Position numbers and translations under genes: made by a program
In this document: piece after piece, positions 1 through 64,000 of the stretch
How positions within the stretch are numbered: position 1 is the stretch's first letter
Layout of the letters: each line of letters opens with the position of its first letter
The notes under the pieces: generated by a model
What the model saw: the letters and a program-made list of their open reading frames with translations, nothing else
Database searches by the model: none
What the model was told of the DNA's origin: nothing
Origin: an uncultured Candidatus Saccharibacteria bacterium
GTDB taxonomy: Bacteria > Patescibacteriota > Saccharimonadia > Saccharimonadales > UBA10212
DNA length: 64,000 nucleotides
Direction of reading: 5' to 3'
Assembly (NCBI GenBank): GCA_964460855.1
Contig: CAYWQH010000001.1
Location: 123,868-187,867, forward strand

Positions 1-73
1 TTGCGCCGGAATTACGGGTATTTACGCCCGTAATTTCTCCTGTACTTTTAACTTGTAAATTATAACATATTTA

Positions 74-102
74 TAGACTTTTTTCAATACTTATGCTATA
101 GT
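74..102 (+). promoter_or_regulatory. Extended -10 promoter (TAGACT-N17-TATAGT, TG at -15/-14) placed 7 nt before the ATG at 110; implies a leaderless mRNA
   Basis: cttaTGcTATAGTttggccgATG read directly. There is no SD between the -10 box and the ATG. The same acttatgYTATARt motif recurs at 17166-17181 and 17522-17537. Confidence 0.45.
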
Positions 103-109
103 TTGGCCG

Positions 110-1429
110 ATGTCCGCCAATCCTCTTACCCTAACCGTCCATAAACCCAAATTCCAGGGAACAAACCTGGCTTTTGGGTATAGTTTTAAAGGCGAAAATT
201 TTATAACGACTTTTGACCTGCCCCAAGCTTTACCGGCCCAGCCTGACGGCTACATAATCAAGCTTTTAGATTGGCTGGCAGTAGCCAGTTCGTTTGGCCT
301 GTTTAATGTTGAATACTACGGGCAAATTAACTGCGAATTTCCACTGACCAAAGCCGAAACCGACTTTTTTGAGAAGCTGCTATACTTCGGCCTTGGCGAA
401 TTCCGCTACGTAAATAAAATTCCAATAGATAGTAAAACCACAGTCCGCGGCAACGGCAACCAATCTGAAGCATATGCCCAAACACCCGCCCGCCAGGTTA
501 ACCCGCTGCTGTTAAACGGCGGCGGCAAAGATGGCAGCGTTTCGGCGTTACTGCTGGCCGACGCTGGCATAAATGCGACCTGGTTCCAGCGCGGCAGTTC
601 AGCCGCCCAGCGATCTGTTGTGAGCGCCTGGAATATGCCCGATATAACAATAAAACGGACCTTGGACCCAAATCGGCGCGGCCGCAAGTTTGGCGGGCAC
701 CGCCCGATAAATGCCAGCCTGGCGCTGATATCTGTATTGTTCGCCTGCCTGGCCAATTATGATTCTGTCATCGCTTCTAACGAAGCTTCGGCCAACGAAG
801 GCAATATGGTAATCGACGGCTTTACGTTAAACCACCAGTATTCCAAGTCTTTGGAATTCGAAACTGACTTTTCGACACTGCTAAAAGAATTCAACATTCC
901 GGTTAAATATTTCAGCCTGTTGCGGCCGCTGCACGAGCTGCAAATCGCAGTAATCGCTGCTAACTTGCCAGCCGAAAAACTGGGTGCTATAACTAGCTGC
1001 AACAATGGCACTGGCACCGGCCAGTGGTGCTTAAACTGCGCTAAATGCGCATTTGTAGCTTTAGTGATGACGGCCGCCGGGTCCGAAGCCGCGGCTAAAG
1101 TGTGGGGCCGGCAGGTTATTTGCGAACCGGCGCTGCGCCAGCACTTGCTGGAACTACTGGATCCGGACGTGCCAAAGCCCCTGGACTGCGTCGGCACGCT
1201 GCACGAATGCCAAATTACCGCCCAAGTAATCCTTAATAACAAATCAATTGAACTCGACGAACCGACCCGCCAGCTGCTGGCTAAATACGCTACCGGCAGC
1301 CGCCAGGAAATCCGGGAATTCATCGAAAACTTAGAACCACAGGCCATACCGGAAAATTACCAGCCAGTTATCCCGGTTATGAAACGCTATTTGCAGCAGT
1401 GGCTGGAAACCCAAGGATACTTAAAATGA
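110..1429 (+). CDS. Hypothetical PP-loop-like (adenine-nucleotide alpha-hydrolase superfamily) protein with a CxxCxxC cluster
   Basis: 439-aa ORF. LLLNGGGKDGSVSALL resembles the SGGxDS PP-loop, and QWCLNCAKC is a C-x2-C-x2-C cluster like the QueC zinc site. The stop overlaps the next start (ATGA at 1426-1429). The family call rests on motifs only. Confidence 0.5.
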   Translation: MSANPLTLTVHKPKFQGTNLAFGYSFKGENFITTFDLPQALPAQPDGYIIKLLDWLAVASSFGLFNVEYYGQINCEFPLTKAETDFFEKLLYFGLGEFRYVNKIPIDSKTTVRGNGNQSEAYAQTPARQVNPLLLNGGGKDGSVSALLLADAGINATWFQRGSSAAQRSVVSAWNMPDITIKRTLDPNRRGRKFGGHRPINASLALISVLFACLANYDSVIASNEASANEGNMVIDGFTLNHQYSKSLEFETDFSTLLKEFNIPVKYFSLLRPLHELQIAVIAANLPAEKLGAITSCNNGTGTGQWCLNCAKCAFVALVMTAAGSEAAAKVWGRQVICEPALRQHLLELLDPDVPKPLDCVGTLHECQITAQVILNNKSIELDEPTRQLLAKYATGSRQEIREFIENLEPQAIPENYQPVIPVMKRYLQQWLETQGYLK

Positions 1430-2004
1430 CCGATAGCTACCGTAAAAGCTGGGATAAGCACGGCGCCAGCCCCAAAGCGTTGCAGTGGAATAGCTACAAA
1501 TCCATGGCTGTAAGGTACAAGGAACTTGTAGCCAGCCTACCGGTAGACGGACATACAGTTCTTGATGCCGGCTGCGGTATGGGCGATTTGCTGCCATTTC
1601 TTTATGCCAAATCCGATAATTTTGACTATACCGGCATGGACATTACACCGGAATTTATCGACATCGCTAAAAAACGCTACGACGGCCATAAGTTTGTGAC
1701 CGGCAACGTGTTTGGAGCAGAGCTAGACGAAAAATTTGATATAGTTATTTGCTGCGGCGCGCTAAACGCTTTTTCTGACAACTGGCTGGCCGAGCGGTCC
1801 GAAAAAATCGATAAATTATTCGAACTTTGCAATGTAGCCCTGGCCTTTAATATGGCCGGTAGTTTTGCGCCTAAAGAATCGACTAAAAAAATTACTTATG
1901 CCGACGCCGGCGAGATACTAAAATTCTGCCTTACTTTGACGCCTAAAGTAGTTATTAAAAGCAACTATTCTTCGATAGATTTCACGGTAACTTTATACCG
2001 CTAA
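1426..2004 (+). CDS. Class I SAM-dependent methyltransferase
   Basis: VLDAGCGMGDL is a glycine-rich SAM motif I, followed by an acidic residue and a DIVICCGAL motif. The start was moved to the ATG at 1426, which overlaps the upstream stop (translational coupling). Confidence 0.8.
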   Translation: MTDSYRKSWDKHGASPKALQWNSYKSMAVRYKELVASLPVDGHTVLDAGCGMGDLLPFLYAKSDNFDYTGMDITPEFIDIAKKRYDGHKFVTGNVFGAELDEKFDIVICCGALNAFSDNWLAERSEKIDKLFELCNVALAFNMAGSFAPKESTKKITYADAGEILKFCLTLTPKVVIKSNYSSIDFTVTLYR

Positions 2005-2005
2005 G

Positions 2006-2122
2006 CTATTTATTGGCGCTGGATACCCGCCAATAGGCTAAACCGACCACGGCGACCACTATAAATAGCAATAGCACTATCATAGTTATAAAACCTTGGG
2101 CGTTAGGCTTACGCTTAGTCAT
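2006..2122 (-). CDS. Possible 38-aa small membrane protein (MTKRKPNAQGFITMIVLLLFIVVAVVGLAYWRVSSANK)
   Basis: Hand-translated ORF below the track cutoff. It has a basic N-terminus plus one hydrophobic helix. The SD is weak. Confidence 0.3.
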   Translation of the reverse strand: MTKRKPNAQGFITMIVLLLFIVVAVVGLAYWRVSSANK

Positions 2123-2163
2123 TAATTCCATTATGCTACGGCCGTAGCAAAAATCAACTGCTT

Positions 2164-3285
2164 CTATCCAAAAATTCCGCGTTTGCCGCTGCTTTTGCCG
2201 AAACTTTCGAGAAGTTCCTGCTGTTCGCGGCTAAGTTTGGTGGGCGTATCGACTAAAACCGTAACAATATGGGCGCCCCGGCCGCTGCCTTTAATGTGCG
2301 GCACGCCGTGGCCGGATAGCTTAAAGTCGGTACCGCTTTGGGTGCCGGGCGGCACTTTCATGCGTACCGGTCCGTCTACGGTTTCTACTTCAATTTCGGT
2401 ACCCAAGGCGGCGTCTACCATGCCGATATGTTCGCTGCTTAAAATAAGTTCGCCCTCGCGGGTGAATTTTTTATGGGGCTTGACCCGGAGGTTTACGTAT
2501 AAATCGCCGCGCGGGCCATTAGCTACGGCTTCGCCGTTTTCGCGCAGTCGAATGGTGGCGCCGTCGTCTATGCCGGCCGGTACTTTAAGCGTGATTTTTT
2601 CGCTTTTGCGCTGGGTGCCTTTGCCTTTGCAGACCGTGCAGACTTTTTCTGGGATCTGGCCGCGGCCATTACAGGTCGGGCAAATACTGGCTTGTTGGAT
2701 GTTACCGAAAATAGTTTTGGTAACGTTTACTACTTGGCCGCTGCCTTTGCAGGTGCCGCACTCTTTAAGCTCATAACCCGGCTCAACTGTAGAACCTTTG
2801 CAGTGTTCGCATTCGACATCAAGGTTTAAGTTTAGCTCTACTTCCGTGCCGAAAACGGCTTGCTCGAAGGTAAGTTCCACCATCGTTTCGACGTCCCGGC
2901 CGCGGGCCTGGCGCTGGCCGTTGCGGCCGCGGGCGCCGCCGCCGAAATCGCCGCCAAAAAAGCTGCCGAAAATATCACCTAAGCCCAGGTCGCCAAAGTC
3001 AAAATGAAATTCCTGGCCGTTGCCGGCACCGCCAAAACCCGAGAACGGATTGCCGTCGCTGGCGGCGCTGCTGCCCACCCCGGCATGGCCGAATTGGTCG
3101 TAGCGCTGGCGTTTGCTGGGCTCTTTTAATACTTCGTAGGCTTCGTTAACTTCTTTAAACTTCTCTTCGTCGCCGCCGCGGTCCGGATGGTGCTGCACGG
3201 CTAAGCGGCGGTAGGCTTTTTTAAGCTCATCCGCCGAGGCAGTTTTACCCACACCCAAAACTTCGTAATAATCACGCTTAGCCAT
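2164..3285 (-). CDS. dnaJ: Chaperone DnaJ (Hsp40)
   Basis: J-domain with HPD ([12 protein letters not shown]...HHPDR), a G/F-rich region and four CxxCxGxG zinc-finger repeats. Confidence 0.97.
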
Positions 3286-3289
3286 TCGA

Positions 3290-4144
3290 CTAACCTACTC
3301 CATTTTCTTTATCTATTGTAACCTGTACCATTTGCTTGGCTGCCAATCGCGGCGGCATTTCCTGGGAGGGGCCTTTTCTGCCTTGCAGCATTTCCGTAAA
3401 AAAATACAAGTTTTCTTTGCCTTCCACGTCATACGTATTAAAGGCGCGGCGGCTGTCCCATAATACAAATAAGAACCAGAGTAAGTCGTCGTATTCCGTG
3501 AACATCTGTTCCTGCGTCTGAAGCTTTGCTTTATCATTTTCGTGCAGCATTTTGTCGCGGGGGCGTACCCAGCTGGAAACCGAAAAATTCATGGTCGTTG
3601 GCCAGTGCCGGACAACTATACGTTCTTTGTTTTTTTGCACCATTTCAAAAATATTCAACGGGCGGGGAGAAGCTAATGAGGCGATACCGATAATGTGGTT
3701 ATCGCTGTAATAACCCTCCTGAATTCTGGCGTCGAAGCCCTCTACGAAAATCCGCTTACGTTTTTCACCCCTGCCGCTTACTATGGTTTCCGTGGGAACA
3801 TAGCGATAATCAAGTTCGCCGGGCTCCGGCTCGCGGGTCCTTGGCGCTCTGGTTCTTATACGTTTTGGCCAGTCTGATTTTTTGGCGGAATACGGAACTA
3901 ACGCCTTTAGGAAAAACGCGTCCAGGTGGCTTGATTCTATTTCGGGCAGGGTGAAATGCAAAGTATTAAACCTGATCATTTCAGGCTTGTATAACTCTGC
4001 CCGGCTTAATGGCGTAGGGGTCCGGTTCCGTTCGAAACCTTTACGCTTTTTCTTTACTTCCTCGATAGCGTTTATAAAGCTAAACTGGCCGTCTAGCTCA
4101 ACTATCTCTAATTCCGGTGCCGGTAATGGTTCTCTTTCGGTCAT
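3290..4144 (-). CDS. Hypothetical protein (284 aa) inside the dnaK-dnaJ interval
   Basis: Long ORF tightly packed, 4 nt from the dnaJ start. No motif recognised. Confidence 0.6.
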
Positions 4145-4159
4145 AATACTAGTTTTAGA

Positions 4160-4501
4160 TTAACGGGCGGCTTGGACCTTGCCCTTGTCCAGTTCCATTC
4201 CCAGCCACTTTTGGGCGCTTCTAGCGGTTTTCACTACCGGCACAGCCTCTAATAAGAACGCCCGGTAACTATGTACTTTTTTAACTTCTTTTTCTACGGC
4301 ATCGAAAAGGTCTACACGGCTGGACATACACATCATTACTTCATTATGCGTTTCTATGCTACCTAGCATAAGGTAATCGGTTTTTACGGCGAACTGTTTT
4401 GCGCAGCCAATTAATTTAGCTTCCAATAAGATGTTGGCAATAGTCTCGGCTTCTGCCTGGTCGGCACACGTTAGCCAAATTTGACAAAATTGTTGCGACA
4501 A
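4160..4501 (-). CDS. cutA: CutA-like divalent-cation tolerance protein
   Basis: 113 aa. It aligns by eye along E. coli CutA (IWLTCADQAEAETIANILLEAKLIGCA ... EVMMCMSS ... HSYRAFLLEAVPV ... KWL). Confidence 0.6.
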   Translation of the reverse strand: MSQQFCQIWLTCADQAEAETIANILLEAKLIGCAKQFAVKTDYLMLGSIETHNEVMMCMSSRVDLFDAVEKEVKKVHSYRAFLLEAVPVVKTARSAQKWLGMELDKGKVQAAR

Positions 4502-4542
4502 AAGCCGACCTCCTCATGCATTCTATTTTAATATATTTGCCG

Positions 4543-5025
4543 CTAGTTTTCTGGCGCTTTCTGAAAACTTAATCCAAGTTGGTTTTGCACTTTGGCAAAT
4601 GCAAATGCTTGTAACAGCGGTCCGATTTGGCCAATATTATGGTGGTTGGCAACTTCCGTTTCAGAAATTAAAGTCCGCTGGCCTGTCTTATCGTCAACTT
4701 TATAGCGGCGCTCCAAATATTTTACTTCGCCTGTATCAGTCCATATAAATTCGGGATGCAATGCTATGCCAGTAGCTTTATATGGCACGTTTACTAGTTC
4801 GATAGAATTAACGCTTTCCGCATCAGAACCAGCAATATGACGGGTTAAAACCATAATGTTAACAGGTTCATTGTATGAGTGCCAGGCTATTAGCAAATTG
4901 GCGCCATTTACATGCTCGCCGTCAAATATTTGGCTTATTTTTTTGCCCCAATTTTTTAATTCAAGCTGGTCGGCTTTTTTGGGCGGGCTGGATAAGACTT
5001 CTGGCCTTTCTCTTTGGACGCTCAT
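4543..5025 (-). CDS. Hypothetical protein (160 aa)
   Basis: The ORF overlaps the upstream RHH gene by 4 nt. No motif recognised. Confidence 0.55.
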   Translation of the reverse strand: MSVQRERPEVLSSPPKKADQLELKNWGKKISQIFDGEHVNGANLLIAWHSYNEPVNIMVLTRHIAGSDAESVNSIELVNVPYKATGIALHPEFIWTDTGEVKYLERRYKVDDKTGQRTLISETEVANHHNIGQIGPLLQAFAFAKVQNQLGLSFQKAPEN

Positions 5026-5294
5026 GGTTGGTCGCTTTCAAATTTATTGGCTTCCGATATTTGTTCTGTAACTGTAGTAAATATTTGCCTTGTGCCTTTT
5101 TCCGGTCCCTCTATTAACACCACTTCGCCGTCCAAGATGGCATTTATGAAATAAGTGTACGAGTCTAAAGCGTCTGTAATTACTTCTGATCTTGTGCGGC
5201 CGGTAACTTCGGAAAGTCTTTCCAGCTGTTGGACAGATTCGCGATGAAGATAATGCGTCAACTTAATATGATTTTCCGGACTATACTCAGACAT
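5022..5294 (-). CDS. Ribbon-helix-helix (CopG/Arc-like) DNA-binding protein
   Basis: IKLTHYLHRESVQQLERLSEVTGRTRSEVITDAL follows the beta-strand / helix / helix RHH pattern. 90 aa. Confidence 0.6.
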   Translation of the reverse strand: MSEYSPENHIKLTHYLHRESVQQLERLSEVTGRTRSEVITDALDSYTYFINAILDGEVVLIEGPEKGTRQIFTTVTEQISEANKFESDQP

Positions 5295-5305
5295 TTTGCT
5301 AAATT

Positions 5306-7222
5306 TTACTCTGTTTTCTTGTCATCTACTACTTCGCCTTCGATTGGCTCGTCGCCTTTTTTATCGACAGTTTCAGCTCCGCCCTCGGCAGATTCGCCCT
5401 CGGCCGGCTTTTCGTCTTTTTGGGCGGCCTCATACATTTTGGCGCCAATCGGCATAATCTTGTCACTCAGGGTTTTGGCGGCAGCTTCGAGCTTGTCTTT
5501 GTCGGTTTCTTCCAAGGATTTCTTGGCTTCTTCGGCGGCGTCTTTAAGGGTTTTAGCATCTTCTTCGCTGAGCTTGTCTTTGTAATCGCCGGCCATTTTT
5601 TCGGCCTGGTAAATCGAATTCTCCAGGATGTTTTTAGCTTCGGCGGCTTCGCGCTTTTTCTTGTCTTCTTCGGAGTGGGCTTCGGCTTCTTTGGCGGCCT
5701 TTTCTACTTCGGCTTTGTCGAGGTTGCCACTGCCCTGGATGGTGATGCTTTGCTCTTTGCCGGTGCCTTTGTCTTTGGCGGTTACATTTAAGATGCCGTT
5801 GGCATCGATATTAAAGCTGACTTCGATTTGCGGAACGCCGCGCGGAGCTGGTGGTATGCCATCTAAAACGAACCGGCCAAGGCTTTTATTGTCGGTGGCC
5901 ATTTCGCGCTCGCCCTGCAGCACGTGGATTTCCACACTGTTTTGGTTATCGGCTGCGGTGCTGAAAACTTCGCTCTTACTGGTAGGGATGGTGGTGTTGC
6001 GTTCGATTAACTTGGTAGTAACGGCGCCTAATGTTTCGATGCCCAGGCTCAATGGAGTAACGTCCAGCAAAAGCACGTCTTTGACGTCGCCTTGCAACAC
6101 GCCGCCCTGGATGGCCGCGCCGACAGCTACTACTTCGTCGGGGTTCACGCCCTGCTTGGGGTCTTTACCGAAAATGGATTTTACTTTTTCCATTACGGCC
6201 GGCATGCGGGTCATGCCGCCAACTAAAATGACTTCGTTAATGGCGCTGGAATCCAGGCCGGCGTCTTTCAAAGCTTTGCGGCAAGGATCTTCGGTTTTAT
6301 CTATCAGGTCGCCGACCAGTTCTATTAACTTGGCGCGGGTAAGTTTGTATTCGAAGTGCTTGGGGCCATCGGCATCGGCCGTCAAAAACGGCAGGTTAAT
6401 GTCGGCGACTTCGGTAGTGCTAAGTTCTTTTTTGGCTTTTTCGGCTTCTTCTTTTAGCCGCTGCATGGCGGCTTTGTCTTCTTTAACGTCTATGCCGCTG
6501 TCTTTTTTGAACTCCTCTACGAAGTGGTTAACGATGCGCATGTCGAAGTCTTCGCCGCCCAAGTGGGTGTCGCCGTTAGTGGACAATACTTCAAACACGC
6601 CATCGCCTAGTTGCAATATGGATACGTCGAAAGTTCCGCCGCCGAGGTCAAACACGGCGATTTTTTCTTCTTTGCCTTTGTCTAAACCGTAAGCCAGTGC
6701 GGCCGCCGTAGGCTCGTTGATGATGCGCTTAACTTCCAAACCGGCGATTTTACCGGCGTCTTTGGTAGCCTGGCGCTGCGAATCATCAAAGTATGCCGGC
6801 ACGGTAATGACCGCTTCGGTAACCGGCTCGCCTAAGAAAGCTTCGGCGTCGGCCTTTAGCTTGGACAGTATCATGGCGCTGACTTCTTCGGGGCTGTACT
6901 CTTTGCCGGCCATTTCGACTTTAACGCCAGTGCCGCTTTTGACGATTTTATAAGGCATCAGTTCGATGTCTTTTTGGACTTCGGCATCGGAAAACTTGCG
7001 GCCGATTAGGCGCTTAACGCCAAAAATAGTATTAGTTGGGTTGGTAACCCTCTGGCGGTTGGCTACCTGGCCTACCAGCCGTTCGTTATTCTTATTTATA
7101 GCTACGACACTCGGCGTGGTGCGGTTGCCTTCGCTGTTGGCGATAATTTCCGGTTTGCCGGCTTGCATGACGGCCATCGCCGAGTTGGTTGTTCCTAAGT
7201 CTATTCCTATAATTTTTCCCAT
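5306..7222 (-). CDS. dnaK: Chaperone DnaK (Hsp70)
   Basis: [17 protein letters not shown] and [11 protein letters not shown] signatures. 638 aa. Confidence 0.98.
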
Positions 7223-7236
7223 GATTTTTCTCCTTT

Positions 7237-7506
7237 TTAAGCGCTTGGCGGTTCCGGGAATTCCGGATGCTCAATTTCTTCCTTATACATATCAAAAAAC
7301 TTCAATTTTTCTTCGTCGGATAATGCGTCTATCTCCTGTTGAAGCCGCCGCATATCTGCTTGGTTAGCCTCAGTATTGCTTTCAGGCGAGGCAGCCTTTG
7401 TGTCTACATCAATGGCCCGGTTTACCAGACCTAAAAGATATTTTTCATTGGCCACTTTTTCTACAAATCGATCGCGAAATTCGCTTAAATTTATTACATC
7501 GCCCAT
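7237..7506 (-). CDS. Hypothetical acidic protein (89 aa) between grpE and dnaK
   Basis: ORF coupled to the upstream ORF by a TAATG overlap at 7506. Confidence 0.5.
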
Positions 7507-7748
7507 TACTTTTTCTCCTTGGCCGGAGCGGCATCCTGCTCGGCAGCCTGGTTTTCGGCTAAGAATTTAGCCCTGGCTTTATGGCCGATAGCTTTGGCTA
7601 CCTGGTTAGGATATTTGCCGTACAAACCGGCTTGAAATAAGCGGTCGGCTTCGGCCAGGTTTTTAGGCAAACCGTTAATTAGCGTTCCGTCGTCGAACCG
7701 GAACTGGACATTGTCCAGATAAGATATGGTTTTAACTGATTCGTTCAT
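7506..7748 (-). CDS. Hypothetical protein (80 aa) between grpE and dnaK
   Basis: ORF coupled to the grpE stop by a TAATG overlap at 7748. Confidence 0.5.
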   Translation of the reverse strand: MNESVKTISYLDNVQFRFDDGTLINGLPKNLAEADRLFQAGLYGKYPNQVAKAIGHKARAKFLAENQAAEQDAAPAKEKK

Positions 7749-8215
7749 TACTGATTCTCCAATTTAACCCGTACCATGGCATGGCGGATAACTTCGTCGC
7801 CGATCTTATAGCCGGGTTGCAGCTCTTCGCTGACAATTTCGGTTGAGCCGCCATTGTCCTCAACACCAACCGCTTCGTGCAGCCGCGGGTCGAAAACTTC
7901 GCCGACTGTTTTAATCCGCTCGATGCCCAGCTCTGTTAAGGCTTTGTCGAATTGTTTAATAACTCCATGTACGCCCTTTACGTAATCGTGCTCGGCCAAA
8001 TCGCCGGGAGCGTGTTTTAGGGCGCGCTCTAAGTTATCAAAGGCCGGCAGCATTTCGCGGACAACCATGGCCTTGTAGAACTCGGCCAGATGGGCGCGAT
8101 CTTCTTCGGCCCGGCGGCGGACGTTGATGGCGTCGGCCCGTTCACGCTGCAAAGCGTCGGTCAGTTCGCCGATTTGCTGCTCTAAATCTTTTAAGTTTGG
8201 TTTTTTACTGCTCAT
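7748..8215 (-). CDS. grpE: Nucleotide exchange factor GrpE
   Basis: Coiled-coil N-terminus, LLPAFDNLERAL and FDPRLHEAV motifs, and operon context. Confidence 0.93.
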   Translation of the reverse strand: MSSKKPNLKDLEQQIGELTDALQRERADAINVRRRAEEDRAHLAEFYKAMVVREMLPAFDNLERALKHAPGDLAEHDYVKGVHGVIKQFDKALTELGIERIKTVGEVFDPRLHEAVGVEDNGGSTEIVSEELQPGYKIGDEVIRHAMVRVKLENQ

Positions 8216-8275
8216 CCTTATTTTTTCCAGTTAGAACTTTAAATAGATCGCGCAGCCAATATATGAAATCGACAA

Positions 8276-8986
8276 TCATACGTAAAGCACCTCTTCCAGG
8301 TTCTTGCCGGCAGTTTCGACCAGGCTCATCACTTGGCGGTAACTTTGCCGGGTGGGGCCCAGCACTCCAATGTAACTTTGGTCGGAATACGGGCTGCGGA
8401 ACCGGCTGATTATTAAACTACAACCGGAGTTGCGTCCAATGGGGTTTTCGCTGCCGATATAAACGCTGAGCGGTTCGTTGGGGGCGGCTTCGCGCAGCCA
8501 CGGCTCTAAATTGTCCAGGAGCCTCGCAACTTCCTGGACCTGGCCGGGATGAATGAATTCCGGCTGGCCGAACAAGTTGGACAAGCCGCTCATATATAAC
8601 TGGTTGCCGATAGTCGCCATGCCCAAGTTGTGGGTCAGTTCGACTAAGGTATCAACCGCATTGCGGATGGTCCGTTCCGGCATACCGCCATCGGCGACCC
8701 GGGTTTGCAGGGCTTTTTCGGCCCTAGGCACGTTAAGCACTTTTTGGGCTTTGCCGGACGACATATTATTAACGTAAAACCGGTAGCCTTTATCGGTAGG
8801 GATACGGCCGGCACTGGTGTGCGGCTGGCTGATAAAGCCGCCGCGTTCCAACTCGGCCATTTCGGCGCGGACGGTGGCGCTGCTGACATCAAAAACTTTA
8901 GCCAGCAAACTGCTGCCTACCGGGCTGGCGACTTCGGCGTATTGCTCGACGATCGCCTCTAGAATTTTGGCCTGTCGGTCTGTCAT
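8276..8986 (-). CDS. hrcA: Heat-inducible transcription repressor HrcA (short form, 236 aa)
   Basis: N-terminal wHTH (RQAKILEAIVEQYAEVASPVGSSLLA...SSATVRAEMAELE..GFI.QPHTSAGRIPT.KGYRFYV). CIRCE operators lie upstream. Confidence 0.9.
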   Translation of the reverse strand: MTDRQAKILEAIVEQYAEVASPVGSSLLAKVFDVSSATVRAEMAELERGGFISQPHTSAGRIPTDKGYRFYVNNMSSGKAQKVLNVPRAEKALQTRVADGGMPERTIRNAVDTLVELTHNLGMATIGNQLYMSGLSNLFGQPEFIHPGQVQEVARLLDNLEPWLREAAPNEPLSVYIGSENPIGRNSGCSLIISRFRSPYSDQSYIGVLGPTRQSYRQVMSLVETAGKNLEEVLYV

Positions 8987-8997
8987 TAACTACCTAT

Positions 8998-9024
8998 TTA
9001 GCACTCGCTAGTGCTTAATGCTAG
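8998..9024 (-). promoter_or_regulatory. CIRCE operator 1 (cTAGCAtTa-N9-GAGTGCTAA on the minus strand)
   Basis: The right half matches the CIRCE consensus GAGTGCTAA perfectly and the left half matches 6/9. It sits at the predicted +1 / 5' UTR of hrcA. Confidence 0.7.
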
Positions 9025-9052
9025 TTTACCGAAATTGGCACTCTCATGTCAA
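9023..9052 (-). promoter_or_regulatory. hrcA operon promoter (TTGACA-N18-TAAACT)
   Basis: A perfect -35 TTGACA (9047-9052) lies inside the spacer of CIRCE 2. The -10 TAAACT (9023-9028) abuts CIRCE 1. Confidence 0.55.
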
Positions 9053-9061
9053 CAGTGCCAG
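9035..9061 (-). promoter_or_regulatory. CIRCE operator 2, variant (CTGGCACTG-N9-GAGTGCCAA on the minus strand)
   Basis: Inverted repeat with the canonical 9-nt spacer. Relative to TTAGCACTC-N9-GAGTGCTAA the halves match 6/9 and 8/9. Confidence 0.6.
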
Positions 9062-9064
9062 TCG

Positions 9065-9253
9065 CCACATACTCACCCAAGACATTCGAAAACATTATTG
9101 AATTTGCTGTATGTTTATTAGCCGCGCAGCGACAATCCCACTTTAGTGGGACTCCCACCCTTTAATTAAGATTGTGCGGGAGCGAGTCGCTGCTTTATTC
9201 GGCGGCCAATTAGCAAATTCATCAGTTTTCCCGAGTCTTGTGCGAGTATGTGG
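9065..9253. repeat. Long imperfect hairpin element E1 (189 nt; about 44-nt arms plus branched GC-rich core)
   Basis: The arms 9065-9108 and 9212-9253 pair (ccacatactc/gagtatgtgg, caagac/gtcttg, gaaaac/gttttc, gaatttgct/agcaaattc). Inner helices are gccgc/gcggc, gcagcgac/gtcgctgc and cccac/gtggg. The arms resemble those of 18764-18938. Confidence 0.6.
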
Positions 9254-9397
9254 TTCCATCTATATAACTAAAAGTTCACTATTTTCACACTCCGCTTTAC
9301 CGCATAGATTTTAAGCTAACCGGCAGTAAAGTTCATAAACGCAAGCCGAAAATTGTAGCGACCATCGAGCAAATTTTATTACTGATAATAATGGGTG

Positions 9398-9433
9398 CGG
9401 GCTGGGAGGGAGCTCGCGCTCACCTCCCGCCCG
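9398..9433 (-). terminator. GC-rich hairpin terminator of the 179-aa cassette gene
   Basis: cgggc(t)gggagg pairs with cctcccgcccg, with an inner gagc/gctc helix. It lies 7 nt after the TGA stop and is followed by an A/T-rich tract. Confidence 0.55.
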
Positions 9434-9439
9434 TTGTCG

Positions 9440-9979
9440 TCAGTTTCGCTCGCTGGTGGACTGGCGCGAAGCCACCAGCCGGTCCATGGCCTCCTCGTGG
9501 TTCTTGGCCATGCCCGTCTCAGTTGCAAGACGGATGTGGTTGATGCGAGCAGCGTCTTGCTGCTGCAGCAGGAACTCCGTTTCGTCGGCGCGCGTGGGAA
9601 ATTCCTTGGAATTCTCCATCAGCCAAGCCTCAAGCTCTTCGTCCAGAGTGTCCCGCCCAGCATCGAGTATGGCCACACTGTGGTACACGCCATGACCGGC
9701 GATGACCAGCACCCTGATGCCGCGCAGGGCGGCGTACAGGATGCGGGCCCGCCGCATTGGCAGACCCGGAATGTCCGGATCAACCGCCCACTCGGCATAG
9801 CGCAAGAAGTTGTCGAGGCGGTCAGTTGGACGGACGCCCAGAGCCTCGATCCCGTTGAAGAACCTCGTGAGGGAATCGATATAGCGCCGGCAGTCCCTGA
9901 TGAAGTTCTTCGGCTCTACTCTGTAGAGCTGCAGGACTTCCAGGTCCCGGTGATCCTCGAACTGTGCCTTATTGGTCAA
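9440..9979 (-). CDS. Hypothetical protein (179 aa), compositionally foreign GC3-rich cassette gene
   Basis: TTG start 6 nt after AAGGAG. All Lys codons are AAG and GAG/CTG/TTC/CGC dominate, whereas dnaK is AAA/GAA-rich. No motif recognised. Confidence 0.65.
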   Translation of the reverse strand: MTNKAQFEDHRDLEVLQLYRVEPKNFIRDCRRYIDSLTRFFNGIEALGVRPTDRLDNFLRYAEWAVDPDIPGLPMRRARILYAALRGIRVLVIAGHGVYHSVAILDAGRDTLDEELEAWLMENSKEFPTRADETEFLLQQQDAARINHIRLATETGMAKNHEEAMDRLVASRQSTSERN

Positions 9980-10019
9980 CGAACGCTCCTTGTTCAGAAG
10001 GGTTGAAAACGACTAATAT

Positions 10020-10047
10020 ATTATACTATATTTAGCATTATTTACAA
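10020..10047 (-). promoter_or_regulatory. Promoter of the 179-aa cassette gene (TTGTAA-N16-TATAAT)
   Basis: Read on the minus strand directly after the gmk stop. An AT-rich block abuts the GC-rich ORF. Confidence 0.5.
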
Positions 10048-10057
10048 GAGTTAGCAT

Positions 10058-10762
10058 TTAATTGCTTTGGATGGCGGCCAGGAGTTCAGCGGCCAAGTTC
10101 CGAAGTTCGGTTTGTTCGCCGGGATTTGACGTTACTCCATCGATAATTTCGCGGGCGGTTACATCGTACTGGTGGTTTACCAACATAATAAAGTTATGGT
10201 CGTTCAGGGCGGTTTCCAGCTCCTGGCGGGCCGAGTTTAAGCGGCGGCTTTTTTCGCCGTCGCTCATGTGCCCGCGGCCACCCAGGCGCTGCATCCAAAC
10301 CTCAAAACTGGGCGGCAGCAAAAAAATCGGCTTAATTGCCGGGACGTGCCGGGACAACTGCAAGATACCCTGCACGTCCATGTCGGCAACCGGCATTTTG
10401 CCCGTATTAATTACCCTTTTATATTCTGCGATACTGGTGCCGTAAACATAAAGGTCATGAATTACCTGGGCTTCTATCATTTGCCCGCGCCTCAGTAATT
10501 CTGCCATTTGTAGTTCGCTGACGAACCAGTAGTCTATACCGTCCGCTTCGCTGCCCCGTTTAGGACGGGTGGTGTGCGTAACGGTACGCTGGTAAGGATA
10601 ACGCTCCAGCAAGTAGCTAATAATCGTATTTTTGCCAACGGCCGTAACCCCGGAAATTATCAGCGGCGGATGCTGGCTCACCAATTCGATTGCATCCGGC
10701 GGTATGTTGTAATTACGGGCCAATTTAAATAGTTGGTCGCGCTCATCCGATGGTTCAGGCAT
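10058..10762 (-). CDS. gmk: Guanylate kinase family protein
   Basis: P-loop ISGVTAVGKNT, TTRPKRGSEADGIDYWFVS and E..V....YGT motifs. Confidence 0.8.
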   Translation of the reverse strand: MPEPSDERDQLFKLARNYNIPPDAIELVSQHPPLIISGVTAVGKNTIISYLLERYPYQRTVTHTTRPKRGSEADGIDYWFVSELQMAELLRRGQMIEAQVIHDLYVYGTSIAEYKRVINTGKMPVADMDVQGILQLSRHVPAIKPIFLLPPSFEVWMQRLGGRGHMSDGEKSRRLNSARQELETALNDHNFIMLVNHQYDVTAREIIDGVTSNPGEQTELRNLAAELLAAIQSN

Positions 10763-10855
10763 TTCCGTAAGTATAAGAAATTACCTTTCGCCTAACAACC
10801 TTATTGCTTTTTAAGCTTTAGCAGTGTTTGATAGTGTTAGTAATTGGAGTTAAGG

Positions 10856-11278
10856 ATGGACAGTGTAATTAGCATAAATTGGGCGGCGATATTGGCGGCA
10901 GTATTGGTTAATATGCTGGTCGGTTTTATCTGGTACAGCAAATGGTTATTTTATGACATCTGGGTCAAAGCCCAGGGCAAGAAAAACGCTTCTATGCGCT
11001 CCGGCCCGAATATATACATTTTGTCTATATTGCTGGCCTTTGTGCAGGCTTTAATACTTAAACACATGCTTACTTATACCGCGGCTTACTATCCGTCGAT
11101 GTCAAATATCCAGGTTGGTATTACTACGGCACTGTGGCTATGGCTGGGCTTTGTTGTCGCCACCATGGGGCTGAATTATTTATATGCCGGGCGCAGCCGG
11201 GCGCTATTTGCCATCGATTCCGGATATTTTTTGTGCGTGCTTTTAATTAACGGCGTTTTATTGGCCAGCTGGCTTTGA
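10856..11278 (+). CDS. DUF1761-like integral membrane protein
   Basis: Four TM helices with N-terminal NWAAILAAVLVNMLVGFIWYSKWLF. The start was moved to the ATG at 10856, which has GGAG upstream. Confidence 0.6.
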   Translation: MDSVISINWAAILAAVLVNMLVGFIWYSKWLFYDIWVKAQGKKNASMRSGPNIYILSILLAFVQALILKHMLTYTAAYYPSMSNIQVGITTALWLWLGFVVATMGLNYLYAGRSRALFAIDSGYFLCVLLINGVLLASWL

Positions 11279-11331
11279 CTTTCAACTCAGTTATGCTTAA
11301 ATTCCTATAAGCATTTCGGAGTTAGACAAAA

Positions 11332-11844
11332 ATGGCAGCTTCTCGCAGGGCTCGGCATAAGAAAAAACATCATTTAAAAGATAACGCCTTCAAAATAGAG
11401 GTAATGGTTGCTTTTGCCGTTGTTTTCGCCCTTGTAGGCGGCTTGGTATGGCATGGCAGCCGGGCCGCTTCGCTGCACTGCGTGGACCAGACTTTTAGCG
11501 AAGGTTCCAGCGGCCAATGCGTAAAAGATATCCAATCTATGCTCAATTATAAGATTTACTACACAGCCTCTTCCAGCTATATACCAATGGACGGAGCGTT
11601 TAGCTCGATTACCAAATCTAGGGTTTCGACGTTTCAAAATGACGTAAAGCACGGCAAACATTATCCCCAAGGCGCTGAAATTCAAAATTGGCAGTACCTG
11701 CATGCTATTAACGTGACGGGTACGGTTAACCCCCAAACCTGGGCCCAGTTATGCCTGCCAACCGGCACCGATAACACTAACGAAGCTAAAATTTCCGCCA
11801 ACCAGTTATATAACAAAGCCGCCAAAGAGGCAGGCTGCGAATAG
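11332..11844 (+). CDS. Membrane-anchored protein with a peptidoglycan-binding-like domain
   Basis: Basic N-terminus plus a TM helix. GQCVKDIQSMLN...DGAFSSITKSRVSTFQ...GTVNPQTWAQL resembles the PG_binding_1 repeat. Confidence 0.55.
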   Translation: MAASRRARHKKKHHLKDNAFKIEVMVAFAVVFALVGGLVWHGSRAASLHCVDQTFSEGSSGQCVKDIQSMLNYKIYYTASSSYIPMDGAFSSITKSRVSTFQNDVKHGKHYPQGAEIQNWQYLHAINVTGTVNPQTWAQLCLPTGTDNTNEAKISANQLYNKAAKEAGCE

Positions 11845-11858
11845 ACAGGAGAACTACC

Positions 11859-12425
11859 ATGGCCACCGCCAAAACTTCAAAAAAACTTAATAAAATGGCT
11901 TTCCCGGCAGGGTTTAGTCTTAAATCGAACCGCAGCAAAATGATACTTTTCGCCTTGGTATTCGCCGTTATCGGCGGTGTTTATTACTTATATTCCACTC
12001 ATGCAGCTTCTATATCCAGTAAAAGCCGGATCGTGATTTTAGATTACGGAACGGTAGAAGGAATCGGTACCCAGCCTAAGCTCGTTAGCAATTCTAACGA
12101 CATTTGGGGAATTCCGTCTGTCAGCAACCAGGCTAACGGCCAGACGCCAATATTTACCTATATAAACCCCACCGGCACGGCTACCTGGTTGACGTTCGGT
12201 AAAACCGCTTTCAAACGGGCCTGTTTTATCGTTAACGTGGCGCCAAGTAAGACAGCCGTTAACACAACTTTTAAATTAAATACCGGCTACGCTACGGCAC
12301 AAGACACATTAGCGCCGTCCAACTACTTTACCAGGGAGTGCATTGATGCCAGCGCTTATAACCCATCGGTTACCGTAATTAGCGGTTCAGCCCTCCGCGT
12401 TTACCACATAGAACTGTATCTCTAG
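11859..12425 (+). CDS. Membrane-anchored or secreted hypothetical protein
   Basis: N-terminal TM/signal anchor. No motif recognised. Confidence 0.55.
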   Translation: MATAKTSKKLNKMAFPAGFSLKSNRSKMILFALVFAVIGGVYYLYSTHAASISSKSRIVILDYGTVEGIGTQPKLVSNSNDIWGIPSVSNQANGQTPIFTYINPTGTATWLTFGKTAFKRACFIVNVAPSKTAVNTTFKLNTGYATAQDTLAPSNYFTRECIDASAYNPSVTVISGSALRVYHIELYL

Positions 12426-14209
12426 TCTCTCTTTAACATCACGGTAAATGCTTCGGCTGGGATGTCGACTTTGCCGAAGCGCTTGAGGCGTTCTTTGCCT
12501 CGCTTTTGTTTTTCGAGTACTTTCTTTTTACGGGTTACATCACCGCCGTACAAACCGGTAGTAACGTCTTTGCGGTAAGCCGACAGGTCTTCGCGGGCTA
12601 CAAACTTGCCGCCGATGCCGGCTTGTAAGCTGACTTTAAAGTTCTGGCGAGGGATTACCTCTTTTAATTTGGCCACGGTTTCGCGTCCCAGGCTTTGGGC
12701 TTCGCTGCGGTGCACCATTACGCTCAGGGCGTCGACCCGGTCGCCGGCCACGTAAAAATCGAGCTTAACTAAATCTTCGGCCCGGTAACTATCCAGTTCA
12801 TAATTAAATGAGCCATAACCACTGGTAATGCTTTTGAGTTGGTCGTAAAAGTCGGTAAGCATATTGGCCAGCGGCGCTTCGAAATTAATAACCGCCAAAG
12901 TGCTGTCGACATAACTCATATTTTTCTGGTGGCCGCGGGCCTGGACGATTAGCTGGATAACGGCGCCGACATAGCTGCTGGGCGCCACGATTTCACCCTT
13001 AATCCACGGCTCGCGGATTTCGGCGATATTGCTGGGGTCGGGCAGTTCGGCGGCCGAACGGATCTCTTGCTCTTCGCCGTTCATAAGTTTGATCTGGTAA
13101 TCGGTTGAGGGGTTGGTAATGACCAGTTCGAGGTCGTATTCGCGCTCCAACCGCTCGCGCACGATATCCATGTGCAGCAAGCCTAAAAAGCCGATGCGCA
13201 CGCCAAAGCCCAGCACCGGGGAATTTTCCAAACTGTATTGCAGGGCCGAATCGCTGAGGCTGAGTTTTTCGATGGCGTCTTTTAGCAGCTGGTAATTTTC
13301 GTTACTGTCGGGGTAAAAGCCGGCGTAAACGAACGGATGCACGTCTTTATAACCGGGCAGCGCCTGGCCGGCCGGCGCGCTCAATAACGTAACTGTGTCG
13401 CCGACTTTGGCTTCGCGGGCGGTTTTTAAGTTGGTTACGATATAGCCGATTTCGCCGGTGATTAGCTCAGCAGCTGGCGCCATGTCCGGTTTAAGCGAGC
13501 CGACTTCCAGGGCTATGCCTTCGGCATTGGTGGCCAGCATTTTAATAGGGCTATTTTTGGAGATTTTACCGTCCATTATCCGCACGTATAAAATCACGCC
13601 GCGGTAATCGTCGAAGTAGCTGTCGAAAATTAATGCACGTGTAGAGTCGGCGGTGCTGCCTTTGGGCGGCGGCACATCAGCCACTATCCGTTCCAAAACT
13701 TTATCGACGCCTTCGCCGGACTTGGCGCTGATATGCAATATATCTTCTTTTTTACAGCCCAGCAGCGAAACAACTTCGGCGCTGACTTTTTCGACGTCGG
13801 CGGCCGGCAAGTCAATTTTATTGAGTACCGGGATAATCGTGAGGTCGGCGGCCAGCGCCAGGTAAACGTTGGCCAGCGTTTGGGCCTGAATGCCCTGGCT
13901 GGCATCAACTATTAACAGCGCGCCCTCGCAGGCTTCGAGGCTGCGCGATACTTCGTAGCTGAAATCTACGTGGCCGGGCGTATCGATTAGGTTAAGTTCG
14001 TAATCCTGATACTTCATACGGACGGGGGCCAGCTTTATAGTAATTCCCCTTTCCTGCTCTAAATCCATTTTGTCTAGAATCTGGCTTTTCATATGCCGCT
14101 TTTCGACGGTACCGGTAATTTCCAATAGCCTGTCGGCCAAGGTCGATTTACCGTGGTCTATATGCGCAATAATACAAAAATTCCGAATATGACTTTGTTC
14201 CATGTCCAT
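12422..14209 (-). CDS. lepA: Translation elongation factor 4 (LepA)
   Basis: IRNFCIIAHIDHGKSTLADRLL, DTPGHVDF and NKIDLP GTPase motifs plus the LepA C-terminal region. Confidence 0.97.
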   Translation of the reverse strand: MDMEQSHIRNFCIIAHIDHGKSTLADRLLEITGTVEKRHMKSQILDKMDLEQERGITIKLAPVRMKYQDYELNLIDTPGHVDFSYEVSRSLEACEGALLIVDASQGIQAQTLANVYLALAADLTIIPVLNKIDLPAADVEKVSAEVVSLLGCKKEDILHISAKSGEGVDKVLERIVADVPPPKGSTADSTRALIFDSYFDDYRGVILYVRIMDGKISKNSPIKMLATNAEGIALEVGSLKPDMAPAAELITGEIGYIVTNLKTAREAKVGDTVTLLSAPAGQALPGYKDVHPFVYAGFYPDSNENYQLLKDAIEKLSLSDSALQYSLENSPVLGFGVRIGFLGLLHMDIVRERLEREYDLELVITNPSTDYQIKLMNGEEQEIRSAAELPDPSNIAEIREPWIKGEIVAPSSYVGAVIQLIVQARGHQKNMSYVDSTLAVINFEAPLANMLTDFYDQLKSITSGYGSFNYELDSYRAEDLVKLDFYVAGDRVDALSVMVHRSEAQSLGRETVAKLKEVIPRQNFKVSLQAGIGGKFVAREDLSAYRKDVTTGLYGGDVTRKKKVLEKQKRGKERLKRFGKVDIPAEAFTVMLKRD

Positions 14210-14227
14210 GCCAGTATAACAGAGGTA

Positions 14228-15835
14228 TTACTGTATTTTGACCGGTCGATAAACTATTCTTCGGATACGGTCGACCACCGGAATGGCTTCTTCCAGACCG
14301 AACAGCGATGAAATTCCCAGGTGCACCAGGAAGGTCGGCGCGACGATAAAGAATAGTTTAGGCGCTAAGGTTGAAAAGCCGCGGTCACCGGTATTTAACG
14401 GTACGATCGAGACCATAATATAGGCGGTTAACAGCGTGAAGCCGGTAACCGACATAATCTTCACCACGCCGTTCCAAAATTCTTTGTTAAAGAAGTGCCG
14501 GTCCCTATAAATTATTATGCCAACCAGGATTACTACTTCCGAAACCGCCACTATAGATTGGGCGATGGCCAGGCCGGCTATGCCATAACCATTCGGGCTG
14601 GGGCGCGACAAGTTAAATGCCAAAAAGATGTTGAGGGCAATGGCGAACAGCGAAACATACAGCGGAATCCGGGTGTTTTTATAAGCGTAAAAATAGCGCG
14701 ATATCAGGGTGTAGAGCGTCCGGAATATAATCGCGCCGGCCAAAAAGCCCAGCACAATGGCAATTTCGGCCGAGCCTTTTTTATAGATCAAACGGGCAAA
14801 GTAGCCGCGGGCAAAAAAGCTGACTACGGCAATCGGCATAATTATCCAAATCATGGCCCGCAGGATTTGCAGGAAGTCGCGGCGGAATAGGTCGGGCCGC
14901 TTTTGGGCCAGCCGGTCAATCAGCCGCGGGAAAGCGGCCGTCGAAATCGAGCTGCCCACCAGTAGGATGGGCGCGGTGTGCAAGATGTAGCCGTTTTCGT
15001 AATAGGTAATGTTACCGGTACCCAGAGCGCTGGCCCGGTTGGTTTCGACGATACTGTTAATCGAGTCAATGCCCTGGTCGATAGCCCGCGGCGGCAGCTG
15101 GCGCAAAATGCCGTGGAAGTCTTTGCTTTTCCACTTAATATGCGGGAAATACTTAAAGCCCAGGCCAAACAAGCCCAGGCAAACCACCAGCAGCTGCAGC
15201 AAAGCGCCTACCATGGCGCCAATGCCCAGCCCGATCAACCCGATATTATCCCGGAACACGTAAGCGCTGGCGATGATGCTCAAGTTGTAGATCAACGGGC
15301 TGATAGCAAAGAAAAAGAAGCGCCCGAAAGTTTGCTGGACGCTAGTCAGAATTCCGGAGATGGTGAAAAGCAGCGGGTTGAGGGCGATGAGCCGCATTAT
15401 TGTAGCGGCGTTATGGAGCTGTTGGGGGCTTAAATCCTTATTAATAATTAACTTAATAAGCGGCTCGGCAAAGATAATCAGGAAGATGCCGACGATTGCC
15501 ATGGCAATGCCCAGCAGGTTTAACAAGCTGGAGGTTAATTCCCAAACGGTTTTTTTATCGCCTTTCTCCAGCCGGTCGGCTAAGAACGGCATAAAAGCCA
15601 CGCCCAGGGCGCCGGCGGCAATCGTATAAAAGAAAAAGTCAGGGATTTTAAAGGCCGCAAAGTAGGCGTCGGTGCTGTTGGGCCCGATAGTATGGAAATT
15701 GGCGTTAATTATCGAGGTCCGCAAAAAACCCAGCAGCTGGCCAAATAAAGCCGCGCCAATCAGAAGTGCAGCGGCGTTGCTCAGCGGCATACGCCGGTTG
15801 GCGCGGCTAAGCCACTTATTCTTTACGCGGTCCAT
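14228..15835 (-). CDS. murJ: Lipid II flippase MurJ (MviN family)
   Basis: 535-aa polytopic MOP-family protein with MurJ-like N-terminal motifs (...DAYFAAFKIPDFFF...). Confidence 0.85.
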   Translation of the reverse strand: MDRVKNKWLSRANRRMPLSNAAALLIGAALFGQLLGFLRTSIINANFHTIGPNSTDAYFAAFKIPDFFFYTIAAGALGVAFMPFLADRLEKGDKKTVWELTSSLLNLLGIAMAIVGIFLIIFAEPLIKLIINKDLSPQQLHNAATIMRLIALNPLLFTISGILTSVQQTFGRFFFFAISPLIYNLSIIASAYVFRDNIGLIGLGIGAMVGALLQLLVVCLGLFGLGFKYFPHIKWKSKDFHGILRQLPPRAIDQGIDSINSIVETNRASALGTGNITYYENGYILHTAPILLVGSSISTAAFPRLIDRLAQKRPDLFRRDFLQILRAMIWIIMPIAVVSFFARGYFARLIYKKGSAEIAIVLGFLAGAIIFRTLYTLISRYFYAYKNTRIPLYVSLFAIALNIFLAFNLSRPSPNGYGIAGLAIAQSIVAVSEVVILVGIIIYRDRHFFNKEFWNGVVKIMSVTGFTLLTAYIMVSIVPLNTGDRGFSTLAPKLFFIVAPTFLVHLGISSLFGLEEAIPVVDRIRRIVYRPVKIQ

Positions 15836-15906
15836 ACAATAAAAAGCTTTTGGTTAAGCATGCTAGCTTAATTATAAAGACGCCACCAAGCTTTTGGTAG
15901 CCAATT

Positions 15907-16662
15907 CTAGGCGGCTTGCTGTTCGACCGGTTTTATCGAGATGACGTGGTCGACGCCAGGTTCGGTCCCATTTTTGTGGCGTTCTTCTGCCTTTTTAGCG
16001 AAGTTCATCCGGGAATTATTTTCTAACTGCTCAATATTTTTATAAACGTAAACGGCCCCTCCAAGTACCAGCGCGCCAACCGCCGCGCCAACGGTTCCGC
16101 GGGCTAATGAGTTGTCTACAACTTCAGAGCCAGTTTCTGTGCTAAAGCCAAGCGCTTCGCCAAAAAATACGCCAATACCTAAAGCTGCGATTTGCAGCCG
16201 TCCCATTAATCTCTTATATTTTTCACGTCCGATTGCTTCGTTAATTCCTTGGCGCAACCGCATATTCATATTGCCTTCGATAATATCGCTAAGTTCCATT
16301 AAGCTTTTATCAGGATTACTAGTGTGAAGCGGCGCCAGCACTTCAACAACATTGCCGGAAACTAGCGCAGGGCCGTTGTCGCGGGCGACAACATCCGGGC
16401 TTTCAATTAATGCCGGCAGGCTGGGAACCGGATTTACAAAAACTTCTTTGATCCTGTCGCTAGGCCTAATTGCTTCGTTGGCATTATAAACAGCAACTGC
16501 GAACTTTTCGTTATCAATCACAATTTTATGTTCTTCGTCGTTTATAAATAAGTCTGAATGCGGAAAATCTAAACTGGCCGTGGGCGCTAAAATTGGGGTT
16601 GTTGAGCGCTTTACAACCTTGTCCTTAATCTCTTGAAACTCGGTAAATCCTTCTGCTGACAT
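15907..16662 (-). CDS. Hypothetical protein with C-terminal TM helices
   Basis: The start was moved to the ATG at 16662 (SD GAAGAGGG). This is supported by the upstream promoter TTGAAT-N17-TATACT at 16690-16718. Confidence 0.5.
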   Translation of the reverse strand: MSAEGFTEFQEIKDKVVKRSTTPILAPTASLDFPHSDLFINDEEHKIVIDNEKFAVAVYNANEAIRPSDRIKEVFVNPVPSLPALIESPDVVARDNGPALVSGNVVEVLAPLHTSNPDKSLMELSDIIEGNMNMRLRQGINEAIGREKYKRLMGRLQIAALGIGVFFGEALGFSTETGSEVVDNSLARGTVGAAVGALVLGGAVYVYKNIEQLENNSRMNFAKKAEERHKNGTEPGVDHVISIKPVEQQAA

Positions 16663-16689
16663 AGTACCCTCTTCAATATTAATGGAATT

Positions 16690-16718
16690 AGTATAGTCCT
16701 CTGAAGTGCCCGATTCAA
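16690..16718 (-). promoter_or_regulatory. Promoter TTGAAT-N17-TATACT for 15907..16662
   Basis: Hexamers read on the minus strand with 17-nt spacing. Confidence 0.45.
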
Positions 16719-16735
16719 TCAATTGTGATTCTGAA

Positions 16736-16764
16736 TTGCCGCTTATGCACCGAGCTGTTATCAT
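16736..16764 (+). promoter_or_regulatory. Extended -10 promoter (TTGCCG-N17-TGtTATCAT) of the 85-aa cassette gene
   Basis: Hexamers, 17-nt spacing and the TG motif were read directly. Confidence 0.45.
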
Positions 16765-16817
16765 AAAAACTTCGCATTTTTTGCGTAGCGTTTGGCAAGA
16801 CAAACAACTGAAAGGGG

Positions 16818-17075
16818 GTGGCCGCCCTGGCTACCTACATTATTTCAGTCGGTGAAGAAGTGACCCTGGAATTCCACATCCACGACAACGACACGGCGAT
16901 CGACCATGTCACAGAGTTGGCGTCACTGTGGGAAAAACGCACTGAAACCTGGGGCAAGCTGTTCGCCGGCCGGAAGAAGTACCCGTTGATGCTGCTTCGC
17001 CGGGAAAGAGACCGGTCCTTCGAGCATGTGATCACATGCACGGTAAACCTCTCTGGCCCCGGCGACTACAACTAG
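16818..17075 (+). CDS. Hypothetical small protein (85 aa), GC3-rich cassette gene
   Basis: GTG start directly after the purine tract GAAAGGGG. Codon usage is GC3-biased. The ORF is bracketed by the 15-bp inverted repeat 16787-16801 / 17118-17132. Confidence 0.5.
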   Translation: MAALATYIISVGEEVTLEFHIHDNDTAIDHVTELASLWEKRTETWGKLFAGRKKYPLMLLRRERDRSFEHVITCTVNLSGPGDYN

Positions 17076-17081
17076 CGGCTT

Positions 17082-17137
17082 TGCGGGGCCGGGTCTTCGA
17101 ACCCGGCCCCGCAGCGCGTCTTGCCAAACGCTTTTTT
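17082..17137 (+). terminator. Tandem terminators: a 13-bp GC hairpin, then a short hairpin plus T6
   Basis: tgcggggccgggt-cttcga-acccggccccgca (17082-17113), followed by gcgt...acgc and TTTTTT (17132-17137). Confidence 0.65.
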
Positions 17138-17152
17138 CATTGGTCCATAAGA

Positions 17153-17181
17153 TTGCTACTTTATACTACTTATGTTATAAT
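17153..17181 (+). promoter_or_regulatory. Extended -10 promoter TTGCTA-N17-TGtTATAAT of the 76-aa cassette gene
   Basis: Near-consensus hexamers. 28/32 nt are identical to the promoter at 17508-17539. Confidence 0.6.
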
Positions 17182-17213
17182 ATTTTATTAGGCTACCCCA
17201 AAGGAGACGTCTG

Positions 17214-17444
17214 ATGGTAATGCAAACCTATCAGATCGACGACGGCCCGCTGTTCCAGCGGCCCAGCGAGTTTCTCGCCAAGGAGGTCTTCCGCCTCGCG
17301 GTGGAACACCGGCGCGACGAACTCAGCCAACTGCCGGACCCGCCGCGGACAACCCTGCTCACCCTCTACAGCTTCCACGAGCGTGGGCGCACGCAGATCG
17401 ACGACTACAAGATCGTCCTGCCAGGTGAGCCGGTAAAGGCGTAG
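17214..17444 (+). CDS. Hypothetical small protein (76 aa), GC3-rich cassette gene
   Basis: AAGGAG lies 7 nt before the ATG. About 64 of 76 codons end in G/C by hand inspection, and all Lys codons are AAG. Confidence 0.65.
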   Translation: MVMQTYQIDDGPLFQRPSEFLAKEVFRLAVEHRRDELSQLPDPPRTTLLTLYSFHERGRTQIDDYKIVLPGEPVKA

Positions 17445-17451
17445 CAATCCG

Positions 17452-17490
17452 GGGCCCCCTCCGCCACTTGGCGGACGGGGCCCTTCCCAT
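17452..17490 (+). terminator. 14-bp GC hairpin terminator
   Basis: gggccccctccgcc-actt-ggcggacggggccc, followed by ttcccattttt. Confidence 0.6.
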
Positions 17491-17508
17491 TTTTATGTGT
17501 CTATAGTA

Positions 17509-17537
17509 TTGCTATTTAATACTTCTTATGTTATAAT
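17509..17537 (+). promoter_or_regulatory. Extended -10 promoter TTGCTA-N17-TGtTATAAT of the 128-aa cassette gene
   Basis: Same module as 17153-17181. Confidence 0.6.
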
Positions 17538-17654
17538 AACTCTGATTTCACTTCGGTGGGGTCGTATTTTGACAGGGTTAAGCTTCTGCCGCGTCCAATG
17601 AGCGCATCTTAATAGATAAGGTGCACTGGTTGGACACGACAGAAAGGATCTACT

Positions 17655-18041
17655 ATGTCCAACGCTCAAGGCCAGCCCGTGACCTATTACGTGCAGGTCT
17701 ACGAGTTCTGCGAGCACCTGCACATGTCAGTAGTGCTGAAGGAAGCTCGGGGATTCGATTCCCTGCCCTTCCGCGACTACTTGAAGTGCGTCGTACCGGG
17801 TACTACGCTCAGCCATCATTTCACGGACCATGGCTTCCTCTCGATCGACATCGAGTGGCGCCAGGGGCTGAAGCTATCTGTTCGCGCGATCGAGTCAGTA
17901 CAAGGCGCGATCGACGACTTCTTCCGTGACAACGGCGGCGTGCGAGACCATCGCGCCGAGCGCATCGAAGCGCTGGAAGCGGCGATGCGGCCTCAGGAGC
18001 TGTGGCTCGTCGAGTGGCCGGAGTACGATCCGACCGTCTGA
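17655..18041 (+). CDS. Hypothetical protein (128 aa), GC3-rich cassette gene
   Basis: SD GAAAGGA lies 7 nt before the ATG. GC3-rich codons, with all Lys as AAG. A leader of about 110 nt precedes it. Confidence 0.65.
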   Translation: MSNAQGQPVTYYVQVYEFCEHLHMSVVLKEARGFDSLPFRDYLKCVVPGTTLSHHFTDHGFLSIDIEWRQGLKLSVRAIESVQGAIDDFFRDNGGVRDHRAERIEALEAAMRPQELWLVEWPEYDPTV

Positions 18042-18047
18042 CGTATA

Positions 18048-18079
18048 CGGCCGCCGGCCCCTTTGGGGGCTGGCGGCCG
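18048..18079 (+). terminator. 14-bp GC hairpin terminator
   Basis: cggccgccggcccc-tttg-ggggctggcggccg, 7 nt after the TGA stop. Confidence 0.55.
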
Positions 18080-18135
18080 CGCCTCACTTAACCCTGCCAA
18101 TCACATTTGTTATAAATCTTTTTAAAAGGACAAGC

Positions 18136-18165
18136 TTGCTTAATCCTAACTGCCCTTTATATTAA
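18136..18165 (+). promoter_or_regulatory. Promoter TTGCTT-N16/18-TATATT/TATTAA of the 167-aa gene; a second TGtTATAAA box lies at 18108-18116
   Basis: Hexamers read directly. Confidence 0.4.
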
Positions 18166-18184
18166 TTTACATAAAGGAGCGTTT

Positions 18185-18688
18185 ATGGAACGAGGACAGC
18201 ATCCTGAATATACTTTCAGAAGACACGAACATTTTGAATTCAATGATAAAAAAGTAGATAAGAAAAAAAGAAATTCTATTCAAAAGGCCGCAACAAAGTC
18301 TCACGATGATTTAATGGCCTACCGTAGCCAACTAAAAGAAATTACAAAAGAGCTGGAGAAGCAACTTGAGCATCTCCAAGGCAAAACGATTTCAGTGAAT
18401 AGCACAAGAGCAGTTTTACGTTATGGCGGCAACTATCGGCTGCTTACGATCTCAACTGATACAGTTGGTTCCACCAATGGAGTTTTGCTTGATTTAGCTT
18501 TATTTAATACTGCAGAATTACACCATCCAGACGATGAGGGTAGCTTTGAAAACGTATTCGAAATAGTCATGCGAATTCATACCAATCCGGACATAACAAG
18601 ACATAATCCGAACAATCTAAGCGTAGTTTATGTCCCGATCGACGACATCCAAGGCCCAATTACGTTAGTTAAAGACGGTAGTAGCTAG
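18185..18688 (+). CDS. Hypothetical protein (167 aa), AT-rich cassette gene
   Basis: AAGGAG lies 5 nt before the ATG. Arg is encoded mostly by AGA and Lys by AAA. One 60-nt line (18301) counts 23/60 G+C. No motif recognised. Confidence 0.6.
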   Translation: MERGQHPEYTFRRHEHFEFNDKKVDKKKRNSIQKAATKSHDDLMAYRSQLKEITKELEKQLEHLQGKTISVNSTRAVLRYGGNYRLLTISTDTVGSTNGVLLDLALFNTAELHHPDDEGSFENVFEIVMRIHTNPDITRHNPNNLSVVYVPIDDIQGPITLVKDGSS

Positions 18689-18763
18689 TCTAGAAAAGTG
18701 AGTACTATTTATAACGAAACCACTGCGAAGCGAGCCCAAGTTGGCGTTTATCCAGTAAAGCGA

Positions 18764-18938
18764 AATACATAAGCACGCAAGACTCTGAAAAACTGAAGGA
18801 GTAAGGCTTGTAAGAAAGTAGTGAAGCGAGGACTGTTTGAGCCACTGCTTATATAAACTTCTGCGAGTTCCACAGCTTCCGATTTTCGCACAAGTTTTAC
18901 GACTATCATGTTTTTCAGCTCTTGCGGGATTAGGTATT
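18764..18938. repeat. Long imperfect hairpin element E2 (175 nt), related to 9065-9253
   Basis: The arms 18764-18811 and 18890-18938 pair (aatac/gtatt, cgcaaga/tcttgcg, ctgaaaaac/gtttttcag, cttgt/acaag). The 5' arm matches the E1 5' arm at 19/27 positions (acata..cac.c.aagac...gaaaac). Confidence 0.55.
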
Positions 18939-18943
18939 GAGCG

Positions 18944-20053
18944 CTATTCCCATCGGAAAACGCGAAACGCAACCGCATAAATAACCACCATCCATATCGC
19001 GATCAACCCGATCTGCGGCCCCAGCTCAGTCAAATGCTTACCCTCAGTGGCTATCATTCTAATTCCATCAATAATCGGCGTCAGCGGCAGCCAGGCCGAC
19101 ACGTGCTGCAGCCATTCCGGCATGCTGTAGCGCGGAAAGAAAGTACCCGACAAAAACAGCATCGGAAAAACTATGATGTTGGCCAGCGGCGCCGCCTGGT
19201 TTTCGTTTTTGGCCCAACCGCCTATCGCCAAACCAATGCCAAAAATACATAGAATGCCGTAAATAATAAATAACATTAGCTCCAGGTAGTTGCCGACAAT
19301 CTTAAAGTCGAATAATACCGTGGCCACGGCCAGCATTATGCCGATGGCAAAGACACCGATTACTGAATTGGATATAACACTAGATAAGAAAAACTGCCAG
19401 ACTTTAAGCGGCGTAATATGCAAACGCCGCAAAATACCCTGCTTTTTCATTTCCGGGAAGTAATTGACCGGGCCGAAAATGCCCAGTCCGATTATAGAAA
19501 AACCGATTATCCCGGCCACGGTGTAATCCAGCCGGCTCAAACCTTTAGTGTTGGTAGACTCGGCCTTAACCGTAAACGGGGTTTCGACTTTTACTAATTT
19601 AGCATTTACGGCATCCAGCGATTGCTGGATAACAGACTGGATAGTCTGGGCTGCCTGGTAGTTATTTTCGTTATACAAAACCTGGACTTCGCCTTGCGGG
19701 TATTGGCCATTCTGGTTATTGCCGAATTCTGCCGGCAGTACGATTGTCGAGTCTATTTCGCTGCGGCTCATTTTTTGCTTGGCTTCGTCAATAGTTTTAA
19801 CGCTGTCGTCCAGTTTAAATAACGGATTTTTTTTGAGGCCGTCTTCGAATTGCTGGGCCGCCTGGGTGTTGCTTTGGTTAATTAAAGCCACGTGGAAAGA
19901 CACGCTGTTGCTCTTACTGAAACTGCCAAAAATAACCAGGAAAATCAGCGGGAAGGCTACCGTAAAGAATAATGCTACGCGGTCGCGGAAGTAGCGGCGC
20001 ACACTGACGCGGGCAAATGTCCGGATTGTAAACAAAGAGCCTTTGCGCTGCAT
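18944..20053 (-). CDS. ABC-2 type transporter permease
   Basis: 369 aa with an N-terminal TM helix, a large loop and five C-terminal TM helices. It lies directly downstream of the ABC ATPase. Confidence 0.8.
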   Translation of the reverse strand: MQRKGSLFTIRTFARVSVRRYFRDRVALFFTVAFPLIFLVIFGSFSKSNSVSFHVALINQSNTQAAQQFEDGLKKNPLFKLDDSVKTIDEAKQKMSRSEIDSTIVLPAEFGNNQNGQYPQGEVQVLYNENNYQAAQTIQSVIQQSLDAVNAKLVKVETPFTVKAESTNTKGLSRLDYTVAGIIGFSIIGLGIFGPVNYFPEMKKQGILRRLHITPLKVWQFFLSSVISNSVIGVFAIGIMLAVATVLFDFKIVGNYLELMLFIIYGILCIFGIGLAIGGWAKNENQAAPLANIIVFPMLFLSGTFFPRYSMPEWLQHVSAWLPLTPIIDGIRMIATEGKHLTELGPQIGLIAIWMVVIYAVAFRVFRWE

Positions 20054-20055
20054 TT

Positions 20056-20814
20056 TTATGCCCTCAATCCCTTACCGGTTAAATCAATAAACACATCTTC
20101 GAGGTTGGCTTGCTCCACTTTGCGTTCTTTTTTAAAGCCTTTGGCCAGCAGTTTTTTAACCAAGTTGGCAGGCTTGTCCAGGGCAATGATATTACCGCTG
20201 TCCATAATAGCCACCCTGTCGCACAACTCTTCGGCCTCTTCCATATAGTGAGTGGTCAAAATAACGGTCGTGCCCTTTTTTTGGATACTTTTTACCAAGT
20301 CCCAAAGGTTACGCCGGGCCTGGGGGTCGAGGCCGGTGGTGGGCTCGTCCATGAAAAATAATTTAGGCTGGTGCACCAGCGCCGCGGCAATGCTAAAGCG
20401 CTGCTTTTGGCCGCCGGACAATTTTTCGATATAACTGCCGGCTTTTTCGGTTAGGTCCACATCGGCCAGCAACTTCATGGCATCGACTTTTTCGCCGTAG
20501 GCCGAAGCCTGCTGGTCGAGCAGTTCGGTCAGCTTCACTTTATCCATGAAAGCGGTAGACTGCAGCTGCACGCCGATCATATATTTAACTTTTTGCGGGT
20601 CCTTAGATACATTGACGCCGTCTACAATAACTTCGCCTTTATCTATGGGCCGCAACGTTTCGATCATTTCCAATGTGGTAGTTTTGCCGGCACCGTTGGG
20701 GCCTAAAATGCCAAACACTTCGCCGTGTTTAACTTCGAAGCTGATACCTTTCACTACTTCTTTATCGCCATACGACTTATGCAAGTCGCGAACCTGCAGG
20801 ATATTTTCGCTCAT
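20056..20814 (-). CDS. ABC transporter ATP-binding protein
   Basis: Walker A GPNGAGKTT, signature LSGGQKQR and Walker B LFFMDEPT. Confidence 0.95.
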   Translation of the reverse strand: MSENILQVRDLHKSYGDKEVVKGISFEVKHGEVFGILGPNGAGKTTTLEMIETLRPIDKGEVIVDGVNVSKDPQKVKYMIGVQLQSTAFMDKVKLTELLDQQASAYGEKVDAMKLLADVDLTEKAGSYIEKLSGGQKQRFSIAAALVHQPKLFFMDEPTTGLDPQARRNLWDLVKSIQKKGTTVILTTHYMEEAEELCDRVAIMDSGNIIALDKPANLVKKLLAKGFKKERKVEQANLEDVFIDLTGKGLRA

Positions 20815-20828
20815 TGCGAATTAGTATA

Positions 20829-20853
20829 ACAAAAATACGCCCCTTACGGGGCG
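20829..20853 (-). terminator. Intrinsic terminator of 20880..21083
   Basis: cgcccc-ttac-ggggcg hairpin, followed on the minus strand by TATTTTTG. Confidence 0.65.
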
Positions 20854-20879
20854 CACCTTTGAGTTCAATTCAAGTGTTA

Positions 20880-21083
20880 TTACTTGTTGTCGCGCTTGAC
20901 TGTCAAGAAGCCGTTTCGCGGGTTCTCGTTAACGCTGAATCCTGCTGGTAAATCACATCCAGTATCAGGGCGGTCGTCCTTGCTGAAGTAATAAATTGTT
21001 TGTTCCTTGCCACCACGAAGTGTAACCTGCTTCGAGTTAAGGTAGTAGGTCACTCCCTTGCTGTTCGTGTGCTTGTAAGCCAT
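20880..21083 (-). CDS. Small conserved hypothetical protein (67 aa; MAYKHTNSKGVTYYLNSK...)
   Basis: The start was moved to the internal ATG with GAGAGGG upstream. It shows the pattern YYL..K......TIYYFSK seen in a widespread small-protein family (recalled from memory, no name). Confidence 0.5.
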   Translation of the reverse strand: MAYKHTNSKGVTYYLNSKQVTLRGGKEQTIYYFSKDDRPDTGCDLPAGFSVNENPRNGFLTVKRDNK

Positions 21084-21270
21084 TCTTTCATAACCCTCTC
21101 TGTTAATTAGTAATGGTACTCCTAACATACTCTGTCGGCTTTTTGATTGTCAACTGTTTTTTCAGATTAGGCCGTCTAACGGGCTTTTACTAAACCACAA
21201 ACAGGCTTGCGGGGTATAAGCATATGCGTTACTATTGGTTGGTATAAACGTAAGAGAGGTGGAAACACAC

Positions 21271-21870
21271 ATGGAATTTATGTCCCGTGGTGGCAGGCCT
21301 ACTGGCCATACCCATAGTGCCGCACCAGAACAAACACAAAGCTCCAGTTCGCTAAGCACTAGAATGAAGGGCGACACTAAGAGCATGCGCTATATGTTTG
21401 TAGCTCTAGCCGCAGTTGTAGGTTTATTGCTTTTACTATTAATCTTCTATACGATCCGAACTAGCGTGCCGACCATCAAGAGGGAAGGTACATATGTGGA
21501 TGCTAACCGCTACCAGGCCGTATTCTTAAACAACAACCAGGTCTATTTCGGTAAAGTAACGGCCCTTAACAGCCAGTACATGGTGATCTCGGATGTGTTC
21601 TACCTGCAAGTCAACCAAACCGTCCAGCCAAACCAAGGCAGCAGCGCCAGCGCCAACAACAATAACAACCTGGTCCTGCAAAAGCTCGGTAAGACTGAGC
21701 TGCACAAACCGGACGACACTATGGTCATCAACCGTGCGCAAGTTACTTTCTGGGAAAATATCACCAACGACAGCCAAGTCGTAACAGCTATCAACAAATA
21801 CAAGCAGAATCCTAATGCTACCACAACACCAACTACCGGGAATACGAGTACAACTAACAAAAACCAATAG
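21271..21870 (+). CDS. Membrane-anchored hypothetical protein with an Asn/Thr-rich tail
   Basis: SD GAGAGGTGG precedes the ATG at 21271. One TM helix. Confidence 0.6.
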   Translation: MEFMSRGGRPTGHTHSAAPEQTQSSSSLSTRMKGDTKSMRYMFVALAAVVGLLLLLLIFYTIRTSVPTIKREGTYVDANRYQAVFLNNNQVYFGKVTALNSQYMVISDVFYLQVNQTVQPNQGSSASANNNNNLVLQKLGKTELHKPDDTMVINRAQVTFWENITNDSQVVTAINKYKQNPNATTTPTTGNTSTTNKNQ

Positions 21871-21902
21871 AGTAGTCACAAAGTAACCAAATCTCTACCT
21901 TT

Positions 21903-21930
21903 AAAAAACTCCACGCAAGTGGAGTTTTTT
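21903..21930. terminator. Bidirectional intrinsic terminator
   Basis: AAAAAA-actccac-gcaa-gtggagt-TTTTTT. Confidence 0.8.
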
Positions 21931-21934
21931 ATTT

Positions 21935-22105
21935 AAAGCTCACTTAGACCAAGCAGACCTAACATCAAAATAAATTTGATAGCGGTCTGCTTTTTCGGCG
22001 CATTACTGCGTCAAAAGCTCCAGAGCTCATTCACGGTACGTCTGTGTACCGTTCTTTCCGCGCTTCGCTTTTTCCTTGTACTGCATCCGAATCTAAGCGA
22101 GCTTT
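21935..22105 (-). ncRNA. Structured intergenic RNA element, copy A (171 nt), unnamed family; strand tentative
   Basis: A 14-bp closing helix (21935-48/22092-105) encloses three further helices: hairpin 21951-59/21984-92, helix TTCGG/CCGAA (21994-98/22087-91) and hairpin 22033-39/22046-52. The blocks GGCGCATTACTGCGTCA and TTCCTTGTACTGCATCC are shared with 28689-28860. The A x C mismatch becomes U-G on the minus strand. Confidence 0.6.
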
Positions 22106-22111
22106 GCGCGT

Positions 22112-22690
22112 TTAGCCGAGATCAATTAAGTGGCGTTTGGTGAGCCAGTGGACGCCCCAGGCTATAGCGCACAGCGTGCCGCTGGCAATTGCCACTAATA
22201 CGCTAAGGCCGGCTAAATCCGGCGTCCAACGGGGGCTGACAAAATCGAACTTATACAAATCGTCCGGCACCGGCTGCTGCTGGATGGCATGGCTGGTTAC
22301 GTACTGCTGAATGCATGGTACGCGGGTGCGCCCCGAAAACGCCGTAGAATTTTGCTGCTCGCAATAATGCTGGGCATCGGTGTAAATCTGGCTGTTTTGG
22401 GCATCAACTTTGGCTTTTTCGGCAGCCGTTAAGCGTTCGTAGCGGTACTTAAGTTGGATGGGCGGCCGGATAGCGTTTTTACCGCTGGCCGGGTCGGTGT
22501 TCATATGGCTGTAAATGTATTCGCGTAAGTTGCGCAGGGCCGTTTCTACATCGCCGTTATTTTTATCGGCCTCGTACACCTTGTTGCGCAGCTCAATCAT
22601 ATGCAAATTATTAGCCCGCAGCGCCGACACGGCAATAACCGAGCTCAGAATAAAGACCAGCAGCAGGATGTAGCGCATCGAGTATTTCAT
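22112..22690 (-). CDS. Membrane protein, hypothetical
   Basis: N-terminal signal/TM and C-terminal TM helix. The start was moved to the ATG at 22690. Confidence 0.55.
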   Translation of the reverse strand: MKYSMRYILLLVFILSSVIAVSALRANNLHMIELRNKVYEADKNNGDVETALRNLREYIYSHMNTDPASGKNAIRPPIQLKYRYERLTAAEKAKVDAQNSQIYTDAQHYCEQQNSTAFSGRTRVPCIQQYVTSHAIQQQPVPDDLYKFDFVSPRWTPDLAGLSVLVAIASGTLCAIAWGVHWLTKRHLIDLG

Positions 22691-22745
22691 AATCCTAATG
22701 TTAAGTTTAAAGTCGAAAGTTAAAAGTTTAAAGTAAAATAGCATT

Positions 22746-24038
22746 ATGCATATCTATTTTTCGGGTATTGGCGGTACGGCCATCGGCCCGTTGGCCCTGA
22801 TTGCCCAGCAAGCCGGCTACGAAGTAAGCGGTTCCGACCTGAAAGACAGCCAATATATTAACTACCTGCAGGGCAAAGGCATCCACAGTATCCACATCGG
22901 CCAAACCGAAGCCCAAATTGCCGACGTGCATAAGTTCCACCCGATTGATTGGTTCATACATAGCTCTGCCGTTACCAGTGACCAGGCCGAATTGCAATTC
23001 TGTAAGAGATACGGCATTAAAACCAGCAAACGCGACGAATTGCTTAACCAGATTATCAGCGACCATAAATTAAAGTTAATCGCCATTGCCGGCACACACG
23101 GCAAAACCACCACAACCGCCATGGTGGTCTGGCTGTTTAAACAGCTTAAGGTGCCTCTCAGCTATTCGGTAGGCGCCAAGATTAGTTTTGGCGATATGGG
23201 CGAGTTTGCCCAACACAGCGAATTTTTTATTTATGAGTGCGACGAGTTCGACCGCAATTTTTTGGCGTTTAACCCATACCTGTCATCTATTACGGGCATT
23301 GCCTGGGACCACCACGAAATTTTTCCGACACAAGAAGATTACCTCGGCGCTTTCCAACAATTTTTGGGCCAGAGCCAAAAGCAAATGCTATGGACAAAAG
23401 ACTGTCAGCTATTGGGTTTAAGCCCCTCCGACAGCCTTTATACTCTGGACGAAAACGACCCCCATATTAACCAGCTCAAACTGCTGGGCTGGCATAACCG
23501 CGCTAACGGCTGGCAAGCCGTTGAGGCGGTACGCCAAGCACTCGGTGCGGACCAGGAAAATTTAATCGAAATTATTAACCGCTTCCCTGGCCTCAGCCGC
23601 CGCTTCGAGCAAATTACCGAAAATTTATACTCTGACTATGCCCATACCCCGGAAAAGATCACCGGCGCCATTACAACCGCCCTGGAACTAGCCCAGGCCA
23701 AAAACCAGCAGGTTGTGGCGGTATATGAGCCGCTGACCAACCGGCGGATGCACCATACCCGCCAGCAGCACCAAGGATTATTTAAAGACGTCGCAAAACT
23801 CTACTGGGTGCCGAGTTACCTGGCGCGCGAAGACCCTAACCTGCCGGTATTAACGCCTGCCGAGCTTATTACCAACCTGACTCCTGAAGAACAAGCCAAA
23901 GCCTCGCCAATGGAGCTTAACGACGGCTTAAAACAAACTATCCAAAGCCACCTATCGAATGGCGATATAGTGGTTTGTCTGTCGGGCGGCGGGGGCGGCA
24001 GTTTAGACGAATGGCTCCGCAAAGAATTCCGCGCATAG
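22746..24038 (+). CDS. Mur ligase family protein (MurC/Mpl-like)
   Basis: N-terminal Rossmann motif GIGGTAIGPLALIAQQAGYEVSGSD and ATP-binding motif AIAGTHGKTTTTAM. 430 aa. Confidence 0.8.
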   Translation: MHIYFSGIGGTAIGPLALIAQQAGYEVSGSDLKDSQYINYLQGKGIHSIHIGQTEAQIADVHKFHPIDWFIHSSAVTSDQAELQFCKRYGIKTSKRDELLNQIISDHKLKLIAIAGTHGKTTTTAMVVWLFKQLKVPLSYSVGAKISFGDMGEFAQHSEFFIYECDEFDRNFLAFNPYLSSITGIAWDHHEIFPTQEDYLGAFQQFLGQSQKQMLWTKDCQLLGLSPSDSLYTLDENDPHINQLKLLGWHNRANGWQAVEAVRQALGADQENLIEIINRFPGLSRRFEQITENLYSDYAHTPEKITGAITTALELAQAKNQQVVAVYEPLTNRRMHHTRQQHQGLFKDVAKLYWVPSYLAREDPNLPVLTPAELITNLTPEEQAKASPMELNDGLKQTIQSHLSNGDIVVCLSGGGGGSLDEWLRKEFRA

Positions 24039-24064
24039 CCCTTATGCTTGTATACTTATAATCA

Positions 24065-24928
24065 ATGACAGAACAGCCAGCAGGTATTAACATGTTCGAT
24101 AAATTAAGTCAGTGGTTTGATAGCTTTTTGCATGGCTTGTCGGCCTGGTCACACGAGCATTTAATGAGCATTTTCATTATTTTGATTGTGGCCTGGATTA
24201 TCCGCAAATTCGGCCCAAAGCTAACAATGCAGGCTATTTCGCACACCATGCGGGCCGACCTTTACCCCACCCAAACCGACCGCAAAAAGCGCATTAAAAC
24301 CCTCCAGAGCCTTATCGAAGCGATTTTCCAGGTAGGTTCCTGGCTGGTAGCCTTTATGTTTATTGTCAGCGAGTTAAAACCCGGCTATACGGCCGCCTTG
24401 TTCACCAGCGCCGGCATAATCGGTGTAGCACTAGGCTTTGGGTCGCAGAGCCTGGTAAAAGATTTTGTCAGCGGCATATTTATAATTTTCGAAAACCAGT
24501 ACCGGGTGGGTGATATCGTAACGCTAAACGATATTACCGGCAAAGTCGAAGCTATTACCGTTAGGACTACTATGCTGCGCGACCTGGACGGCTATGTGCA
24601 CCACATTCCTAACGGCTCCATTACGGTTACTACCAACCGTACGATGGATTACGGCCGGATTAACGAAGACCTTAAAGTCAAAGCTAACACCGACATAAAG
24701 CTCATAGAAAAAGTCGTAAACGAAGCCGGCAAAAAACTGGCGTCACAATCCAAATACAAATCGCAGTTCCATGAAGCGCCGCATTTTGACCGGATTGTCA
24801 GCATAGACAGCAGCGGCATTACTTTTAAAGTACTGGGTAAAGTGGATTTGAGCGCGCAGGACGAAGCCCGCAGCGAACTCTTGTTAGCTATAAAGCAAGC
24901 ATTCGATAAAGCCAAAATCGAATTTTAA
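24065..24928 (+). CDS. Small-conductance mechanosensitive channel (MscS family)
   Basis: TM helices followed by LVKDFVSGIFIIFENQYRVGDIV...G.VEAITVRTTMLRDLDG..HHIPNG. Confidence 0.85.
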   Translation: MTEQPAGINMFDKLSQWFDSFLHGLSAWSHEHLMSIFIILIVAWIIRKFGPKLTMQAISHTMRADLYPTQTDRKKRIKTLQSLIEAIFQVGSWLVAFMFIVSELKPGYTAALFTSAGIIGVALGFGSQSLVKDFVSGIFIIFENQYRVGDIVTLNDITGKVEAITVRTTMLRDLDGYVHHIPNGSITVTTNRTMDYGRINEDLKVKANTDIKLIEKVVNEAGKKLASQSKYKSQFHEAPHFDRIVSIDSSGITFKVLGKVDLSAQDEARSELLLAIKQAFDKAKIEF

Positions 24929-25051
24929 GCTTTCAATTATCAGCTTACAATTCACAATAAATTTTCAATTATACAGAGAAAAGCTTTCAGCTGAACGCTG
25001 AAAAATTGTTAGTTGTATGCTTGTTGTCAGTTGATCGCTGAAAGTTGAAAA

Positions 25052-25762
25052 TTATTGTAAACCCAATGCCTGGTCGGAGATGTCGGTGCCACCGAAGTCT
25101 TGGGTATCATTCAGAGAGTTCATCTGCGTAGTAATAGAAGAGGATAGTTGGGTTAGGTCCTGGCTGCTAACCGGCGTTGTGGTGGTAGCCGTTTTGGCCG
25201 GGCTATTGTTACCGGTAGTTTTATTTGAGTCGGTGCGGAAAGCGAAATATGCGGCCACAATTAGGGCGGCGGCAATTATTAAGGCGACGATGCCAACTAA
25301 AACCGGTTTAGCCGATTTATGTTGCTTGGCTTGGCCGGGCTGGGCAACGGCTGGAGCGGCCGCTTGGCCGCCGGGGTTGGCCATTGGCTGTTGGCCGGGC
25401 TGGCCGGTATAAGGCTGCTGGCTGCCTGCAGGCCCCGCCGAAGCCGGCGGCATGGCCGGCGCGCCGGGCTGGCTGGTGGTATGGATGTCGCTCATAATCT
25501 GGTCCAGGCCGTCGTCGTGGGACTGCTGCTGTTTAGGCAACTCCGGCGCCTGGTGCTCGATCGGGTTAAGCGGCGGCCCTGCCATTGGCGCCGGCTGCGG
25601 CGTGCTGGCCGGGGCGGGCGGTACCTGGCCCATGGCGGGCGGCGACTGGTTTACCATACCGTCCATCGACGGCCCGCCGTTCGTAGGCAGCGATGGACGG
25701 GGCGGATAGCCATTAAATGGGCTTGGCTGCGGCGGCTGGTTATTTGAATTATTCGGGTCCAT
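25052..25762 (-). CDS. Pro/Gln-rich membrane-anchored protein
   Basis: Low-complexity P-rich N-terminal half, one TM helix and a Thr/Ser-rich tail. Confidence 0.55.
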   Translation of the reverse strand: MDPNNSNNQPPQPSPFNGYPPRPSLPTNGGPSMDGMVNQSPPAMGQVPPAPASTPQPAPMAGPPLNPIEHQAPELPKQQQSHDDGLDQIMSDIHTTSQPGAPAMPPASAGPAGSQQPYTGQPGQQPMANPGGQAAAPAVAQPGQAKQHKSAKPVLVGIVALIIAAALIVAAYFAFRTDSNKTTGNNSPAKTATTTTPVSSQDLTQLSSSITTQMNSLNDTQDFGGTDISDQALGLQ

Positions 25763-26427
25763 TAATGCGTTCCTCCGGACAAACTCTTGTTAACATCGGC
25801 TAATGCCTTGCCGATTTGCGGTATTAAATCGCGGATAGCCTTGGAATCGGCCGCTAGCTTTAGGCGCAGGTCGCGGGCGGTTTGCAAACTGGCAACAAAA
25901 CCGGCCGGGTCAGACGCGCAGTCCATATCGCCAGCGTCTTTCAGCGCTTGCTGGTATTTTGTGGCATCGGCGTTGAACGTGCCGGTCGCGGTATGTAAAT
26001 TAGCCTTTAAATCTTTAAGGGCCGTAACGTCGGCTTTCTGGTTTTCCAGCCGGGTAGTTATGAGGGTTATGCGGGTATCCAGGTCGGAATAAACTTTATC
26101 GCGGTTCTGCACCATTTTATCGGCCCGGGTATTAGCGGTTTTAACCAGCCCCTGGGCGGCTTTGCATTTGGTTTTGAGTGCAGCTTGGCGGGCCGCGGTA
26201 AGCTGGAGCTTGGCGGCCGCTTTACGTTCAGAAATGCGTTGGTCCAGGGTAGTAGTAGAGTTAGCATCGGCCGTTGAGCCGGTTGTATCACCGCTGGTAG
26301 CCGTGCCGGTCCCGGTGCTATCGGTTTGGGCAAAAACCGTTGCAGATAACGCCGGCCCCATTAAAAACACTGCTGAAACCAGCGCCACTACTAACCGACC
26401 CACAAATGAAAAACACCTCATTTTCAT
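25762..26427 (-). CDS. Secreted coiled-coil protein
   Basis: Signal peptide (...ALSATVFA), then alpha-helical repeats. The start was moved to the ATG at 26427. Confidence 0.55.
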   Translation of the reverse strand: MKMRCFSFVGRLVVALVSAVFLMGPALSATVFAQTDSTGTGTATSGDTTGSTADANSTTTLDQRISERKAAAKLQLTAARQAALKTKCKAAQGLVKTANTRADKMVQNRDKVYSDLDTRITLITTRLENQKADVTALKDLKANLHTATGTFNADATKYQQALKDAGDMDCASDPAGFVASLQTARDLRLKLAADSKAIRDLIPQIGKALADVNKSLSGGTH

Positions 26428-26524
26428 ACTTGTATGCCCCAAATTGTACCATAAGCAGCTTAGTGCTTAACAGTGGAAAACAGTTGATATTTTGCTTACT
26501 TGTGGTTAATTGATTACTTTAAAA

Positions 26525-28648
26525 CTAGTAATAATACCACTTATCGACTCCGCCAATATTCGACACATCCTTTATCTTCATTGGATCGCCGCCCTGCAAA
26601 CTCAATACATAATCGGCGGTTTCGTCAGTGTTGGATACGCGGTAAGTAATATAGTCGCCGGTTAGCCAGCGCACCGGGCCATTAAGGCCGGCTTTGGTTA
26701 ACAATACCTTGTCGGTGCCGCCCTGGGTATCGCGCAATATCAACACCCCCTTGCCGTCGCGCTGGTCGACCCATAGCGCTTTGGAGTGGTCGTCGTTATC
26801 GACGAATACTTTGGTTTTTAGCTGGGCCGGCGGGCCGTTAGCTTTGGTGGGTGCCGAGCCGCCGAGCGTGTAGTTATACCAGGTTTGCTGCACCGAAATA
26901 GCCAGTTTGTCATAGTCTACCCGGAAAATATTCCAGGTTTCCTGGTCGAGTACGGACTTTAAATTACTGCCATCTGGATTAACAACGAACAACTTATTAT
27001 TATCGGGATTTTGCGAGTACGTATTACTAGGAGCAAAATAAATTTTGCCGCTGGCGCTTAGCACGTCGTTAAAGTAATTGGCGCTGGCAATTTTTTTGGA
27101 CTCGTCGGCAACCGTATCGTAGGTCATTAACTTTTGGCGGTTGGGGTCGGCGGCGCTGGCGCCTTGGGCGACGGCCACATAAACGATCCGGTCTCCGTAC
27201 CAATCTATAATTTGCACCCGCTCAGACTGGGCGATTTTTTGGCTTTCGCCGGTTGCGACGTTAATGATGTATAGGCCGCTGAGCAGAAAGCCGTCGCTAT
27301 TGCGCTGGCCGTCACGGGTGGTAACTACGGCAACTTGCTTGCCGGCCGGCTGCGGCGCCAAAACCATATTGTCGCTTTCCTGCCCGGTACCTGGCATCAG
27401 TAATTGTTCGTTTTTACCGTCCGCGTCAATTTTATATACGTCATAGCGTCCGCTGCGGTTACTGACAAAAAAGTGTTTTTTAGCCGGTACCATGGCTACC
27501 GGCATTTCGGTTTTCTGGCTGGAGGCAATGTGCAAGTTTTCGTCGCGGTATTTATCGTAAGTTAGTTTTACGTCGATGGCGTCATCGTTGGTGGTATCCA
27601 GCACCAGCACTATTTTGCCGTTTTTATCGGCTACGGCGTTGCCGTCGCCGCTGGAGGCTTCGGCCCCGGCCAGCGGTTTTTTGCTGAGCCAATCAGTAAC
27701 CACAAAAGAATAGTGCGAACCGACTGCAGTTATTTGGTAGTTGCCCAGCGGGTTGCTGCCCAAACCCAATACTACTTTTTGCGATGAAGTCGCGAAGGCC
27801 CGCTTTTGTATGATAAACGTCGAGGGCCCGAGCTTTAATTTATCAAATGTAACACTGCCTTGGCTGTTGGTGGCTTTATCTTGGCCCTGTAATAATACGT
27901 GGACATTTTTTAAAGGCTGCTGGGTTTTATCGTCTAACACGGTCATCGAAGCTTCGGCCCGGACACCGGCCGTATTTAACACGTAGTAGCGGCTGCTTGG
28001 GACGGTGCCGGCAGCTACGATTGCCGCTAATAATAATAAAAATGTTGCCCAGCGGGCCGGCGAACTGTGCCACCATACCGCGAAAAAGCGGTTAATATGG
28101 TCAGCCAGTGATTTTTTGGGCTCTGGCTGGGCGGCTTCTTCTAGTGTTAAATCTTCGTGGGCCAGCAGGGCGTCGCCGTTTTCGCTTTCGACGGAATGGA
28201 TGGCTTCTTCGAGGTCCTGGTCGTGCTCGTCTGCGGCCGACGGCAAATCTTCGTCCGGCGCATCTTCTACGGCTTCGGTTTCACCGGCTTCTTCGGCGTT
28301 CTCCTCTTCGGGCGCGTCATCTGCCGCTTCGGCAGGTGTTTCGGCGTCAGCTTCCGGTTCTTCAACTGTCTCTTCAACCGGCTCTGGCGGTTCCTCATTT
28401 TTTTTAGGCTCGTCCTCTTTTATGGGGTCCGGGCCTTCGTTCTCCTTGCCTTCACCCTTAGGTTCGGCAACTTCCGGATCTTCTTCGTGGTCTGTTTTTA
28501 CTTTTATGGTCTTGGGTTGTTTTTCAATATTATCAGCAGCCTCTTCGGCAATTTGCTCAATTGTGTCAGGATCGGGGTCCGCGCCTAATTTGCCCTCGGG
28601 TTTTTGGTCTTCTGGCTCGTCGGCGTGGTTTATATTTATTTTCGGCAT
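26525..28648 (-). CDS. Membrane-anchored protein: acidic disordered N-tail, TM helix, large beta-rich ectodomain
   Basis: 707 aa. An E/D/P-rich stretch of about 190 aa is followed by a TM helix (WATFLLLLAAIVAAGTV) and then beta-propeller-like repeats. Confidence 0.6.
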   Translation of the reverse strand: MPKININHADEPEDQKPEGKLGADPDPDTIEQIAEEAADNIEKQPKTIKVKTDHEEDPEVAEPKGEGKENEGPDPIKEDEPKKNEEPPEPVEETVEEPEADAETPAEAADDAPEEENAEEAGETEAVEDAPDEDLPSAADEHDQDLEEAIHSVESENGDALLAHEDLTLEEAAQPEPKKSLADHINRFFAVWWHSSPARWATFLLLLAAIVAAGTVPSSRYYVLNTAGVRAEASMTVLDDKTQQPLKNVHVLLQGQDKATNSQGSVTFDKLKLGPSTFIIQKRAFATSSQKVVLGLGSNPLGNYQITAVGSHYSFVVTDWLSKKPLAGAEASSGDGNAVADKNGKIVLVLDTTNDDAIDVKLTYDKYRDENLHIASSQKTEMPVAMVPAKKHFFVSNRSGRYDVYKIDADGKNEQLLMPGTGQESDNMVLAPQPAGKQVAVVTTRDGQRNSDGFLLSGLYIINVATGESQKIAQSERVQIIDWYGDRIVYVAVAQGASAADPNRQKLMTYDTVADESKKIASANYFNDVLSASGKIYFAPSNTYSQNPDNNKLFVVNPDGSNLKSVLDQETWNIFRVDYDKLAISVQQTWYNYTLGGSAPTKANGPPAQLKTKVFVDNDDHSKALWVDQRDGKGVLILRDTQGGTDKVLLTKAGLNGPVRWLTGDYITYRVSNTDETADYVLSLQGGDPMKIKDVSNIGGVDKWYYY

Positions 28649-28688
28649 AAATAATTAGTTGAATAACCTATAGCAATTAGTCTATCAC

Positions 28689-28860
28689 GAACGCCTTCCG
28701 CACCGCCCCTTATAAAAATTGGAGCAAGTCCAGACTTTTTAAGTGGCTTTTGGCGCATTACTTCGTCAGGGTTTCCGCTACTCCTTCACCGTACATTCCC
28801 GTACGGCTCAGTCCGTTGCTCACCCCTTCCTTGTACTGCATCCAAATGCGAAACGCGTTC
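28689..28860 (-). ncRNA. Structured intergenic RNA element, copy B (172 nt), same family as 21935-22105; strand tentative
   Basis: Closing helix 28689-702/28847-860, helix TTTGG/CCAAA (28749-53/28842-46) and hairpin 28789-94/28801-06. Long blocks are identical to copy A, and paired positions show compensatory changes. Confidence 0.6.
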
Positions 28861-28869
28861 CAACGATGG

Positions 28870-30828
28870 CTATTTAATGCCGTCCCTTAACAATCCGCCC
28901 CACTCAACGAACGTAAAGCCGTTGCGGGCCGGTGCCGTAAAGTGCTGGGGGTTCAAGCTTACCGGCTGGTTCAGGCCTTCAGAGTCTAAGAATACCCTGA
29001 TGACGGTGTCAGGCGCCGGAGTTATATGCAGCGGCGCCAGTTCGTTCATTTGCCTTGTGGTCAGCCAAGTCAGTTTTACGTAGGGTGAGGTTGGAAGTTT
29101 TGCTTGCCAGAAAGCCATAAAATCAGTCTGCTCCTTGGCATTTAAGCCAAGCTGCGTCATTTGCATCCTAAGTGTAGGCAAAAGCTCTGATTGGCTTACA
29201 ACAACGCCGGTTTTGGAAACGTCTGGGTATATACCGTTGCCGTAGCCTTCCCAGAAAAGAGAACCGTAACTATGGCCCTGGTAATTTAGCTGGCCGCTAG
29301 GCTGGGCTAGAACGTTAAACCAGCCATTGCCGTAAAATGGATCGCTTTTAACTACCCGGGCATCAACTTCAACATTTACGTTAGTTGTAACTTTTGGATA
29401 CAAGTAAATAACTGGCTTGCCGCAACCGCCAACAACCGCAAAACGCGAATTTATCATCACCTGGTATTGTCCCAAGCCGTCTTTTACCAAAATAATAGCG
29501 TGTTTATCCAGGTACTGCTGGGCTGTCTGGCCAAGAATAAGATCGGTTCGGATACTGCCGTCAATATCTTTGGTTAGATCCACATACTCTTTATAAAATG
29601 TTGATTCAAAGGGTATTGAGCTTGATTTAGCCTGGTAAATATTATCGGACCCCGATTTTCCCGCAACCGCCAAATCACTATCTTTTACATTTAAGGCAAT
29701 TATATTTGAACTGCCTTCGCCGCACCCGGAAGGTTGCCGTATATAGTCATCTTTATTGGCAGAACCGTCACTCCAGTTAATGTTTGCCGTACTGAGAGTT
29801 TCTATTCCCTTTTTGGTGGTAGTAAAAGTTAAATTTGATCCAACACGGTAAATGACCGTGCGAAAATCCTGCCTTAATAATATATAGTAGCTTTGCTCTG
29901 TGACTGCATCTTTCTTAGAAACAACTTTGTAGATTTTGCCATTAGCGCCGGTTGCCGCTAGTGTTACTTCCGAGGTAGAGTTTACGTCTTTCTTGGTGGG
30001 GTCAAGGTTAACAGCACCGGCTGTAAAAGTATTAGGTTCCGGTGTCTCTAAAACGTTTGCAACGTTATTAAGTTCCAGCTTATCTTTTATGGCTAATTCA
30101 GGGATTTTCGTTGTCGTATCTTGCTTAACCCCTACTGCCAGTTTTGGGCCAACGTATTCACCTGTATCGTATTTGCCGGTTTTATCATCATATTTCGTAT
30201 ACCAGCCAAGGGACTGGTCTTTTATGATATACGTCGCGTCCGGTTTCTTGATGACTAAACCAGTGGAGCCGTCGAGCCCGAAAGCTATGTCTACAGTAAT
30301 TACCGGGTAGCCTTCTTTAGTCTTGCCAACCTGATAAAAAGTTACTGCGCCGTCTGCGGGATTTAGGTTATCGGGATCGTTAAATAGTTTTTGGTCGGGG
30401 AGTTTGGTGGCAGTTTTAGCCCAAACGATGCCGCTGGTGGCAGGCGATTGGTCGGCCGTGGTGCTGCTATTGGCGGTTTTATTGGAAGTAATGTGAGCGG
30501 GCTTCTCTTTTTTAATGAAATATAAGTAACCAGCCACGGCTGCCAGTATCAGTAAGACAATCAGCAAAAAGATTAATAACCACTTAATTTTGGCCCGCCG
30601 CGGGTTGCGGATCTGGCTCATCGAAGTCATAACCGGAAAATCGTCGGTTTTAGGCGTCGGATTAGCTGGGGGTTCGCTTGTTGGCTCAGTTTCGACAGCC
30701 GGTTTAGGGTGCTCCGAAGGTGCTACGGTCGGGGAAGGCTCGGTTTCAGCCGCATCAACCCGCTCAATTAACTTATCTTTTTCGTGTTCGTGGTTGCCGG
30801 TTTCCGGCTCATTCTTAGGCGGTTCCAT
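28870..30828 (-). CDS. Membrane-anchored extracellular protein (652 aa)
   Basis: Pro/Glu-rich N-tail, a TM helix and a large ectodomain. No motif recognised. Confidence 0.6.
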   Translation of the reverse strand: MEPPKNEPETGNHEHEKDKLIERVDAAETEPSPTVAPSEHPKPAVETEPTSEPPANPTPKTDDFPVMTSMSQIRNPRRAKIKWLLIFLLIVLLILAAVAGYLYFIKKEKPAHITSNKTANSSTTADQSPATSGIVWAKTATKLPDQKLFNDPDNLNPADGAVTFYQVGKTKEGYPVITVDIAFGLDGSTGLVIKKPDATYIIKDQSLGWYTKYDDKTGKYDTGEYVGPKLAVGVKQDTTTKIPELAIKDKLELNNVANVLETPEPNTFTAGAVNLDPTKKDVNSTSEVTLAATGANGKIYKVVSKKDAVTEQSYYILLRQDFRTVIYRVGSNLTFTTTKKGIETLSTANINWSDGSANKDDYIRQPSGCGEGSSNIIALNVKDSDLAVAGKSGSDNIYQAKSSSIPFESTFYKEYVDLTKDIDGSIRTDLILGQTAQQYLDKHAIILVKDGLGQYQVMINSRFAVVGGCGKPVIYLYPKVTTNVNVEVDARVVKSDPFYGNGWFNVLAQPSGQLNYQGHSYGSLFWEGYGNGIYPDVSKTGVVVSQSELLPTLRMQMTQLGLNAKEQTDFMAFWQAKLPTSPYVKLTWLTTRQMNELAPLHITPAPDTVIRVFLDSEGLNQPVSLNPQHFTAPARNGFTFVEWGGLLRDGIK

Positions 30829-30877
30829 ATATAGTCCTAGCTGTTAGAATATTATCCCTCTTATGGCTATTAAGCAA

Positions 30878-32407
30878 TCAAACATGGGTGATTACCGTTG
30901 TGCCGATTGGCGCCCAACCATAAATCCAAGAAGCGTCGGAGTTAACTACGCCCACGCAGCCATGTGAAGAATTTATATTGCCGAACCATGAAGTTGGCCG
31001 CCAATAATTACCATGGATTGCGTAGTCCTGGTAAAAGTAATTTATATATTCCACATTTGGCTGGAAGTAGCGTGTGCCATTGGCGTTAAAGCCGCGCATA
31101 TCCTGGCGGCGGAATTTGGCGTATATCGTGTACTGGCCCTTGACTGTCGGCGTAGCCGGAGCGCCGGCGCTTACCAGGAATTCCCTAACTACAGTGCCGT
31201 GTTCGTATGCATACATCCGCTTATTAGTCAGGTCGACCTCTATCCATTTATCATAGTCGCCTGCCGTTATAGTTTTGGGCTCGGCGAAGGCTATTGCTAG
31301 CGGCTTAACCAGGCTCTGCTGCTTATTTACGGCGTCGGCTATTTCTTTGGCTGAGCCGTCCTTATTTATAATGTCGATGCCAGGCGCACCTTCGGATAAT
31401 GTCCGGCTAGTGCCATCGGTGTTTTGCATCACAACTTTAGGCCGGGGGGGCTTAACGTAAGGTTTAGCAACGGCGTCCAAATATGCAGTAACCCTTACCG
31501 GATCAGCCGAAATACTGGCGCCGTTTTTTTGCGGCGACACGGCCAGCCAGGTGCCGATGATCTGGCCGGTCGGCACTATTTTGGTGCCGTTGATATCGAT
31601 AGTTACCGGAGTCTTAATCATTTTTTCGGCCTGGGTTTTGGCGTCGGCCAGCATCGAAGCTTTGATATTGGGCTGACTGGTAAATGTTTTTACCTGAAGT
31701 GTTGCGTTTTGGCTGGCCGACAGGCTGGTATCTAGCAGCTTTTTAGCCGCTACCGGGTCCAAGCCAAAAGCCTGGCCCGGCTTTTCGGGGTTGATGGTTA
31801 CAGTGCCGTCTTTAATTTCGACTGTCGCGTCTTGGGGGCCCTGGCTAACCTGGCTGGCCGATACCATGAATTTATCGAAAGCAGCTTTATCGAATGTAAA
31901 TTGCAGCGGGATACTGGTGCTTTTTAGATAAGGGATTTTCCACAGGCCTTTGTTGAGGCCATTGGCCCGGGCAACGGTTTTATCTATATCAAACTGGTAG
32001 CCAAGCTGGGCCGGTTTTAATTTTTGCGGGGCTTTGCCGCCGGTTACATTAATTTCGAGCTTAGCGGTTAAAGAATTTAGCGTAGCTTTGGCTTGGTCGG
32101 GTGTCAGCCCGCCGATTTGGATGCTGCCGACAGTGACGCCAGGCGCGACGCGGTTCAAATAATAAGAGCGCAAGCCGCCAACGCTACCGGCCATTAGCAA
32201 TATTGCTACTACTAATCCGGATATCAACCAGTGGTGCCGGGCTATTAAGCTTTTGCCCTTAATTTCGGCGGTTTGATTTTCTGGAATGGTTGCCGGGCCA
32301 TGGAAAAACCGCCCCCACCGGGCGTGCATTATTCCTAATCTGTTACGGGCTATTTGAGGGTCGGAGTCGGATAAAACAGACCCTTCATCGCCGTGACGAA
32401 GTGACAT
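30878..32407 (-). CDS. L,D-transpeptidase (YkuD domain) with N-terminal anchor and PG-associated domains
   Basis: C-terminal YkuD signature ...YAIHGNYW...NINSSHGCVGV.... Confidence 0.85.
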   Translation of the reverse strand: MSLRHGDEGSVLSDSDPQIARNRLGIMHARWGRFFHGPATIPENQTAEIKGKSLIARHHWLISGLVVAILLMAGSVGGLRSYYLNRVAPGVTVGSIQIGGLTPDQAKATLNSLTAKLEINVTGGKAPQKLKPAQLGYQFDIDKTVARANGLNKGLWKIPYLKSTSIPLQFTFDKAAFDKFMVSASQVSQGPQDATVEIKDGTVTINPEKPGQAFGLDPVAAKKLLDTSLSASQNATLQVKTFTSQPNIKASMLADAKTQAEKMIKTPVTIDINGTKIVPTGQIIGTWLAVSPQKNGASISADPVRVTAYLDAVAKPYVKPPRPKVVMQNTDGTSRTLSEGAPGIDIINKDGSAKEIADAVNKQQSLVKPLAIAFAEPKTITAGDYDKWIEVDLTNKRMYAYEHGTVVREFLVSAGAPATPTVKGQYTIYAKFRRQDMRGFNANGTRYFQPNVEYINYFYQDYAIHGNYWRPTSWFGNINSSHGCVGVVNSDASWIYGWAPIGTTVITHV

Positions 32408-32513
32408 GCGAGTATCACCAACCTATTATTTCCAAAGCTTTTTGATTTTTAAGCTTTGGTTTAAATTTAGCATAACCACTACTGTTTGGCAATTGGCGTT
32501 TATACTGTTAGCC

Positions 32514-33140
32514 ATGGACCGCAAAGCCGAACTTCAAAAAGCCCAGCAACACCTTAGCCGGCATGACCCGAAATTAGCGGAACTAATTGCCATTCATGGC
32601 GATTGCACGCTGCAGCCTCATGGCAAATATTATTACGAGTTATTCGACAGTATCGTCAGCCAACAGCTATCAGTTAAAGCCGCCCGCAGCATCATGAACC
32701 GCATCCAGGCCCATTACGGCACCGAACACCCGAAGCCGGAAAAAGTTATCGAAACGGATAACGACACTTTGCGCGCTTTGGGCCTGAGTTACGCCAAAGC
32801 CAATTACGTAAAAGACCTGGCCCAGCATGTAATTGACGGACGGTTGGATTTAGAGCATATCGCTACCTTGGACGACCAGGAAGTGATTGACCAACTAGTT
32901 GCCGTGAAAGGTATAGGCGAATGGACTGCCCACATGTTTATGATGTTCAGTTTAGGCCGGCTTAATATTTTAGCCTGGGGCGATTTGGGCATCCGCAACG
33001 GAACCATGAAAGTTTACGGGCTTAAGAAGCTGCCCGTTAAAGACGATTTAATTAAGCTTTCCAAAAAATACCATTGGGAGCCCTACCAAACAGTCGCCTG
33101 CTGGTACTTATGGAAATCCCTGGACAATACCCCTAAGTAA
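32514..33140 (+). CDS. DNA-3-methyladenine glycosylase II (AlkA-like, HhH-GPD superfamily)
   Basis: VSQQLSVKAA, the HhH motif VAVKGIGEWTAHMFMMF and the catalytic region WGDLGIRNG. The start was moved to the ATG at 32514, with a TATACT box 7 nt upstream. Confidence 0.85.
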   Translation: MDRKAELQKAQQHLSRHDPKLAELIAIHGDCTLQPHGKYYYELFDSIVSQQLSVKAARSIMNRIQAHYGTEHPKPEKVIETDNDTLRALGLSYAKANYVKDLAQHVIDGRLDLEHIATLDDQEVIDQLVAVKGIGEWTAHMFMMFSLGRLNILAWGDLGIRNGTMKVYGLKKLPVKDDLIKLSKKYHWEPYQTVACWYLWKSLDNTPK

Positions 33141-33143
33141 CTA

Positions 33144-33530
33144 TTACTTATCCCAGCCGGGGGCTTCATAGGCATAGCCGACCGGCGCGCCGACAATTAA
33201 CACGGTAGTTGAAGATTCAGCCGCGACAGCCGAACGCACTACTTCCGGTTCAACCACCAGGCAAGTTCCCTTTGGCGCGTCGAACTCTTCGCCGTCTAAT
33301 ATGAAAGTAGCCCGGCCTTCAGCTATGTAAAAGAATTCCTGTTGCGGCTTGTCGCCCATTTCGTTATGTTCTTTGGTGACCCAGTCGCCTTTATTAACGA
33401 CCACGCCGTTAATGCCGAACGCTTCAATACCCAGGTAGTTGCGAATCGATTTCCAACCGGCCATAAAAGTGTCTTTGGTAGGCGGAATCTTGTTGATGTC
33501 TTCGGCTTTCCAGCCTTTACCCTGCGCCAT
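33144..33530 (-). CDS. Cupin domain protein
   Basis: 128 aa with the cupin beta-barrel pattern (EFFYIAEGRATFILDGEEFDAPKGTCLVV). Confidence 0.6.
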   Translation of the reverse strand: MAQGKGWKAEDINKIPPTKDTFMAGWKSIRNYLGIEAFGINGVVVNKGDWVTKEHNEMGDKPQQEFFYIAEGRATFILDGEEFDAPKGTCLVVEPEVVRSAVAAESSTTVLIVGAPVGYAYEAPGWDK

Positions 33531-33581
33531 AACTACTCCCTTAATTACAGGTTAAGTTTAGCACTTGGCTGCAAATACCCC

Positions 33582-34298
33582 TTAAAACACTTCTTTTGAG
33601 TATTCTACGCTGCGCTCTATGGACTGGCCGGGATTTATAGCAATGTCAGCTTCGAATTTATAACTTTCGAATATTTTGGGCTGTTTGGCTGCTTCTTCCA
33701 GGCTCATCCATTGGTTTTGGCCGCCCTCGAATTAGATTTGTAGTTCGCCTTTAGGCGAGGTGCAGGAAATTACATGAAAAATTTTATCTTCTAATTGCTC
33801 GCCGGTTTCTTTTTGGAAAACTTGCTCGTGGTATATGCCGCTATGCTCGCACTTTGCCGTTAAACCGGTTTCTTCCATTAACTCCCGAGCGGCCGTATCT
33901 AAAATAGTTTCGCCCCAGCGGATTTTGCCGGACGGGAAACCATAGAATCCATAATATGGGTGTTTCAGCCTCTGCTGGAAAACGTATTTGCCTTTGCCGT
34001 CGCTGATGGCCAATATCACGGCGCTTTTAGGCTGCAGCTCAATTGTGTTTTTATCGGTATCGAGTTTGTTGGCGTATTCTTTGCCGCGCGGGGTTAGTTT
34101 ATATTTTCCGCGGCTGACTTTTTCGACTAGGCCGATATCTACCAGCCGGGCGATATGGAAATTAAAGTGGTCGCTGGTCAGGCCGGTGGGTTTTTGCAGC
34201 CCGGCAAAACCGGCTTCCGGCTGGAATAATAATTCCCGCAAAATGCTGGTTTGGGCGTCATGAATTTTAGCTTCGTAGCTCATTGTAAATTGCTCCAT
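33582..34298 (-). pseudogene. wHTH + Nudix hydrolase gene interrupted by an in-frame TAA at 33732-33734
   Basis: Nudix box GKIRWGETILDTAARELMEETGL. After the TAA the same frame reads FEGGQNQWMSLEEAAKQPKIFESYKFEADIAINPGQSIERSVEYSKEVF up to a second stop at 33582-33584. This is the expected Nudix C-terminal strand/helix (E..W.s.eE). Confidence 0.6.
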
Positions 34299-34374
34299 TT
34301 AAAGATGAAGCACCGGTGCGAGTTGAACTATATAGTTTCAAACAAGTTGAATCTAGTAAAGTCGACTTTAGTAA

Positions 34375-35130
34375 TTAGGCGCCTAAGATTAAAGCTACGC
34401 CGGCGATGGCCATAAAGGCCATTAACATAACTTTTGCGAATTTTTCGCCTTTCTTCAGGGCAAACTTAGATCCGGCAAAGCCGCCGATCAGCGCGCCAAT
34501 TAAAGCGGCCGTACCGTAATCAAAGACAATTAAACTGGTGTGCAAAATCAAAAGTACGATAACCGAGTTCAGTAATAGTGTAGCGATGCGCTGCAACATG
34601 TTGGCTTCGATAGCCGTCGTGCCAAAAAATAATATGAAAACTACAGATAAAATCGTGCCGACCCCGCCGCCGAACACACCCTGTATAAATAGAACGCCGG
34701 CCAAAGCAACGTAACCCAGCCGAAGCCGAAATTTAGATACCCGCTTGCGGCGGGTGCCGGCATTTTCGCCCCACACTGCCGGGATCATCAGCAGCATGAA
34801 TACGCCAATTAACTTTTGCAGTGTGGCATTGCCGACGCGCTGGAAGGTATAAGCCGAAACGATGCCGATTAAAATGCTCAAAACTATTACCGCGACTAGG
34901 ATGCTGCGTTTTTCTTTAACAACTTTCTTACGGAAAGCAGTTATCGCACCGATACTCAAACCGAAACTGGCGAACTTGCCGGTGGCGATGGTTTGCTGCG
35001 GCGTCAGGCCCAGCCAAATAAAAAACGGCGTCATAACTATACCGCCGGCCGAACCGCTCATGGCGCTGAAACCGCCCACCAGCAGGCTCATCACGAATAC
35101 GCCCACAAGTTTAGCCGTATGTATGTCCAT
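34375..35130 (-). CDS. TauE/SafE family anion exporter
   Basis: 251 aa with about 8 TM helices and two internal repeats with Gly-rich helices. Confidence 0.7.
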   Translation of the reverse strand: MDIHTAKLVGVFVMSLLVGGFSAMSGSAGGIVMTPFFIWLGLTPQQTIATGKFASFGLSIGAITAFRKKVVKEKRSILVAVIVLSILIGIVSAYTFQRVGNATLQKLIGVFMLLMIPAVWGENAGTRRKRVSKFRLRLGYVALAGVLFIQGVFGGGVGTILSVVFILFFGTTAIEANMLQRIATLLLNSVIVLLILHTSLIVFDYGTAALIGALIGGFAGSKFALKKGEKFAKVMLMAFMAIAGVALILGA

Positions 35131-35169
35131 TGCTTAAAGCATAACCGTAATACCGGATTTTAACGAGGT

Positions 35170-35985
35170 TTATTTAATAACTAAAGATTCGAAGATGGCT
35201 TTGGTTTGCTGCATTGTTGGGTCGTTTTGCCAGGTGCTGTCTGCGATACTCAGCTTATTGTTGCCCGCAGCCGCGCATTCCTCATTAGCGCATACGAAAA
35301 ATGACGCGCTAACCAGCGGGTCAATACCGCTAACATCCGCGTCACTTATTAACTGGCCGCTGGTAAATTTGTTGCTGCCGGTAATTAAAACTTCTTCGAA
35401 CGGATTTTTAGAAGTCCGGTTACTGCCAAAATGCACGAAAGTGATGTACGGGTATTGGTGCTGGGTGGGGCTGGGGTTTTTATAACCGATTTGCTGCGAA
35501 TCCTGGGCCACCGACGAATTGCTATCGCGCAACTCGGCAATGTCTGAGCCGCGGGGCCTGATCATTACTACTACTTTGCCGTTAGTTTGTTTGCCGTCGG
35601 CATTATCGATCGAGACATTAGGTGATTCAATGGTTATGTATTTGATGGTCGGATCTTTGGAATCTTTGACCGTATCGTTAAGCGTCCAGTTGTCCGGATA
35701 ATCCAAAGATAAGTCCAGGCCCGTCAATTTTGAGTCATAGTGTTTGGTTCCGGTAGCTTGGCTGTTCTGGCTATTAGCCTGGGACGAATTGTTTGACTGC
35801 TGGTTAGTTTTGGTTTGGCTGGAGCTGCTGTTTTTGAAAAATAATACGTAAGCCCCGGCTAAAAGCAACAAAAATACTATAACGGCAATACCAATAATAA
35901 TAATTTTCTTGGACGAATTTTCCGGCTCCGGCAAATCGGTTTCCGGTTTTGTCTCCGGCTGCTTGGCTTGATCTTCCATATCCAT
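35170..35985 (-). CDS. Membrane-anchored secreted hypothetical protein
   Basis: Acidic N-tail, a TM helix, a Ser/Asn/Gln-rich linker and a globular domain. Confidence 0.55.
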   Translation of the reverse strand: MDMEDQAKQPETKPETDLPEPENSSKKIIIIGIAVIVFLLLLAGAYVLFFKNSSSSQTKTNQQSNNSSQANSQNSQATGTKHYDSKLTGLDLSLDYPDNWTLNDTVKDSKDPTIKYITIESPNVSIDNADGKQTNGKVVVMIRPRGSDIAELRDSNSSVAQDSQQIGYKNPSPTQHQYPYITFVHFGSNRTSKNPFEEVLITGSNKFTSGQLISDADVSGIDPLVSASFFVCANEECAAAGNNKLSIADSTWQNDPTMQQTKAIFESLVIK

Positions 35986-35999
35986 AATTATATGCCTAT

Positions 36000-36743
36000 T
36001 TATTTAACTGTTTCTAAAACCCTGCGCCGGGCGATTTTGTAAAACGCCCGCAATTCAGCTTCTGTCGATTTTATTGTTTTTTCGTTTACAGGTAAATTAG
36101 TGATATTTTCCAGAAAAATCGGAAAAGCATTTATGTATTTATTGGCAATATACAAATTACCTTTTGCGCCTTGGTCTAACAGCAAATATTGGCAATTGCT
36201 CAGAAAATCAGACAATTTAATTAATAACGCATCTGGCTCATTAACAATTTCGCGTAAGTGGTCCGTATAAAAATTAAATTTGTCTTCCAAGTTTGAAGCT
36301 GCATGATATTGCTCGCTATTGCTAACTAGCTGGACCAAGCCAGCCACTCTTTTCCCATATTCTTTGTTTAAAATGCTTGCCGCTAAACGCCTTGATTCGC
36401 TATTTTCTATAGGGCGGCCAGAAACCTTAGTACTTTGGTCTTCAATAGAATCATGCAAAAGTCCGGCGATGATAATATCTGCATCCCGGTTATCGAACTG
36501 AGTTAATAGCCGGTATACCACCGAAAAAAGATGCTCCGCGAACGTTCGGCCGTCGCTTCGAACCTGACTAGCGTGCAATTGCTGCACATACGACATCGCG
36601 CTTTTAATCCGCTCCGCGGACTCCCCGTCAAAATATTTATTTGCGAGGGTTTCAAGAAGCTTCTGCTTAGTAGCTAGATCGTCCAGTTCAAACGCAGACA
36701 TAAGCTCCCGTTCATCCGGGTTTAGGTCACTCCTGAATTCCAT
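36000..36743 (-). CDS. HD-domain protein, RelA/SpoT-type (p)ppGpp hydrolase-like
   Basis: ...EHLFSVVYRL... and AGLLHDSIEDQ fit the HD_4 pattern. Confidence 0.6.
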   Translation of the reverse strand: MEFRSDLNPDERELMSAFELDDLATKQKLLETLANKYFDGESAERIKSAMSYVQQLHASQVRSDGRTFAEHLFSVVYRLLTQFDNRDADIIIAGLLHDSIEDQSTKVSGRPIENSESRRLAASILNKEYGKRVAGLVQLVSNSEQYHAASNLEDKFNFYTDHLREIVNEPDALLIKLSDFLSNCQYLLLDQGAKGNLYIANKYINAFPIFLENITNLPVNEKTIKSTEAELRAFYKIARRRVLETVK

Positions 36744-36744
36744 A

Positions 36745-38157
36745 TTATTCGACTACTTTGATGCCGAGTTCTTTGAGCTGTTTCTCGGATATGTCGTTGG
36801 GCGCGTTCATCAACAGGTCGCGGCTATCGCCAGTTTTGGGGAAGGCCATAACGTCGCGGATGCTGGCTTGGTTTTGCAACTCCATAATCAGCCGGTCCAG
36901 GCCCCAGGCAATTCCGCCGTGCGGCGGCGCGCCGTAGCTTAATGCTTTCAAAATGTGGCCAAAATCTCGTTCGATATTTTCGGGCTTATGGCCGATGATT
37001 TCCAAAACAGCTTTTAATGCTTCCGGCCGGTGGTTGCGGATGCTGCCGCCGCCTATCTCAATGCCGTTTAACACAATATCGTACTGCGAAGTTAAGATGT
37101 CACTGACGTTTTGTTTATTCATCAGCATTTGGCGGTGGTCGGGTATCGGCGCGCTGAACGGGTTGTGGGTGAATGTCCACTCGCCCACTGCGCCGTGGTG
37201 TTCTTCTTTGTTGGTTTTTTCGAAAAACGGAAAGTCGATAATCCAAACGAAAGCCAACTCGTTGGCGTCGTCTTTGTTTTGGCGCAGGTCAGGCCGGTCG
37301 GTGCCGTATTTATCCATGGCTTCTTGGTAGCTCATACGCGGGAACGGCTTATTTAAAATCTTCTTTTGCGGGTAAAGCGTTTCGACGATTTTTATAAGCA
37401 ATGCTTCGTTTACGGCCATGACGTCTTCGCGCTCGACAAAGCTCATCTCTAAATCGAGTTGGGTAAATTCGGCCTGGCGGTCGCCGCGGGTATCTTCGTC
37501 GCGGAAGCAACGGGCAATCTGGAAATATTTTTCGACGCCGCCAACCATTAGCAGCTGCTTAAACTGCTGCGGGCTCTGGGGCAGCACGAAGAACTTGCCG
37601 TGCTGCAGCCGGGCCGGCACCACATATTCGCGGGCGCCTTCGGGCGTACCCTTAGTGAGCATCGGCGTTTCGATTTCCCAGAAACCCTGGCCGTCTAACT
37701 CATCGCGGATCAACTTTATAACTTTATGGCGCATTTGCAGGTTATTGCGCAGGCGGTCGCTTCGCATATCCAAATAGCGGTATTCCATACGCCGGTCTTC
37801 GCTGACATCATCGGCTTTTTCGATTTCAAAAGCCGGTACTTCCGATTCGTTCAAAATTTCTAAAGTCTCAGCGCCCAGCTCGACGGTGCCCGTCGGCAAG
37901 TCCGGATTAACCTGGTTATCATTGCGCTTTTGGACGGTGCCTGTTACAGCAACTACAAATTCGCTGCGCAAAGCCTCGGCCTGCTTGAACAATTCTTCGT
38001 TGCCGCCGCCCCAAAATACCACTTGCAGCAAACCGGTGCGGTCGCGCAGGTCGATAAATATAAGTTTGCCGTGGTCGCGGCGGGCATGGACCCAGCCTTT
38101 AACCAGCACTTTTTCGCCAATATGTTTAACGGTATCCGCTACCGAAGTTCTCTCCAT
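36745..38157 (-). CDS. aspS: Aspartyl-tRNA synthetase, bacterial type, lacking the GAD insertion domain
   Basis: OB-fold N-terminus and motif 2 [27 protein letters not shown] is followed almost directly by [10 protein letters not shown], then motif 3 [10 protein letters not shown]. 470 aa. Confidence 0.93.
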
Positions 38158-38186
38158 CCCCTCAATTGTACCAAAGTAAAAGGTTT

Positions 38187-39272
38187 TTATTTACTGGCGG
38201 CCGGCTCTTTTTGTGGCTTGGGTTCTTTATCGGCGGAATGGTCTTCGGCCAGCGAGGCGTGTTTGCGGATATCTTTAGCTCGCTGCATGGCCACGGCCCG
38301 CAAATCTTCGTACTGGTCGAACTCGTCGACAATGTCGGTACCTAAAATTTGCTCCAATACGTCTTCGATGCTCAATACGCCGGTGATTTCCTCAAAATTA
38401 TTTACTACTACAAAAAGATGGTGTTTGGTTTTGATGAATGCGTCGAAGGCCTGCAGCAAATTTTGCTCTTCGTTTATGTAGTAAACGTGCTTGCTCATGA
38501 CGTCGCGGATCAGCCCGCCCTCACGGCGGTCCATCATGTCGCGCAGGTAAAGCGTGCCAACTAAGTGTTCGGCGTTATCGGCCAAAGGTTCGACCACCGG
38601 AAATCTGCTAAATCCGGAGGCGTGCAGCTCGTCCATAACGTGGGGGCCGGCCGGCTCGTCGGCCAGTACGGTTTTTACCATCCGCTTGGGAGTCATGATT
38701 TCGCGAACCTTTTTATCGGCAAAAGTTAGCGCGCCGCGGGCGATTTGGAATTCTTCTTTAGTAATACGGTTGTCGGCTTGTTTGGCCTGGTTATCCAGCA
38801 GTTCTATTAGGTCGTCTTTTTCGTATAGCCCGGTATGTCGGCGCGACAACGGTTTTAGGTGAAAGCGCAGGCCCAACCTGCCGAGAAGCGGCTGGACCCA
38901 AAACAAAAGTTTGGCCAAAACAGGTGATACCAGCTTGGCGCTTTTGGCGCCGGCTTTACTGACCCGCCGGGTGGGTATCCAGGCAAAGGCCGCCCAGATG
39001 ATTAACAGCATTAAAATACCGGCCGACCACCAATTAAGCGAATGGGCCAATACTATAAATAGCGTTACGCTGCTCAAACCCGTTAACAGCCAAAGCAGCA
39101 AATCCAAAGTCACCCCGTAATTGGCTACCCGGTACAGCGCCGAAGCATAAGCGTCGCCGCCGCGGGCCCGGCGCCTCAGCTCTTTCAAAGGTATATGCTG
39201 GTATGTTTTTTGTAGTGAAGCGAATAAGCAAGTCAAAGCAACCAGCGCGGCAACCACCAAAAGCTTTAGCAT
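38187..39272 (-). CDS. CNNM/DUF21 membrane domain + CBS pair protein (hemolysin C / CorC-like)
   Basis: N-terminal four-TM DUF21 domain followed by two CBS motifs (IMTPKRMV..., VMSKHVYYI...). Confidence 0.8.
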   Translation of the reverse strand: MLKLLVVAALVALTCLFASLQKTYQHIPLKELRRRARGGDAYASALYRVANYGVTLDLLLWLLTGLSSVTLFIVLAHSLNWWSAGILMLLIIWAAFAWIPTRRVSKAGAKSAKLVSPVLAKLLFWVQPLLGRLGLRFHLKPLSRRHTGLYEKDDLIELLDNQAKQADNRITKEEFQIARGALTFADKKVREIMTPKRMVKTVLADEPAGPHVMDELHASGFSRFPVVEPLADNAEHLVGTLYLRDMMDRREGGLIRDVMSKHVYYINEEQNLLQAFDAFIKTKHHLFVVVNNFEEITGVLSIEDVLEQILGTDIVDEFDQYEDLRAVAMQRAKDIRKHASLAEDHSADKEPKPQKEPAASK

Positions 39273-39357
39273 TCTATTATCTTACTCCCGACAGTGCTAT
39301 TTTCGCAAAGGCGGCCAGCTGCTGTTATGATATTTAAGTAGAATATTTGGAGGCGAG

Positions 39358-40029
39358 ATGGACAGACGGTTCGTATCTATACTGATAGTTTTAGTGCTGG
39401 TATTTGGCGGCATTATTTTCTTTAAGAATTCCAGCCATAATAAATCCTCCGGCAGCAGCAACTCCAGCCAGCCGACCAACCATGTAATGGGCGAAGGCAA
39501 AAAAAACGTTACGTTGGTTGAGTACGGCGATTACCAATGCCCAGCCTGCGGAGCTTATTACCCGATTGTTAAGCAAGTAGTAGAAAAATATAAGACCGAC
39601 ATTTTCTTCCAGTTCCGCAATTTCCCGCTGGAACAGATCCACCAAAACGCCTTAAGCGGTGCCCGGGCGGCGGAAGCAGCCGATATGCAGGGCAAATTCT
39701 GGGAGATGCACGATAAGCTTTACGAAACCCAAAACGACTGGGCCCAATCCGGCGACCCGCAGTCTTTCTTTAACCAGTACGCGGCCGACCTAGGGCTTAA
39801 CGTAACTAAATTTAAAACCGATTTTGCCAGCTCCGAAGCGCTGGACCGCATTAATGCTGATATTAACGAGGGCAACAAACTGGGCGCTAATTCCACGCCT
39901 ACATTCGTGATTGACGGCAAAAAGGTAGAAGAAAACCCGCGGGACGTAGCTAGCTTCGAAAAAATGATCCAGGACGCCATAGACGCCAAAAACCCCAGTA
40001 GCAGCCAACCCGCTGCACCCACCCAATAG
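39358..40029 (+). CDS. DsbA-family thiol:disulfide oxidoreductase, membrane-anchored
   Basis: TM anchor and thioredoxin active site YGDYQCPACG. Confidence 0.85.
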   Translation: MDRRFVSILIVLVLVFGGIIFFKNSSHNKSSGSSNSSQPTNHVMGEGKKNVTLVEYGDYQCPACGAYYPIVKQVVEKYKTDIFFQFRNFPLEQIHQNALSGARAAEAADMQGKFWEMHDKLYETQNDWAQSGDPQSFFNQYAADLGLNVTKFKTDFASSEALDRINADINEGNKLGANSTPTFVIDGKKVEENPRDVASFEKMIQDAIDAKNPSSSQPAAPTQ

Positions 40030-40156
40030 ATAAAAAATTCTTTGCTAATAGAATAAGAAATTTTGCCAGTAAGCTCTTTTGATGCGTACGTTTATTTTGC
40101 GTGGGCGCGACGGCGCCACGGTTACTTTTATAGGCATATCTAAAATGCCCTTTCCC

Positions 40157-40208
40157 TTGTATCGTCGTTGCGAAAGCGATACAAACTTTTTATTTTTAAT
40201 GTTTTTTG
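40157..40208 (+). terminator. Intrinsic terminator (8-bp stem TTGTATCG/CGATACAA plus a long T-rich tract)
   Basis: Read directly. It lies about 130 nt downstream of the dsbA-like stop. Confidence 0.65.
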
Positions 40209-40357
40209 TGTTGATGCAGTGCGCTCTGGGCTTAAGCTTCCCAAAACTGCAACAATACATTCAGTTTGCCAGCCAAGCAAAAGCTTGTCAAGAAACAAAC
40301 CGTGTCGCCATTGTGCATAAGCTAATATGCGTATAAGATTATGGTTAAGGTTAAACC

Positions 40358-41728
40358 ATGGCAAAAAAACTAATCGAAAAGATTGCCGAAGCCCCCGCCA
40401 GCGCCCTCGAAACTACCATCGAAAAAACCGGAGAAGTAGCCAAAGAGCTGCACGGCAAGGAGACTCTTACTAAAACCAAAGAATACTGGCATATGTTGGG
40501 GCCCGGATTAACCACCGGCGCCTCCGACGACGACCCTTCAGGTATTGCCACTTATTCACAAGCCGGCGCCCAGTTTGGCTTTAACTTAATATGGCTGTCG
40601 GCCTTTACTTTCCCGTTAATGGCCATCGTCCAGGAAATGTGCGCCCGCATTGGCCTGGTAACCGGCCGGGGACTTGCCAGCAACATTCGCACCCACTTTA
40701 GCAAACGGGTTCTTTATACTTGTACGATTTTGCTTTTTACCGCCAATGCCATAAATATCGGCGCCGACTTGGGCGCCATGGCCAAAGCCATGCAGCTGCT
40801 AAACGGCAGCTTGAATTTTGGCATGATGGTAGTGCTGTTCGCCGTAATAAGCCTGGGGCTGCAAATTTTTACGCCTTACGAAAAGTACGCCCGCTACCTT
40901 AAGTGGCTGGCCCTGGTTTTGCTGGCATATATATTTTCGGCCATCTTAGCCCACTTGGACTGGTCAAACGTGGCGGCTAAAACTTTCCAGCCCCACATAA
41001 CCTGGAATAAAGACGAATTGCTGATGGTATGCGCGATTTTAGGTACGACTATTTCACCATATTTATTCTTTTGGCAAACCTCACAAGAAGTAGAGGAACA
41101 GATATTAGAGGGTAAGCCCAACGTTGAAGACCGCCGCGGCGCCGACGTAAAAGAAATTAAAAACATGCGCTTCGATGTTTGGAGCGGCATGCTTTTGAGC
41201 AACGTGGTAATGTTTTTTATTATTGCCGCCTGCGGGGCAATTTTAAACCAGCACGGTATAACCAATATAAAAACTGCTTCCGACGCGGCCGAAGCTTTGC
41301 GGCCGTTTGCCGGCAATATTGCCCCGCTGCTGTTTACTGTTGGCATAATCGGCACCGGCTTGCTGGCCATACCGGTATTGGCCGGCTCCAGCAGCTATGC
41401 CGTAAGCGAAAGCTTTCGCTGGCGCGGCGGACTGAGCCGCAATTTAAAGCAGGCCAACGCTTTTTACGGCGTGATAATTATATCCGTATTGGTGGGGCTG
41501 GCCATTAATTTTTTAGATATCGACCCCATCCGGGCGCTTATTTACGCCGCTGTCGTAAACGGCCTGGTAGCGCCGGTTGTTTTAGCCCTAATTGTTATTA
41601 TCAGCTCGCGCCATAAAACCATGGGCCATTGGGCAAACAAGCGCAGTACCACATTCTTTGGCTGGCTGTTAACGGGCATTATGGCTGTAGCCGGCGTAGC
41701 GGCAATCGCCTCTATCTTTTTAGCATAA
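40358..41728 (+). CDS. mntH: NRAMP-family divalent metal transporter
   Basis: GPGLTTGASDDDPSGIATYSQAGAQFG is the DPGN-like NRAMP motif region. About 11 TM helices. Confidence 0.85.
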   Translation: MAKKLIEKIAEAPASALETTIEKTGEVAKELHGKETLTKTKEYWHMLGPGLTTGASDDDPSGIATYSQAGAQFGFNLIWLSAFTFPLMAIVQEMCARIGLVTGRGLASNIRTHFSKRVLYTCTILLFTANAINIGADLGAMAKAMQLLNGSLNFGMMVVLFAVISLGLQIFTPYEKYARYLKWLALVLLAYIFSAILAHLDWSNVAAKTFQPHITWNKDELLMVCAILGTTISPYLFFWQTSQEVEEQILEGKPNVEDRRGADVKEIKNMRFDVWSGMLLSNVVMFFIIAACGAILNQHGITNIKTASDAAEALRPFAGNIAPLLFTVGIIGTGLLAIPVLAGSSSYAVSESFRWRGGLSRNLKQANAFYGVIIISVLVGLAINFLDIDPIRALIYAAVVNGLVAPVVLALIVIISSRHKTMGHWANKRSTTFFGWLLTGIMAVAGVAAIASIFLA

Positions 41729-41756
41729 GCACTTCGGGGTACAATAAGCGGTAAGT

Positions 41757-43514
41757 ATGCACAGCCTGTTCGTTGAGTTAAGCGTGGTTATTGGCATCGC
41801 CACCGGCGTGGCTTTTACCATGCGCCTGATTCGGCAGCCGCTGATTATCGGCTATATTATTACCGGCATTTTGGTGGGGCCGGTAGTGCTTAAGCTGGTG
41901 CAGCAGCCCCAAACATTCGAAGCATTCAGTAACATCGGTATCGCCCTGCTGCTGTTTATCATCGGCCTGGGCTTGAACCCGCAGGTAGTACGCGAGGTCG
42001 GCAAGGTGGTAGCCATTACTGCTTCGGTACAAATGTTTTTAACGATAGTTTTCGCCTATGTTACCGCCCGCTTTTTCCATTACAGTAAAACCGAATCGAT
42101 TATTTACGGCGCCGGCGTAGCATTCACCAGCACGATTATCATCTTAAAGTTGTTGAGTGATAAAAAAGAGCTGCAAAGGCTATACGGCAAAATTACGGTT
42201 GGCATAACTTTGCTGCAAGACGTGTTCGCGACGGTGGCCCTACTGCTGGTAGCCTCCAAAGCCAGCGACCAAAGCATTACCTTGGGGCCGTTTTTATACC
42301 TGGCCGCCAAAGGCCTGCTGGTGGTGATACCGATGTACTTTATTACCGCCTGGATTTTACCCCGGGCCCAAAAGTTTATCGCCGGCAGCCAGGAGTTTTT
42401 GTTTTTATTCGCCATAGGCTGGGGCTTTGGGGCGGCTGCGATTTTTGAATCGATTGGCTTTTCGCTGGAAGTCGGCGCCCTGTTTGCCGGTATTTGTTTG
42501 GCGCCGCTGGCTTACGCCCAGGAAATCAGCGCCCGGCTGCGGCCGCTGCGCGACTTTTTCTTGATAGTGTTTTTTATTACGCTGGGCAGCGGATTGCAGT
42601 TTAGTTCGATTGGCGGCATCATGCCGCTAATTATATTTGGCGTGATTATCAGCATATTTATCAAGCCGCTTATTTCGATGATTACACTGGGCCTGCTGGG
42701 CTACACCAAACGGACCAGTTTTAAAGTTTCGATGTCGCTGTCGCAAGTCAGCGAATTCTCGCTGGTGCTGGTAGTGTTGGCTGTGCGCCGCAATATTATC
42801 GGCCCGGAAATGCTTACGGCTATGACCGTAATCGCTTTGGTATCGATCGCCATTTCGGCCTACTTTATTACTTATGCCGACAATATATACTCGGTGCTGG
42901 AAAAGCGCCTTAGCTTGTTCGAGCGGCGTAAAACCCGCTATGAGCAGGAAAGTACCGCCAATTACGAAATGGTGCTATTTGGCTACCAAAAAGGCGGCCA
43001 CGAATTTTTACGGCTGTTCCAGCAGCTTAAAAAAAGTTTTGTGGTTATCGATTACGACCCGGATATGATTGATATTTTAGAAAAGCAAAAAGTGCGGTAT
43101 TTGTACGGCGACGCTACCGACATCGAGCTGCTGCAAGAAGCCCGCCTGGAAAAAGCCAAATTAATCGTGTCCGTTATGACCGACTACGAAACTACTAATT
43201 TTGTAGTTAATTATATAAGCAACATTAATAAGCGGGCCGTAATAATCTGCCATGCCGATAATGCCGAAAACGCTAGCAAGCTGTATAAGCAAGGCGCCAG
43301 CTACGTTATGATGCCGCACTACATCGGCAGCGAAAAAATCAGCGCATTCATAAAACGCAGCGGGCTTAGGAAAAGTGAGTTTAAAAAGTTCCGCGAAAAA
43401 CATTTGCAGTATCTGGAAGACAATTATGCTCTCAATGATGAGGACGACCCGCACAACCAAAAGCTCGGGCACGCTGTGCTGCATCATGTAGTCGGCGAAA
43501 CCAATTCTAAATAA
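41757..43514 (+). CDS. Kef-type monovalent cation:proton antiporter (CPA2) with a C-terminal RCK/TrkA-N domain
   Basis: Na+/H+ exchanger membrane domain followed by a Rossmann-like segment MVLFGYQKGGHEFLRLF.... Confidence 0.85.
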   Translation: MHSLFVELSVVIGIATGVAFTMRLIRQPLIIGYIITGILVGPVVLKLVQQPQTFEAFSNIGIALLLFIIGLGLNPQVVREVGKVVAITASVQMFLTIVFAYVTARFFHYSKTESIIYGAGVAFTSTIIILKLLSDKKELQRLYGKITVGITLLQDVFATVALLLVASKASDQSITLGPFLYLAAKGLLVVIPMYFITAWILPRAQKFIAGSQEFLFLFAIGWGFGAAAIFESIGFSLEVGALFAGICLAPLAYAQEISARLRPLRDFFLIVFFITLGSGLQFSSIGGIMPLIIFGVIISIFIKPLISMITLGLLGYTKRTSFKVSMSLSQVSEFSLVLVVLAVRRNIIGPEMLTAMTVIALVSIAISAYFITYADNIYSVLEKRLSLFERRKTRYEQESTANYEMVLFGYQKGGHEFLRLFQQLKKSFVVIDYDPDMIDILEKQKVRYLYGDATDIELLQEARLEKAKLIVSVMTDYETTNFVVNYISNINKRAVIICHADNAENASKLYKQGASYVMMPHYIGSEKISAFIKRSGLRKSEFKKFREKHLQYLEDNYALNDEDDPHNQKLGHAVLHHVVGETNSK

Positions 43515-43658
43515 TGCTAACAAAACCCGGTCCTCAAACCGCTCACGCGCGGATAGTGCCTGCCCTGAGCTGCACGACGAGTCTAGCATCTCCGGCAGGC
43601 ACTAAACCGGCTCCGCTAGGGTAAAGGGTAAGTTTTCGGCCCAGGTTTCGTTAGCATT
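43513..43658. repeat. Structured inverted-repeat element filling the convergent intergenic gap (146 nt)
   Basis: The 15-bp outer helix aatgctaacaaaacc/ggtttcgttagcatt abuts both stop codons. The inner perfect 10-bp helix is agtgcctgcc/ggcaggcact (43555-64/43594-603). Confidence 0.5.
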
Positions 43659-44956
43659 TAGCCTTTGGTTTGCCTATTTACATTTGCAGCACGCTTATTA
43701 ATAAATGAATCGCGGGACTGCTTATACTTAATCTCAGTTCCGAGGCGGTGCACATATTGGGCCAAGTTTTCCGGTTGCTTCGTTAAAACTTTTTTAGTGG
43801 AAGGTACCATAACATTTTTGCCGGTTTGGCGGTTAACTGTATGTTTGCAATCGACGCAGTGTAATATTCCTTTGTCGTATAAATTTTCTGGAAGGTCGAC
43901 TATGTTATTGCAGTTGGGGCAAGTGACGCATTTAAGCATGTCTTGTTTGGTGAAGTAACCTAATTTATCTGAGATTCTTTGGCCGCCCAGTACTGTATCG
44001 CAGCCAAAGAATTCGGTGCCGGCTTCCATAACGCCGGCGGCCGCGATCGATTCGGCCAGACTTTCCAAGTCCTGCCAGGTGCCGTCGAGTTTCCGCTTGT
44101 AACTCGAAACTATATCGCGGCGCAGCTGTTCACTGAGCCCCGGCCAATTTTCAGGCGGCTGGTACAGTGCTATAGAGTCTAAACCGCTCATCAGCGATTC
44201 CAATAATTCCGGGTGGCTGAGAACGAACCGGTAGCTGTCAGGCCCCTGCTTTGGTGCCAGGCGGTCGGCCAACTGGTAATCGGCAATGCCAAGGACTACC
44301 GGACTGTTTAAAATGTCGATGGTCGAGGCGTCTTGCGCCAGTGCGATATTAAATTCCGATTGGTAAGTCTGTGCTACGTCAGCGGCGCTGAGGCCGTCGA
44401 TGCTGCGCGAAAAAAGCCGCAGTCCGCCTTGGCCGTCGAATACGCTGACCCGCAAAAAACCGCGCCGCAGTTTTGGGTTCCGGCCTAAAAGTTTTAAATC
44501 GTCGTCGCTGAACAAATCAGAACCGCACAGAGAAAACGTTACTAAAGTTGCTTCTATGCCTTGCTCTAAAATACGTCTTTGGAGCAATGATTCCTCATAT
44601 TCTGCTTCGGCTACTCTTATATATGCACTTAAATTAGGGTTTTGGGCGGCGCGTTCGCGGGCATATGCTACACCGTTGCTATGTAATTCCAGCCAATCTA
44701 CCGGCAAGCCTTGTTCGTCGTGGCAAACCATTTGGTCGCCGGCCAGCCAAAAATCCAAATCGGTCCGCACCTGGCCGTCCATCATTTCACTGAGGTACAG
44801 GCTTTCCTGGCGAAAAACATATTCCCGGGCCCGGCTGTCGCTCAAACCTTCGTGCAATTCACGCAAAGTCCGCGCCGAATCGGCCTGGCGTTTTAAATTA
44901 AGGTTTTCAGTTACCGTTTCCAAAAAAATACCCCTGCTTTTAAGCAAGGGCAACAA
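43658..44956 (-). CDS. Hypothetical protein with a C-terminal zinc ribbon (CxxC...CxxC)
   Basis: CVTCPNCNNIVDLPENLYDKGILHCVDCKH. The start is uncertain: TTG in the track, with an alternative TTG at METVTEN preceded by GGGG. Confidence 0.55.
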   Translation of the reverse strand: MLPLLKSRGIFLETVTENLNLKRQADSARTLRELHEGLSDSRAREYVFRQESLYLSEMMDGQVRTDLDFWLAGDQMVCHDEQGLPVDWLELHSNGVAYARERAAQNPNLSAYIRVAEAEYEESLLQRRILEQGIEATLVTFSLCGSDLFSDDDLKLLGRNPKLRRGFLRVSVFDGQGGLRLFSRSIDGLSAADVAQTYQSEFNIALAQDASTIDILNSPVVLGIADYQLADRLAPKQGPDSYRFVLSHPELLESLMSGLDSIALYQPPENWPGLSEQLRRDIVSSYKRKLDGTWQDLESLAESIAAAGVMEAGTEFFGCDTVLGGQRISDKLGYFTKQDMLKCVTCPNCNNIVDLPENLYDKGILHCVDCKHTVNRQTGKNVMVPSTKKVLTKQPENLAQYVHRLGTEIKYKQSRDSFINKRAANVNRQTKG

Positions 44957-45097
44957 TAACTGGCGGCTCTTGCTCGAGAGACTTTACAACTGTTTCGGAC
45001 TTTAACCGTTGCGGCACAGCGTTAGAATTTCACTAACTTCCAGTTTGGTTTATTAAAGTGCTTTCATGATAGCACAAGCCATGACAAAATATTGGTT

Positions 45098-46192
45098 ATG
45101 TCAAATGCCGAGGTATCAACAGCCGAGCACCCGCTCCAGCAGCAAGTTAATGAATTGTACATGCCTTGGAGCAAGGAATTCGGCGCTAATGGCAAGAGTT
45201 TTAAAGCTTTGCCTTATGAACCCGGCAAATATCCTGGCCAGAGAGTTGAGGAATTTATTTCCCGGGCCCGCCCGTACGAAGCTATTACGCCAGAAGTATT
45301 CCGGGAAATCCAGCAATTTACTTTAGGGCATTCCCTGGGCTATACCGCTTTAACAGCATATTGGCGCGGCGGCCAATTCGCCGAAGCGTTTAATCCGTAC
45401 GCCGAAGAAGTACATGAGTTGCTTAAAGCTAAAAAATCCGTTGGCGTGTTTACTATGCACTGCGAATATAAAGATACGATACTAGCCGGTGGCGCGTTGA
45501 ATTTGGCATTAAGCAAGCACCCTGGTTTGCCAGCTTATCCTTTAGACGTTTACAGTTGGACATTTATGAATAAAGCTATGGCTTATACCGGCGTTATGCG
45601 CAGCAACATTCCACGATATTTGTTGGCCCGCCGGGAACCTAAAGCAATTGCAAGCAAACTGTCGCACGCTACTAACATCGTATGGGTATCGCCGGATACG
45701 CCCAGCGCTGACCGGTTCAATATACCTGAAGAAATAAGCAATTATTTAAATATTAATGCCATGCGCGATTTTAAAACGGCTACCCCAGGCCATGGTGTGC
45801 TTTTGGCTGCGGCGCTGCACGGCAGCCAAACGAAACTGAGAGCTGACGATGATACATATGTACAACCCGAGGTACGTCCAGGCTCATTCGGCCTAATGCG
45901 GCAAGTTGATGCGGTACTCCCAGTAGTAATAGTTAAACAAGGAAAATCAAGGATTGCCGATTGGGCCGTTGGCGAACTAATGCCTAATAGCAAAAATAAG
46001 AAAGACAGCTTACCGCAAGTTAACTCCATTAACACCGAGCTGGCCAAGATGCTAAACGAATTAACGGGTAGGGACGTAGAATACACCGAGTTAGTATCAG
46101 ATGGAGACAATATTGTTCGGCGCATCGCGCAAACTGCTCTAAAAGGCGCGATCATGCCAATTATGATCCAGCAACAAAAGCGAGCTACTTAA
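45098..46192 (+). CDS. Hypothetical protein, possible HX4D acyltransferase-like
   Basis: 364 aa. FTMHCEYKDTIL contains an H-x4-D motif like PlsC/GPAT block I. This is weak, motif-only evidence. Confidence 0.5.
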   Translation: MSNAEVSTAEHPLQQQVNELYMPWSKEFGANGKSFKALPYEPGKYPGQRVEEFISRARPYEAITPEVFREIQQFTLGHSLGYTALTAYWRGGQFAEAFNPYAEEVHELLKAKKSVGVFTMHCEYKDTILAGGALNLALSKHPGLPAYPLDVYSWTFMNKAMAYTGVMRSNIPRYLLARREPKAIASKLSHATNIVWVSPDTPSADRFNIPEEISNYLNINAMRDFKTATPGHGVLLAAALHGSQTKLRADDDTYVQPEVRPGSFGLMRQVDAVLPVVIVKQGKSRIADWAVGELMPNSKNKKDSLPQVNSINTELAKMLNELTGRDVEYTELVSDGDNIVRRIAQTALKGAIMPIMIQQQKRAT

Positions 46193-46196
46193 CTAG

Positions 46197-46997
46197 TTAC
46201 CTAACGACTAATAATACAATTATTCCAACGATGATTCGGTAGTAGGCGAAGATTCTTAAGTTATGCGTCGATACGTAGCGCAGTAGCCAGCTAACGGCAA
46301 ATAGCCCTGATATAAACGAAGCGATGGTGCCTAACAGTAAACCGGTAGACCCTCCGGTGATTGAACTCAACTGGTCGGCGTCCTTAACTAACTTGTATGC
46401 GCTGGCGGCCAGCAATATCGGGATGCCGGCGTAAAACGAAAACGTCGTGGCTGTTAATCGGTTAAGCCCGCCAAACAAACCGCCGACAATCGTGGCGCCG
46501 GATCGTGACGTACCAGGAATTAAGGCTACGCACTGGGCCAGGCCGACTATCAATGCCTGCTTAACAGATACCTTCTCGAGCTCCAATTTATTATGGTCGG
46601 TTTCGGCCTGCGGACGCCTGTCGGCCAGCCATAAAATTACACCGCCGACAATCATTGCCACCGCAACCACGCCGGCCGTGGCGTATTTTTCAAAACTTTT
46701 ATCCAGGGCCAAACCCAGCAAGCCGGCCGGGATAATAGCCACTATTAAAACTTTAATAAAATGCCGGGCAACTTTATCGCCCTTAAAGAACTTGCTGATT
46801 TTATCCGTAATGTCGTTGCGGAAATACCAAATGGCCGCACAGGTCGCCCCCAGCTGCACCACAACAGTAAACAACTTGGCGGCGTCTTCGAACTTCATAA
46901 AATGCTCGGCCAAAATCAAATGGCCGGTACTGCTAATGGGCAGGAACTCGGTCAAACCCTCGACGATACCTAAAAATATTGCTTGTAATACGTCCAC
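46197..46997 (-). CDS. uppP: Undecaprenyl-diphosphate phosphatase
   Basis: GLTEFLPISSTGHLIL and the PGTSRSGATI motifs. Confidence 0.93.
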   Translation of the reverse strand: MDVLQAIFLGIVEGLTEFLPISSTGHLILAEHFMKFEDAAKLFTVVVQLGATCAAIWYFRNDITDKISKFFKGDKVARHFIKVLIVAIIPAGLLGLALDKSFEKYATAGVVAVAMIVGGVILWLADRRPQAETDHNKLELEKVSVKQALIVGLAQCVALIPGTSRSGATIVGGLFGGLNRLTATTFSFYAGIPILLAASAYKLVKDADQLSSITGGSTGLLLGTIASFISGLFAVSWLLRYVSTHNLRIFAYYRIIVGIIVLLVVR

Positions 46998-47924
46998 TTA
47001 AAGCCACCTTTGCCGTCTAAAAATTAAATACGAAATCGTTATGGCCAGGCCCATAATGCTTAATATAAACCAGACGGCATTTATATTATGCATCAGCGGC
47101 AGCTGAACATTCATACCGTAAAAACCGGTAATCACGTTTATTAAACTAATAAAAATCGCGATGCTGGTTAGAAGCTTGAATATTTTATTTAAGTTGTTAG
47201 TGACAATTGCTGTATAGGCTTCGCGGATATTACGGGTGGTGCGCAGCCGCGAATCGGCCAGCTGGATCAGTTCGGCTACGCCCAGTTGCAGGTCTTCGAT
47301 TAAATCGCGGTCATCTACGTATAGCTTCATAAAGCGGCCATTTAACAAGGTTGTAAGTACGCCGCCCATCGGCTCCAATACAAATAACAAATCGGTAAGG
47401 TCTTCTTCGATATCCACGAATAGCGCGAAGTTTTCGTTTTCGATATGGGCCCGGCTAAATTGGGCGCGCAGCTCGGCCACCCGGCGGCTGGCCTGGTTTA
47501 TACGGCGTTTGTAACCAACGTTTATAAAGCTAAGAATTTGCAAAACCAACTGGGTGCGCTTGCTGGTATAGATTTTGTTTTCGGCTATAAAAGTTTCCAA
47601 TTCGTGGAAAGGCTTGCGGCTGATAGTAATTAAACGCTTGGGCGTATCGATGATCAATATAGGTGCCGTAGTCGATTTTTCGCTTTCGTCCAACGTAAAC
47701 CGGGTGAATATATATGTGATAGACTCCTGGCGTTCGACGCGCGGCGACTCATTAACGTCAACGCCGTCGCGCAGTAAATCGCGGTCCAGCCCATACTCCT
47801 CGCTTAATTGCTTAAGGTCGGAAGAGTTAGGCGCTTCGATATGCACCCAGCTGCCTTCGCGCGGCTTGGTAATCTCTTTTAAAGCCGGTGATTTGGCGTT
47901 ACTGTAAAAAACCCTGGCTATCAC
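46998..47924 (-). CDS. corA: CorA-family magnesium transporter
   Basis: C-terminal YGMNV signature between two TM helices. Confidence 0.9.
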   Translation of the reverse strand: MIARVFYSNAKSPALKEITKPREGSWVHIEAPNSSDLKQLSEEYGLDRDLLRDGVDVNESPRVERQESITYIFTRFTLDESEKSTTAPILIIDTPKRLITISRKPFHELETFIAENKIYTSKRTQLVLQILSFINVGYKRRINQASRRVAELRAQFSRAHIENENFALFVDIEEDLTDLLFVLEPMGGVLTTLLNGRFMKLYVDDRDLIEDLQLGVAELIQLADSRLRTTRNIREAYTAIVTNNLNKIFKLLTSIAIFISLINVITGFYGMNVQLPLMHNINAVWFILSIMGLAITISYLIFRRQRWL

Positions 47925-47985
47925 GCATATGCTCCTTTAAGCATTAAGTATATCGGGTTTTGGCTACATCGGATAAAATTTATAT

Positions 47986-50181
47986 GTGCTTTCAAGCGTA
48001 ATCAGTCGCCGGATGATCGTGTTATGGCAGATTTTATTTCTGCTGCTTGGCACTACCTGGTTTTTGGCGCCCCATTTAAATAGCCTGTTGTCGTACCGTA
48101 CTTCGCTTATCAGCCAGTATGAAGCGCCGGGGCAAGCTTTTGCCTGGCTGTTCCGCGGCGGTGATTTTATTGCCGGCGCCCTGCTTTTATATATGGCTAT
48201 TAAATTCCTGGCCCGCGGTTTCCGGGTGCCGGGCTGGATGCTGCTGGCAATTAGCATCGGCTTAATGGCCGATCCGCTGTTTCATACTACATGCCGGATG
48301 ACCGGCGATACCTGCCAGGAGTATTTTTCGGTTTGGTATTTGCTGCACGCCATAGAAACGGTTTTTACCTCGTTAACGTTTTTCGTTTTAGCGGCCTACG
48401 ACAGTTGGAACCGCAAAAAAGTCGTTTCAATCGTTTTTGCCGTTTTACAGGTTTTATACGGCGCCTTGTTTATCTCGCAATTAGCCGACAAGCAAAGTTT
48501 TAATACGGCGTCGCAATACCTTTACCAGGCGACTTTAATTGTTTGGCTGGCCTGGTTTTGCCGCGATAAACTGGCCGAAAAAAGTTTTGCCACTAACGAT
48601 ACCGAGCAAAAACTAGCTAAAAACACCATGGCCGCCTGGGCGTTCTTTAACGGCTTTTTGGCGATTTTAATCAGCCTGGCCCACCTGAATTTACTGGGCC
48701 GGGTGCGCGGCATTTATTTTAGCGGCGACACGGCCTGGCTGGCCCAGCACGGAATATTGGTAGGCATTGTAATGCTTTATTTGGCCCGCCACTTAGCCCG
48801 CGGCGAAGCCCGGGCCCGCCAGATATTCCTACTGCTTTGCGGGCTGGAAACAATCAAATACTCATTAATAACGCCGCACCTTGGGCTGCTGATGTTTTAC
48901 TTGTTAACTTTTGTAGTTTTGTTTGTACTGCGCGACGATTTCGACCGCGGCACAATTCCGATGACCTGGAGCTTGCGTTTCCGCGATTTGTATTACTTGG
49001 TCGGCGGATTACTGTTTACAGCATTTATATCTCTGCTAATTTTAGACCGCGATAACCGGGTTTCGTTAATTACCGCCCGGGCCTTCAGCCATTTAACAGA
49101 TTACACATTCCATAACCAGCCGGTTATGCACCGGCACATCGAATCAATCTTGCTGGCTAACAGCATTACGGTATTTATTATCGCCAGCATGATGGCCGTA
49201 CTGTGGGTTTTATTCCGTCCCTATAAAATGCCGGCTTCCGGCCCGGCCTCTGCCAACAAACCGTCTGAAAGTTTAGCCAAATACAGTAACTCGACCGAAG
49301 ATTTCTTTAAAACCTGGCCGGCCGATAAACGATATTATTGGAATAAATCCGGCAGCGGTTTTGTGGCCTATAAAATAATCGGCCCGACCGTTTTCGCCTT
49401 AGCCGATCCCATCGGCCCGCAACGCGGCCCGCTGCTGGAAGAATTCGTAGTATGGTGCCGGCGGCGGCGGCTAAATTGCTGCTTTTTACCGGTATACGAG
49501 AAGAGTTTAAGCAGTTATGAAGCTGCCGGCTTAAACAGTTTGCAGATCGGCTCCAGCGCGGTAATTGACATTAAAAATTTCCTAGAAGAAACGGCCCGCA
49601 ACAAGTGGTGGCGCTGGCGGCTCAACAAAACTAATAAAACCGGCGTACAGTACCAGGTTTCGGCAGCGCCGCACCCGGCAAAATTGCTCGAACAATTTAA
49701 AAAAGTTTCAGATACCTGGCTGGGTTTGGGCGGCCACGAAGAGCGCGGCTTTGCCCTTGGCTATTTCGATAAACAATATATAAACCAATGTACCGTCCAT
49801 TACTTGGTAGACGACCAAGGCACAGTAGTAGCTTTTTGCAACCAGCTGCCGCAATTTAAAAAGCTGGGCACCATGACGATCGACATGCTGCGCTACGAAC
49901 CGCAAACCGACGCCATGGCTTTCTTGTTATTTAAAACTATCGAACACGCCCAAACTGAGTATGAGTATTTTGACCTAGGCTTTGTGCCATTCGCCAAGGC
50001 AAGCGGCCCGCTGTTGACCATTGCTAAAACTATCAGCGCCGGCTGGTTTTCGGCCCGCGGCCTGGAGCAATTCAAAAACAAATTCGAGCCGGACTGGCAA
50101 CCCAATTACCTGGTTTATGACGGCGACTTAACCAACTTGGCGGTAATCGCCATCAACCTCGAAAAAGCCATGTCCGTTTAG
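47986..50181 (+). CDS. MprF-like protein: polytopic membrane domain + lysyl-phosphatidylglycerol synthase C-terminal domain (DUF2156)
   Basis: 731 aa. The C-terminal half (...GFVAYKIIGPTVFALADPIGP...ERGFALGYFD...MLRYEP...) fits the aminoacyl-PG synthase domain. The exact start is uncertain. Confidence 0.75.
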   Translation: MLSSVISRRMIVLWQILFLLLGTTWFLAPHLNSLLSYRTSLISQYEAPGQAFAWLFRGGDFIAGALLLYMAIKFLARGFRVPGWMLLAISIGLMADPLFHTTCRMTGDTCQEYFSVWYLLHAIETVFTSLTFFVLAAYDSWNRKKVVSIVFAVLQVLYGALFISQLADKQSFNTASQYLYQATLIVWLAWFCRDKLAEKSFATNDTEQKLAKNTMAAWAFFNGFLAILISLAHLNLLGRVRGIYFSGDTAWLAQHGILVGIVMLYLARHLARGEARARQIFLLLCGLETIKYSLITPHLGLLMFYLLTFVVLFVLRDDFDRGTIPMTWSLRFRDLYYLVGGLLFTAFISLLILDRDNRVSLITARAFSHLTDYTFHNQPVMHRHIESILLANSITVFIIASMMAVLWVLFRPYKMPASGPASANKPSESLAKYSNSTEDFFKTWPADKRYYWNKSGSGFVAYKIIGPTVFALADPIGPQRGPLLEEFVVWCRRRRLNCCFLPVYEKSLSSYEAAGLNSLQIGSSAVIDIKNFLEETARNKWWRWRLNKTNKTGVQYQVSAAPHPAKLLEQFKKVSDTWLGLGGHEERGFALGYFDKQYINQCTVHYLVDDQGTVVAFCNQLPQFKKLGTMTIDMLRYEPQTDAMAFLLFKTIEHAQTEYEYFDLGFVPFAKASGPLLTIAKTISAGWFSARGLEQFKNKFEPDWQPNYLVYDGDLTNLAVIAINLEKAMSV

Positions 50182-50259
50182 CCCTTATTGACAAGTTATC
50201 CGTTACGGTTGACAATGAGCTTATAACATTAGCGGGTGGGGTTAAAAAGGAGGCGTAAT

Positions 50260-50655
50260 ATGGCAACTAATTCTACACCCACAGGTTGGGTTGGCTGGGC
50301 TTACTTTGCCAGCTTTATGATGATGATCCTGGGGGTTTTCCAGGGCATCGCCGGGCTGGCGGCAATTTTTAAGGATAATTTCTTCGTGGTTACCTCAAAC
50401 CACCTTTTGGTTTTTAATTTTAAAACCTGGGGTTGGATTAACCTGATACTTGGCATCGTAATTTTCCTGGCGGCACTAGAGTTGATGCGCGGCGCCATGT
50501 GGGCCCGGATCGTAGCCGTTTTACTAGCTGCACTGAGCTTTATAGCCAACGCCGGTTTTATCGACGCTTACCCGTTTTGGTCGTTGAGCATGATGTTAGT
50601 TGACGTGTTAATTATCTACGCGCTAACCGTACACGGCGCTGAACTTAGAGAATAA
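50260..50655 (+). CDS. Small four-TM membrane protein
   Basis: Perfect SD AAAGGAGG precedes the ATG at 50260. Hydrophobic helices. Confidence 0.65.
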   Translation: MATNSTPTGWVGWAYFASFMMMILGVFQGIAGLAAIFKDNFFVVTSNHLLVFNFKTWGWINLILGIVIFLAALELMRGAMWARIVAVLLAALSFIANAGFIDAYPFWSLSMMLVDVLIIYALTVHGAELRE

Positions 50656-50662
50656 ATAACTA

Positions 50663-50702
50663 AAAATAAAAAATACCCTGCCAGATTGCAGGGTATTTTT
50701 TA
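50663..50702. terminator. Bidirectional intrinsic terminator
   Basis: A-run, ataccctgc-cagatt-gcagggtat, T-run, located between convergent genes. Confidence 0.85.
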
Positions 50703-50718
50703 TATTGATTACCAATAA

Positions 50719-51033
50719 TTACATTGGCATTGCTTCGCAAACTTCAACGCCAGCTTCAGACTGGCTGAGTATCGGGCAGCCTTTGGCCATTTCGACGGCC
50801 GCGTCGTGGCTGTCGGCATTAACGATGCTGTAGCCGCTGGCGGCGTGGTTGCCGGGGGCGTCGCTAACACCACTGGACATTACTACTTTTGACGGGCCAA
50901 ACGGATTGCCGCCGTCAACTAAGCTAGCTCCCAATTTTTCGAACCAGGCGCCCCACTCAGCCATATTTTTATCTTGCTCTTCTTTGGTTGCCCCGGCCAT
51001 GCCGCCGTGATAAATAAATACGAACTTTGCCAT
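50719..51033 (-). CDS. YCII-related domain protein
   Basis: MAKFVFIYHGG...W..W...LG..LVDGGNP... pattern. 104 aa. Co-oriented with ArsR. Confidence 0.6.
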   Translation of the reverse strand: MAKFVFIYHGGMAGATKEEQDKNMAEWGAWFEKLGASLVDGGNPFGPSKVVMSSGVSDAPGNHAASGYSIVNADSHDAAVEMAKGCPILSQSEAGVEVCEAMPM

Positions 51034-51044
51034 GTTGTTTCTCC

Positions 51045-51329
51045 TTAATTAATTTTTATTTGGTTAAAGTTACGCAGCCAGACGTCTACTTCTTTTAGGG
51101 CGCCGGTAGCCAGGCTTAAATAGCGGGTCCGGCCGCGGCGCTCGCGGAATACCAATCCGGCTTCTTCCAGCACACTAACGTGCTTGGAAACAGCCGGCAG
51201 TGATATGCCGTAAGGGGCAGCCAGTTCGCTGATGGGCGCTTCGCCTTTGGCCAACTGTTCAATAATGCCCCGGCGGGTTGGGTCGGCTAATGCGCCGAAG
51301 GTGCCATCCAGAGTGCGATACTTAACCAT
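51045..51329 (-). CDS. ArsR/SmtB-family transcriptional regulator
   Basis: FGALADPTRRGIIEQLAKGEAPISELAAPYGISLPAVSKHVSVLEEAGLV. The start was moved to the internal ATG. Confidence 0.85.
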   Translation of the reverse strand: MVKYRTLDGTFGALADPTRRGIIEQLAKGEAPISELAAPYGISLPAVSKHVSVLEEAGLVFRERRGRTRYLSLATGALKEVDVWLRNFNQIKIN

Positions 51330-51377
51330 ATAGTTAAGTATCAAGCAGTCCCGCAACTTAAGCAAGCATATGCGATA

Positions 51378-52859
51378 TTATTTGCTGGTAACGCCAATAA
51401 TTACAGTATTGGTATCGGCTTGTAAAACCGCGGTGCTCTTTTTGGAAGCAACATCATAATAGTAGGCAGTAAAAGGCGTGGTAGTTGTACTGGGGTTTAG
51501 CACATCAATCACGTATTCGTTTGCCGTTAGAAATTCGGGCAGGCCGTCAATATTGCTGTTAGCCGCGAACGCGGCGCCGGTACTATTATTGCCTGCCATG
51601 AACAGTTTGTTGTCGGCCACGTAAAACGGCGTTAAATCGTTAGTGTAACCTGCATGAACCGTGTAGGATTTCAGCTTTCCGTCGGCGCCTTTTTCGTGAA
51701 GCGTGCCAATTGTAGCCAATGGGGTGGCCTTACCTGAGTTAACATTTACTTCTACAACGTTGTACGGCGGCGCGCCCTGCCAGCCCAGCGCCGGGCCGTC
51801 TATCGCGGTGGCTACGGCATCATCGTTGTTACCGGCGATGTAATCATAGTTTTGGCCGTCTGAACTTACCTGGCCGTTAGTAAATATTTTGGTTTTATCG
51901 GCCGTAACCAGGGGTTTGGCCGTGCCGGCGCTGAGGTCGGCCACCTGGGGCAGGTCGGGTCCGCCGTCGCAGGCGTAACAGCCGGTGGCGTAAACCATTT
52001 GTTTCTTTTGGCTGTCAAAGCTGTATATATAGATTGTTTTGTTATCTGCATTGGTAATTTTAATGTCACTGACATTTTGGCCGTTCAAATCCATGGTTTT
52101 TAAGCTGGTAACCGCTTTGTTGGAGCCGGTAGTAATTATAGTGAATACGATACTCTTGCCGTCAACGCTGTACGTTAAACTGTTAACCGATACCAAGGTA
52201 TTAGCCGATGCCGGTGCCGGCGCTTTAAAAACCTGCTTAAAAGTTTTACCGCCGTTGGTGCTCGAATAAATGCTGTCGGTATCCGAAAATACAATGTTTT
52301 GGCCGCGGGATTTGGTTTGGGCAATGCTGCCATAGCTGCCGCTGGCGTTCTTGTTGGTTAATGTCAGTAGCGTAGTGCGGTCGCCGCCTTTGGCCGGCCG
52401 CGAATAAATTACGAACGGATCGGTCTCTTTAGCCCGAGAGGCATAAATTATATTTTCGGCCACTGGTATTTGCGGCGCGGATTGGGTTTGGGTAATTAAA
52501 GCCGTATTGGTTTTTGTAACTGGCGCCGGTTTCTTTTTATAAACTTTAACGTAATAGTATGAACCGCCGGCGGCAAGCAGCAGCAATAATATAATTAATA
52601 AAATCCACCACTTTTTACGTGATTTTTTGGGGCGCGGGGTGTCGTAGCCGGGTGGGATGTGGTCGTGGTGGTGCCCGGCGGAATGGCGCGGCGCGGCTGG
52701 CCCGGCAATCGGGCCATGGCTATCCGGCGGCTGGCTGGGCGGTGGCCCGGAGCCGCCGGGCGGCGGCATTGGCGGCCGGCCAGGGTTGATATCATTCATA
52801 GTCGGCCGCGGTTGGTTGGGCGGCCGGTAATCCGGTGGCATATTAAAATTATGCCACAA
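51378..52859 (-). CDS. Membrane-anchored protein: Pro-rich N-tail, TM helix, beta-propeller-like ectodomain
   Basis: 493 aa. P-rich low complexity, then KKWWILLIILLLLLAAGG. Confidence 0.6.
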   Translation of the reverse strand: MWHNFNMPPDYRPPNQPRPTMNDINPGRPPMPPPGGSGPPPSQPPDSHGPIAGPAAPRHSAGHHHDHIPPGYDTPRPKKSRKKWWILLIILLLLLAAGGSYYYVKVYKKKPAPVTKTNTALITQTQSAPQIPVAENIIYASRAKETDPFVIYSRPAKGGDRTTLLTLTNKNASGSYGSIAQTKSRGQNIVFSDTDSIYSSTNGGKTFKQVFKAPAPASANTLVSVNSLTYSVDGKSIVFTIITTGSNKAVTSLKTMDLNGQNVSDIKITNADNKTIYIYSFDSQKKQMVYATGCYACDGGPDLPQVADLSAGTAKPLVTADKTKIFTNGQVSSDGQNYDYIAGNNDDAVATAIDGPALGWQGAPPYNVVEVNVNSGKATPLATIGTLHEKGADGKLKSYTVHAGYTNDLTPFYVADNKLFMAGNNSTGAAFAANSNIDGLPEFLTANEYVIDVLNPSTTTTPFTAYYYDVASKKSTAVLQADTNTVIIGVTSK

Positions 52860-52964
52860 GCATAAGGATTAAACATTAGTTATTTTGGTTTTATTAGGTT
52901 TTAACCTGGTAATTATGGCGGGTAGTTGTCACATTACAACAATCAAGTTTTACGCAAAGGCGGG

Positions 52965-53678
52965 TTAAGGAGTAGGTACGGTGGTGGCGTTGGTCGGTAC
53001 GGTTATGTGTACGTTCTTATATTCGTAATCGGTGTTGTACTGGGTAGAACCAACTGCATAAGTAGCCCGGGCGATCTTTTTTGTTTGGGTGTTAACAAAC
53101 AGCTTGGTAGTAGCGCCGCCGCTGGTGCTGGTAATTTCCCAAACATCACAAGTGCCGCCGCCAACCGGGCAGGCTTGCTGGCCCTTATAGTTTGCTGACT
53201 TTTTATAGTTCTCCAGTTTGGTAGTGTCGTATTGAAAGGTCGTGGGGTCAAAGCCGGATGCCGAAGATTTACTCGCCGGATATTTAACGCAGGTCGTCGC
53301 CGTATTGCAAACATAATAAGCAGTTGGCGTATAAATGGCGGTTACATTTTGGCCCTTAACCGAGTAAGCGTAACTGTAGTTGCCCTGCCCGTCGGATATC
53401 ATCGTAGTTTTTGAGGGAGTGCCGTTTACGGTGGTCGTAATAGTAGCAGCGTAAGGCTGGTTTGAGTTTACGGCCGGCTCGAATGCCGGTGTGGTGCTGG
53501 CTGTAGATTGGGAACTTGGGGTGCTGGTACTGGCCGCTTCTTTGTCTTTTTTGTTTTTATGGGCCACATAAACTGCCGCCAGGCCTCCCACCAATAAAAT
53601 GGCAATCAAAATAATTAGCCACCACTTTTTGTTAGATCCACCCTTGCCGTTTTCGTAATATTGCTGGTCAGGATCCAT
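52965..53678 (-). CDS. Membrane-anchored secreted hypothetical protein
   Basis: The KKWWLIILIAILLVGG anchor has the same style as the neighbouring gene. Confidence 0.55.
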   Translation of the reverse strand: MDPDQQYYENGKGGSNKKWWLIILIAILLVGGLAAVYVAHKNKKDKEAASTSTPSSQSTASTTPAFEPAVNSNQPYAATITTTVNGTPSKTTMISDGQGNYSYAYSVKGQNVTAIYTPTAYYVCNTATTCVKYPASKSSASGFDPTTFQYDTTKLENYKKSANYKGQQACPVGGGTCDVWEITSTSGGATTKLFVNTQTKKIARATYAVGSTQYNTDYEYKNVHITVPTNATTVPTP

Positions 53679-53749
53679 GCCTCAACACCTCCTTAGAATC
53701 CCCTAAGTATAGCAGTAGCAGCCTGGCAAAGATAACGCTCAAGCCGGGC

Positions 53750-54301
53750 TTATTTATGACCGTACCATTCCAAAGCCACCTTCTTTAAGTTGGCAATTTT
53801 GCCGCCTTTTTGCCAATCGTAGGAGTTATAATCATTTTCGCCATATTGTTTGCGCAGGTCTTCCTTTACCTTAATATATTCTTGCATTGCTTCCGGATGT
53901 GATCGCAAATAATCCCTAAAGCTCAAGTAGCCCACGATAGCCGGATTGCCGGTTTGTAATGTATGGATGTTATATTTGCGTTCGCCGTTTTCATCGTAAG
54001 TAAAATATTCTTCGTTTTGGCCAACGTAATCGCCTTTGGCGGCGTAGCCCAAAGCTTCGAATTCAGGCCTCAAATCTTTTACTTTTCCCAGGTCTCTTAC
54101 GACGGCGCACACATCAATTTGGGCCTTCGCCAGCATGCCCGGTATCGACGTGCTGCCTACGTGGTGAAAATCAATTAAGTTATCGCCGTAAAGCGGGGCA
54201 ATTTGTTGCTTTAGCTTGTCAAACTCTTCCGCCCATGCCGGATCGTACGGCAATAAATTATAAGATTTGTTCTTGCGACCGGCGCGTTCCCATTCGCTCA
54301 T
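53750..54301 (-). CDS. GrpB family protein
   Basis: HHVGSTSIPGMLAKAQIDV motif and matching length. Confidence 0.8.
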   Translation of the reverse strand: MSEWERAGRKNKSYNLLPYDPAWAEEFDKLKQQIAPLYGDNLIDFHHVGSTSIPGMLAKAQIDVCAVVRDLGKVKDLRPEFEALGYAAKGDYVGQNEEYFTYDENGERKYNIHTLQTGNPAIVGYLSFRDYLRSHPEAMQEYIKVKEDLRKQYGENDYNSYDWQKGGKIANLKKVALEWYGHK

Positions 54302-54339
54302 GGCTTAAGTATACAATTGTATGTGTTTTAGAATTGAAT

Positions 54340-55419
54340 TCAGGGGTTTAACTCCTGCAGTAAAGGCAGTACCTCTTTGTCGGCCAAAGTGTTAGATTGC
54401 GTGATGTAATTCATATATAAAACCGCGTCGCCATATTTGGTTACGAAAGTCTTGCCGGTGGAAGCTCTTCTCTTGAAACTATAAATTCCTTGGCCGGAGT
54501 TATTTTTAGAAACTAGTGTGCAATCCTGTTTTGACTCAACAAATAACAGGTCGCAGCTTAAAGGCGGATTATATAGCTCCGAATATTTAGTTTCTGTAAT
54601 AAAAACCTGGGCGATTTTAAGACCCGATTTGTCTTGGTAGTCATAAATGGAATAAAGAACATTTTTCCCTGCACCATTTGTGATTATTCTTGATGAGCTT
54701 AATTTAAAATTTAGTGTATCGCTATTTTTCGGTGTAACGCTAGTGAAATCTATCGTTACGTTTTGCTGAGCCGACTGTTGCGCAGGGTTATTTGCCGCTA
54801 AATTCACGGGCTTATGCATTCTAAGGATGACGCCCGAAATAAAGACTAAACCTACCATGCCAGCCACAAGCAGCCAGGGATTAGTTTTATTCTGGTATTT
54901 TTTAATGGTTCTAATCAAAAATAAGATTCCACCCACTAGAATCACAATTGGCAGAATGTAGAATGCCGTTGCAAAAAGCTGAACTATAACATATGCCGAG
55001 TCGGTAAAAACTATGTGTTTTTGAAAGTAGGCAAAATATATTTTTAAAAATTGGATTGTCAGGATAAAGGCTAATATATAGGAAATTACCAACGGTAAGT
55101 TCGCGGCGTCGCCGGAGCCTAAATTGTTTGCCATGCGTGGCTGGACAGCTTGAGAGGTATTAATTGCCGGCGCAAAATTGTTGGAGTTTCTTTTGTTAGA
55201 GATTAAGTTGATTAACATGTACAAAACGAAAGTTATAAACACCCAGGCGATCAGGCCGATTACCAATGCCGTCCCGTTGGGATTGCCTTCTGTTCTTTGG
55301 TCGCTAAAGCTGCTGGACGACCAAGACAGGTAAACCATAATAAATAAACCGCAGAATGCACCAACTACAATCGATATCGCCAGCTTAAGCGATTTGTTCA
55401 TAGCATTATAGTAATTCAC
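54340..55419 (-). CDS. Polytopic membrane protein with a C-terminal soluble domain
   Basis: 359 aa with several TM helices. No motif recognised. Confidence 0.55.
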   Translation of the reverse strand: MNYYNAMNKSLKLAISIVVGAFCGLFIMVYLSWSSSSFSDQRTEGNPNGTALVIGLIAWVFITFVLYMLINLISNKRNSNNFAPAINTSQAVQPRMANNLGSGDAANLPLVISYILAFILTIQFLKIYFAYFQKHIVFTDSAYVIVQLFATAFYILPIVILVGGILFLIRTIKKYQNKTNPWLLVAGMVGLVFISGVILRMHKPVNLAANNPAQQSAQQNVTIDFTSVTPKNSDTLNFKLSSSRIITNGAGKNVLYSIYDYQDKSGLKIAQVFITETKYSELYNPPLSCDLLFVESKQDCTLVSKNNSGQGIYSFKRRASTGKTFVTKYGDAVLYMNYITQSNTLADKEVLPLLQELNP

Positions 55420-55459
55420 TTAAAGAGTTATACATATTTTTATTTGATAGAATATTTTT

Positions 55460-55741
55460 ATGAGTACTACTAAATTAGCCGACGGCGTAGTCCACAAAAT
55501 GCCGGCCGATTTGCGCAAAGTTTTAGAAGCCAGCGAAGAAGCCAGCATGCTTTGGGCCGACATTACACCATTGGCGCGTAACGAATGGATTTGCTGGGTC
55601 GTAGAAGCCAAGCGGCTGGACACCCGCAAGAACCGCGTCGATCGGGTCCGCGACGAATTAATCCAAGGCATGCGCCGCCCCTGCTGCTGGATCGGCTGCA
55701 TCCACCGCGTCAAAAACGGCAAAGCCGTTTTCGCTAAATAG
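55460..55741 (+). CDS. YdeI/OmpD-associated family protein
   Basis: MPADLRKVLE....LWADITPLARNEWICWVVEAKRLDTRKNRV pattern. Confidence 0.6.
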   Translation: MSTTKLADGVVHKMPADLRKVLEASEEASMLWADITPLARNEWICWVVEAKRLDTRKNRVDRVRDELIQGMRRPCCWIGCIHRVKNGKAVFAK

Positions 55742-55749
55742 CGCACGAA

Positions 55750-56142
55750 TTAGCTAGACCAATTTTTTAATAATTTTCGAACTTCGTCATCCCTTTCATA
55801 CAGGATTTCTGAATTTCTAAATACCTCTTTTTGAAATTGGTCATTATTTTCGTTAGCTAGTTTTCGAAGCCGTTCAATTGAGCGCAATACAATATTGATA
55901 TGTTGCCCTTCTAAATCATAAAAGTATTCGCCTTTTGTAAATTTTTCTTCAATTTTTAACGGCAATATTATCAATATGTCTATATCAGAGTTTGGTTTAT
56001 TGGTACCCTTTGCTACCGAACCATAAAGAAGTATCGCTGATACATGGCTATTAATGTTCTTGTACCAAAGCTCTTCGCATAGTTTTTGCTTTATAAAGTT
56101 CCCGGCGAGATCTATAGCTTCAATTTTAGTAATAGCCGACAT
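55750..56142 (-). CDS. Minimal nucleotidyltransferase (MNT-like) domain protein
   Basis: LLYGSVAKGTNKPNSDIDILII fits the GS-x9-12-DxD NTase motif. Confidence 0.65.
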   Translation of the reverse strand: MSAITKIEAIDLAGNFIKQKLCEELWYKNINSHVSAILLYGSVAKGTNKPNSDIDILIILPLKIEEKFTKGEYFYDLEGQHINIVLRSIERLRKLANENNDQFQKEVFRNSEILYERDDEVRKLLKNWSS

Positions 56143-56160
56143 TTAATTAACTTGCTTATG

Positions 56161-56370
56161 TTATTTTTTGCCGTTGAGGTATTTGCCGGCCACACTTAGG
56201 GCGAACGACGGCAGGATAATAAAGACCGTGGCCATCAACAGCCGCATCAAGAATATATCGAAACTAGTCCTCGTACTGTCATTTTCGGGCGCCGTTAAAA
56301 CAATCATAATGCCGATAATCCCAAAAGTAATTGAGGCATATATAAAAACTTGGGTAGCTGTCTTTTGCAT
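56161..56370 (-). CDS. Small two-TM membrane protein
   Basis: 69 aa, hydrophobic. Confidence 0.45.
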   Translation of the reverse strand: MQKTATQVFIYASITFGIIGIMIVLTAPENDSTRTSFDIFLMRLLMATVFIILPSFALSVAGKYLNGKK

Positions 56371-56413
56371 AAGCCCAGTATAACAAGCTAAAGCGGTGAA
56401 TTAATTTCGATAT

Positions 56414-59400
56414 CTAAGAAGAACCATAGGCTGACAGGTTGCCATCGTTATAGCCGGTACCGGTGGTCGTGTAGGTTGCTGGCAGCGATGTAAGATTTGT
56501 TTGGCTGCTAGTGTAGGCCTTATACGTGCTGCCGGTACTGTCGCGGAATTTAACCGTACCTCCGGTGCCCAACACCGCCATCCAGTATTTAGTGCCGGCG
56601 GCCAAAGGCGCCGGTGTTACCGTAATGGTGTTCCAGCTGTTGGCAACCGGCGCGCTTATCGAACCGCTGGCCATTAAACTGCCCGGCTTGCCGTTATTGT
56701 CGGAATAAATCCCAACACTCAGGTTAGTGGCGGTTGAGCCGCTGGCTATATAATAGCTCATTTTGCTGATTGTTCCGCTGGCAGCGGCAGTTGTTTGGAA
56801 TGTTTCGGCCTGCCCGCCGGTATCGCTATCGGCATGGGTTTGGACCGTTTGGCTTCCGATCAACACTTGCGAACCATTGTTTACCGTAACTGTAATCGTC
56901 GCCGAAGTAGTTTGCTTGCCCGAAGAGTCGGTGGCGACGGCAGTTAAGCTGTGGGTTCCGTTAGTGGCCGAAGTAGTTGCCCAGTTTACCTGGTACGGCG
57001 CGGTAGTATCTGCCGTACTGAGATTTGCCCCGTCAAGTTTAAACTGGACATTGGCTATGGCCACATCGTCGCTGGCATTGGCCGAAACATTTATCGAGCC
57101 GGATACTGTGGCGTTGTTGGCCGGTGCAGTTAAGTTGACTGTTGGCGGGCTTAAATCATTAAGCACATTCACGATTATCGAAGTATTTGCCGTATTGCCG
57201 GAAGTGTCGGTGGCGACGGCCGAGATGGTATGCGGGCCGTTGGAATAGGCTGTGCTGTCCCAGCTAATTTGATACGGAGTAGCCGTACAAACCGCCCCAT
57301 AACTCACGCCGTCAACCTGGAAATAAACCGTATCGACGGACACGTTGTCGGTGGCCGACGCAATTAACTGCACATTGGTACCGCTAACAGTAGCATTGGC
57401 GGCCGGGCTGGTTATGGTAACTGTTGGCGGTGTGGTGTCCGGTTTGGGGGCATTGGATACAGTTACTGAAACCGAAGAACTGGATGTGTTGCCAATGGCG
57501 TCGCGGGCCACGGCAGTAATGGTATGAGTGCCATTGCTTGCAGTTGCCGTATCCCAATTGTAGGTATACGGCGAGGCGGTAATTTCAGCTCCCAAGTTGG
57601 CGCCGTCGATCTTGAACTGCACGCCGGCAATACCGTTGGTGTCGCTGGTATCGGCCGAAATAGCAGTAACGCCCGAAGCGGTTGAGCCGTCAGACGGAGC
57701 AGTAATTGAAACTCCCGGGTTAGTGTTGTCGGTGGTAAATGTCACCGCCGTGGATGTGGCCGTGTTGCCGGCCCCGTCTTTGGCGATGGCCGTGACAGTA
57801 TGCTGGCCGTCGCCCAGGGCCAGGGAATTCCAGCTGAAGTTATATGGCGCACTTACCAGCGCCGGGCCGGCATTTACGCCATCAACTTGGAACTGGACAC
57901 TGGCAACACCGATATTATCGTTGGCCACGGCCGAAAAAGTCAGATTGCCGTGCTGCAGCGAACCGGCCGCTGGGTTGGTAACCGATACGTTCGGCGCGGT
58001 AGTATCCGGCGCCGGCGCGCCTATGGCGACGGCTTTATACATAACCCGGGCGTGGTGGTGGGCGCAGTCCGAATCATCTTGTTCGTCAAAATAAACCACG
58101 TCTATGACGTTGGGGTTATTGTCGCGCGACGGGTCAAAACGGATTGATGCCGAACCGTCGGTTCCGGGCTCGCAGGTGTCGCCGGACGACGGCGCCGTTT
58201 TACTTTGCGGGTCGAGGGTGGCGTAAGCCCCCCAACTGGCGCCTAAGCCGCCAAGCTGGTACTGGTAGCCGAATTGGACGTTTATATCATGGCCCAGGAA
58301 AACGAAATTAGCATTAGAGGATGAAGTATAGTTTTGCGGCGTATGGGCGAACCAGGTGCCATTCGGGTTGCTGGCGCCGCCGCTGCCGCCGGGCGGCGTG
58401 TTGTCGGTCCATAAACCATTAGCGTCGCGGTAGCGCATCCTGACATAGTCGGTGCCGTTGGGCGTACCGTCCATAAATACTACAATTGGCCGGCCAGAAG
58501 TATCAACCGTTAAGCCAGGTCCTTGGTCGCTATCGCCGTTATTAAGCACATTGGAATCGCCCAAAGTAACCTGTTCCGGAATGCTCCAGCTACCGCCGGT
58601 ATATTTCGAGTAATCTATTTCCGAATGCGTAGCCAAGGAGTTATTCATCCAGGCCAGGTTAAAGCTGCCGTCCAAGGCGGTTACCATTGAGGGATGCATG
58701 ATGTTGGTGCCAATGGCAATGGAGGCCGGGGTCGTCCAGGAACCGCCGGCGTGGCTGGTAAATTGCAGTGAATTAGCACTGCCGCTGGTAGCGTAAACGA
58801 TTAACGGCTGGTCATTAGAATCTAAACTTAAAGCAACCTGCCCGGTCCTCGGCCAGCTGATACCGTCAGTTACGCTGGCCCCGCTGCCTACCGCTGTGCG
58901 GCCGCCCCAGGTATCGGTTAGGGTTGAGTAAGTCTGGTAATAAACCGTGCCGGTTAAGCCTTCCACATATGCCATATGGATGGTGCCCGCCCGGTCTAAC
59001 CGGCTGTCCGGGCTTTGCATCATGGCCGTAGCGTTATAGGTACAATCGGTGGTGCTGGTTGAAGTTGGCCGGTGCGACGCATCCTGCTCGGTAAAAGCAT
59101 TCGGAGCGTAAGGGTTGCCCGGCTGCGAGCCGCTACCCTTCCAGATATGGATAGTGCCGTTGCCGCCGCCCTGGCAGGCATTGTCGTCGGAGGCGATTAC
59201 ATAAACCACATTATTGGCAGTGCGGATTACCTGGCGGTCGGAAGCGTCAATAAAACCGTTGCCGACCGCTACGCCCTGGGTAGAAGCATCCGGCGACGGC
59301 GTTGGCGAACTGACATTAAATGTATTGCTAGTTGTAACGTTAATCGGGATGGAGGTGGCCGTGTTGCCCGAAGTGTCGCGGGCCACGGCCGTCAAAATAT

Positions 59401-60709
59401 GGCTGCCGTTTATTACAGAAGAAGTGTCCCAGTTTATAGCGTAGGGCGCGGTGGTGTCTTCGTTTTGGAGGTTTACGCCGTCCAGCTTGAACTGCACGCC
59501 GGCTACGGCGGCATTGTCGCTGGCCGAGGCGTTAACCGAAACCACGCCGGTCAGGGCCGAACCGTCGGCCGGCGCCGTAATATTGACGCTTGGCGCGGTG
59601 GTGTCGCAGGCCGCGGTTTGGGCGCTTAACGTTGCCTGGTTGGAATGGTTGTTGGCGGCATCGTAGGCGTCTACACCCAGCGAGTATGACGTGCCGCAAG
59701 TTAAGCCACTAATCGTGCCAGTAAGTCCGGTAAACGTGCCGGCCGCCGAAGTTCCGTTATATAAGGTATAGCCAGTTACGGCCGTGTCGTCGGTGGAGGC
59801 CGTCCAGGAAGTTGAAATGGTAGTTGCCGTGTTGCCGGTAACCGCGAAGTTCGTAGGGGCAGTTGGCGGCGTTATGTCCGGCGCGGTATTGAGCTGGGCT
59901 TTATAAGTTACGACCGTGCCGGCGTACGGGCTGGCGGCGCTGGACAGCGCCGGGGCAGTTTGGTTGCCGATGGCGCTGACCAATTTATACTGCTGCCATT
60001 GCTTTTTATATACCGTGCCTAAGTTGGATGTCAGCTGGGTCGGGAAAGCCGTAAAGCCGCTGCCGGCCGTGAACGTTTCGTTGGTGGAGCCATCGCCAAA
60101 TGAGCCGATTACCAATTCGGTGTCCTGGGTGGTGGCGGCAGTGGTGCCGGTAGCCAGCGCGGCTGTATTGCCCGTGGCGGTCGCTTTTTGGTCGACGCGG
60201 TTAGTGGCGGCAATACCGTTCCATTCGGTGGCCAGCGCCAGGCGCATGCTGGCCGCGGCCGAATAGGTAACTCTAATAGTGTCGCCAGCGGCCAAGCCGT
60301 TAGTCATATAACCGGATAAAACCGTTGTTATAGTGCCGTTGCTGGAATTGGCGCTGATACTGTCCTGCGTATAAATATTGCCTTTGGAGTCGGCAACCGA
60401 TGCTGCCGACACTCCGGAATAGTTGTTGCCAGCAAAAATTATAACCGTGTTGCCCTGGGCGACGCCGGCGGCCGGCACGGTAAGTACTAAAGTATTGGCG
60501 GCCGTGTAAGATTGCGCCGTTGCCGAGGCTACTTCTTTAACGAAGCTGATGTTGCCAGCGGCATTGGTATCTTTCTTTTGAATTAAAAATACGGCGGCTA
60601 GCAGCACGCAGATAGTAATTGTAATGGCCAGCCTAAGATATTTTGTTAAGGCCCTGTTAGCTGTTAAATTATCCAGGAAATTCCGAAGTCCAGTACCGAA
60701 GCGCATCAA
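56414..60709 (-). CDS. Giant surface protein (1431 aa): anchor, lectin-like domain, FN3, five Ig-like repeats, BNR/propeller-like region
   Basis: N-terminal TM anchor and an FN3-like segment (aa 280-367). Ig-like repeats carry the recurring motif ...V.F..DG..L....T.APY...W.T....NG.H..TAVA.D..GN..... Confidence 0.85.
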   Translation of the reverse strand: MMRFGTGLRNFLDNLTANRALTKYLRLAITITICVLLAAVFLIQKKDTNAAGNISFVKEVASATAQSYTAANTLVLTVPAAGVAQGNTVIIFAGNNYSGVSAASVADSKGNIYTQDSISANSSNGTITTVLSGYMTNGLAAGDTIRVTYSAAASMRLALATEWNGIAATNRVDQKATATGNTAALATGTTAATTQDTELVIGSFGDGSTNETFTAGSGFTAFPTQLTSNLGTVYKKQWQQYKLVSAIGNQTAPALSSAASPYAGTVVTYKAQLNTAPDITPPTAPTNFAVTGNTATTISTSWTASTDDTAVTGYTLYNGTSAAGTFTGLTGTISGLTCGTSYSLGVDAYDAANNHSNQATLSAQTAACDTTAPSVNITAPADGSALTGVVSVNASASDNAAVAGVQFKLDGVNLQNEDTTAPYAINWDTSSVINGSHILTAVARDTSGNTATSIPINVTTSNTFNVSSPTPSPDASTQGVAVGNGFIDASDRQVIRTANNVVYVIASDDNACQGGGNGTIHIWKGSGSQPGNPYAPNAFTEQDASHRPTSTSTTDCTYNATAMMQSPDSRLDRAGTIHMAYVEGLTGTVYYQTYSTLTDTWGGRTAVGSGASVTDGISWPRTGQVALSLDSNDQPLIVYATSGSANSLQFTSHAGGSWTTPASIAIGTNIMHPSMVTALDGSFNLAWMNNSLATHSEIDYSKYTGGSWSIPEQVTLGDSNVLNNGDSDQGPGLTVDTSGRPIVVFMDGTPNGTDYVRMRYRDANGLWTDNTPPGGSGGASNPNGTWFAHTPQNYTSSSNANFVFLGHDINVQFGYQYQLGGLGASWGAYATLDPQSKTAPSSGDTCEPGTDGSASIRFDPSRDNNPNVIDVVYFDEQDDSDCAHHHARVMYKAVAIGAPAPDTTAPNVSVTNPAAGSLQHGNLTFSAVANDNIGVASVQFQVDGVNAGPALVSAPYNFSWNSLALGDGQHTVTAIAKDGAGNTATSTAVTFTTDNTNPGVSITAPSDGSTASGVTAISADTSDTNGIAGVQFKIDGANLGAEITASPYTYNWDTATASNGTHTITAVARDAIGNTSSSSVSVTVSNAPKPDTTPPTVTITSPAANATVSGTNVQLIASATDNVSVDTVYFQVDGVSYGAVCTATPYQISWDSTAYSNGPHTISAVATDTSGNTANTSIIVNVLNDLSPPTVNLTAPANNATVSGSINVSANASDDVAIANVQFKLDGANLSTADTTAPYQVNWATTSATNGTHSLTAVATDSSGKQTTSATITVTVNNGSQVLIGSQTVQTHADSDTGGQAETFQTTAAASGTISKMSYYIASGSTATNLSVGIYSDNNGKPGSLMASGSISAPVANSWNTITVTPAPLAAGTKYWMAVLGTGGTVKFRDSTGSTYKAYTSSQTNLTSLPATYTTTGTGYNDGNLSAYGSS
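56876..58009 (-). repeat. Four tandem Ig-like coding repeats (about 93-95 aa each) inside the giant gene; a fifth lies at 59324-59605
   Basis: Repeat boundaries were derived by counting residues 901-1278 and 369-462 of the ORF. Confidence 0.7.
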
Positions 60710-60840
60710 CCCTCCTTAGCCACCCGTATATTCAACTATTTACAGTATCAAGCATTTTTAATGGCTGGTACAGCATAATTTTAAGAAATTACTACAAGTA
60801 ACTTCTTTTTAACGCATTCGATTAATTGCCTAATAAAAAT

Positions 60841-61110
60841 TTAGTCTTCGATGCCTTCTTGTTTGTGCAGGACTTTATCGACGGCTTTTTCGGCTTTTTT
60901 GTCGGCGGCCGACTGGTTTTTATCTTTAAGCAGGCCGGCGACAATCAAAGCGATAATAAACGACACTAAAATACCCAGCAGCAAAAAAAGAGTAAAACTA
61001 TAGCCTTTGCGCTTGGCAATATTAGCCGGCCACAATGCCAAGCATATCCAGGCTACCGCGCCCAATAGTCCATAAAAGATCATAATTGCCTCCGCCTTAA
61101 TTGCTTCCAA
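60841..61110 (-). CDS. Small membrane protein
   Basis: 89 aa with two TM helices and a charged tail. Confidence 0.5.
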   Translation of the reverse strand: MEAIKAEAIMIFYGLLGAVAWICLALWPANIAKRKGYSFTLFLLLGILVSFIIALIVAGLLKDKNQSAADKKAEKAVDKVLHKQEGIED

Positions 61111-61139
61111 TTATAAACTATCAGCTGCCGGCCGCATGG

Positions 61140-61814
61140 CTAAGGCCTGGTGTGGTTGAGGCAGTGAATTGCTTTATGGTCTATAGCTTTAGCCTGGGGC
61201 TCGCTATTAGCGCTAGAGGTTGATTTGCCATGGAGGCTATCGGTAGCATCCCACAAATGAAATATACTTTCAAATTCTACATCGGTATAACATTCGCCGG
61301 TATTTATATTGGCGCTTACAATGCTCGACGTATATCGGCCGTTACCGCCCATTACAACTTCGGCCGATACCTGGTTATTTGGCCCGCCATACTGGGGATT
61401 GTGCTGAACAACGCAGTGGTCTCCCCGGCGCGGCTTAAAGCCCTGTGAGGTCCAGCCCTGTCTATCGCTGTCATCATTATCGGCGAAACAATATGTATCA
61501 AACGGCCCCCAGGCGCTGCCGGGAGTTTTGGATTCGCGCAAAACGGTCATGCCAAAACTATGAACGGCCCGATTGATTTTTGCCGCCCTAACCGGATCCG
61601 TTCCATACTCTACAAAATCATATGGGGTGGCGCGGGCTTCAGTTGTAGCAGCGGGAGGTTTAGCGCTTGTGGCAGTAGGAGCCGGCTGCGGGATGGATTC
61701 TTTTTTATGGCCTGAGTCGCCGCAGCCAACCAGCAATGCGACCGACGCCATCATACCGGTAACCGCTGCCCTTGGCTTTTTGAATCTTATACTGCTTTCG
61801 ATGCTGTTGGGCAT
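61140..61814 (-). CDS. Lipoprotein, hypothetical
   Basis: Lipobox LLVGC. AGGAG lies 6 nt before the ATG at 61814. Confidence 0.6.
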   Translation of the reverse strand: MPNSIESSIRFKKPRAAVTGMMASVALLVGCGDSGHKKESIPQPAPTATSAKPPAATTEARATPYDFVEYGTDPVRAAKINRAVHSFGMTVLRESKTPGSAWGPFDTYCFADNDDSDRQGWTSQGFKPRRGDHCVVQHNPQYGGPNNQVSAEVVMGGNGRYTSSIVSANINTGECYTDVEFESIFHLWDATDSLHGKSTSSANSEPQAKAIDHKAIHCLNHTRP

Positions 61815-61882
61815 AGAAACTCCTGGCGTTTGGATTGTCCAAACCTCGTCTGTTTCCAATTATAAACTATTTAATACAGAGG

Positions 61883-62371
61883 TTAATTGGTAGTGCTTTG
61901 GGTTTGCGGGCCGCCACCGTACCCCGGATTGATAATAATGCTAGCTGCTTGCGACAGATTAGTATTGCTAGTAATTACCGCTACCGTATCGCCATTTTTA
62001 ATGTCGCTTGCCTTAGCCGGCTGGCCGTTATTGGTAACTATAGTGCTGCCGGTTATCGCATATGTGACATTTGAGCCGGTGCGCCGGGATTGGACGGTGA
62101 TACTCGAAGTACTAACCGAAGACACCGTACCGAGGTTAATCCCCCTGCCACGGCCAAATTGCCGTAGGCCCATCATTCCGCCGCCGTTAAGCCCATTTGT
62201 CATAAATGGTTGGGTTGTAACAGTATTAAGCGAGTTAATGGCGTGCTTCTTTTGGTATTGGGCGCCGGCATAAAAGGCAATGCCAAAAACTAATACAAAG
62301 CTAATAAAGCCAATCAGTAAATTTTCATTAGAAACTTTAAGCGGGTTTTTTGATGGGGCGGGTTTTTCCAT
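61883..62371 (-). CDS. Membrane-anchored protein with a small beta-barrel (DUF5666-like) domain
   Basis: TM anchor, then SITVQSRRTGSNVTYAITGSTIVTNNGQPAKASDIKNGDTVAV. Confidence 0.5.
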   Translation of the reverse strand: MEKPAPSKNPLKVSNENLLIGFISFVLVFGIAFYAGAQYQKKHAINSLNTVTTQPFMTNGLNGGGMMGLRQFGRGRGINLGTVSSVSTSSITVQSRRTGSNVTYAITGSTIVTNNGQPAKASDIKNGDTVAVITSNTNLSQAASIIINPGYGGGPQTQSTTN

Positions 62372-62418
62372 AACTGGGAATGTATCCTTATTAGCTTAAT
62401 AAACGCTGAGAAATCGTA

Positions 62419-62913
62419 CTATTGCGTAACTATATCGAATTTTAGCGGGATGGATTTAGTTAGCGAATCGCCAACCGGCGAAGTTTTTTCGCATTTCTCT
62501 TTTAGCTTTTCTATTTGTTCTGGCGAAGCTTGGGGAGCTTTTAGGTGGATCATATAGCTAATACTGTCATAACCTGATCCGGCGGCTTCATCCACGCCTA
62601 AAAATGACTGCGTATTGTAGTGGCCGGTAGCTTCGACCCGCAGGTCTTCAATATTTAAGCCCATTAAGGTTGCGTTCATGGCAATAACATCCACTTCGCA
62701 GGCAGCCAGAGAAGCCAGCAACATTGGCATGGCCCGCATCTCGCCTTCACCTCCGACACTAATAGTGGTATCGCCCATTTCGACCCGCGTTTTTGAGCCG
62801 CCCTCCCAATGGGCCGTCAATTTAGGCTGCCGTTCGGCCGTTGAGGCATCGTTATTGGCGTCTTCGTGCGATTGTTTGAGTTTTTCCAAGTCGTAACCGT
62901 TTACTGCCGTCAT
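62419..62913 (-). CDS. OsmC/Ohr family protein
   Basis: 164 aa with LLASLAACEV and a C-terminal C..SPV pattern. Confidence 0.75.
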   Translation of the reverse strand: MTAVNGYDLEKLKQSHEDANNDASTAERQPKLTAHWEGGSKTRVEMGDTTISVGGEGEMRAMPMLLASLAACEVDVIAMNATLMGLNIEDLRVEATGHYNTQSFLGVDEAAGSGYDSISYMIHLKAPQASPEQIEKLKEKCEKTSPVGDSLTKSIPLKFDIVTQ

Positions 62914-63071
62914 AGATTTAACTCCTTTACTTACAGTATATATTCAATCAAGTAATATTGCGGTTTGTATAAATAGTTACATTTGATTGTGCCGTTTTGG
63001 AGTAGGATAAATTGGTTTTAAGCAATTGTATTTGCTTGCTTAAACATTAATTAAGTTACAAAATACCCCAA

Positions 63072-64000
63072 ATGACCGGAGTTCTTAATTACTTTAAAGG
63101 CGCGCTAGAGTCGCTTAAGCAGGCCGACAGGGATGCCCGCTATGTATTGCTACTGATAATTTATGTGCCGCTGCTTTTTATTACTACGCTTCAAGCGCTT
63201 AACAAAGGCTGGTTCGACAGTTTTGAGCGGCCGGTATTCCATGCCGTAAACGGTTTGCCGCATATTTTTCACTACCCGTTTTTGGCGGCTACCCAGTTTG
63301 GCAGTTTAGTTGGCGTCATTGCCTGGTGCGCCGCAGCTTATATATTAGTTAACCGCCGCTGTTCCATACTGGTAGCCGTCGGCGGGTTATTTGGCTGGCT
63401 GGCCGCTAAAATTTTAAAAGTTCTGGTGCACCGCGGCCGGCCACAGGATTTACTGGATAGTGTTTCGTCATTTCATACCCAATTTAGCGGATACGGTTTC
63501 CCAAGTGGCCATGCCACCGTTTCGGCCGCCTGCGCCACCGTGCTTTACTACCAAGTAGCCCCCAAGTACCGTAAGTTTATTTTGATCACTGTGTTGTTTG
63601 TCGGCTTGAGCCGTATGTATTTGGGCGCCCACTTTCCGCTGGACGTAGTTGGCGGCTGGGCATTGGGCGTAACGGTAGCCGCCATAATATCTTTGATATT
63701 CGGTAACTCCCGCAACCGGGTGCGGGGCACTTACATCAGGCGGATATTAAATAAACGCGATTACGACCTCGAAACGGTAAAGTCCCTAAACCTCGACGCC
63801 CGCGGCTCACGGCCGTTTTACATAAAAGATACTGACGGCAATGAGTATTTTGCCAAGCTGTTTGGAAGCCAGGAGCATGCCGCCGACTGGCTGTTTAAGA
63901 TATACAGGCTATTCCGCTATAAAAACCTGCAAGCCGAAGAGCCGTATTTTAACGGCCGGCGAAATATTGAAGTAGAAGCTTTAGCCAACTTATGGGCCCG
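63072..64000 (+). CDS. PAP2 phosphatase fused to a C-terminal kinase-like domain (partial, runs off the window)
   Basis: Hand translation gives the three PAP2 motifs: KVLVHRGRP, FPSGHA and SRMYLGAHFPLD. These are followed by ...YFAKLFGSQEHAADWLFKIYR..., which resembles the N-lobe of a lipid/protein kinase-like fold. Confidence 0.7.
   Translation, partial: MTGVLNYFKGALESLKQADRDARYVLLLIIYVPLLFITTLQALNKGWFDSFERPVFHAVNGLPHIFHYPFLAATQFGSLVGVIAWCAAAYILVNRRCSILVAVGGLFGWLAAKILKVLVHRGRPQDLLDSVSSFHTQFSGYGFPSGHATVSAACATVLYYQVAPKYRKFILITVLFVGLSRMYLGAHFPLDVVGGWALGVTVAAIISLIFGNSRNRVRGTYIRRILNKRDYDLETVKSLNLDARGSRPFYIKDTDGNEYFAKLFGSQEHAADWLFKIYRLFRYKNLQAEEPYFNGRRNIEVEALANLWA

Follow-up and report, generated by a model that had tools for sequence, protein, structure and literature searches.

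Two neighbouring and mutually dissimilar genes of a Saccharibacteria genome are preceded by promoter segments that probably descend from one sequence: the evidence is best read as an old case of promoter reuse among accessory genes that stand in an array and are transcribed separately. The two segments, named P1 and P2, would then be paralogous copies of a single promoter segment. The genes in question, p76 and p128, are predicted to encode proteins of 76 and 128 aa and lie in the window, i.e., the whole 64-kb stretch of DNA that was analyzed and to which all coordinates refer. The two copies of the promoter module are located as follows.

17134..17182, + strand: promoter module copy 1 (P1), with a T-tract, -35 element TTGCTA at 17153-17158, 17-nt spacer and extended -10 element TGtTATAAT at 17173-17181
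17490..17538, + strand: promoter module copy 2 (P2), with a T-tract, -35 element TTGCTA at 17509-17514, 17-nt spacer and extended -10 element TGtTATAAT at 17529-17537

The similarity had first been described in an initial annotation of this DNA, which counted 28 identical positions between the 32-mers at 17152-17183 and 17508-17539. The recount gave the same 28/32. Further similarity upstream of the 32-mers, also mentioned there, is present as well, but it extends over about 18 nt rather than the proposed 8 nt or so. The full in-register similarity is gapless, with an offset of 356 nt, and comprises 40 of 49 positions (82%). Its two borders are sharp: it sets in within the T-tract that belongs to the terminator ahead and ends one base past the -10 element. 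On the 3′ side of this element, local alignment scores no higher than with shuffled sequences (p = 0.98). The terminator hairpins upstream of P1 and P2 show no significant likeness, and an extension of the homology into the terminators through a 9-nt gap, as drawn in a MAFFT alignment, was rejected (local alignment against shuffles, p = 0.24).

P1 and P2 have the same architecture, TTGCTA / 17-nt spacer / TGtTATAAT, and judging by these motifs they are textbook extended -10 promoters of the sigma-70 type, in agreement with their earlier description as strong extended -10 promoters. On both strands of the 64 kb (128 kb in total), the perfect element TGnTATAAT occurs at three sites, namely in P1, in P2 and at 59-67 on the reverse strand. 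The observation that the direct repeats bracket the 76-aa ORF together with its terminator also holds, a self-contained promoter–ORF–terminator unit being found between them.

Whether the module is simply the general promoter consensus had been raised at the outset as an objection, and the comparison with other promoters speaks against it. The runner-up matches within the window reach only 21/32 and 28/49, and a degenerate 31-mer that tolerates 3 mismatches hits P1 and P2 only, with 0 matches expected (100 shuffles). In 1.8 Mb of other loci, nothing reaches 31/49 unless it was pre-selected for the core. As a control, metagenomic sequences with the identical 19-base core TTGCTA-N10-CTTATGTTATAAT were collected (68 matches, 42 of them non-redundant), and the comparison was made at the 30 positions outside this fixed core. 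P1 and P2, identical at all 19 core positions, share 21 of the remaining 30, whereas the 42 unrelated same-core promoters have 9.0±2.8 in common, and none of their 861 pairs exceeds 17 (binomial p = 1.2e-4). Even strong promoters of related Saccharibacteria that are apparently orthologous share only 29-33 of 49 positions among themselves. Because of this excess of non-core matches over the same-core controls, and because the apparently orthologous promoters are less alike, P1 and P2 are taken to share an origin; on these comparisons they are homologous, representing neither the general consensus nor a case of convergence. In L141 and L153, both Saccharibacteria contigs, the core is located upstream of a conserved gene, which marks the core of P1 and P2 as a native Saccharibacteria type.

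An independent origin of P1 and P2, followed by selection towards the same strong consensus or towards a site that a common regulator or alternative sigma factor binds, is an alternative that is considered unlikely. It would account for the fact that all differences lie outside the core. Native promoters with the same core are also present in other Saccharibacteria and in many other taxa, and ATTG and ATGnTATAAT are common to other strong promoters of the clade. The site of a shared regulator could partly maintain the conservation of the spacer and the upstream part, rather than descent alone, but it would not account for matches along the whole 49 nt, including the T-tract. Likewise, identical-core and apparently orthologous promoters fall short of the agreement between P1 and P2, and no other promoter of the window approaches it. 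If this alternative were nevertheless true, the P1/P2 pair would mark a small regulon.

Further copies were also looked for. A pattern of the module with 25 fixed bases gave 0 matches in the JGI metagenomes, and a third copy was found neither there nor in the 64-kb window or the 80 related loci. Looser patterns, with 19 fixed bases for metagenomes and 18 for viral contigs, brought up nothing but generic promoters.

The two copies are part of a larger insertion. LepA of the window is 81-82% identical to LepA of metagenome-assembled genomes (MAGs) of uncultured Saccharibacteria (Saccharimonadales) and forms a singleton cluster at 90% identity; since the identity is only 81-82%, the window belongs to a member of this group that has no close sequenced relative. 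In the syntenic relatives L016, L022 and L031, an ABC-transporter permease is found 69-174 nt from murJ. The corresponding interval of the window measures 3.1 kb (15836-18943) and contains five ORFs without detected homologue, none of which is present in the 80 related loci. The region had been suggested to be inserted DNA, and the absence of the 3.1-kb interval from the three relatives bears this out. It was, however, the 356-bp unit between the repeats that had been proposed as the insertion, whereas synteny points to the whole island. A misassembly of the island is excluded by L001, which was assembled independently from a different run and covers the stretch from murJ to the permease at 100% identity. 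Its genes are the following.

15907..16662, - strand: p251, orphan ORF of 251 aa whose C-terminal part is hydrophobic, the leftmost gene of the island; GC3 0.44; called in L001 and L002
16818..17075, + strand: p85, candidate ORF of 85 aa with GTG start, GC-rich; codon-position GC.56/.40/.74
17214..17444, + strand: p76, orphan ORF of 76 aa; Shine-Dalgarno AAAGGAG at 17200-17206, 7 nt upstream; codon-position GC.69/.36/.84
17655..18041, + strand: p128, orphan ORF of 128 aa; codon-position GC.66/.38/.78; Shine-Dalgarno present
18185..18688, + strand: p167, AT-rich ORF of 167 aa, the right-hand gene of the island; GC 0.39, GC3 0.35

The composition of the island falls into three classes (46%, 57-63% and 39% GC). 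The central ORFs p85, p76 and p128 have 57-63% GC and GC3 of 0.74-0.84, compared with 48-52% GC and GC3 of 0.59-0.66 for lepA, murJ and the ABC genes, while the outer ORFs p251 and p167 are AT-richer than the genome. All three central ORFs show coding-type codon-position GC, with GC2 of 0.36-0.40 beside the high GC3. On composition and Shine-Dalgarno sequence, p76 and p128 are predicted to be coding. The same two features are the basis for p85, whose coding status is uncertain: the gene calls of L001 and L002 do not include it, and it is absent from the protein collection.

None of the five island proteins gave a match above threshold in Pfam, PHROGs, NCBIfam or PADLOC. The searches of large protein collections covered p76, p128 and p251. 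For p76, no homologue was found among 5.8e9 clustered proteins (word-indexed search) or among 1.84e9 representative proteins (full HMMER search), the self match being the only one in each case; p128 and p251 likewise matched only themselves among the 5.8e9 proteins in the word-indexed search. p167 forms a singleton cluster, has family matches below threshold only and is absent from the 80 related loci, and p85 had no match in phages and plasmids (tblastn), viral contigs (scan) or PDB sequences. The AF2 single-sequence models are of low confidence, that of p76 being mostly helical (pLDDT 60) and that of p128 showing a bb-a-bb-a topology (pLDDT 60, pTM 0.57). A Foldseek search of the PDB with the p128 model gave nothing below E = 0.009, with a TM of about 0.35. 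Among themselves, p76, p128 and p85 show no similarity (BLASTP of p76 against p128, E = 16), and the 5′ UTRs of p76 and p128 are not alignable. At the nucleotide level, 16700-18200 had no match in phage and plasmid records by blastn, and a search of 16000-19000 against Rfam with E up to 1 returned a chance miRNA match only.

Besides the genes and the module copies, the island contains a further promoter-like site, several stable hairpins, a long inverted repeat and a structured leader.

16736..16764, + strand: P0, promoter-like TTGCCG-17-TGtTATCAT upstream of the 85-aa ORF
16787..16801, + strand: 5′ arm of an inverted repeat with 15 of 15 nt paired, AGCGTTTGGCAAGAC, within the 5′ UTR predicted for p85; duplex -25.8 kcal/mol
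17078..17115, + strand: T0, GC-rich hairpin after p85, -36.3 kcal/mol, followed by the 3′ arm of the inverted repeat and then by U6
17118..17132, + strand: 3′ arm of this inverted repeat, GTCTTGCCAAACGCT, immediately followed by the T-tract (U6) that opens module copy 1
17451..17494, + strand: T1, canonical intrinsic terminator of p76, with a hairpin at 17451-17484 followed by TTCCCATTTTT; -31.6 kcal/mol
17545..17654, + strand: structured 110-nt leader of p128, -42.8 kcal/mol, z = -3.9
18040..18085, + strand: T2, GC-rich hairpin after p128, -37.0 kcal/mol, without an adjacent U-tract

The resulting layout consists of P0–p85–T0, P1–p76–T1 and P2–110-nt structured leader–p128–T2, with p167 following T2. 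The T1 hairpin is present in the minimum free energy (MFE) fold of the whole transcript, and its U-tract doubles as the first part of the P2 module. T0, in which 18 nt separate the hairpin from the U-tract, is not a canonical terminator, and neither is T2; clear insulation is for this reason expected only between p76 and p128, and read-through from T2 into p167 is possible on this structure.

P0 was considered as a further copy of the module and rejected, as it resembles P1 and P2 in the core hexamers only (local alignment, p = 0.2-0.46). A weak promoter-like site on the 3′ side of T2, TTAACC-17-TGtTATAAA, shows a marginal likeness to the -10 part of P1 (p = 0.027).

In the MFE fold of 16771-17140, the closing stem is made up by the perfect 15-nt inverted repeat, which encloses the Shine-Dalgarno sequence, p85 and the T0 hairpin. 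The 64 kb contain just three distant inverted repeats of at least 14 nt, this one included. It could serve in 5′/3′ UTR pairing, form an RNase III stem or provide the arms of an invertible segment. An inverted repeat with 13/14 matches (17569-17582 / 18087-18100) surrounds p128 and its hairpin; it is not significant alone, and its layout parallels that of the p85 repeat. The p128 leader is predicted to fold into a 5′ hairpin with a UUCG loop, a U-run and a long hairpin that overlaps the Shine-Dalgarno sequence. It matches no Rfam family; a role as attenuator or translational control element is possible from the modelled fold.

The initial annotation had interpreted the repeats in terms of a mobile gene cassette, i.e., a 356-bp unit of p76 and its terminator that was inserted into, or is shuffled between, promoter modules. 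Several features are in keeping with this proposal: the direct repeats flank a complete promoter–ORF–terminator unit, this unit is part of DNA of deviant GC content that is inserted relative to relatives, inverted repeats enclose both neighbouring ORFs, and contigs of two Logan assemblies end at 17089/17091, and of one at 18094, near the boundaries of the unit. However, insertion with duplication of a promoter-containing target would leave repeats of another kind, since 49 nt with 18% divergence are unlike a target-site duplication. Moreover, no integrase or other recombinase, no transposase and no phage gene lies within about 8 kb of the island, whose neighbours are housekeeping genes, and a search for att-like repeats at the island ends found none. 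The module is known from its two copies only, across the window, the 80 related loci and the metagenome scan. Variants without the 356-bp unit, which the proposal would predict, were not encountered either: all five recorded contigs that carry the 128-aa gene also carry the 76-aa gene, at 100% identity. The contig breaks are explained by fragmentary coverage, as other contigs break inside ordinary genes. Shuffling between modules is conceivable, and recombination between them could possibly delete or move the p76 unit; with no third copy, recombinase or att-like end at hand, the mobile cassette as a whole is considered quite improbable.

Regarding the contig ends themselves, L003 and L004, which stem from independent runs, start at window positions 17091 and 17089, inside the T0 hairpin, and L004 ends at 18094, just after T2. 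Contig ends at T0 and T2 could reflect coverage that drops where the hairpins are GC-rich, or a branched assembly graph.

A broader version of the cassette idea would see the terminator tail and promoter module as the portable expression adaptor of an undescribed Saccharibacteria cassette system. GC-rich foreign genes would be captured serially, each with a copy of the module at the junction and with a 5′/3′ inverted repeat (16787/17118 and 17569/18087) for recombination, inversion or RNA processing, and the array would be reshuffled between the modules. Such a system is regarded as a very doubtful conjecture.

Less probable still is a tandem duplication of the whole unit of terminator, promoter and gene, after which the coding part diverged or was replaced: both units do have the same head-to-tail layout, but p76 and p128, the terminator hairpins and the 5′ UTRs are without detectable similarity, the units differ in length (356 versus about 600 nt), and a non-coding promoter is not expected to outlast coding sequence. 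Hardly credible, finally, is the view that the GC-rich segments are not protein genes but structured non-coding RNAs, each transcribed from its own promoter, which could draw on the strong promoters and the terminators of these GC-rich islands, on z-scores of -4.8 and -5.8 for the folds and on ORFs without homologues, but is contradicted by the coding-sequence pattern of GC3 and GC2, by Shine-Dalgarno sequences at the correct spacing and by the lack of any Rfam family even at E up to 1, and whose z-scores take in the terminator hairpins and the 15-bp inverted repeat.

The proposed reuse of one promoter by two genes was compared with several known systems. Gene-cassette arrays of integrons resemble the island in that small, unrelated and often orphan ORFs are lined up head to tail at one site and in one orientation. 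Integron cassettes are promoterless, are bounded by attC sites and lie beside an intI integrase with attI and a common Pc promoter. In the island, by contrast, every ORF has a promoter-like site of its own in front of it, and what recurs is a direct repeat instead of an imperfect palindrome. A scan for recombinase domains, limited to the island and its neighbours, found none and hence no intI. A transposon or insertion sequence is not indicated either, as the repeats measure 49 nt at an identity of 82%, no terminal inverted repeats are found just inside them and no transposase is present.

Miniature repeats that bear promoters, such as Correia elements, ERIC and REPIN sequences, possess terminal inverted repeats, generate target duplications and occur in tens to hundreds of copies. 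They share with the module the character of a short repeated intergenic sequence with a promoter, which is predicted here and functional there. The module, on the other hand, has no inverted-repeat ends, and two copies are known from the 64 kb, with no others in the 80 related loci or the metagenome scan.

The units are built like phage morons in several respects. Morons are defined by their own promoter, their own terminator and a deviant GC content (PMC3594210; Juhala/Hendrix). Like morons, the island genes are extra genes that are absent from related genomes. Such an arrangement of promoter and terminator around a single gene is predicted for P1–p76–T1, while the hairpin of p128 has no U-tract. 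The composition deviates as well (57-63% GC against 48-52% in the neighbours), and absence from the same site in relatives applies to the whole 3.1-kb island, not to the single unit. A location in a phage or prophage is not indicated, with no PHROG match and no occurrence in phage records or viral contigs. Unlike morons, the genes have murJ/lepA on one side and an ABC transporter on the other, and they form a row of several units, two of which share a promoter.

A parallel in terms of the repeated sequence is provided by putative mobile promoters. Thousands of highly similar promoter pairs have been described upstream of unrelated genes (PMC3575422). The survey of Matus-Garcia, Nijveen & van Passel (2012; PMC3575422) considered the region between -150 and -50, counted from the start codon, and set minimum values of 80% for identity and 50 nt for length; the mean identity of the pairs was 92%. 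Like P1 and P2, these are similar upstream sequences in front of unrelated coding sequences, mostly in pairs and without a known mobile element. The genes downstream of P1 and P2 are non-paralogous, as in the survey. With 82% identity over 49 nt, P1 and P2 fall one base short of 50; their similarity includes the -10 and lies partly outside the frame from -150 to -50. Furthermore, they are adjacent (356 nt apart), whereas the pairs of putative mobile promoters are dispersed. The feature is read as an instance of a known phenomenon, with promoters that were duplicated or reused among orphan genes arrayed in the manner of morons.

From these elements, the favoured reading of old promoter reuse can be put in more concrete terms. 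RNA polymerase with the primary sigma factor would recognize each module and start transcription about 7 nt past the -10, so that P1 would drive p76 from about 17189 and P2 would drive p128 from about 17545. The products would be separate monocistronic mRNAs, probably strongly expressed to judge from the motifs, and the shared promoter sequence would confer similar transcriptional behaviour on two unrelated genes. These genes would be arranged head to tail in the 3.1-kb lineage-specific insertion with GC-rich hairpins between them, and the U-tract of the terminator before each promoter would form the upstream end of the promoter module. The additional copy would most likely have arisen when a gene of the array received an existing local promoter, that is, by reuse or capture through illegitimate or short-homology recombination. 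The duplication appears to be old, because the core is intact at 19/19 positions yet 9 of the 30 others have drifted, which corresponds to a Jukes-Cantor distance of about 0.38. We infer promoter activity and the transcript ends, as well as the direction and mechanism of the duplication, from these features.

P1 and P2 represent two candidate strong promoters native to Saccharibacteria, with matching terminators, and are possible parts for epibiont genetics. They would also exemplify how an episymbiont with a reduced genome wires newly acquired orphan genes by local promoter reuse. Should the module be found at other accessory genes of the genome, it could serve as a marker for such genes.

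Some further observations concern promoters elsewhere and the neighbouring sequence. The only other perfect extended -10 promoter of the window (39-87, - strand, TTGAAA-17-TGtTATAAT; see also L161 1849-1992) is located upstream of a RimK-like ATP-grasp gene. Comparable promoters occur at a similar distance from lepA in L015, L018, L022, L024 and L028, which suggests a conserved strong promoter of the clade with the putative consensus ATTGAAA...ATGnTATAAT. In two metagenome contigs with the same core as P1 and P2 (L102 1383-1420 and L153 536-575, the latter from Saccharibacteria), the start codon follows the -10 hexamer by 3-6 nt, a short gap that implies putative leaderless mRNAs.

Contig 29 of GCA_964585885.1 (L002), 2.75 kb in length, equals window 15773-18526 except for one SNP at 16349, while the lepA contig of this bin (contig 13, L029) encodes a LepA that is only 74% identical to that of the window. 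By these sequences, the bin would either mix two Saccharibacteria populations or contain a mis-binned short contig. At a distance from the island, an ORF of 1431 aa (56414-60709, - strand) in a GC-rich stretch contains internal repeats spaced by about 280-294 nt (family D1) and probably encodes a large repeat-domain surface protein.

Follow-up and report, generated by a model that had tools for sequence, protein, structure and literature searches.

A long hairpin at an accessory islet of a Saccharibacteria genome and the conserved apical core that it shares with a palindrome family

The 64,000-nt stretch of Candidatus Saccharibacteria (TM7) DNA analyzed here (the window) contains three long inverted repeats, E1, E2, and a hairpin at 43513–43658. 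E2 lies between the last gene of an accessory islet and a resident permease gene. Is it a terminator for these two genes, a structured RNA, a recombination site, or a copy of an element that inserts at many sites? With reservations, we lean towards the last answer: E2 would belong to a widespread family of palindromic DNA elements, non-autonomous and prone to insertion, and be a copy of it in Saccharibacteria; in kind, the family resembles the REP/REPIN, ERIC, RPE, and MITE elements.

E2 and the genes around it

The features of the locus are as follows.

14228..15835, − strand: murJ (PF03023, 6e-62)
15907..18165, no strand assigned: remainder of the accessory islet; no syntenic relative has it between permease and murJ
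15907–16803, − strand: 298-aa ORF of the islet
16804–18165: GC-rich islet block (55.7% GC, 49.1% in the window) with three small + strand ORFs
17083–17112, 17451–17483, and 18049–18078: perfect GC-rich hairpins of the islet, one a few bases after each small ORF, without a U-tract
18185..18688, + strand: orphan 167-aa ORF, 40% GC; it closes the foreign block, has the same orientation as E2, and stops 76 nt before it
18764..18938, + strand: E2, a complete 175-nt imperfect hairpin; by folding, + is the better-folding ('sense') strand
18764..18822, + strand: 5' arm of E2, of lineage-specific sequence, holding the word CAAGACTCTGAAAAAC common to E1
18823..18879, + strand: conserved core of E2, from the covariance model match at 18821–18882, the family alignment, and covariation
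18823–18827 and 18875–18879, + strand: P1 of the core, GAAGC pairing with GCTTC
18828–18834, + strand: 5' strand of P2, GAGGACT
18835–18840, + strand: internal loop, GTTTGA
18841–18864, + strand: P3 apex, degenerate and AT-rich
18865–18874, + strand: 3' strand of the core, GAGTTCCACA, with a bulged T and A and an A·A mismatch
18880..18938, + strand: 3' arm of E2, ending 5 nt before the permease stop codon
18944..20053, − strand: ABC-2 permease (PF12698, 1e-49), a resident gene whose stop abuts E2 and to which the E2 sense strand is antisense

The sequence-only reading had given E2 arms of about 48 nt (AATAC...CTTGT pairing with ACAAG...GTATT). These are correct, and the pairing runs on inward to the apex, extending over about 60 bp, with terminal inverted repeats that form the ends of the element as in a MITE. 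The RNA fold of E2 with its flanks has a free energy of −72.1 kcal/mol (z = −5.0), which is not equaled in 200 dinucleotide shuffles. Folded alone as RNA, the sense (+) strand reaches −61.8 kcal/mol and the antisense (−) strand −49.3 kcal/mol, while with DNA parameters E2 folds at −34.2 kcal/mol (z = −6.0). The coordinates bear out the placement of E2 between the end of the 167-aa ORF at 18688 and the ABC-2 permease stop codon at 18944–18946. A 76-aa ORF at 18748–18978, which runs over E2, had been dismissed as probably spurious; we agree, because the region is conserved as structure and not as protein, and the ORF has no family match. The core repeat can create spurious ORFs such as this one, and it can also break assemblies. 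An independent short-read assembly of the same organism (L001, Logan SRR9179562 contig) stops 39 nt into E2, which fits with the palindrome disrupting assembly.

E2 sits exactly between two convergent stop codons, 76 nt from one and 5 nt from the other, as would a long bidirectional terminator, or a stabilizer of mRNA 3' ends, that serves the 167-aa ORF and the permease gene and has no mobility. The unrelated long hairpin at 43513–43658 also spans two convergent genes from stop to stop. However, no U-tract or T-run follows the E2 stem on either strand, and the one thing that a terminator scan reports is an internal stem of 6 bp on the − strand, which falls short of the value expected from shuffles. 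Furthermore, most relatives have no hairpin of any kind at the permease–murJ site, and the core described below occurs across phyla in places that do not suit a terminator: antisense between co-directional genes, inside a gene, and in inverted pairs. An immobile terminator is thus a highly improbable account of E2, and in its plain form it is essentially excluded. The earlier reading had asked whether E2 is more than a one-off terminator, and it is, being part of a repeated, insertion-prone family whose hairpin is present elsewhere. In the preferred reading, the strong hairpin between two convergent transcription units would be a by-product.

The hairpin at 43513–43658 (146 nt) runs stop to stop between the convergent genes 41757–43514 (+) and 43658–44956 (−), and it folds at −72.9 kcal/mol on the − strand and −61.4 kcal/mol on the other. 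It was rejected as a family member, as it has no core and no sequence relation to E1 or E2. An AdoCbl-II (cobalamin) riboswitch (RF01689, 49.4 bits) is located at 44981–45059 (−), upstream of the 432-aa gene at 43658–44956 (−).

The position of E2 next to foreign genes, also proposed from the sequence, is supported. Permease orthologues are present in the 80 best Saccharibacteria/Saccharimonadales loci, with identities of at most 73%. Nothing homologous to the islet ORFs is present in the 80 related loci, and these ORFs have no match in Pfam, PADLOC, PHROGs, or NCBIfam. The 167-aa ORF also has no match in these four collections, and among 5.8 billion proteins where homologues were looked for as a sign of a 'gene + hairpin' unit, it matches only itself and is an orphan. 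The 2.9 kb between E2 and murJ is missing in every relative, and because murJ directly follows the permease in relatives, it marks the other edge of the hot spot. The islet arrangement is reproduced by independent assemblies from three runs of one study. There is no partner core copy at the far edge of the islet in the window.

Two other parts of the earlier description did not hold. The islet genes had been called cassettes, and no integron-type features (attC consensus, integrase) were found; the words ccactgc and gaagcgag, noted as repeated in the flank and within E2, occur at chance level (blastn-short E of 24 and 6). An origin related to HIP1 and cyanobacteria was rejected, since GCGATCGC does not occur in the window. 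The blocks of GC-rich ORFs and hairpins at 16804–18165 and, beside E1, at 9254–10057 suggest, by their style, acquisition from a high-GC donor. The hosts of Saccharibacteria are Actinobacteria.

The conserved core and its folded strand

E2 is identified by its apex, not by its arms. Through an exact match of 19 nt, a second hairpin was reached in the distant relative L075, with other arms and the same apical sequence. In the syntenic relatives L015 and L007, a hairpin with the same apical organization is located directly past the permease stop, in the same relative orientation; the L007 hairpin folds at −90 kcal/mol. The family layout is constant: lineage-specific arms, P1, GAGGACUGUYYGAG, a variable hairpin P3, CGAGUUCCRCAG, and P1' (a 55-nt core). 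The arms lengthen the core stem by 10–60 bp, and 26 nt of the core are sequence-invariant.

An exact core pattern of 22 specified bases was scanned in metagenome contigs and in viral contigs. The metagenome contigs gave at least 120 stretches, with GC contents of 0.32–0.74 (32–74%); the taxonomic breadth of the family is read from contig GC content alone, in a sample selected by the pattern. The viral contigs gave one match, L082, which is host DNA beside a Mu-like prophage. A covariance model, CM R1, was then built from the core and P1. In the 64-kb window with filters off, E2 is its sole match (49.8 bits, E = 1.3e-13, full model), with no score for E1 or for the hairpin at 43513–43658. In the listed metagenome loci, CM R1 matches 125 + 28 copies, with E-values down to 1e-18, which makes a family of more than 150 copies. 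In 1.34 Mb of Saccharibacteria loci, it matches L015 and L075 only. With the core found once per 64 kb in the window and 2–3 times per 1.34 Mb of Saccharibacteria relatives, the element does not look like a high-copy MITE in the loci of this lineage that were scanned. In other lineages, some contigs have 2–4 copies, the densest reaching 4 within 12 kb. All family members are hairpins. Among the metagenome copies listed, the median full hairpin is 104 nt long; therefore, E2 is a long-armed member. CM R1 offers annotation pipelines a handle on a repeat that they currently miss.

The core has no true match in 72,556 plasmids (PLSDB), 50,697 phages (INPHARED), or 5,426 E. coli genomes. Its sequence strings in the searchable literature hit unrelated primers only. 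No description of the family was found in the searchable literature on palindromic elements and MITEs of CPR bacteria or on GNA-triloop and single-stranded DNA motifs, where it may go under another name. Interspersed palindromic repeats are of a known kind, with REP, ERIC, and RPE each limited to a narrow group and conserved in the arms; the combination of an invariant apical core, cross-phylum reach, and association with cargo genes appears to be new.

In the CM R1 alignment, 91.8% of the cells are paired, compared with 27–48% in slid registers, and there are 231 double-change cells, compared with 77 in shuffles. P1 and P3 covary strongly and freely, while P2 and the internal loop are almost invariant, and the changes that do occur in P2 are compensatory swaps. 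The invariance of the core is partly built in by the search pattern, so the 22 copies outside the pattern are the independent test, though a partly independent one, as CM R1 was trained on pattern matches. In these 22 copies, CUGUYYGA and GAGUU are unchanged, and wherever P2 differs its pairing is kept: there are two changes of G-C to C-G, four of C-G to U-A, and one swap of several pairs in L094. Thus, because the copies missed by the pattern keep both motifs and change P2 only by compensation, the core is a sequence-specific structured site. A K-turn reading of the tandem GA was rejected, since its register is contradicted by compensatory G-C to C-G swaps in L082b and L143b.

The two strands of the element are not equivalent. 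The strand with GAGGACUGU is the more stable in 117 of the 124 listed copies (mean difference −8 kcal/mol), and G·T wobbles in the arms of the listed copies number 222 for the sense strand and 80 for the antisense strand. Relative to resident neighbor genes, the folded strand is antisense in 32 cases and sense in 8 overall, with counts of 23 and 5, respectively, in contigs below 50% GC (p ~0.0009), where the naive ORF calls of these loci are reliable. This antisense bias does not fit any simple replication-strand model that was derived. Of 111 apical loops, 48 are triloops, 26 of them C-GNA-G, and there is a single GNRA and a single UNCG loop. C-GNA-G triloops are a hallmark of stable DNA hairpins, while GNRA and UNCG loops dominate functional RNAs. 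Because C-GNA-G triloops are frequent and GNRA and UNCG loops nearly absent, the loop spectrum points to a single-stranded DNA form, which it favors without proof.

E2 could also be a structured noncoding RNA, either a small RNA gene or a cis-acting module, made from the + strand, in which the T-loop-like GUYYGA internal loop, adjoining a helix with two bulges, binds a conserved cellular partner or is catalytic and the spread of the element is secondary. The strong covariation around an invariant asymmetric core is consistent with an RNA, as are the strand preference and the excess of G-U pairs. We take the internal loop GUYYGA to fit the RNA T-loop consensus, so that a role at the RNA level is conceivable; several copies have GUUCGA, which is identical to the tRNA T-loop. 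Furthermore, the same locus keeps the core in divergent Saccharibacteria while the arms have changed by compensation, and in the window and L075 the sense strand runs in the direction of the gene upstream, of which it would be transcribed as the 3' UTR. However, the sense strand is mostly antisense to its neighbors, the apical loops are of the DNA rather than the RNA type, and a promoter-like site upstream of E2 is absent. The Rfam 15 models gave only noise matches on E2 and L082 at a permissive E ≤10, and at the gathering score they gave nothing at the elements in the window and 14 loci. The in-frame insertion within a gene, the several copies per contig, the cargo-carrying inverted pairs, and the patchy distribution outside a clade, all described below, also argue against it. 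We regard the RNA as an unlikely explanation and retain the DNA element as the preferred one.

E1 had been paired with E2 as the first of two copies of one 'E-type' element. The features at E1 are as follows.

9065..9253, − strand: E1, a 189-nt hairpin whose basal arms are modestly like those of E2, with an unrelated apex and no core
9440–9979, − strand: GC-rich orphan ORF; a perfect GC-rich hairpin without a U-tract follows its TGA within a few bases, and E1 is downstream of both and co-oriented
9254–10057: block of 54.2% GC, compared with 49.1% for the window

The likeness of the arms is present and modest. CAAGAC-N4-GAAAAC with at most one mismatch has three matches in the window, compared with 0.25 expected, and these are in E1 (both arms) and E2 only. 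The arms of E1 and E2 align in both orientations. Local alignment gives 55/85 identities for the 5' arms, which is reached by 4 of 200 shuffles, and 35/55 for the 3' arms, which is reached by 31 of 200. Since the core defines the family and E1 lacks it, the statement that these are two copies of one element is only weakly true; the arm likeness is the part of it that stands.

What E1 and E2 do have in common is their setting. As the sequence-only reading had proposed, both are beside foreign genes; both lie at the downstream end of foreign blocks, in variable hot spots. At E1, the spacer between the gene for a 234-aa protein and hrcA is 1072 nt in the window and 130–210 nt in five relatives. 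No long hairpins were found in the hrcA-side spacers of relatives. There is no homology between the ORFs adjoining E1 and those adjoining E2. Between the hrcA start at 8986 and E1, there are CIRCE-like inverted repeats at 8998–9018 (TTAGCACTCGCTAGTGCTTAA) and 9035–9061 (TTGGCACTC-N9-CAGTGCCAG), which are presumably HrcA operators.

Occupied sites, empty sites, and cargo genes

The permease–murJ synteny holds in L002–L021, and the presence of the element at this spacer is polymorphic. Empty sites in relatives had been proposed as a test, and they exist: the spacer is 59–113 nt, with no hairpin, in six relatives (L009, L006, L005, L017, L012, and L014), compared with about 275 nt in L007 and L015, which have the element there. 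It is 1091 nt in L010 and 3108 nt in the window. Among the relatives, L007 and L015 are the only ones with an intact element at this spacer. At another site, the gene that flanks the L075 copy has at least 15 orthologues without the element. In a tree of four flanking proteins, the carriers do not form a clade: L015 clusters with L010 and L013, L007 is found among element-free genomes, and the window is a separate branch. Furthermore, the L007 copy is of the L075/L097 sub-type, which is present at unrelated sites, and L146 carries an L015-like copy at a non-syntenic site. Because the carriers are not a clade and their sub-types are found at unrelated sites, the permease–murJ spacer has been occupied independently. 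The arms are fully diverged between the window, L015, and L007 with the core kept, which could equally reflect a host-beneficial function under purifying selection.

One copy lies within a gene. In L190, a 99-nt copy (L190:5264–5358) is an in-frame insertion of 33 codons in a Metallophos_2 (YfcE-like) phosphoesterase gene; it is located between conserved motifs, and the reading frame is open through it. Target-site duplications at the element ends, which had been suggested as a further test for a MITE, were not seen: direct repeats do not occur consistently at the ends of the 35 copies compared (E2, L015, and L075 included), at hairpin boundaries approximate enough that very short duplications, such as TA, could escape. 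A cognate enzyme was looked for by clustering the neighbor genes, and any one family is present in 6 of about 120 listed loci at most, with no transposase, recombinase, integrase, or Y1-transposase-like cluster among them. Similarly, there is no recombinase, integrase, or transposase among the best 25 of 45 Pfam families in the 64-kb window.

In high-GC lineages, two inverted copies make composite palindromes of about 570 bp with tips TGTTTGACGG...CCGTCAAACA, in which the core hairpin is a sub-terminal module (L172:473–1040, L091:~881–1431, L125, L135, and L144). These composites also hold 11-mers of GAGNNNCGCAG in several repeats, a mini-hairpin of the C-GNA-G type, and a hairpin of CTTTCTTTTGGCGAAGCAAAAGAAAG at the terminus. 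The tips of the L172 composite show no target duplication. Inverted pairs with TGT...ACA tips can also enclose genes. Those of L173 enclose GNAT and ydhR-like genes, and at L082:8985–10330 a DUF2971 gene, which matches PDC-S31 (6e-48), a candidate defense family of PADLOC, lies between two inverted copies. The L082 pair is directly beside the end of the Mu-like prophage (MuA, Ner-like, and S24 repressor) and host murB. No transposase lies between the inverted copies of L173 and L082, as one would in an autonomous element; the enclosed genes are of other kinds. At L010:11140–12190, about 900 nt of GC-rich DNA interrupt an element of the L015 type, which is thereby truncated at the 5' edge of its core. 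This DNA has three small ORFs co-oriented with the element. Thus, in the window, L010, L082, and L173, the foreign ORFs are located 5' of the copy and co-oriented with it, and the same geometry is found at E1.

This geometry, with the accessory genes immediately 5' of the copy, would also be expected of a site-specific recombination site analogous to attC, at which a recombinase acts on the folded strand to insert and excise cassettes and which is not itself transposable. The joining of foreign DNA inside the L010 element at the 5' edge of its core, the repeated use of the same spacer, and the loop signature suggestive of single-stranded DNA are consistent with such a site, and conserved structured motifs have been proposed as unusual attC sites before (PMC5737381). 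However, the paired copies are inverted, not direct as attL and attR would be. Many copies stand alone, without an accessory gene beside them, and one is inside a gene; short cassettes in arrays and a nearby integrase are both absent. Furthermore, the RYYYAAC/GTTRRRY boxes are absent from the hairpin base, the conserved part is the apex, and the folded strand is sense to the cargo, which is the opposite of attC. An attC analogue is, in our judgment, quite improbable.

The insertion-prone element, with E2 as a low-copy member of a cross-phylum family, remains our preferred and the simplest reading, in which the family marks or creates sites where accessory genes gather. We suggest the following mechanism. 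One strand, the + strand for E2, would fold alone and be the active form; this would most probably happen to single-stranded DNA exposed in replication, repair, or transfer. The invariant P2, the two bulges, and the GUYYGA/R internal loop may form the recognition site for a trans-acting protein encoded elsewhere in the genome, which would move or recombine the element. If the element has a causal role in gene acquisition, new genes would gather on the 5' side of a copy, co-oriented with it, which would make E2 the downstream boundary of the 2.9-kb orphan block between permease and murJ.

A bolder form of this proposal can be put forward tentatively. The core may be the cis-site of a new cross-phylum system that moves or captures genes by way of a folded single strand, parallel to attC/IntI or HUH/Y1, with a structured apical site and an enzyme never encoded beside it. 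Otherwise, it may be a new self-contained nucleic-acid motif with a T-loop internal loop, acquired horizontally by Saccharibacteria, possibly together with cargo from a high-GC host. To our knowledge, the drivers of gene gain in reduced Saccharibacteria genomes are poorly understood. If a dedicated enzyme recognizes the core, this would be a new route of gene mobilization that reaches these genomes.

Comparison with known systems

Among the Rfam families, 6S, SRP, hammerhead, and T-box stem I resemble E2 as long, irregular hairpins of 100–190 nt with a conserved internal loop. 6S and SRP RNA were rejected, as they gave no covariance model match and have the wrong architecture. The CUGUYYGAG...CGAGUU of the core superficially recalls the CUGAUGA...GAAA of the hammerhead, which was also rejected: the core is an internal loop between two helices, not a three-way junction, and it has no covariance model match.

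Like integron attC sites, the core family has one strand that folds, probably as DNA, a variable terminal structure, a location just downstream of accessory genes, and a preference for stable small loops. However, attC is conserved only at its base, in the R''/R' boxes RYYYAAC/GTTRRRY, and is otherwise recognized by structure, whereas the core family has a variable base and a sequence-invariant apex. The base of E2 reads ACATAAG...ATTAGGT and does not match the boxes, and that of a low-GC sub-family, GTTGGG...CCCAAC, has them in the inverse order. The L007 base, CCCTAAC...GTTAGGG, is alone in being close to attC boxes. Furthermore, the folded strand of attC is antisense to the cassette ORF, whereas in the core family the strand that folds is the cargo-sense one, as seen in the window, L010, L082, and L173.

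MITEs such as Correia/NEMIS are also non-autonomous, with inverted-repeat arms and empty sites in relatives, and the TGT...ACA tips of the composite forms are like the ends of DDE transposons. Unlike a classical MITE, the core family shows no target-site duplication, and no related autonomous IS was found. Between lineages, it is the center that is conserved and the arm sequence that varies, the opposite of the classical MITE pattern.

RPE and ERIC/IRU are closer in several respects. They are palindromic repeats of about 100–150 nt, present or absent at orthologous sites, with compensatory evolution of the stem and a mobilization mechanism that is unknown, and RPE inserts in frame into protein genes, as the L190 copy does. 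They have no sequence relation to the core family. E. coli genomes carry ERIC copies, whereas the core has no match in the 5,426 E. coli genomes. Both RPE and ERIC are restricted to a single genus or family; the core, as judged from GC content, is cross-phylum, and its inverted pairs, unlike RPE and ERIC/IRU, can carry cargo genes.

REP sequences are short palindromes near gene ends that have a conserved arm with a 5' GTAG and are moved by RAYT proteins, which are IS200/IS605-like Y1 transposases whose genes have REPs on their flanks. No RAYT-like gene adjoins any core-family copy in the listed loci. The REP/REPIN–RAYT system and the core family are alike in being noncoding, intergenic hairpin palindromes near gene ends, with variable copy number, a strand or orientation bias, a presumed single-stranded DNA substrate, and an enzyme that acts, or in the core family would act, in trans from elsewhere. 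In contrast to the conserved GTAG arm of REP, the core family has lineage-specific arms without GTAG and a conserved apical core with bulges and an internal loop, and it is found on contigs of 32–74% GC, far wider than is known of any REP family.

Follow-up and report, generated by a model that had tools for sequence, protein, structure and literature searches.

The stretch analysed, referred to below as the window, comprises 64 kb of DNA made up of housekeeping genes, and its 60 ORFs contained no detectable Pfam domain of a transposase, integrase or reverse transcriptase. Two copies of a structured element, designated A and B, lie on the minus strand of the window. On this strand, copy A starts 6 nt past the stop codon of an ORF at 22112–22744, and copy B starts 9 nt past that of an ORF at 28870–30828. 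TM-like segments were found in the products of both ORFs, in line with the claim of an earlier note on this DNA that both copies begin 6–9 nt after the stop codons of genes for membrane or secreted proteins. The features of the two loci are as follows.

21935–22105, minus strand: copy A, whole element of 171 nt with closing helix, conserved arm and second hairpin (MFE −75.2 kcal/mol, z −8.65).
22091–22105, minus strand: 5′ arm of the closing helix of copy A (AAAGCTCGCTTAGAT), paired with 21935–21949; from the fold.
21935–21949, minus strand: 3′ arm of the closing helix of copy A (GTCTAAGTGAGCTTT); from the fold.
21995–22090, minus strand: conserved arm of copy A, with its tip hairpin at 22033–22052; from the fold and the alignments.
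21951–21992, minus strand: second hairpin of copy A, variable, giving the Saccharibacteria-type two-arm form; from the fold.
21903–21930, no strand assigned: bidirectional intrinsic terminator beside copy A, with A-tract/T-tract flanks (−17 to −18 kcal/mol); part of the locus, not of the element.
28689–28860, minus strand: copy B, whole element of 172 nt (MFE −70.1 kcal/mol, z −6.79).
28846–28860, minus strand: 5′ arm of the closing helix of copy B (GAACGCGTTTCGCAT), paired with 28689–28703; from the fold.
28689–28703, minus strand: 3′ arm of the closing helix of copy B (GTGCGGAAGGCGTTC); from the fold.
28750–28845, minus strand: conserved arm of copy B (P1 TTGG/CCAA, core and P2; tip hairpin at 28788–28807); from the fold and the alignments.
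28705–28747, minus strand: second hairpin of copy B, variable; from the fold.

The two copies share sequence in blocks. The 17-mer TTCCTTGTACTGCATCC occurs in the 64 kb only at 22072–22088 and 28827–28843, against a chance expectation of 0.06, and exact matches to GGCGCATTACTnCGTCA in the window are confined to 21997–22013 and 28752–28768; allowing 3 mismatches to GGCGCATTACTnCGTCA adds two other window matches, which are noise (0.64 expected). Aligned on the minus strand, A and B have in common GGATGCAGTACAAGGAA, the hairpin region CGTAC..GTACGGTGAA and TGACGnAGTAATGCGCC. Both fold into the same Y shape, in which a closing helix of 14–15 bp carries a long conserved arm and a second hairpin. 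The conserved arm of copy A is built in the order P1 (TCGG/CCGA), a bulged A, H2 (TGCA/TGCG), a G.A mismatch and H3 (TAC/GTA), followed by an AAGG/ACGnn loop, P2, purine-rich loops and the tip hairpin. P1 reads TTCGG/CCGAA in copy A and TTTGG/CCAAA in copy B. The arm ends in a GTAC hairpin, where a G:C pair in A (22035:22050) is replaced by a C:G pair in B (28790:28805), while the sequences of the two closing helices are unrelated.

The shared blocks read by the earlier note were exact in sequence and position, folding reproduced the common architecture that it described, including the unrelated closing helices and one hairpin of unrelated sequence, and every compensatory change that it listed between A and B (C:G to T:A in P1, G:C to C:G in the tip) was present. 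Its choice of the minus strand as the folded strand was borne out by the folding energies, which were −75.2 kcal/mol on the minus versus −58.1 kcal/mol on the plus strand for copy A and −70.1 versus −47.4 kcal/mol for copy B (z-scores of −8.65 and −6.79 relative to 200 shuffles), and by the family-wide excess of G.U pairs described below. The proposed conserved unit of about 171 nt stood in part: the structure is conserved, but the conserved portion is limited to an arm of about 66–118 nt, and the closing helix and second hairpin, being specific to a copy or lineage, fall outside it. A covariance model scored copy A at 98 bits (21984–22101) and copy B at 104.2 bits (28739–28856) and found no third copy in the 64-kb window, also with its filters off; the best filter-off match, at 45366–45422, reached 9.8 bits inside an ORF and was rejected as a weak extra copy. 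Contigs from the source samples break off inside copy B, so the element may hamper assembly.

The terminator that the earlier note had seen behind copy A at 21903–21930 is indeed present, although it was missing from the list of a simple terminator scan. Neither copy ends in a U-tract, which excludes the element itself as an intrinsic terminator; copy A is followed by this separate terminator and copy B by the 5′ region of the next gene. No promoter-like site was found between stop codon and element at either copy. A and B lie in sense orientation, 6–9 nt behind a stop codon and with no promoter signal between, and are most likely co-transcribed as very stable stem-loops. Copy A would then form a 3′-UTR stem-loop preceding the terminator, and copy B an intercistronic stem-loop preceding the gene for a protein of 707 aa. 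Either stem-loop could serve as an exonuclease barrier or processing site and might in this way affect the mRNA.

We found no counterpart of the element in the catalogues. A scan of the window with the 4227 models of Rfam 15 at the gathering threshold returned only AdoCbl-II at 44981–45059, and scanning A and B with the E limit raised to 10 gave only chance matches far under threshold. The models included ribozymes, riboswitches, 6S, SRP, tmRNA, RNase P, Y RNA, HEARO and IS605-orfB, and the suggestion that the element stands outside any named RNA class therefore held. One match, to Chlorobi-1 (E 0.002), was rejected, as it reached 20 bits against a threshold of 50 and spanned the neighbouring terminator and the second hairpin. 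Rfam 15 likewise matched nothing at the motif in 18 diverse loci or in the Cupriavidus copy, and no published description was found in the literature searched by sequence and keywords. We also excluded a small ORF or the fossil of a protein-coding 3′ end, the latter having been named at the outset as a possible refutation. The core contains ATG CAG TAC AAG, but the downstream frames and stop positions vary between copies, the ATG is missing from some divergent copies, and no reading frame is conserved.

The element has many further copies outside the window. A family scan of one genome per species with the pattern GATGCAGTACAAGG-N40-70-GTAATGC yielded at least 119 loci, one of which (L009) is a chance match. 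Among the listed loci, 42 belong to Saccharibacteria and 6 to other CPR bacteria, 24 to Undibacterium/Oxalobacteraceae, 10 to Methylotenera/Methylophilales, 12 to a single Verrucomicrobia MAG and 8 to Clostridia. The same list includes Nitrosomonas eutropha, Thalassolituus, other Burkholderiales, unclassified Pseudomonadota, Bacteroidota, Sphaerochaeta (Spirochaetota), a Coriobacteriaceae and a Limnocylindrales MAG, and BLAST added replicons of Cupriavidus, Ralstonia, Mitsuaria, Comamonas and Variovorax. The family spans at least eight bacterial phyla, is patchily distributed inside them, and has cultured carriers in Undibacterium, Nitrosomonas eutropha, Cupriavidus and Ralstonia. Its short form (66–73 nt) occurs mainly in Undibacterium, Clostridia, Bacteroidaceae and Sphaerochaeta, and its long form (86–91 nt) for example in Saccharibacteria, Methylotenera and Verrucomicrobia. 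Only some Saccharibacteria have the second hairpin and separate closing helix seen in the window. Closing helices across the family measure 14–45 bp; automatic boundaries taken from MFE folds with long flanks were over-extended and were excluded from use.

Read on the strand that carries the motif GATGCAG, the outer part of the consensus consists of P1, a bulged A, H2 (UGCA/UGCG, with a U.G wobble), a G.A mismatch and H3 (UAC/GUA). Further in follow a loop AA/GNN, a G-C pair, a tandem G.A/A.G (or C.A), P2, purine-rich loops and the tip hairpin. Covariation was assessed in a MAFFT alignment of 70 long-form copies with 32 pairs, which was not fitted to the model. In this alignment, 88.2% of cells were paired compared to 70.4% after shuffling, double-change cells numbered 423 compared to 137, and the covariation score of 0.455 (0.157 shuffled) was reached by none of 500 shuffles; slid controls scored 0.071 at most. 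Since the search pattern had fixed H2 and H3, divergent copies were retrieved from the same loci with a covariance model. These copies showed H3 as CCC/GGG, UGC/GCA, CAC/GUG or CGC/GCG and H2 as GCAAA/UUUGC or GCCUCU/AGAGGC. With them added, compensatory double changes were present at 15 of the 16 core pairs and 96.3% of cells were paired, in an alignment that was fitted to the model and hence biased toward structure. The bulged A, the G.A mismatch, the AGG/AC loop (AGG(A/C) / (G/A)AC) and its G-C pair were invariant. The compensatory substitutions first noticed between two copies are in this way extended to 70–73 sequences.

The two strands of the element are not equivalent. The motif strand, which is the minus strand of the window, folded better in 101 of 120 copies, by a mean of 6.4 kcal/mol. 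On this strand the variable helices contained 223 internal G.U pairs versus 46 A×C single mismatches, and the same count for the short form gave 53 versus 1, both counts taking in related copies whose events are not independent. Between different Undibacterium species, orthologous parE-parC copies likewise show G-C pairs replaced by G.U on the motif strand. We infer that selection preserves the fold of the GATGCAG strand, either as RNA or as single-stranded DNA. The motif strand also weakly tends to be the C-rich strand, with negative GC skew (77 versus 47 loci).

Copies of the element were found among assorted housekeeping genes, including atp, parE-parC and prfB-lysS operons and a tRNA operon, with no recurrent protein family within about 4 kb. 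Their orientation to neighbouring genes is mixed. Sense copies comprise both window copies, a copy in a Cupriavidus operon, copies in the spacers of a (tRNA-Val, tRNA-Asp) x3 operon, and a copy upstream of rpmA, a location seen in two genomes. Antisense copies were found in Undibacterium operons such as parE-parC, prfB-lysS and queA-tgt, and in both the atpB-atpE and the atpE-atpF spacers of a Wolfebacteria genome; in 20 of 25 short-form copies, the 3′ side abuts the stop codon of an opposite-strand gene. Spacers are mostly tandem or convergent, and only 3 copies lie between divergent genes. Mixed orientation and unrelated neighbours exclude a gene-specific cis-regulator such as a riboswitch or ribosomal-protein leader. 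Because of the mixed orientation, the association with membrane-protein genes and their stop codons that the earlier note saw at A and B is not a general property of the family. No shared upstream motif was found among the Undibacterium loci, and the copies have neither a promoter nor a terminator in common.

Carrier genomes have several copies, with tandem arrays at several loci. One Verrucomicrobia MAG contained 13 near-identical copies at unrelated loci, which had a common terminal repeat of 17–20 bp and no consistent target-site duplication. Orthologous Undibacterium loci keep the element across species. Copies of one subfamily, with interior identities of at least 85%, have unrelated closing helices, and second hairpins have been swapped between subfamilies. 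The window genome has a syntenic relative (L121), in which both sites of the window are empty and the model finds no copy. The spacer at site B measures 39 nt in L121 versus 221 nt in the window. At site A, an equivalent terminator directly follows the stop codon in L121, while in the window the order is stop codon, 6 nt, element, 4 nt and terminator. The sites are thus polymorphic for insertion or deletion of the element, two events that look the same at this distance (the ortholog of the 652-aa protein is 49% identical). Two metagenome scans gave no empty sites in close relatives. Among 2.9 million viral contigs there was no true copy, the sole pattern match lying inside a 592-aa ORF, and none was found in a phage collection or in E. 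coli genomes; a phage or plasmid vector was rejected on the absence of true copies from the viral contigs and the phage collection.

On these sequence comparisons, we favour the view that A and B belong to a large uncatalogued family of non-coding foldback repeats that is, or recently was, mobile. More specifically, we give a probability of about 45% to a mobile foldback element that is non-autonomous and has a core recognised in folded, single-stranded form by a putative partner. Selection would act on how one strand folds, namely into a rod in which the helices can change freely in sequence. The fixed irregularities of this rod (bulged A, G.A mismatch, loop and G-C pair) would form a docking site for a trans-acting factor, which would copy or move the element and read the core on folded RNA or single-stranded DNA. 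The long, copy-specific closing helix would bring both flanks back together, and we propose that insertion in a tight intergenic spacer is tolerated for this reason. Mobility is supported by the multiple copies, the MAG with 13 of them, the empty sites in L121 and the unrelated closing helices on similar interiors. Against it, no mobilising enzyme was found in the 60 ORFs of the window or recurrently near copies, and the core is the same from CPR bacteria to Betaproteobacteria. The sequences of typical selfish repeats are lineage-specific, and the cross-phylum core and its retention in Undibacterium fit a functional RNA better.

Strong covariation around invariant unpaired purines, a core conserved across phyla and purine-rich loops that look RNA-like would suit a multi-copy functional ncRNA domain, the asymmetric core of which would bind a cellular protein or ligand. 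Processing at the closing helix would cut such an RNA out of read-through transcripts, or it would have its own promoters, and its dispersal would reflect ordinary gene-family duplication, not transposition. Its persistence at orthologous Undibacterium loci, where G-C pairs of the motif strand have turned into G.U, agrees with this explanation, as do the copies upstream of rpmA in two genomes and the sense copies in the (tRNA-Val, tRNA-Asp) x3 operon, from which tRNA processing would free the element. However, many copies lie antisense in essential operons and fill the entire spacer, leaving no room for a promoter, and the copies have no promoter or terminator in common. Neither 13 near-identical copies in one MAG nor empty orthologous sites are expected for a housekeeping RNA, and the patchy distribution inside phyla also argues against it. 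We regard this explanation as the main alternative and a serious one, though less likely than a mobile element.

It is less probable still that the selected function is that of a cis-acting mRNA element, in which the hairpin would work in either orientation as a stabiliser of the upstream cistron, as an RNase III-type processing site or by preserving translational coupling. Both window copies are almost certainly co-transcribed from their places 6–9 nt past a stop codon, the scarcity of copies between divergent genes points the same way, and closing helices of 14–45 bp are plausible substrates for double-strand-specific nucleases. But the associated genes have no common function, and in Undibacterium and the atp operon of Wolfebacteria the strand marked by G.U pairs runs antisense to the mRNA. 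A stability hairpin would, moreover, need no invariant asymmetric core common to several phyla. With a core both invariant and asymmetric, and with the selected strand often antisense to mRNA, we consider a simple stabilising hairpin unlikely.

A new catalytic RNA, self-cleaving or of another type, with the conserved loops as its putative active site, would by analogy account for freely covarying helices around a small invariant core and for multi-copy, patchy occurrence (other small ribozymes occur as dispersed multi-copy motifs), but we regard it as highly improbable, since no ribozyme model of Rfam 15 matched with E values up to 10, neither a pseudoknot nor a tertiary contact was indicated and the 2.9 million viral contigs held no true copy.

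Whichever explanation applies, interspersed structured palindromic repeats are a known kind of element; what is new in this family is an internal, strand-specific core that extends across phyla, combined with variable termini and no catalogued match. Interspersed repeats normally keep their ends while the interior drifts. A conserved internal asymmetric core within changing helices and termini implies a conserved partner that recognises shape, and this partner, once found, could bring to light a novel mechanism of mobilisation or a novel RNA-protein system. We hold it doubtful that the family forms a new cross-phylum class of structured elements, be it a protein-free mobile hairpin or a multi-copy trans-acting ncRNA with a conserved partner; if either were true, a widespread element would have been overlooked by RNA and repeat catalogues. 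The gap in the catalogues is in any case real, as a multi-copy element with textbook-quality covariation in at least eight phyla is missing from Rfam 15. To our knowledge, few mobile elements have been described in Saccharibacteria and other CPR bacteria. Since the element fills spacers of essential operons (atp, parE-parC, prfB-lysS and tRNA), mRNA processing is likely to be affected.

Resemblances to several small RNA and DNA motifs were all rejected. A k-turn was dismissed on account of four extra nucleotides on the non-bulged strand, and the Watson-Crick covariation of H3 spoke against a loop E or sarcin-ricin motif. Helix II of 5S rRNA did not fit, and domain V of group II introns resembles only the Saccharibacteria-type tip (GAGCCGUA..UACGGU). 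A CsrA site (RUACARGGA) was dismissed, as about 40% of copies have C in the third position after GG and the sequence lies outside a hairpin loop; a dif/Xer site has only GCGCAT in common. Among longer structures, the T7-type RNase III intercistronic hairpins are similarly long stem-loops between cistrons with a conserved internal loop, but they are sense-only and confined to one phage, whereas the element is found dispersed and in either orientation, with no copy in the phage collections searched.

Bacterial MITEs (Correia/NEMIS, ERIC/IRU and the Rickettsia palindromic elements) are, like the element, non-coding foldback repeats, 100–200 bp long, which form bursts of near-identical copies, are co-transcribed with their neighbours and are tolerated in tight spacers. 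MITEs have drifting interiors between conserved terminal inverted repeats and generate target-site duplications, and we know of no MITE family that spans phyla. The element differs in having variable termini even on near-identical interiors, a conserved and covarying interior and no duplication seen, so that the classical signature of terminal inverted repeats with target-site duplication is lacking. The usual MITE logic does not apply, because target-site duplications and termini conserved across the family are both absent.

The resemblance to REP/BIME and REPIN-RAYT systems lies in short non-coding imperfect palindromes with many copies per genome, which occupy intergenic positions at the 3′ ends of genes and within operons, in either orientation, are recognised as a hairpin of one strand and persist vertically for long at orthologous sites. 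The element shares the multi-copy, intergenic and bidirectional occurrence and the persistence at orthologous loci. When transcribed, REP hairpins can stabilise upstream mRNA. REPs are 20–40 nt long, have a GTAG (GTRG) head and are lineage-specific in sequence; REPINs are mobilised by RAYT (Y1 HUH) transposases, whose cognate gene is typically flanked by the repeats. Unlike REPs, the element has a GTAG head at background level only (5% of copies have it in the 25 nt on the 5′ side of the core, versus 8% of shuffles), a conserved internal asymmetric core across phyla and helices that covary freely. No RAYT gene was found near any copy, and no Y1 transposase domain among the 60 ORFs of the window.

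The attC sites of integrons resemble the element in lying directly behind stop codons, in keeping structure more than sequence, in their similar lengths, and in having fixed extrahelical or mismatched bases within a variable imperfect palindrome of which a single strand folds correctly. The invariant bulged A, G.A mismatch and loops among covarying helices, and the strand bias in both folding energy and G.U pairs, are features of this type. The element differs from attC in the absence of cassette arrays, its housekeeping-operon neighbours and the lack of an integrase Pfam domain in the 60 ORFs of the window. The attC boxes R″ (RYYYAAC) and R′ (GTTRRRY) were present in 10% and 7% of copies versus 6% and 10% in shuffles, and together in none of 116 copies on either strand. 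In kind, the element appears comparable to REP/REPIN, MITE or attC-type elements. Were it a protein-free mobile hairpin, it could pass through a folded RNA or single-stranded DNA intermediate whose structure is read by a host enzyme or an unrecognised one, as IntI reads attC.

In other genomes, copies of the structured foldback element were located inside gene clusters.

Element copies inside operons and tRNA repeats of other genomes
L032 2027-2145 and 2462-2581, minus strand: two copies in the complete genome of Wolfebacteria CP011209
L084 6808-6924 and 7143-7259, plus strand: two copies in a Thalassolituus MAG

In Wolfebacteria CP011209, the element filled two spacers of the atp operon, atpB-atpE and atpE-atpF, in antisense orientation to the operon, and a third copy was found about 1.7 kb from these two. 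The Thalassolituus MAG contained a threefold tRNA-Val/tRNA-Asp repeat whose spacers were occupied by the element in sense orientation; the second copy there had lost its 3' core block. Among the matches listed, copies between co-directional genes were mostly antisense, and the GC skew of the motif-carrying strand was negative at 77 loci versus positive at 47. The skew and the antisense excess may reflect a replication-related orientation bias or selection against sense insertions.

Direct repeats were found beside several copies. One Saccharibacteria copy (L055) was flanked by a 31-nt direct repeat, CTCAGCTTGCAAGCAGGCCAACGCGGTGCGA, at 4396-4426 and 4569-4599, which looks like the remnant of an upstream copy, tandem or partly deleted. 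In the Verrucomicrobia MAG, three copies (L034, L059, L066) were followed by an identical 3' flank, TATAGTGTATTAAATTGAAAAGGGC, similar to the variant 5' arm that other copies of this MAG carry, and 11-nt direct repeats flanked two copies (L034, L062). The shared flank and the 11-nt repeats suggest that these insertions were nested or partly duplicated.

At copy B, one of the two element copies in the window, the public contigs carrying the flanking genes (L126, L127, L130) all terminated within the element, at its tip hairpin.

Features at and beside copy B
Window about 28788-28803: contig breakpoints (ends of L126 and L127, start of L130)
Window about 28664-28679, minus strand: small hairpin, 5' region of the 707-aa gene; kept at 9873-9888 in the syntenic relative L121

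L126 and L130, which came from one sample, overlapped at the tip hairpin by about 16 nt only, and the element apparently breaks short-read assemblies. The small hairpin of the 707-aa gene, located just 3' of copy B, is a marker for the orthologous flank; its stem showed a compensatory change, ATAG..CTAT in the window against CTAG..CTAG in L121.

Elsewhere in the window, the following features were annotated.

Other features of the window
44981-45059, minus strand: AdoCbl-II (cobalamin) riboswitch aptamer (Rfam; score 49.4 bits, threshold 36.5)
55420-56142, minus strand: nucleotidyltransferase ORF (Pfam Polbeta/NTP_transf_2, 130 aa) and an adjoining 108-aa ORF
56414-60709, minus strand: 1431-aa protein with repeated bacterial Ig-like domains (Big_7 x5, Big_3_3, Big_13, fn3)

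AdoCbl-II was the sole Rfam family matched in the window, and the ORF immediately downstream of the aptamer (43658-44956, minus strand) encodes a product of 432 aa that matched no Pfam family. The 1431-aa protein is probably a surface adhesin. The 108-aa ORF had no Pfam hit, and together with the nucleotidyltransferase it looks like an MNT-type toxin-antitoxin module.

Follow-up and report, generated by a model that had tools for sequence, protein, structure and literature searches.

Copy B, a structured element that lies between two genes for anchored proteins in the DNA of an uncultured Candidatus Saccharibacteria bacterium, is probably one of two copies of a dispersed, non-coding and non-autonomous mobile element of the MITE type in the window, that is, in the whole 64,000-nt stretch that we analyzed. 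The element belongs to a multi-copy family whose helices covary and whose fold is specific to one strand, and which occurs independently of orientation and of the neighboring genes. The occurrence of copy B is beyond chance, since the same core with covarying helices was observed at at least 240 other loci. From the sequence comparisons, a role specific to the surrounding envelope operon is not supported.

The two copies in the window

Copy B and its flanking genes are all on the minus strand. The upstream gene (28870-30828) encodes a 652-aa membrane-anchored protein with no Pfam match. The downstream gene (26525-28648) encodes a 707-aa protein whose CarboxypepD_reg matches are weak and below the Pfam cut-off, and it has no upstream Shine-Dalgarno word. 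The distance from the stop codon of the 652-aa gene to the ATG of the 707-aa gene is 221 nt. Folded whole, this gap gave a 172-nt three-way junction (28689-28860) with a predicted energy of -74.7 kcal/mol (z = -4.1), and none of 200 shuffled sequences was as stable. The outermost pair, 28860/28689, coincides exactly with the limits of the original prediction, which had described an element that almost fills the gap. The closing stem is GAACGC.UUUCGCAU / GUGCGGAA.GCGUUC. Arm 1 (28747-28847; core 28755-28839) is an irregular hairpin that represents the conserved motif of the family, and arm 2 (28705-28747) is a variable hairpin found only in the Saccharibacteria-type copies. In arm 1, the helix P1 (GCAGUAC/GUAAUGC) is followed by an internal loop, AAGGA / GACGnA, and by further loops that are readable as tandem G-A mismatches. 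A pair of GCAGUA words had been thought to be conserved in both copies. This was incorrect, as the second word of copy B is GAAGUA (acGAAGUAaugcg) and the GCAGUA form is that of copy A; the variable position is C, A or U through the family. The 652-aa gene ends in a TAG stop codon (28868-28870), which, together with a second TAG (28682-28684), forms the left and right 3-nt direct repeats around an inserted segment of 183 nt (28685-28867).

The gap was searched for transcription signals, and neither a promoter-like nor a terminator-like site was found. Copy B is likely to be co-transcribed with the operon, as had been anticipated, because the genes are co-oriented, the gap holds no such site, and in a relative a spacer of only 39 nt separates the orthologs. 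Neither a promoter nor a Shine-Dalgarno word was seen for the 707-aa gene, in agreement with the original prediction, but the missing Shine-Dalgarno word is not special, because only 14 of the 42 long ORFs of the window are preceded by one. Many gene starts in the window (for example 20814, 24065, 14209, 52841, 54301 and 55401) carry a TATACT/TATAAT-like hexamer that precedes the ATG by a few bases. Together with the scarcity of Shine-Dalgarno words, these hexamers suggest that leaderless mRNAs, or mRNAs with very short leaders, may be frequent in the source genome. The sole Rfam match in the window was an AdoCbl-II (cobalamin) riboswitch aptamer (49.4 bits, E = 5.6e-09) at 44981-45059 on the minus strand, upstream of an ORF at 43658-44785 on the same strand.

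A second copy of the element, which had also been predicted, was recovered on the minus strand. The folded junction of copy A (21935-22105, z = -8.4; covariance-model match 21992-22092) starts 7 nt past the stop codon of a 210-aa ORF. Its inserted segment of 176 nt (21936-22111) lies between two TAA words, one at 22112-22114, where it serves as the 210-aa gene's stop codon, and the other at 21933-21935. Copy A lies in the 3' untranslated region, ahead of an intrinsic terminator on the minus strand (21902-21931), and no gene is downstream. The blocks GGATGCAGTACAAGGAA and GACGnAGTAATGCGCC are common to copies A and B. The two copies take similar folds, and their inner helices differ by compensatory changes. 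The covariance model gave exactly two matches over the window, copies A and B (108.8 and 108.2 bits), which hold by construction because both copies are in the seed alignment. The terminal stems of the two copies are unlike each other, which makes it unlikely that one end-recognizing transposase recently acted on both.

A conserved core that folds on one strand

The family was collected with an exact pattern derived from the blocks that copies A and B have in common (GCAGTACAAGG and ACGnAGTAATGC, separated by 44-74 nt). This pattern matched at least 120 loci in species-representative genomes and at least 120 in metagenomes, in a dozen or more phyla. The genome matches listed came from Bacillota, Saccharibacteria, Parcubacteria, Pseudomonadota, Pseudomonas and its relatives, Methylotenera and other Betaproteobacteria, Verrucomicrobia, Deferribacterales, Cloacimonadota, Ignavibacteriales, Bacteroidaceae, Coriobacteriaceae, Omnitrophota, Limnocylindrales and Sphaerochaeta. 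The unit is 141-183 nt long, and no conserved ORF was recognized, given the covarying helices.

The center of the family is an irregular hairpin of about 100 nt with near-invariant internal loops and covarying helices. In a hand-made structure for 18 Saccharibacteria-type copies, 92.7% of the cells could pair, compared with 21-43% when the partners were slid by 1-3 columns, and both sides had changed in 18 of the 32 pairs. The covariance model was built from these 18 copies. When 110 copies were aligned by the model, 91.7% of the cells paired, compared with 62% after shuffling and 22-40% after sliding, and both-side changes were found in 29 of the 32 pairs; these counts are biased in favor of the model, to which the alignment was fitted. 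The exact search pattern itself accounts for part of the near-invariance seen in the core helix. In copies outside the pattern the core helix does covary, with UAC/GUA replaced by CGC/GCG at locus L087 and by CAC/GUG in a plasmid copy, and the whole helix GCAGUAC/GUAAUGC is replaced by GCCAGGC/GCCUGGC in the own copy of a syntenic relative. By eye, the constant features are an asymmetric loop with AAGGM opposite RACGnA, a G-A mismatch in P1, and a G-A mismatch pair beside the apical hairpin. About 25 positions are near-invariant, and they are sited in the internal loops.

The G-U and A-C pairs were compared to determine which strand folds. G-U pairs outnumbered A-C pairs 3:1 (185 vs. 60), indicating that the motif-carrying strand is the folding one. 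The ratio was 24:14 in copies sense to their neighbors and 74:28 in copies antisense to them. Since the G-U excess is no weaker in antisense copies than in sense ones, the folded strand is a property of the element and not of host read-through.

Several variants of the unit were noted. Short variants with 68-70 nt between the core blocks and no middle helices occur at loci L049, L059, L064, L071, L015, L053 and L029, in Bacteroidaceae, Coriobacteriaceae, Sphaerochaeta, Omnitrophota, Undibacterium and an uncultured bacterium. Orphan half-elements with one core block, 3' or 5' (L049:~6620, L071:~2287, L081:~7758, L098:~4909, L119:~2501 and others), look like truncated or decayed copies. In the Bacillota MAGs at L001, L005, L010, L011, L085, L086, L094 and L106, the motif is part of a longer unit of about 260 nt (from about -125 to +45) that is conserved, has no Rfam match and includes an extra upstream module carrying GGATGAAAATGAGG...AGCTGGTTACTTAGATGCAG. 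An ORF starts 51-63 nt downstream in 6 of these 8 loci and also at L026, where the upstream module is absent. Judged by their translated N-termini, these ORFs are unrelated to one another and resemble fabZ, acpP, rsgA, flhA, a glycosidase and a phosphatase. At L057:~4390-4620, on a Saccharibacteria contig, the second-arm module ctcagcttgcaagcaggccaacgcggtgcga is present both upstream and downstream of the motif, which suggests a tandem or nested arrangement.

Reference databases were also searched for the element. Rfam 15 had no entry overlapping it in the window or at L106 (E <= 10), none matching it in 18 loci at the gathering score, and none in six loci of other subtypes (E <= 1). The pattern had 0 matches in 2.9 million viral contigs, BLAST against phages gave chance matches only, and the element was absent from 5,426 E. 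coli genomes searched by BLAST. Against plasmids, BLAST gave chance matches apart from one real copy in Nitrosomonas, a diverged one (44.6 bits) on the conjugative plasmid of Nitrosomonas sp. sh817 (NZ_CP133084.1, ~67462-67561; L121). This copy lies upstream of parA amid GATAGCTATC-type repeats, and the record has no annotation there. Full-text searches with the core words found unrelated primer matches only. No description of the core was found in the searchable literature, where keywords led to the general class only, and the core is not in the text of PMC11109978 nor in one of its supplementary files.

Insertion sites and genomic neighbors

A Logan contig with the same gene order as the window (the relative, L122/L129) carries an ortholog of the 652-aa gene with 49% identity. 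The order is an L,D-transpeptidase, the ortholog, a 718-aa carboxypeptidase-regulatory-domain gene, two small genes, MscS and a Mur ligase. At the site of copy B, the gap is 39 nt in the relative vs. 221 nt in the window, and the native spacer word of the relative, TAGACTAAaTGCTAgAGGTTA, resumes in the window directly past the copy B segment. At the site of copy A, the gap is 33 nt in the relative vs. 241 nt in the window. There, the stop codon of the 210-aa ortholog (57% identity) is directly followed by the terminator, and the convergent gene is 33 nt off. By this sequence comparison, both window sites are shown to be empty in the syntenic relative, and they probably represent insertions. 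The relative has a family copy at another place (L129:662-760, 70 bits). Contigs that belong to the species of the window are broken within the element.

The family has the features of a mobile repeat, and two lineages showed 3-nt target-site duplications of the form TNA. One Verrucomicrobia MAG contained at least 10 near-identical units of about 148 nt with unrelated flanks, and the 3-nt flanks were identical at 9 of 10 insertions (TTA at eight, TGA at one). In the Methylotenera-type lineage (31 insertions), conservation is limited to the hairpin, and no promoter was found outside it. The end 3-mers matched in 13 of 28 insertions, compared with 6.2 +/- 1.9 in re-paired controls, and 0 of 2000 controls reached 13. 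These tests were anchored by lineage, the boundaries across all loci being ill-defined (RNAfold or greedy stem extension over-extends). In the window, copy B is flanked by TAG/TAG and copy A by TAA/TAA, each repeating the upstream stop codon, as read by eye with boundaries chosen after seeing the sequence. These repeats are only 3 nt long, and they fit the duplications measured in the Verrucomicrobia and Methylotenera-type lineages. The family frequently abuts stop codons, whichever its orientation. If a TNA-type target is duplicated, the stop codon stays intact, and this would explain why the family hugs such codons. The termini pair inside each copy, yet they vary between lineages. No transposase or autonomous relative was found near any of about 240 copies (~1.6 Mb of loci), and no split autonomous form, with the 5' and 3' half-cores 0.1-4 kb apart, was found in the loci.

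The genes around the element have little in common. Clustering identified no recurrent neighbor protein family in either set (at least 120 genome and at least 120 metagenome loci). The neighbors at about 240 loci were only housekeeping genes, with no transposase, reverse transcriptase or integrase, and Pfam found only ordinary housekeeping genes between paired copies. For the 53 copies with a gene called on each side, both neighbors were on the motif strand in 21 cases and both on the opposite strand in 19, and the arrangement was convergent in 12 and divergent in 1. The downstream gene was on the same strand in 33 cases and on the opposite strand in 55. In the Bacillota-type copies, orientation relative to the gene strand was 57:43. 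A correlation of the element with envelope-gene neighbors, which had been suggested as a check, was therefore not borne out: no gene family recurs among about 240 loci, either orientation is found, and there are also copies on a plasmid and within operons for tRNAs, rRNA and ribosomal proteins.

Stable-RNA genes were found next to some of the copies. About 10% of the loci had tRNA genes within 600 nt, and these were on the same strand in 10 of 12 cases from genomes and in 10 of 13 from metagenomes. At L080:196-725, four tandem copies with a 148-nt period lie between tRNA-Leu and tRNA-Gly; like those in the next three arrangements, they are on the tRNA strand. Two copies are situated between tRNA-Asp and tRNA-His (L091:3809-4017), three are downstream of tRNA-Ala (L227), and a single copy is 22-23 nt from both tRNA-Gly and tRNA-Arg at L133, L169, L225 and L229. 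One copy is just upstream of a 16S rRNA gene. In a Clostridia S10 operon (L095), a sense copy (171-256, plus strand) is located just upstream of rplC, and a diverged antisense copy (1937-2035, minus strand) is located between rplW and rplB.

The ybaB-recR spacer held orthologous single copies in six Pseudomonas-group genomes (L003, L007, L019, L063, L068 and L102). The structure of these copies is kept by compensatory changes and the flanks diverge, which suggests that they may be under selection in place and are not decaying selfish inserts. No conserved promoter was found upstream of the Pseudomonas or the Methylotenera-type copies. In the Pseudomonas oleovorans/resinovorans group, the copies are antisense to the dnaX-ybaB-recR operon and end 5-6 nt from the ybaB stop codon. 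The spacer outside the element varies and holds REP-like palindromes.

Known systems and competing explanations

Bacterial MITEs are shorter than 200 bp, with TA ends, target-site duplications, and 5' and 3' ends that pair into a long stem-loop; some of them, such as Correia and ERIC, are co-transcribed and are cut by RNase III or alter mRNA stability (PMC2229807). The element resembles Correia/NEMIS of Neisseria, ERIC/IRU of enterobacteria, RUP of pneumococcus and RPE of Rickettsia in being multi-copy, below 200 bp and without an ORF, in its end-paired stem-loop, T..A-type termini and target-site duplications, and in its intergenic position, often just past genes and in either orientation. 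Filled and empty sites were both observed. In two respects it differs. Each of the families just named is restricted to a single genus or family, and the part that is conserved in it is the terminal inverted repeat, whereas the termini of the element vary and its center is conserved across phyla, with asymmetric loops, a one-strand G-U bias and covarying helices. Furthermore, no termini shared with an autonomous IS and no matching transposase were found in ~1.6 Mb of loci.

The element also fits the category of mobile/repeat sequence candidates, to which MRSC-65-2 belongs (PMC11109978). MRSC-65-2 has a long covarying stem, many copies per genome, a distribution over diverse phyla and an inconsistent orientation, and it was judged selfish; its repeated word is UYCCGG and it is sometimes beside transposases (PMC11109978). 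In contrast, the element has the core GCAGUAC-AAGGM ... RACGnA-GUAAUGC, no transposase neighbor in about 240 loci, and a link to tRNA operons. We rejected an identity of the two because the conserved word UYCCGG differs.

The element shares with REP/REPIN sequences the property of being a hairpin-forming repeat at gene 3' ends. REP/REPINs are hairpin repeats at gene 3' ends that are rare in promoter regions and long-lasting; REPs are species-specific palindromes of 20-40 nt with a GTAG-type head, a flanked RAYT gene and no 3-nt duplication. The element showed none of these REP traits. A REP/REPIN-RAYT origin was rejected on the basis of the cross-phyla core, the lack of a REP-like unit and the lack of a recurrent Y1-transposase neighbor in about 240 loci. 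The attC sites of integrons are similar in being imperfect one-strand hairpins just past the stop codons of cassettes. They were rejected because no AAC...GTT-type end boxes were present in the ends read by eye and no cassette array or recurrent integrase was found; the copies of the element also differ in being dispersed, tRNA operons included. Derivatives of IS200/IS605 (PATE, guide-RNA scaffolds) were rejected as well, as a single hairpin spans the unit, the duplications are 3 nt, and no TnpA or TnpB is among the neighbors.

Further candidates were excluded on structural grounds or by position. An intrinsic terminator was rejected for copy B because the gap holds no terminator-like site, and for copy A because a separate terminator follows it, which is present at the empty site of the relative too. 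A riboswitch or cis-leader was rejected on the strand of the downstream gene (33 same vs. 55 opposite) and the absence of a recurring gene family. ARAGORN found no tRNA or tmRNA in the window and no cloverleaf at the element in the loci, and these classes were rejected. The SRP RNA, 5S rRNA, Y RNA, group II intron domain V, a mimic of the 23S GTPase center, complementarity to 16S rRNA, a kink-turn and the 11-nt tetraloop receptor were dropped because of the Rfam scans or too few matching bases.

A strand-specific fold in random orientation is not explained by read-through transcription. This fold with its conserved asymmetric loops, the sense bias near tRNA genes and the Pseudomonas orthologs also resist a reading as purely selfish DNA, and the preference for the sense strand in tRNA operons is a hint that the RNA product is important. 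It is conceivable, if doubtful, that the conserved core, with its ~25 near-invariant nucleotides in a 3x2-type internal loop and in loops readable as tandem G-A mismatches, is a new class of functional RNA in many phyla (a processing or ribozyme module, or a ribonucleoprotein scaffold) which spreads as a mobile RNA gene and is kept as extra units in tRNA operons. As another tentative possibility, the element may be a gene for a stable small RNA that works in trans, such as the RNA component of a ribonucleoprotein, and is cut from any carrier transcript as tRNAs are. Dispersal would then be secondary, and the window copies would be extra gene copies riding on host transcription. The element is embedded in tRNA arrays like an extra tRNA, usually on the tRNA strand (L080, L091 and the four tRNA-Gly/tRNA-Arg loci), and one copy precedes a 16S rRNA gene; its 5' end pairs with its 3' end, which is a trait of many stable RNAs. 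The ~25 near-invariant internal-loop positions, the compensatory changes in the Pseudomonas orthologs and a G-U excess irrespective of neighbor orientation point in the same direction. However, the Methylotenera-type unit has no promoter, the Pseudomonas copies have no conserved promoter upstream, half of the copies inside operons run antisense to them, the distribution within genera is patchy, and no partner gene lies nearby in about 240 loci. The near-identical copies and the target-site duplications indicate transposition. A self-cleaving ribozyme or RNase-recognition module of a new kind, by which the insert would excise from host transcripts and be harmless in operons, is very unlikely. 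The core does have invariant loop nucleotides flanked by covarying helices, in a number typical of ribozymes and aptamers, its copies are tolerated in essential, highly expressed operons (S10, tRNA arrays), and it forms tandem arrays, as do some known self-cleaving ribozymes. Nevertheless, antisense copies are equally tolerated in operons, and no similarity to an Rfam ribozyme was found in the window and L106 (E <= 10) or in six further loci (E <= 1).

We also considered whether the fold acts in single-stranded DNA, with the hairpin as the form recognized during transposition or replication, and regard this as unlikely. A strand-specific fold whose orientation is unrelated to flanking transcription, a unit that is the hairpin itself and the presence of target-site duplications would agree with such an action, and the Breaker laboratory has proposed that the structure of MRSC-65-2 is maybe relevant in DNA form (PMC11109978). 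On the other hand, the Bacillota-type orientation of only 57:43 makes a coupling to replication direction weak at best, and the tandem G-A mismatch loops (by eye) and the mostly sense copies in tRNA operons look more RNA-like. A fixed 3-nt duplication is a mark of cut-and-paste enzymes working on double-stranded ends, and to our knowledge the known single-strand transposons (IS200/IS605) make no target duplication; the 3-nt duplications of the family fit the former. A cis-regulatory role in the envelope operon, with copy B controlling the 707-aa gene as a riboswitch, an attenuator or a translational-coupling device, is highly improbable. In favor of it, copy B immediately precedes the 707-aa gene in the same orientation, and no Shine-Dalgarno word separates the two, but most long ORFs of the window lack this word anyway. 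Moreover, copy A, in a 3' untranslated region, is followed by a terminator and has no gene downstream, and many copies in the family are antisense. The absence of the element from the orthologous operon of the relative and the lack of a gene association in about 240 loci speak against any regulator of this kind and, in particular, against the translational coupling that had been suggested for the 707-aa gene. The cis-regulatory reading is thus largely refuted by the comparative sequence data.

Returning to the MITE-type mobile element, we propose that it inserted where the 652-aa gene ends, at its TAG stop codon, and that the insertion would have duplicated this codon without disrupting either reading frame. 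Copy B would now be carried on the operon mRNA as a very stable three-way junction starting 9 nt past the stop codon. Its local effect would be passive, that of a structured spacer which is perhaps cut by double-strand-specific or tRNA-type processing enzymes, and it may shield the upstream 3' end. The conserved core would serve the element itself, for propagation or with a partner in trans, and not the envelope genes. Intercistronic RNase III hairpins, such as R1.1 of phage T7, are long and irregular, have internal loops and lie between co-transcribed cistrons. These hairpins and those that stabilize mRNA 3' ends may be the nearest model for copy B locally, with the difference that they are fixed in their operons and the element is a dispersed insertion. 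By analogy with further hairpin repeats of bacteria, such as Correia and ERIC (PMC2229807), a passive role as a processable intercistronic structure is plausible. Of the functions originally suggested for copy B, that of a processing or stability signal may accordingly be retained in this passive sense, but not that of a device of the envelope operon, given that the relative lacks the element.

For genome annotation, recognizing the element avoids false operon-specific regulators, terminators and small ORFs, and the element also accounts for contig breaks in metagenome assemblies. If confirmed, it would be a very widespread structured element that is absent from Rfam 15 and is misread or unannotated in many genomes. 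It is present even in the reduced genomes of Saccharibacteria, where little non-coding DNA is tolerated. It would also provide, if confirmed, a concrete case of a mobile element that apparently uses stop codons as safe landing sites. Finally, a complex fold that is kept on one strand whatever the host transcription makes the family a good system for the question of RNA versus single-stranded DNA.
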